A stretch of 12,689 bases of DNA from assembly GCA_037917675.1 (NCBI GenBank), contig JAVCBW010000022.1:1-12689 (forward strand), given 5' to 3'. The notes beneath the pieces were generated by a model, which saw nothing but the letters and a program-made list of their open reading frames with translations, ran no database searches and was not told the origin of the DNA. Positions 1-12,689 of this stretch are shown piece after piece. The position numbers and the translations under genes are program-made. How positions within the stretch are numbered: position 1 is the first letter of the stretch; each line of letters begins with the position of its first letter. The DNA comes from Thermoproteota archaeon. Its GTDB lineage: Archaea; Korarchaeota; Korarchaeia; B14-G2.

Positions 1-1
1 G

Positions 2-94
2 CTAGCTGAGAAAGCCAGGAAGAGAGCAGAAAACTACACATGGGAAAAGGCAGCTGAAAAGCAGCTCAAGCTATACAGGACCCTAGCAGCCTAG
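2..94 (+). CDS. 3' end of a glycosyltransferase family 4 (GT-B) gene, truncated by the window edge
   Basis: Frame 2 reads LAEKARKRAENYTWEKAAEKQLKLYRTLAA* (TAG 92-94), the typical GT4 C-terminal AR.RA..(Y/F)TWE..A....LY helix pattern. Not in the ORF track. Confidence 0.8.
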   Translation, partial: LAEKARKRAENYTWEKAAEKQLKLYRTLAA

Positions 95-254
95 CCACAA
101 GCTCAAAAGACCCCCTCCAACCTAGCAGCATGCCAAGAGGTAAGTCAAGATATCAAAGAGCTATAGCTCACAGCAGTACGCCAGTGATCTCATATGGTAG
201 GAGATCAGGTAGCCAGAGATCAGCTTAAATACCTCAAGAGCTAAGTGACTTAAG

Positions 255-282
255 TATGTCTATGAGAGGTTATGTCTATGAG
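255..282. repeat. 12-bp direct repeat TATGTCTATGAG with a 16-bp period
   Basis: Exact copies at 255-266 and 271-282, running from a TATA-like TTAAGTA (250-256) into the start codons at 272/278. Confidence 0.85.
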
Positions 283-394
283 CTCAGCCTCCACTAGCAG
301 GAGAGAGTTTAAGAGGAGAATAGGGAGAGTAAAGCATGGTAAGAGGCTGGGGGTAATCAAGAAGCTCGAGGATGAGCATGCCAGTAAGAGTTAA
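272..394 (+). CDS. Small basic ORF (38-40 aa) overlapping the start of the downstream Asn-type retropepsin
   Basis: MSMSSASTSRREFKRRIGRVKHGKRLGVIKKLEDEHASKS*, start 272 or 278. TATA-like box about 20 nt upstream. A similar ORF with the same overlap junction occurs at 4216-4353. Confidence 0.55.
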   Translation: MSMSSASTSRREFKRRIGRVKHGKRLGVIKKLEDEHASKS

Positions 395-794
395 GGTTGA
401 GATCAAGTCTAAGGGAAGCCGAGTAGTCACCTCAGCTCTCCTAAACACAGGCTTCACTACTCTAGAGCCAGAGGTCTTAGTTCCAAAGAAGCTAGCTGAG
501 AAGCTCAGCCTATGGCCTCCACCAGAAAACTCGATACTCGAATCTATCAGCACAGCTGGCGGAGAAGTCCTAAGCTACATCGTCCCGAAATCAATAGAGG
601 TAAAGGTTCTAGCTTCCAAAGCAGCTTCGGAAAGCATAGTATGCAATGCAATAGTATCCATGCATGAGAGAGAAGTGCTACTAAGCGACGCGCTGATAGA
701 AGAGCTGAAAATAGAGATAATCTCGCCAAAAACAGGGATATGGAGGTTCAGAGGGAGGCCAGAGGAGGGAAGCGTGAGACCAGAATACTGGTAG
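378..794 (+). CDS. Retropepsin-like (clan AA, AF_0612/DTGF-type) protein with the catalytic Asp replaced by Asn (NTGF)
   Basis: VRVKVEI...SALLNTGFTTLEPEVLVPKKLAEKLSL, flap-like STAGG and EVLLSDALIEELKI match the retropepsin layout. Start 378 is preferred over 372 by comparison with the paralog at 4304. Confidence 0.75.
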   Translation: MPVRVKVEIKSKGSRVVTSALLNTGFTTLEPEVLVPKKLAEKLSLWPPPENSILESISTAGGEVLSYIVPKSIEVKVLASKAASESIVCNAIVSMHEREVLLSDALIEELKIEIISPKTGIWRFRGRPEEGSVRPEYW

Positions 795-869
795 ACTATC
801 AAGAAAGACAGAGCAGCAGACAGCTAAGGCGCATGCCAGCCTAAAGGCCCCTAGTAAAATACAGCAGAC

Positions 870-1346
870 CTAGCTACAGCATGCTTTAACACTAAGTACC
901 AGGTGGACTTCCCTATAGGGCTCAGACTCAAAGACCCTACTCAAGTCGAGCTCAGGCTCCTTATAGAGCCTGAAAGAAAGCTTAAAGTCCTCCCCTGGTG
1001 CTACAACCTCGAAAACCTCTCTCCAGCACTCCCTGTCATCAAGCGTAATCCTCCTATAGCCAAGCACATCAACCCTACCACCATGCTCAAGTAAGGCAAC
1101 AAGAGCATAATCACAGCTCTCACCCTCAAGGTTCCTGACCTCCACAACAACCCTAAAGACCTCCCCCTCTCTGACAGCACTAGGGAAGGCAGCGATGCCA
1201 TCCTCTGAGACAACATAGAGCTCAGTAGTCCCCTCAGGAGGCCTAAACCAGACCCTAAACACGAGAAACTCAGCGAAAGCCATGGCTAAGACAGCAGCTA
1301 AGACAGCAGCCAAAACCTTATCGACATCAACACCAAGCTCCTCCAA
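870..1346 (-). CDS. DUF1616-domain membrane protein (single N-terminal transmembrane helix plus beta-rich domain)
   Basis: Hydrophobic N-terminus followed by TELYVV..DG..FP, VRNLEG...Y, L.D.E.W, KLSFRLYK and EPYREVHL.LSV, the motif series of DUF1616 proteins seen near archaeal glycosylation genes. Confidence 0.75.
   Translation of the reverse strand: MEELGVDVDKVLAAVLAAVLAMAFAEFLVFRVWFRPPEGTTELYVVSEDGIAAFPSAVREGEVFRVVVEVRNLEGESCDYALVALLEHGGRVDVLGYRRITLDDRECWREVFEVVAPGEDFKLSFRLYKEPELDLSRVFESEPYREVHLVLSVKACCS
1285..1310. repeat. 12-bp tandem duplication (GCTAAGACAGCA x2) in the DUF1616 transmembrane helix
   Basis: Exact copies at 1285-1296 and 1297-1308, encoding the VLAA-VLAA repeat on the minus strand. 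Confidence 0.85.
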
Positions 1347-1478
1347 AAAGCCACCAACAAAGCCTCTAAAGAACCCTATTTAAACCTCAGCTAACACAGC
1401 ATAGCAAACCTCTAAGACAAGGCTCCTAGCATATGAAGCTCATAACATTTTAGAGCGCTACTAGACATAGGATTCCTC

Positions 1479-2483
1479 TTGGCTAGCAGAAGCCTTCCTA
1501 GTGTCACCGTCGTCATAGTATCCTTAAACAGCAGAGACACGATAAGCGAGTGCATAAGCTCAGTTCTCACACAAAACTACCCTAACCTAGAGGTTATCGT
1601 GGTAGATGGAGGCTCAACTGATGGGACAATAGACGTTGTGAAAGCTACTCCAGCAAGGCTCATAGTAGAGCTAGGAGCAGGAATAGCGAGAAGCAGAAAC
1701 ATAGGAGTCAAGCATGCTAAAGGAGAGATAATAGCAATGATAGACTCAGATGCCACAGCAGCACCAGGCTGGCTGAGGAGCCTAGTAGACTGCCTCAGAG
1801 AGCCAGAGGTAGCTGCAGTAGGAGGCCCAAACCTACCCCACCCCTCTGCAAGAGGATTAGGCAAGCTCATAGGTATGCTCCCAATGGAAACCCGACTCTA
1901 CCCAGACATCAGGTATGCTACACACGAGGACATATGTACCAGGAACATAGCTTACAGGAAGAAAGCGATATTAGAAGCTGGAGGCTTCGACGAGGAGCTA
2001 GCAGCCGCTGAAGACATCGACCTAAACTGGAGAATATCCCAGAGAGGATACAAGCTAAAATACACTCCAAAAGCCATAGTCTATCACAGGCCAAGACACA
2101 CACTCAAAGCCCTCATGGCTCAAATACACAGGAATGGAAGAGGACTCGCCCAGCTCATCAAGAAAGGCAGAAGCAAAGCCATAAAAATCCACAAGTACAT
2201 CATAGGAGCCACACTACTACTCACAATACCACTACTAATCCCACTAGCAAAAAACCTCTGGGCAAAAGCCCTCCTCATACCCCTCACCACACTATACCTC
2301 CTACACCCACTCACACAAGCCATAGAAGCCCATAAAAGAGGAGCACCAAAAAAATATCTGCCAGCAATCATCGCACTCACAACCCTAATACAAACAGTAC
2401 TACTAGCCACAATCCTAACAGAGCTACCAACCCGAGAAGAGAGCATAACCAGCCCAAAAAGCTCCAAGCACACAAACCCCTAA
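1479..2483 (+). CDS. Glycosyltransferase family 2 (GT-A) with C-terminal transmembrane helices
   Basis: VTVVIVSLN, EVIVVDGGSTDGT, SRNIGVKHAKGEII, DSD (DxD), GGFDEEL..AEDIDLNWR and A.VYH motifs, followed by about 3 hydrophobic segments. Confidence 0.93.
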   Translation: MASRSLPSVTVVIVSLNSRDTISECISSVLTQNYPNLEVIVVDGGSTDGTIDVVKATPARLIVELGAGIARSRNIGVKHAKGEIIAMIDSDATAAPGWLRSLVDCLREPEVAAVGGPNLPHPSARGLGKLIGMLPMETRLYPDIRYATHEDICTRNIAYRKKAILEAGGFDEELAAAEDIDLNWRISQRGYKLKYTPKAIVYHRPRHTLKALMAQIHRNGRGLAQLIKKGRSKAIKIHKYIIGATLLLTIPLLIPLAKNLWAKALLIPLTTLYLLHPLTQAIEAHKRGAPKKYLPAIIALTTLIQTVLLATILTELPTREESITSPKSSKHTNP

Positions 2484-2800
2484 CACAGCCAAAACACCTT
2501 ACACACATACCACAAAGCACAACCCACCCCATATAGCACCTACTCCAAGAGGCAGCACCAGCCTCCAAGCTCTACCATAGGAAAATACTAACCACACTAC
2601 TCAGCTCCAACAGCTTCAGACAAAACCGGAAAAGTAACAGATCAACAAAGCATAGGCATCACTATCAGAAGACACAGAGGACACAGGCACCTAAAGCCCC
2701 GCAGCCTCCAATATAACAACCCACCAACATGCCACTACCCTATACCCTCTATCTGCTATACCCCACATAAAGTCAACTAGCACCCATATACCACCGCCAT

Positions 2801-3187
2801 TCAGAGCGCCAGCTTCAGCAACACCCCTATCAACGCCATCAACATAGGCAAGTTAAATGCTATAAACACCTTTATGAGCAAAATCACCTGCCCCTCAACC
2901 CTAGCAATACTCTGCTCCAAACCACCCATCCTATCCTCTAACCTACTCAACCTACCCTCTAAGCTACCTACCCTAGCTGTCGTCTCTTCCCCTAGCTGGC
3001 TTATCTCCCTCCTGAGCTCTCCCTCAAGCTTCTCTAGGTCTGCTTTCGTAGCCACCTCCTTCAGTATGGCGTTAGCTAGCGCCAGCCTCACATCCAGCTC
3101 TGCTACCAGCAGCTCTGCAAGCCTCCTCCTAGCTCTAACATCCTCCTCAAAGAGACTAACAATGTCATCAGCAGTCAAAGAGCCCAT
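2801..3187 (-). CDS. Membrane-anchored coiled-coil protein with head, beta-layer neck, stalk and anchor (CCDC90/DUF1640- or PaREP15-like)
   Basis: Helical head RRRLAELLV..DVRLALANAILKE, then VATKAD (hydrophobic-A-T-K-x-D beta-layer consensus), a heptad stalk and a C-terminal hydrophobic helix. TATA-like TTAAAA about 24 nt upstream. Confidence 0.8.
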   Translation of the reverse strand: MGSLTADDIVSLFEEDVRARRRLAELLVAELDVRLALANAILKEVATKADLEKLEGELRREISQLGEETTARVGSLEGRLSRLEDRMGGLEQSIARVEGQVILLIKVFIAFNLPMLMALIGVLLKLAL

Positions 3188-3504
3188 AATCCAACACTGA
3201 AGAGCACCCTTTTAAGTTACCCAGCCAGCAAACAGACCTAAAGCTATAAACACGAGAGAAGAGCTAAAGGTACACTTAAGCATCCAACCCAGCAGTAGTT
3301 CTAGATACCTCCAGCCTCATACCTCTGTAAGCGACTTCTCCCATAACCTCGATCTCTCCACCATAAACAACTTCTATAATCCTGCCGTCTAGTAGCCTCC
3401 TCAACCGTAGTTAACAGCCTGCTATTAGAGGAATACGTCGACTCTCTATCTTCTCCTCACCTCAAAGCATCCACAAACCTTTTGCGGAGCCTTATCCACC
3501 TATA

Positions 3505-3892
3505 TTATTTGCCCATCACATCCTTTGGCTCCACTCTCTCAATATCTGTTTTGTCGAAGTCTTTGTGAACGAAACCATTTGAAGCCCCTTTTCTTCGCGT
3601 AGTAGTGGAGGCCGCCGTCAAAGCCCAAACCGACCTTGCCTGCCAGCCCGCTTGCCATAAGCCCCCGAGGGTAAGTCAGCTACGACTAAGCCCCGCCACC
3701 AGCGATCTCTGATAGAAATCTCGATACAAGCCTTGGATCCCCTAGAGTAGCTGAAATCCCATGTACTGTGAAGTGGAGAATGTAAGACTTGACAACGTCT
3801 GCTTTCACCTTGTTTAGGAATTCATAGCACTCCCTCCACCTCGCTCTCTTGTATAGAAGCTCCCGTACCATGTCAGTATCTATCAAGTACAT
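3505..3892 (-). pseudogene. vapC: PIN-domain (VapC-like) toxin pseudogene with several frameshifts
   Basis: MYLIDTD..ELL at the N-terminus. After frameshifts: WRGLVVADL, GLGFDGGLHYY (degenerate LDFDD) and MVSF-KDFDKTDIERVEPKDVMGK* (stop 3505-3507). Confidence 0.8.
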
Positions 3893-4100
3893 TAGCCCCC
3901 TCCTTAAAGCTTCAACTAAGTCCCCCAAATATAGTCTGATTCAAGCCCTAAGCCCATTAAAGAGTCAACAGTACCGGGGGCTGCTCTACCTGGCTAAGCT
4001 TCCCCTCAAGAATATCAACTAAAGCTTTAGAGAGAGCCTCTCCTCTCAAACCATACTCTCCAGCAGCATACTCGCGAATCCTCTCAGATCCTATAGCCAA
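3893..4100 (-). pseudogene. Putative antitoxin (RHH-like) pseudogene upstream of the PIN gene
   Basis: GGTGA directly before TTG at 4100. Reads ERIREYAAGEYGLRGEALSKALVDILE, then frameshifted GTVDSLMGLGLESDYIW and DLVEALRR abutting the PIN start. The YG...ALSKA motif is typical of archaeal PIN-associated antitoxins. Confidence 0.6.
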
Positions 4101-4215
4101 TCACCACGTGTTAGCGCCCAGAAACCTGCTACACAGTCTACTCGCATCATTAAAAACACTAACTCCTATGAGGTGATGTAAGTGTTAATTTAGGTTTTTA
4201 CAATGATTGTTGGGG

Positions 4216-4353
4216 ATGTTCTTGAGGGAGAAGATAGGCTACATACGTGAGCTAGCTAGGTGTAGAATTGGTAGGATCTACCCTAAGGGCGAGGTTAGAG
4301 AGCATGGCTATAAGGCTGAAGTTAAGGTTAAAGAGAAAGGGAGGACATGTTAA
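4216..4353 (+). CDS. Small basic ORF (45 aa) overlapping the start of the second Asn-type retropepsin
   Basis: MFLREKIGYIRELARCRIGRIYPKGEVREHGYKAEVKVKEKGRTC*. TTAATTTA at 4185-4192, about 24 nt upstream. Same double IG motif and GAGCATG junction as 272-394. Confidence 0.5.
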   Translation: MFLREKIGYIRELARCRIGRIYPKGEVREHGYKAEVKVKEKGRTC

Positions 4354-4476
4354 TGCTGTAGCTCCAGTTAATAGTGGTTATGAAACTCTAGAACCTGAAG
4401 ACTTATACCTTCACGAATAGCCGAGGAGCTAGGCTTACTACCACTACTACCTTCAGGTAGCATGATTAAGGAGTAG
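4304..4476 (+). pseudogene. Truncated, frameshifted paralog of the Asn-type retropepsin (NSGY)
   Basis: MAIRLKLRLKRKGGHVNAVAPVNSGYETLEPE, a 1-nt deletion near 4401, then LIPSRIAEELGLLPLLPSGSMIKE*. Aligns with NTGFTTLEPEVLVPKKLAEKLSL of 378-794. Not in the ORF track. Confidence 0.8.
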
Positions 4477-4505
4477 ATTATTGGAGCATAACATATTGGC
4501 ATAGC

Positions 4506-4960
4506 TTAGAAGCATACTCTAGATTTTTCGATCATCTTATCGGAAAAACGACTATATCTATTAGTTCTCTCGTAGACAGCATGGCTAGCAACGACTGCCC
4601 TATAAGCATTTTTAAGCATAGCCCTAACCATAACATCATACCTTTTTCTTAACCTGATCCCATATCTGGCAGAGGACTCCGTTAAAATACTGTACCCTAT
4701 GCAACGTTACAACAAATGGTATGTTCTTCCTCAGCTTAGCGATGCATGTAACCTGTTCTCTTAGATGAACAAAGTAGACGTGCATTACATTAGACTCTAT
4801 ATTTTCAGCACTTCCCAAAATTCGGTACTATAAATGAGGGATAAAAAGTGAAACATTCTAGGATTGCAGAGTAACAAGTTGTAGAACTTAAAGTTCCTGA
4901 GCTCTTCAACAGACGTTATAACAATAATTCTCTAGGGAATATCAAGTTCTTAGAGGAGGT
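4506..4960 (-). pseudogene. Decayed GT4 glycosyltransferase, N-terminal domain only (boundaries approximate)
   Basis: SNVMHVYFVH...KNIPFVVTLH, then frameshifted ILTESSARYGIRLRKRYDVMVRAMLKNAYRAVVASHAVYE. This matches the D.IHAH / P.VVTLHG / AD.VI.S pattern of Glyco_transf_4. Confidence 0.65.
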
Positions 4961-5058
4961 CAAAAAGACTTAATAAACGATGTGTAACACGGTCGAGTTT
5001 TCAGAGAGAAGGAAGAGATGATTCTTGTTGAAAAGTTTCACGATGAGTCAGCTAAAAC

Positions 5059-6069
5059 TCATGCCTTACATATTGGTGTACAATCGCCCTCTTGCGAAAA
5101 CAATCTGACAATTTCTTTAACAAGCTTCGCTCCTCTAACTTTCATGGAAAACTGCTTCTGTACTCTTTTCCGTGCGCTTCTTCCCTTGTTTGATTTCAAT
5201 GCTTTCCTAATGGCTTCTGCTGTTGCTTTAGGGTCGTTGTATGGCACATAAAAACCTGTGTCACCAACTACCTCCGGAAGTGCATACCTATCTGTTACAA
5301 CTGGTACGCAGGCACAAGCCATGGCTTCAGCTAACGCCACACCGAAAGATTCATGAGCTGAAAGCTGACAATAAACCTTAGCCCTTCGATAATAATCCAA
5401 CAACGCCTCTTCTTGGAGGAAACCTGTAAAAATTACATTAGGGCCAGCAATTTTTTTAAGATGTTGAATCGAGTCATCATATTTCCCGATTAAAACAAAT
5501 TTAGTTTCAGGAAGAAAAGATGCTGTCTTAACAAAAGTGTCAAGTCCCTTTTTCTTTATCGTTAACTCGTTAATAATTGCGACTGTTATGACCAAATCCT
5601 CTTTCTCCCCTGAAGGCTTGAACTTATCTGTATCAACACCGTTATACACTATTTTAAACTTTTTTGGCCTAGTAACCCTCAACATCTCCATAGCTGTCGA
5701 CTTAGAAACAGGCAAAACTATGCTGGCATGTCTTAAAACAAACTTCACTATAACACGCTTTAAACGCGAAAGCAAAAGACCATAACTAATTTCCGGAATA
5801 TAAGCCACATCATATCCGCCGACAACAACTAAGGATTTCTTTCTCAAAAGCATAGAAAAAAGTACAGAGAAAAAAGCATATACATCGGCAAACCAAGTGT
5901 AAACCAAATCAACACAAGCGGTATTTAAAAGTAATTTGAGTATATTTAAAGGTCTAAGATTCGATATCCTAAATTCTTTAACGTCGAAATACCTTTTCAG
6001 AATCTCTAAATCACGGTTAATAAAGCTAGACATGTACTGGTAAACAAACAAAATCCTGATTTTCTTCAC
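5059..6069 (-). CDS. Glycosyltransferase family 4 (GT-B, retaining)
   Basis: VVVGGYDV, YNGVDTDKFKP, KKGL and ESFGVALAEAMACACVPVV (EX7E). GTG at 6069 (VKKIRILFVY) is preferred over the track start at 6132, which overlaps the upstream ORF. Confidence 0.93.
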   Translation of the reverse strand: MKKIRILFVYQYMSSFINRDLEILKRYFDVKEFRISNLRPLNILKLLLNTACVDLVYTWFADVYAFFSVLFSMLLRKKSLVVVGGYDVAYIPEISYGLLLSRLKRVIVKFVLRHASIVLPVSKSTAMEMLRVTRPKKFKIVYNGVDTDKFKPSGEKEDLVITVAIINELTIKKKGLDTFVKTASFLPETKFVLIGKYDDSIQHLKKIAGPNVIFTGFLQEEALLDYYRRAKVYCQLSAHESFGVALAEAMACACVPVVTDRYALPEVVGDTGFYVPYNDPKATAEAIRKALKSNKGRSARKRVQKQFSMKVRGAKLVKEIVRLFSQEGDCTPICKA

Positions 6070-6106
6070 ACAATGTAGTTTTACCGGGTAAAATATGGTT
6101 CTTCCG

Positions 6107-6736
6107 CTATTTAGTGTCGCTGAGAGCATCATGCTCCCCTCCTAACGTGGCTTGAATAAGCCTCATTGCTATAGTTGAGTATTCGAATTCTCTAGCAGGC
6201 TTTGGTCCATTTTCTAAAAGTTTTTCGCTTAGCCCTTTGGAAAGCAGCAGCTTCCTAAGTTTATCTGCTATATCGTGAGAGTCAGTCAACCAATCTTCCC
6301 TACCTTTCCCATAGCTTTCTGAGATAAAAATCCTCTTTGCTAAATCTGCTACTCCCAATTTTCTAGCAACTCTCACACCCCATCTGAGGATCCTAGCTCC
6401 TATCGAGGTGCTCTGCTTCAGCTTCATGTAGCCCTTTGTGATTAGCCACTTGACTAAATTAAATACTCCAGTATTGGTTTCGAAACCGTTATCTGAGACC
6501 AGAATAAGGTATGCGTTTTCGGAATATGCATGCTCTGCGAGAACTCCCACTATATTGCCCATAAGCTTCCAAGGCTCATCGATTCTCCTCGAGTACCTCT
6601 TAGCGAGCTCCTCACTATATAGGGGGTGCTTTAGATCCATAGGGTTAGCGAAGTTAGGCATAAAGACTCCCTCAGTGAGAGATACATCAGAGCACTTCAA
6701 GTACCCCTATCAAGCCTAAACTATAGACTTCACCAT
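6107..6736 (-). pseudogene. Type I phosphodiesterase / alkaline phosphatase superfamily pseudogene with internal deletions
   Basis: Frameshifted N-terminus MVKSIV-GL(DG)...MPNF is joined directly to MDLKHPLY.EELAKRY and LILVSDNGF...FNLVKWLITKGYMKLK (degenerate VSDHGF). Far shorter than intact family members. Confidence 0.7.
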
Positions 6737-7071
6737 ATCGACACCCGGAACCGTACTGGTCTCATCATCCTTGATATAAAAAGTTTCTACACACTAAATC
6801 GAGTAGCATATATCGCCATATCACGAGCACTTGATACGTGTGCCAAGGGGAGAAAAATAGTGCTTGTACTACATGCTTATATCATCTGCTCAGAACCTGT
6901 AGAGTGTTTACCATATGTGCTAGCACACAGTCACCATTAGCTAACCAACTAACTATACACTAGCTCTGCCCCCCTATGCTTCTCAGCACAGACCTGCATA
7001 CAGATACGTAAACTGTTCTACACCACCTCAAGTACATGTCCAGCATATCGTGATGCCGGAATGAGAAGAGG

Positions 7072-7490
7072 TTGAGAATTGCATTAAACTAATCACACAG
7101 CTGCACACAGATGTACAAATGCCTACTATTCAAGCACACCTACATACAAGATCTATAAAACCATAGGAGCCCCCTCCTCAGGCTTCTAAAGCTCTCTAAG
7201 CTAATATACTTACCAGAGCCAACAAGCTGACACCATCCACTAAACTACAGGAATGCTTGCCCTAAGTAAAAAAGGGTTGTTGACATCGACATAGCAGACA
7301 GCTTGTCAGCTATAAATTCATGAAGCTATACGATAAACACTACAGAAACCTGATTCTAAAGCTTCTAACATCAAAACACTGCAAAAAGATAATATGCTAG
7401 AGCAACTGCTGCAAAACAACATACTAGAAGTATTCCCTGAGCTAAATAAGCACAGCCAGAAACTAGCTGCCATATACCCAGCCAGCTCCT
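7072..7490 (+). pseudogene. Heavily decayed GT4-like N-terminal fragment (boundaries approximate)
   Basis: Fragments across frames: DTIH, ALSKK-RVVDID, MKLYDKHYRNLILKLLTSKHCKKII and ILEVFPELNKHSQKLAAIYPA. These resemble archaeal GT4 PWVVD / CKKI / KIEV.YPA motifs. Confidence 0.45.
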
Positions 7491-7581
7491 CATACCAGTC
7501 AACCAGCACACTAAACCACCAACCAGAACCTCCACCCAACTACCTTAAACTCAACACCCAAGGTAGCAAGCACCAAGCTAC

Positions 7582-7617
7582 AAGCCACCCTTCATAGAAG
7601 TGGTGGCTTCTATGAAG
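7582..7617. repeat. Overlapping inverted repeats giving two alternative hairpins; possible terminator
   Basis: CTTCATAGAAG (7590-7600) / CTTCTATGAAG (7607-7617) is a perfect 11-bp inverted repeat. AAGCCACC (7582-7589) / GGTGGCTT (7602-7609) is a perfect 8-bp inverted repeat. Confidence 0.7.
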
Positions 7618-7796
7618 AAAGAGAGACCTAAGAGCAAGGCCACTATATACCTCACCTCTGTACAGGCGTTTTGGGCTGCATACTCTACTCTCCATCTAGG
7701 TAACAGCCAAAAAATCTATGTAGAAGTAGCTCAGGCTCTCTCGGCACTTAATTGGTCTCCTACCTGCGGTACCTGCTTAATGCTCACTGAAGCTCC

Positions 7797-8000
7797 TCAC
7801 GGTGGCTTGACGTCTTTGAATTTCTCGCTAGCTAGCTCCCCTCCAACACCCCAGTTTTCCTTAGGTATCTCGTGGACGATGACCTCAACAGCATGTGACG
7901 GTATCCCGAGCTCTTCAAACACCCCTGTAATTCCCTTAGCCATCCTCTCCTTGGCTTCTCTAGATACACCACTCCACATATACACGACTACTACAGGCAT
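7797..8000 (-). CDS. 4-oxalocrotonate tautomerase family protein (67 aa)
   Basis: M-P start (catalytic Pro-1), G.S.EAK..MAKGIT, AVEVIVHEIPKENWGVGG. True start is ATG 8000 behind a G-rich RBS, not 8054. Confidence 0.92.
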   Translation of the reverse strand: MPVVVVYMWSGVSREAKERMAKGITGVFEELGIPSHAVEVIVHEIPKENWGVGGELASEKFKDVKPP

Positions 8001-8322
8001 GATGCCCCCAGATAAATTAGGCAGGTTTAAGATAATAAAGCTATATGTAGACACCAGACTCTAGCTAAACCGAAAGAGCACTATATCTCCCAGAACAATA
8101 TTTCCCCAGCAGCCTAGGCATATTCTAAGCAAGAAGCCTGACAGGAACCTTACAGAAAGCAATCCACACACCCACCATACCACCTAGAGAACATACCCTA
8201 GATCCATCCACCCACACCATGCCTTCACTTGCGACTATAGCTTCTCACAACAGGCCAAGCAGACTACGACAGAACAGCTTCCTTCAACCATAGGCTTCAC
8301 CACTTCCTCCACCCTTCAACCA

Positions 8323-8636
8323 CTATCCTCCACAGTAGACAACCAGCCTATCATCCATCACAGTCAACTCCACAACGTAGCCTCCGAAGCCAATCAGATC
8401 CAATAGTCTCCAAGAGAAGAGTAAGCGCCATCTATGGCTTTCAGCGTCTCTTCCCCTGCCCCCTATCACTGCCACGTCAATATCACTGCCCGGACATGCT
8501 TTACCCTAACCGTAGACCTAAAGATGCTGATCTCAACAGTTTCTTCAACAAACCCCGCAAACCATCCAAAAAACTTAAAGGCATCAACAACTTCAGCCCA
8601 GCGTTTAGATACAGCAGCCACCACTCCAGTAGGCAT
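8323..8636 (-). pseudogene. Minimal nucleotidyltransferase (MNT) pseudogene
   Basis: ...EISIF(R for G)STVR, frameshift, GKACPGSDIDVAVIGG. This is the FGS..RG.A..SDID signature of Pol-beta-like MNTs. Not in the ORF track. Confidence 0.7.
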
Positions 8637-8695
8637 TTTAGCCGCCTTCCATAAATAAAACCTACAGACATCAACGCTATCGCTGCTTGCCCCAC

Positions 8696-8808
8696 TTAGA
8701 GCATGAAGCTCTCCACTCTCCTTAAAGTACCAGTTGTAGAGTCCCCGGTATCATGTTTGCTCTCTCAACAGTTAAAACTCCAATAACTATGTTCCCATCG
8801 ACCCCAGC
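8696..8808 (-). pseudogene. C-terminal remnant of a retropepsin-like protease (subtype of 12363-end)
   Basis: GVDGNIVIGVLTVERANMIP, frameshift, DSTTGTLRRVESFML*. Matches EVSDQIVIGVHT of the 12363 gene. The 5' part ends at the mini-element. Confidence 0.7.
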
Positions 8809-8861
8809 TTACTCCCTGCCCTCACAGGAACCCTTGCCCTCTAAGGCGGGGAGGATGTCAG
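8809..8861 (+). mobile_element. IS200/IS605-family mini-element or internally deleted remnant
   Basis: TTAC (8809-8812), a left-end half hairpin TCCCTGCCCT, then a right end GGAACCCTTGCCCTCTAAGGCGGGGAGGATGTCAG with a subterminal hairpin and terminal TCAG. Resembles archaeal IS605-group ends as I recall them. Confidence 0.7.
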
Positions 8862-8932
8862 ATTACGACTATAAGCTCGGTGGTTGAGTGAGGGTTTTTT
8901 AGAGCTTTATCTCTGTGAGCTTTGCTCCTCAA

Positions 8933-9340
8933 CTAAAGTAGTAAGGCTGCCTTCACCAGCTTAACGCCTTCCTTAGGATCTAATGTTATCCCATACTTAT
9001 CCATGGTTCCTGAGCCTATGATAATCTCAGGTAGCTTTATCCTCCTACCTTCAACCTCGATTTCCTCAGCAAATTCATCTGCTACAAGCACAGTCTCTGG
9101 TGGTAGCAGCTCAATGTCATCAACGACAATAGTTATCTGAGCATACTTATCTACTTCGATGGACACGTCATTCACTAGATAGAGCTTGATAATCCTAGGT
9201 AGCTTCGACCAGCTCTTCCCGAAGCTCTTCTCGAAAAAGCTCCGCTGAACTACAGTATACCCAGAGCCCGTGTCAAATAGTGCTGTGCACTCAACCTCTC
9301 TACCCATAAACCTTACCCTTACAGTCTTCACAGCACGCAC
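8933..9340 (-). CDS. Retropepsin-like aspartic protease (clan AA) with intact DTG
   Basis: ALFDTGSGYTVV catalytic motif and PEIIIGSGTMDKY psi-loop; 135 aa single domain. Confidence 0.88.
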   Translation of the reverse strand: MRAVKTVRVRFMGREVECTALFDTGSGYTVVQRSFFEKSFGKSWSKLPRIIKLYLVNDVSIEVDKYAQITIVVDDIELLPPETVLVADEFAEEIEVEGRRIKLPEIIIGSGTMDKYGITLDPKEGVKLVKAALLL

Positions 9341-9446
9341 TCAACACACCAAGCTAAAACTACATAGACTACCTAATATGGCTTCCCGACGGCCATCACC
9401 TTCTCCATATCTGTCTGGACTTAGTCAATGGTCAACTCGCCTTTGT

Positions 9447-9887
9447 TTAAGGTTCTCGACTGCTTAGGTCTATCTCTATGCTTATGCTCCTTCCTCTAAG
9501 GAGCTTTAGGATTTCTACTGCTTTCTCCAAGCTTTCTCGGACACTAAGCTTCAGCTTAAAGCCATCGAATTCAGCTGAGAGACCATCGACGTACCATCTA
9601 GCCTTAAAGGATAATATGGCCTTCATCCCTTCCCCAACCCTAGCCTCCACCCCTATCCTGCTCACATAGCCCTCATAGTACTCCCTATAAAGCTCTAGAG
9701 TCCTCTCAACAGTCGGCTTGCAATGATACCCCACAGTAAAATGTTCTACATCATCCGGTTTAAAGATGCCCCTTAACCTCTCATCTTTAATCGAAACCTC
9801 CACCTCTACATCCCTACATCCACCCAACACATCAAGCATCTGCTTCAGGACACCTGGCTCCGCAGGGTAGACTATAAACATGGGCAT
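9447..9887 (-). CDS. Hypothetical protein (146 aa)
   Basis: Intact ORF with host-like codon usage and an AT-rich box upstream (9923-9936). No family recognised. Confidence 0.7.
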   Translation of the reverse strand: MPMFIVYPAEPGVLKQMLDVLGGCRDVEVEVSIKDERLRGIFKPDDVEHFTVGYHCKPTVERTLELYREYYEGYVSRIGVEARVGEGMKAILSFKARWYVDGLSAEFDGFKLKLSVRESLEKAVEILKLLRGRSISIEIDLSSREP

Positions 9888-10008
9888 GCTGAGACCCCGC
9901 TACACGCATCCTAAATCAAGGCTTTAAGCTTTATAATAGACCACTCTAAAACATCATACTCCCTCTACATGCCTTGAAATGAAAACCTGCAGTAGCTCTC
10001 TAAGGCAT

Positions 10009-10323
10009 ATGAGGTTTAAGGATAGGGTCTACGTGTTGAAGGAGGAGGTCAGCCTGCTCCACACGATGCGCCTCTTCAAGCTGTTTAAGGCGTTTATTCG
10101 ACATGAGGCTTTACTCGATATCCTCGATAATGACAAGGATCCCTACGGTAGCCTTGATAACGATGGAAAGTCGCCGAGCTACTGAGAGAGGGAGAGAATA
10201 GACACCCTTGCTTTAGAAGAGTTAAGCACAGACCGATTAAAGGAAGCTATTGCACTCTCGCTTAAATTAAAGATGTTCAGAGTAAAAATAGCTTTTGCAA
10301 AGGGCTCCGTGGAGACATCATAG
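10009..10323 (+). pseudogene. Possible decayed gene of unknown family
   Basis: Protein-like helical fragments MRFKDRVYVLKEEV..., KVAELLRE and LALEELSTDRLKEAIALSLKLK are split by a stop and frameshifts. Confidence 0.25.
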
Positions 10324-10530
10324 CTGGTTGCTCCAATAAAATACCAATAAATCCCCCCTCAGCCCTGATGGCTCAGGTAAAAGAGCTCTAGCTAAAACCT
10401 CATTGGATCAAGCCTCACTCAAAAAGCTATGAACCAGCATGGAACTCGAAACAGCGAACAAGACGCTTCTAGTAAGGAGGCTCAAAAGCTTCTTAAAGTA
10501 GAATATGCACATCTATAAGGTAGTGAATGG

Positions 10531-10990
10531 ATGAGAGCTTTAAAGACCATGAGAATTGCGGCTTATGGCAGGGAGAGTACTTGTGAGACACTATTGACAC
10601 CGGGGTCTGGTATAACAGCTATTCAGAGAAAGCTTTATGAGAGGGAGTTTGAGAGAAGATGGTTGAAGCTTGATAGACCTACTAAAGTCTTCCGGTTAAA
10701 TAGGCGTGAGCTTAGATAAGCATGTTCAAGCCACGACCGTCATCGACGAATACCAGCTGCCAGAAGTGGTCTTCGTGATCGATGAATGGGCTGAGAGAAC
10801 AAAGGTCGATGAAAAGGAGATCAAGCTCCCAGAGATTGTTGTCGGATCCGGAACAATGGACAAGTATAGAATATCACTCGACCCTAAGGAAGGGGTAAAA
10901 ATCTCAGACCTCCGGGATCATCAGGCTCATCTCCTCGCCCTCCTCATCAGGAGTAGTTGGAGGAGCAGTGAGGGTTTCTTGAATGATTGA
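10531..10990 (+). pseudogene. Frameshifted paralog of the 8933-9340 retropepsin
   Basis: MRALKTMR vs MRAVKTVR, and IKLPEIVVGSGTMDKYRISLDPKEGVK is 23/27 identical to the intact copy. DTG codons (10596-10604) are out of frame and there is a further frameshift near 10714. Homology ends near 10900. Confidence 0.88.
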
Positions 10991-10999
10991 AGAAGGTTT

Positions 11000-11152
11000 G
11001 TGAAGGCTTTAGAGCAAGATCCCGATGTTATTGAGATCGTTCAGTTTGGCTCTCCAGCTTATACGCATGAATATGCTAGGGATGTTGGTGTGCTGATAAT
11101 TACTAGAAACCCAAGAGACTATGGTGTGTACTTGGATGCTGTAGAGGAAGAA
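11000..11152 (+). pseudogene. Minimal nucleotidyltransferase (MNT) remnant, truncated
   Basis: DPDVIEIVQFGSPAYTHEYARDVGVLIIT has the FGS motif but a degenerate DxD (DVG). The ORF continues into transposon-derived sequence. Confidence 0.7.
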
Positions 11153-11212
11153 GCAAAGGTCGTAGAGTTAAAGCTAACCGATAAGGCATGTAGCGGAAAG
11201 ATTAGGGAGTAT

Positions 11213-11322
11213 ATGAGGGGAGGTTTCCGTTCCCCCGAAAGCCTGCCGATGAAACCTGAGACGGGAAGGTCCCCAGCTACGAGTGTAACGAAAGTTATAA
11301 ATGTAGCGGAGAATCAGAACGG
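11213..11322 (+). mobile_element. 3' end of a tnpB element (IS607 or IS200/IS605 type) with a putative omegaRNA scaffold
   Basis: ATGAGGGGAGGTTTCCGTTCCCCCGAAAGCCTGCCGATGAAA resembles archaeal TnpB tails (MWGVSVPPES.PMK, recalled). Stems GGGGA/TCCCC, GCTAC/GTAGC and TGTAAC-GAAA-GTTATA are present, and CCGTTC (11227-11232) is complementary to terminal GAACGG (11317-11322). Confidence 0.6.
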
Positions 11323-11453
11323 CTGCTGAGAGAATACAAAGTGAAGTTAGAGGATACCTTAGAAAAATGCTAGCATCCAACGTTTAAAGAGATTTTAAAG
11401 AGGATGGCCCCTGAGGAGGCCGTAATTTTACATCCAAGCAACTTAACTCCGAG

Positions 11454-11702
11454 CTATATTACCCCAAGGATTTTCAGCAAGATAGGTACTAGCGTCATCA
11501 TTACAGTTACCCACATGCCTAGAATGAGCCCTACAGTCCACTTAAATAAGCTTGAAACCTCAGCTCTAAGATTTGACATCTCAGCTCTAAGGTTTGATAT
11601 CTCCACCCTAAGGTTTGATATCTCAGCCTCAACATGGTTCAGTCTCCTATCCATTTGCTCCAAAATGCCTTCAACCCTTGCCATCATCTCCTCGAGAGAC
11701 AT
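11454..11702 (-). CDS. Short membrane-anchored coiled-coil protein (DUF1640/CCDC90-like stalk and anchor, 82 aa)
   Basis: MSLEEMMARVEGILEQMDRRLNHVE, (AEISNLR)-type heptads, then FKWTVGLILGMWVTVMMTLVPILLK. Start at 11702 or 11705 is preferred over 11813. Confidence 0.8.
   Translation of the reverse strand: MSLEEMMARVEGILEQMDRRLNHVEAEISNLRVEISNLRAEMSNLRAEVSSLFKWTVGLILGMWVTVMMTLVPILLKILGVI
11554..11627. repeat. 21-bp tandem repeat (about 3.5 copies) encoding coiled-coil heptads
   Basis: GAAACCTCAGCTCTAAGATTT / GACATCTCAGCTCTAAGGTTT / GATATCTCCACCCTAAGGTTT / GATATCTCAGC starting at 11554, 11575, 11596 and 11617. Confidence 0.9.
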
Positions 11703-11719
11703 CATCAAAAGAGATAAGT

Positions 11720-11814
11720 TAAGGTTGTATCTAACCTTACCCAAGGAACCAAAAGCCGAGGTCACATCATTAGTGAACGTAAGCTGAGGCAAACAATGTT
11801 GCATATGTAACATT
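11720..11814. promoter_or_regulatory. Two palindromic candidate operator sites upstream of the coiled-coil gene
   Basis: TAAGGTT-N6-AACCTTA (11720-11739) and AATGTTGCATATGTAACATT (11795-11814, one mismatched pair). Confidence 0.4.
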
Positions 11815-11857
11815 TGATCTTTTTATAACACCAAGTCTTCATAGGGATAGGTGGCCT

Positions 11858-12106
11858 CTATAGATTGGCTCTGCTCAGGATATATAGGATTACTGCTAAG
11901 AACGCTAATGGCCCACTTTACACCAAGCTTATCCCCTATACTGGTCAGCATCTTGTCCTGTCTAGCAAGACGCTTGCAAGCTCAGCTATGACCAGCTCAG
12001 AGACGACCTTGCTGCCGTTCGCCTCTAAGGTCTTCCTAGCTTTCTTCCTCCCAGGGTCCGTAAGGTCAAGTGCTGCCACTATTACGCTTGTGTCCACATA
12101 GATCAA
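11858..12106 (-). pseudogene. vapC: PIN-domain (VapC-like) toxin pseudogene, frameshifted and truncated
   Basis: (M)IYVDTSVIVAALDLTDP...VVSELVIAELASVL, then frameshifted RQDKMLTSIGDKLGV and LAFLAVILYILSRANL*. C-terminal acidic motifs are missing. Confidence 0.8.
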
Positions 12107-12110
12107 TGCT

Positions 12111-12239
12111 TTAAAACCTCTCTCGTTCAGCTGGTAACTGCCTTGAAGCACCTTCAAGCCTTACCGGCATATCCCCTTCCTCTTTCTCCAACTCGAAGAG
12201 CTTATTTACAGCCTCGGTAATCGCCCTAACCCATCTCAT
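12111..12239 (-). CDS. Putative antitoxin (42 aa, possibly 5'-truncated) directly upstream of the PIN gene
   Basis: MRWVRAITEAVNKLFELEKEEGDMPVRLEGASRQLPAERERF*, whose stop lies 4 nt before the PIN TTG start. The call is positional. Confidence 0.5.
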   Translation of the reverse strand: MRWVRAITEAVNKLFELEKEEGDMPVRLEGASRQLPAERERF

Positions 12240-12362
12240 ACGTCTAGCCGGATGATCAAAGCCCTTGTGGATACACTCTATTATGCAACGATTCCTTTGA
12301 GGCTTAGCGTAGGTAAGTACTTTAATAAGTTGTATAGTGGGTTTTAGTGTTGTGGGTCGATT

Positions 12363-12689
12363 ATGGATTTTGCTAAAGCTAGGATCATGGTTGTTGGGGA
12401 GAGGAGTGGTTATGAGGAGATTGCACTTGTCGATACTGGTGCATGGTATACAGTTATTGATAGGGAGTTAGCAGATGAAATCGGTGTGAGGTATACTGGC
12501 TTAACATCGGGGGTAACATCGTTCTCAGGCCATAGAGTTGAATGCGATGAAGCTGTTGTGGACAGCTTAAAGGTGGAGGATAGAACAGCTCCATTAGAGC
12601 TCGTAGCCGTGTGCACTATCCCAAGCCAAGCGAAGGAGTTGTTGAGGAAGCAGGAGGTCAGCGATCAGATTGTTATAGGTGTTCACACC
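12363..12689 (+). CDS. Retropepsin-like aspartic protease (clan AA) with intact DTG, running off the window end
   Basis: MDFAKARIMVVGERSGYEEIALVDTGAWYTVIDRELADEIGV...TSFSG...SDQIVIGVHT, open for 109 codons to the edge. TATA-like TTTAATAA at 12321-12328. Missed by the ORF track. Confidence 0.88.
   Translation, partial: MDFAKARIMVVGERSGYEEIALVDTGAWYTVIDRELADEIGVRYTGLTSGVTSFSGHRVECDEAVVDSLKVEDRTAPLELVAVCTIPSQAKELLRKQEVSDQIVIGVHT

Follow-up and report, generated by a model that had tools for sequence, protein, structure and literature searches.

The locus analysed here raises the question of why a gene for a retropepsin-like protein, which carries asparagine where aspartyl proteases carry their catalytic aspartate, is preceded and overlapped by a very short, basic open reading frame (ORF). 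Both lie near the beginning of a 12,689-nucleotide stretch of archaeal DNA (hereafter the window), and a sequence-only reading of that stretch had taken them for a two-gene unit of micro-peptide and pseudo-protease. The question has three parts: what kind of protein the larger gene encodes, whether the small ORF is a gene, and how the two products could act together.

A retropepsin-fold family with asparagine at the catalytic position

The protease-like gene (378–794, + strand, stop codon 792–794, with an alternative start at ATG 372) encodes 138 amino acids, with Asn23 (444–446) inside the stretch LLNTGF and with flap-like STAGGE and EVLLSD motifs. The D-T/S-G motif with its catalytic Asp, which is required of active clan AA peptidases, is absent from the product. 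An AF2 model of the protein had a pLDDT of 91.5, and the 50 PDB matches listed by Foldseek were mostly retroviral proteases (RSV, SIV, FIV, HIV and HTLV), with human DDI1 RVP (3s8i) and Rickettsia APRc (5c9f) also among them, and had E-values down to 2.3e-5. The best structural matches were retroviral proteases, at a target-normalised TM-score of approximately 0.6–0.77. Profile alignment with hhalign against Asp-type archaeal relatives gave a probability of 94% (E 1.4e-7, identity 22%) and placed Asn23 opposite the Asp of their DTG motif. Judged from the model and these alignments, the 378–794 product has a retropepsin (clan AA) fold.

Searches by sequence did not place the protein in a catalogued family. 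No Pfam family matched 372–794 at E ≤ 1, including the aspartyl protease families PF13650 and PF13975, and TIGR03698 scored 18.6 bits (E 0.0018) on the 378–794 product, below its curated cut-off of 57.35. A PDB sequence search with the Asn-type family profile returned chance matches only (E of at least 0.44). Three Asp-type retropepsin-like paralogues are also found in the window, at 8933–9340, 10531–10990 (broken) and 12363 onward, the last of which (12363–12689) matches PF13650 with 35.5 bits.

The Asn-type proteins form a family of 663 representatives (50% identity) at E ≤ 0.001, spanning several archaeal phyla. One homologue, P0045, comes from the cultured archaeon Thermofilum pendens. They are approximately 140 amino acids long and mildly acidic (median pI 5.2), with a C-terminal extension of some 30 residues and a conserved terminal Trp. 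Asn occupies the catalytic Asp position in 22 of 23 close homologues and in 141 of the 142 representatives which could be scored among the best 150 of the 663, with Asp in none of those 142. Fused relatives of 257–2000 amino acids were absent from 8000 candidates, a weak negative. Because Asn replaces the catalytic Asp throughout the family, the Asn-type protein is most likely a non-catalytic, peptide-binding dimer.

The nearest described proteins are the archaeal and bacterial single-domain proteases of TIGR03698 (clan_AA_DTGF/AF_0612/COG5550), which have the same fold and a similar size. They share the x-T/S-G-F/Y, LGL and flap Gly motifs with the Asn-type proteins, and homology is detectable, but they have the catalytic Asp, whereas the Asn-type family has Asn and the additional C-terminal extension. 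A passage in one paper notes COG5550 in A. fulgidus (PMC2642776), and a passage in another places a retropepsin-domain protein of approximately 100 amino acids in the vicinity of Sulfolobales type III CRISPR loci (PMC3973734).

A small gene ahead of the Asn-type genes

The small ORF (272–394, + strand, stop codon 392–394) encodes a basic micro-protein of 40 amino acids (40 codons) from ATG 272 or 38 amino acids from ATG 278, the latter agreeing with the “MSS” start seen in orthologues. Its product has a net charge of +8 and carries two similar units, RIGRV (unit 1, 317–331 on the + strand, residues 14–18) and RLGVI (unit 2, 344–358 on the + strand, residues 23–27), and the ORF overlaps the protease-like ORF at ATG 378. 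A second small ORF of this kind, with KIGYI and RIGRI, precedes the second Asn-type gene of the window, hence the two-motif arrangement described in the sequence-only reading is present at both places. That reading had called both ORFs unannotated, which is true of their names rather than their existence: they are in the public collection as P0074 and P0087, without a name, and their relatives are likewise nameless or “hypothetical protein”. Public gene calls include 46 small proteins of this kind, every one of them nameless or “hypothetical” and lacking a Pfam domain. The micro-proteins measure approximately 38–45 amino acids and are strongly basic, with a median net charge of +8.5. No DNA-binding domain was recognised in the micro-protein with Pfam or NCBIfam.

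A TATA-like box (TTAAATAC, 224–231, + strand) is a candidate promoter of the two-gene unit, and a purine-rich, Shine–Dalgarno-like GAGAGGT (263–269, + strand) precedes ATG 272/278. In the two closest orthologues (L013, L014), too, the small ORF is preceded by the box, as GCTTAAATAC or TTAAATAC, and GGTGA or GGTGG-type stretches precede the start in L013, L014, L015, L017 and L020. Across 36 loci, A/T content is highest between 48 and 32 nt upstream of the small-ORF start and a G-rich dip follows at 11 to 8 nt, which replaces the distance of 20–25 nt first proposed for the box. The identical GAGCATG junction, also put forward at first, is indeed present in both copies (374–380 and 4300–4306). 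It carries no weight as a signal, since the heptamer occurs six times in the window (1.74 expected) and is not retained in other paralogues or orthologues.

The small ORF at 272/278–394 is a real gene. Directly ahead of Asn-type genes in other genomes, a two-unit basic ORF was detected at 30 of 32 loci by a strict pattern (two R-[ILV]-G-x-[ILVM] units in a basic ORF that has the orientation of the gene and lies no more than 150 nt ahead of it) and at all 32 when the same loci were judged by reading, some variant units being read by eye. The strict pattern was also found at 14 of 22 loci of further Asn-type paralogues in related genomes, although related-genome loci are non-independent, with L047, L048 and L049 duplicating L016, L014 and L031. 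Genome-wide, the six frames of 1.78 Mb contain 87 occurrences of the two-unit pattern, from which approximately 0.004 would be expected by chance per 180-nt upstream stretch. Upstream of the Asp-type (TIGR03698-like) relatives the pattern occurred at none of 28 loci, and the micro-protein linkage is specific to Asn-type genes.

Over 17 core codons from 21 loci, pN/pS was 0.36 in frame as opposed to 1.14 and 1.19 in the off frames, and entropy at codon positions 1, 2 and 3 was 0.78, 0.60 and 1.40, hence third positions are free to vary whilst the amino acids are retained. These codon patterns indicate that purifying selection acts on the amino acids of both units across archaeal phyla. Among 36 peptides, Gly16 never varies and conservation of Arg14 is 90% or more. 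The conservation first suggested for the upstream ORF is therefore borne out in homologues from several phyla, as is that of the peptide and pseudo-protease as a pair. The frame of the small ORF relative to the protease gene varies between loci, which marks it as an independent ORF: at most loci it lies in the −1 frame and overlaps, in L013 and L026 it shares the protease frame and ends at a stop codon 9 nt short of the ATG, and in L014 and L045 it is in yet another frame.

The peptides diverge fast, because at E ≤ 1 a peptide-core profile trained without the window’s genome recovered just 6 of those 22 further paralogues and none of the 28 Asp-type loci. A phmmer search of the window’s own genome with the 40-amino-acid peptide found no match beyond itself, the divergence being too fast for a single-sequence search. 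One profile match in the same genome (C41:86552–86665) was discarded as chance, being off-frame and inside another gene. Unit-to-unit identity is 0.280 between peptides and 0.328 within a peptide, the latter value being reached by 174 of 10,000 shuffles (34 of the 36 peptides, alignment A2, without the extra paralogues from related genomes). This similarity comes about because a few paralogues carry recent internal repeats, and it gives a weak hint that the two units might mirror each other to suit a symmetric dimer.

The predicted complex and competing explanations

A complex of two protease copies with one peptide, as the sequence-only reading had suggested modelling, scored 0.83 (0.82, 0.83 and 0.83 in separate runs), with the peptide in the substrate cleft. 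The best of three controls scored 0.07, and the two unrelated 38-residue controls scored 0.01 and 0.02. In calibration, 58 of 80 solved complexes attained this mark, as did 2 of 110 mismatched pairs. Between runs, at least 94% of contacts agreed, with a partner pLDDT of just 66–67; the protease dimer itself was modelled at pLDDT 94–95, the score referring to the peptide and the dimer having no control of its own. Alignments were self-built and unpaired, and the 2:1 stoichiometry was chosen by us. Since retroviral protease–peptide complexes abound in the PDB, the score may partly reflect recall of the ligand pose habitual to this fold.

On the peptide side, the modelled interface comprises residues 11–29, which include both units, and on the protease side residues 21, 23, 25–29, 32, 34, 48–61, 63, 65, 67, 92, 94, 97, 101 and 103 of both copies. 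Peptide residues 14–19 contact Asn23, Gly25, Phe26 and Thr27 of both subunits, and residues 23–27 contact residues 52–55 in the flap strand of one subunit. The charges of the two proteins are complementary. The micro-protein is thus predicted to sit in the substrate groove of the Asn-type dimer.

Retroviral proteases hold their substrate in the same manner, as homodimers with a peptide in the cleft under two flaps, and the titles of listed Foldseek entries name D25N–substrate complexes (e.g. 2nxd, 4qj2). Substrate binding is kept in HIV protease when its Asp is changed to Asn. The differences lie in origin and ligand: D25N of HIV-1 is engineered, whereas the Asn of the archaeal family is natural and ancient, and the retroviral ligand is a polyprotein site, whereas the archaeal one would be the product of a dedicated two-unit gene of approximately 40 amino acids. 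Asn-type genes are also cellular archaeal genes, whereas the retroviral protease is part of a retroelement.

We put the probability at roughly 0.7 that 224–794 is a self-contained operon of two genes, belonging to a type widespread in archaea, whose products form a pseudo-substrate/pseudo-protease complex. The putative promoter ahead of the small ORF, together with coupled translation, would cause both proteins to be made together. The micro-protein, which is probably disordered, would then occupy the homodimer cleft as a pseudo-substrate, with unit 1 lying across the Asn23 residues of both subunits and unit 2 pairing with one flap.

The modelled position of the peptide, within a substrate cleft, would also suit an enzyme paired with its own prosegment, inhibitor or substrate. 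The Asn-type protein would then be active via other residues (e.g. Glu27, Glu99 and Asp104, each conserved in >85% of 150 Asn-type representatives), or very slowly, and the micro-protein would be a prosegment acting in trans, an inhibitor or a processed precursor. Prosegment-like arrangements do occur, a peptide-like N-terminal stretch being fused in frame in three of 150 representatives (P0168, P0159, P0215). Basic prosegments which block aspartic proteases are known, and in the pepsinogen prosegment and yeast IA3 with proteinase A, basic unstructured segments of approximately 40–70 residues fill the cleft. These, however, target active, two-lobed pepsins of family A1, whereas the micro-protein comes from a separate gene and its partner, owing to the absence of the catalytic Asp, has no activity to restrain. 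Clan AA enzymes need their Asp pair, HIV protease D25N is inactive, and we know of no clan AA enzyme which works without the pair. The near-universal Asn and the complete absence of Asp among the scored representatives argue against the idea, as do the absence of Glu99 and Asp104 from the confident contacts of the complex model and the hhalign placement of the conserved SD of LLSD, which falls opposite the structural Gly-x motif of the Asp-type relatives and not at a catalytic position. We regard this explanation as unlikely.

Overlap of the small ORF with the downstream start, seen in 28 of 32 loci, would also be expected of a regulatory upstream ORF. Being translated, such an ORF would control how well the protease-like gene is translated or how stable it is, and its product would have no stable partner. 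The Shine–Dalgarno-like GGAGG or GGTGA of the downstream gene sits within the G-E-E codons of the small ORF, and would fit such a role. However, the ORF persists without overlap in L013, L014, L015 and L026, purifying selection acts on the amino acids of its units across phyla, the complex model is specific relative to its controls and in-frame fusions exist, which together make a purely regulatory ORF quite unlikely.

Asp-type and Asn-type genes co-occur in the window and in several related genomes, and retropepsins function as dimers. On these grounds the Asn-type subunit could serve mainly to form heterodimers with the Asp-type paralogues, in a dominant-negative fashion, as had been considered in the sequence-only reading, or as a regulator, with the micro-protein tuning the interaction. 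We hold this to be very unlikely: G003 (99% complete) and G040 (93% complete) carry Asn-type genes but gave no TIGR03698-type match at E ≤ 1e-5, the Asn-type and Asp-type families are only distantly related (22% identity), and the homodimer is modelled confidently. That the units serve as nucleic-acid signals in DNA or RNA, such as operator repeats or a leader structure, or as an N-terminus joined by programmed frameshifting, is hardly credible, for although exact DNA repeats of the units occur in some paralogues (33 nt three times on contig C11, 19 nt twice on C2) and most loci retain the −1 frame relation, third codon positions vary freely while amino acids are kept, the start codon and Shine–Dalgarno-like stretch are retained, Rfam gave no match in window positions 1–5000 at E ≤ 1, the frame is a different one in L013/L026, in L014, in L045 and in several relatives, and the ORFs are set apart by stops.

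Copies, neighbours and possible role

The module was at first described as present twice in the window, which fails for two working copies because the second is a remnant. Its small ORF (4207–4353, + strand) is still open, with 48 amino acids from TTG 4207 or 45 from ATG 4216 (43 in the public call P0087), and overlaps ATG 4304. The second Asn-type gene (4304–4476, + strand, with PVNSGY) runs for 38 codons to a stop at 4418–4420, followed in another frame by approximately 25 more homologous codons (4399–4473, stop 4474–4476), where homology ends. Copy 2 (4207–4476) is thus a decayed remnant. The window’s genome as a whole holds eight module loci (four intact, four broken). Distribution is patchy: of 41 related genomes 12 carry the module, and a single genome has as many as 13 matches, with stops in many of the matches.

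Around 28 loci, the commonest families among 99 neighbouring ORFs were, in raw counts, Polbeta/NTP_transf_2 (n = 6), HepT-like (n = 4), HEPN (n = 3) and PIN (n = 2), and no conserved third partner was found among them. In the window, the intact unit (224–794) is surrounded by glycosyltransferase genes with no obvious island. Two further window ORFs, 3686–3928 as PIN-like and 11000–11329 as a nucleotidyltransferase, were without Pfam support for these assignments.

Searches against PADLOC returned no families for either protein, and PHROGs nothing meaningful. No viral-contig relatives were confirmed, a weak negative since just two peptide patterns, matched exactly, underlie the scan. With regard to an accessory or toxin–antitoxin (TA)-like character, the broken loci, the patchy spread and the HEPN, MNT and PIN-type neighbours speak for it, whereas the missing DNA-binding domain, the lack of PADLOC, PHROGs and confirmed viral-contig matches, and the intact window copy amid glycosyltransferase genes speak against it.

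Comparison with type II TA systems (VapBC, HEPN-MNT) shows several likenesses. In both, the first gene is small and runs into the larger gene behind it (here at 28 of 32 loci), the products bind or are predicted to, with the small one over the active-site region of its partner, and there are many diverged copies, a patchy spread and frequent decay, with other TA genes nearby. Unlike those systems, the micro-protein has no recognised DNA-binding domain and neither protein is represented in PADLOC or Pfam. To our knowledge, there is no known toxin with a retropepsin fold. Tentatively, and with rather less than even odds, the module could be an accessory, TA-like cassette in which the pseudo-protease is a “substrate trap” with its groove plugged by the micro-protein. 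Still more doubtful is a broader proposal, that of a new archaeal two-component class in which the Asn-type dimer would be a sequence-specific peptide clamp and the co-diversifying micro-protein its key, each paralogous pair forming a private lock-and-key and acting as a toxin–antitoxin or defence switch of a new type or as an intracellular peptide receptor.

No description of a micro-protein paired with an Asn-type retropepsin was found in the literature searched (supplements aside), in line with the first impression that no such layout had been described. The Asn-type proteins are a large family without a Pfam model, solved structure or located paper, and their partner falls in a size class frequently missed by annotation. 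A module that is multicopy, patchy and decaying, and that neighbours HEPN-MNT and PIN genes, suggests that hyperthermophilic archaea have a new cassette of the addiction or defence type. Should the predicted binding be real, the pair would represent a natural and ancient re-use of the aspartic-protease fold as a peptide-binding module, and with the ligand encoded alongside, it would lend itself readily to work on sequence recognition by retropepsin clefts.

A retropepsin fold with asparagine at the catalytic position

The gene at 378–794 (+; ATG 378, stop 792–794, alternative ATG at 372) encodes a 138-aa protein which starts MPVRVKV and carries an LLNTGF motif, with the codon of Asn23 at 444–446. 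Pfam gave no match at E ≤ 1, the sole NCBIfam match was TIGR03698 (clan_AA_DTGF) with 18.6 bits, below the cut-off of 57.35, and a sequence search of the PDB returned chance matches only. AlphaFold2, given 23 homologues, produced a model (mean pLDDT 91.5, pTM 0.84) which was compared with the PDB using Foldseek, and the 50 matches listed were retroviral proteases (RSV, SIV, FIV, HIV, HTLV), the human DDI1 RVP domain and Rickettsia APRc, with a best E of 2.3e-5 and target-normalised TM-scores of ~0.6–0.77 among these matches. Profile-profile comparison with 22 archaeal relatives that keep the catalytic Asp (Asp-type; probability 94%, E 1.4e-7) paired ALLNTGF with lvDTGyT, hence Asn23 falls on the catalytic Asp. 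The predicted structure identifies the product as a retropepsin-fold protein. Among its closest families are the homologous Asp-type clan AA proteases of archaea (TIGR03698/COG5550), whose membership cut-off it does not reach and whose catalytic Asp it lacks, and the substrate-bound retroviral proteases, engineered D25N forms among them.

Relatives numbered 663 at E ≤ 0.001 (344 at E ≤ 1e-10) among 1.84 billion representative proteins, and named homologues came from Thermoproteota, Bathyarchaeia, Methanodesulfokora, Caldarchaeales, Hecatellales, Geocrenenecus, Baldrarchaeota and Thermofilum pendens. Asn was found in 22 of 23 close homologues (Lys in the remaining one) and, among the best 150 of the 663 representatives, in 141 of the 142 having a residue at this position, the exception being Arg, with no Asp. 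The eight copies in the window's own genome have N in six and S in two, both S copies being broken. The family-wide Asn bears out the sequence-only reading, which had proposed an Asn-substituted retropepsin, and marks the substitution as an old, selected trait and not as decay of a DTG enzyme. A C-terminal Trp, usually in the form (P)E-Y/x-W, is also conserved (95/95 Asn-type sequences reaching the last profile column) and lies outside the confident peptide contacts described below.

A conserved small gene upstream

Directly upstream lies a small ORF at 272–394 (+) of 40 codons, or 38 aa from the second ATG at 278 (MS(MS)SASTSRREFKRRIGRVKHGKRLGVIKKLEDEHASKS), which overlaps the Asn-type ORF in the +1 frame; with ATG 378 taken as the start, the two share 17 nt. 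We examined 32 loci with a protease N-terminus among 34 fetched from other genomes, leaving out the partial matches L044 and L046. By reading, all 32 carried a same-strand basic ORF with two R-[ILV]-G-x-[ILVM] units directly upstream, in 30 as the strict pattern and in loci L034 and L041 with variant units. The strict pattern also occurred in 14 of 22 further paralogue loci in related genomes, the others having mostly variant or single units by reading and one (L074) none. As background, the six frames of the window's 1.78 Mb genome held 87 matches, or ~0.004 expected per 180-nt stretch. Most small ORFs overlap the protease start by 11–56 nt, although this relation is not fixed: L013 and L026 have the small ORF in the protease frame, with its stop 9 nt short of the ATG, L014 and L045 have it in a different frame, and in L015 it stops 10 nt ahead of the protease start. 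Such differences mark it as an independent ORF.

When 21 loci were compared over the 17 core codons free of gaps, codon positions 1/2/3 had entropies of 0.78/0.60/1.40, and pN/pS was 0.36 in the ORF frame vs 1.14 and 1.19 in the remaining two. This pattern argues for a real, conserved gene, and the upstream ORF thereby withstood the conservation test that the sequence-only reading had proposed. The tail past the overlap (A-S-K-S-K-G...) is not counted as conserved in its own right, because it is an off-frame reading of conserved MPVRVRV codons. The small ORFs had been described as unannotated; both are in fact in public gene calls (entries P0074 and P0087), among 46 such proteins of 36–84 aa, all of which are nameless or “hypothetical” and have no Pfam domain. 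In many loci the small-ORF start codon lies ~97 nt before the protease start, often behind GGTGA-type stretches; across 36 loci, an A/T content peak 48 to 32 nt before the small-ORF start and a G-rich dip at −11 to −8 would fit a candidate TATA box of the archaeal type and a short leader containing a Shine-Dalgarno sequence. The two genes would probably be co-transcribed and coupled in translation.

A second, diverged arrangement occupies 4207–4476 (+), where the small ORF is open (units KIGYI and RIGRI) and the protease-like part is a remnant, with 38 codons to a stop at 4418–4420 and ~25 homologous codons in another frame before homology ends. The claim that the module is present twice does not hold in the sense of two working copies, and the genome has eight loci in total. 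An identical GAGCATG junction is indeed present at both loci (374–380 and 4300–4306); we gave it no weight, because the window contains six such sequences vs 1.74 expected and the heptamer is not conserved in other copies.

Predicted binding in the dimer cleft and restriction to the Asn-type clade

The proposed complex of the dimer with its peptide was modelled with two protease-like copies (alignment A1) and one micro-protein (alignment A2). The median score of three runs was 0.83 (0.82, 0.83, 0.83) vs 0.07 for the best of three controls, two unrelated 38-residue peptides scoring 0.01 and 0.02. Among the cases used to calibrate the tool, 58 of 80 solved complexes and 2 of 110 mismatched pairs came up to this mark, counts which are only a rough guide here because we used our own alignments and a three-chain job. 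Runs agreed in at least 94% of contacts, with pLDDT 66–67 for the partner and 94–95 for the other chains. On the peptide side, the confident interface comprises residues 11–29, exactly the two-unit core; on both protease copies it comprises residues 21, 23, 25–29, 32, 34, 48–61, 63, 65, 67, 92, 94, 97, 101 and 103, which form the Asn23-Thr-Gly-Phe loop, flaps and cleft walls of the model. In one subunit, Asn23, Gly25, Phe26 and Thr27 face Val18 of the peptide; in the other, Gly25 and Phe26 face Arg14 and Ile15. Unit 2 (residues 23–27) is placed along flap residues 52–55. The model supports binding of the micro-protein to the dimer, as a predicted pseudo-substrate in its cleft, though the PDB is rich in retroviral proteases with peptides bound, and the pose may partly reproduce these. 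The peptide core is basic (median net charge +8 on 21 residues) and the protease-like protein mildly acidic (median pI 5.2, net charge −4 per chain). A peptide-like basic stretch was fused in frame at the Asn-type N-terminus in 3 of 150 representatives (public entries P0168, P0159, P0215); these rare gene calls may reflect a missed stop or an over-extended call. A weak search for longer multi-domain fusions found none.

Pairing with the micro-protein is specific to the Asn clade. TIGR03698-type matches at E ≤ 1e-5 occurred in 23 of 43 genomes of the phylum, and we examined 28 of the 31 matches listed, leaving out G000:C34 (a fragment from the window's own genome), G038:C107 and G024:C1. All 28 had D-T/S-G or a similar Asp motif, and in none did the 150 nt upstream contain the two-unit pattern, whichever frame was read. 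Nor was a two-unit small ORF found upstream of the window's three Asp-type retropepsin-like genes: 8933–9340 (−; LFDTGSGYT, weak PF13650 match, E 0.006), 10531–10990 (+; split over two frames, LLTPGSGIT) and 12363–12689 (+; LVDTGAWYT, PF13650, E 1.7e-8, running off the window end). The first is preceded by a 146-aa ORF (9447–9887) with no match in Pfam, PADLOC or PHROGs. In related genomes, several Asp-type DTGYEGF genes (loci L078, L083–L087, L090, L100) have their start overlapped by the end of a conserved upstream ORF whose product ends ...LPPPKPLARAGARVxER, so that another clan AA subgroup has a conserved partner of its own, distinct from the micro-protein.

Genomic behaviour and possible role

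Computation thus shows a conserved bicistronic module of a basic micro-protein and a retropepsin-fold protein without the catalytic Asp. Four of the eight loci in the window's genome are intact and four broken, and the small ORF is kept in six, those on contigs C15 and C25, both broken copies, being without it. The family occurs in 12 of 41 related genomes, with up to 13 matched stretches in one; many of the matches across these genomes are interrupted by stops or incomplete. Paralogue peptides differ strongly (at least four sequence types), and some contain exact internal DNA repeats (33 nt ×3 in C11, 19 nt ×2 in C2). The former lies in the small ORF of locus L002 (C11:11610–11744, −) and encodes HGERIGHISEV three times, hence unit number can grow by slippage.

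Neighbouring genes vary in identity and orientation, so the pair stands alone; the intact window copy is flanked by the end of a glycosyltransferase gene, by a DUF1616 gene and by a GT2 gene. For 28 loci with 99 neighbouring ORFs between them, the Pfam families matched most often (raw counts) were Polbeta/NTP_transf_2 (6), HepT-like (4), HEPN (3) and PIN (2), the rest being assorted housekeeping genes. Within the window, a truncated PIN-domain ORF (11945–12157, −; 70 aa; PF01850, E 1.7e-9, profile positions 1–47 of 120) and an overlapping small ORF upstream (12111–12239, −) look like a decayed VapBC-type pair. Two ORFs of ~120–128 aa (2801–3187 and 11454–11813, both −) have a coiled coil and a hydrophobic C-terminal segment, with weak coiled-coil matches only in Pfam; in the second, SNLR(A/V)E recurs in a heptad-like run.

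We put a toxin-antitoxin-like or similar accessory-cassette role at roughly 35–40%. It is suggested by the multicopy, patchy, decaying pattern and fast co-diversification, by a small upstream partner which in the model covers the active-site region of the downstream protein, and by HEPN-MNT and PIN genes in the neighbourhoods; the likeness to type II toxin-antitoxin modules is one of layout. On such a view, an Asn-type dimer that had lost its own peptide might hold on to basic stretches in cellular proteins. The micro-protein has no recognisable DNA-binding domain, and PADLOC matched neither protein. The rival readings are all rated unlikely. The first is a zymogen, inhibitor or processing pair, for which prosegment or inhibitor pairs of pepsins are the comparison; the predicted cleft-bound pose speaks for it, and the Asn at the catalytic position against it. 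The small ORF might instead be a purely regulatory upstream ORF, which its overlapping position favours and its in-frame pN/pS counts against, or the Asn-type protein might be a dominant-negative partner of DTG paralogues. Least likely, the units would be repeats acting in DNA or RNA, or part of a frameshift fusion, a fixed fusion being excluded by the locus-to-locus differences in frame.

A literature search, supplements apart, turned up no account of Asn-type retropepsins as a family with its own micro-protein encoded upstream, in line with the earlier claim that the layout is undescribed. We rate the module as a pseudo-enzyme that comes with its own ligand, the two genes being laid out as in toxin-antitoxin systems, and there is a fair chance that it will prove to be a new class of module.
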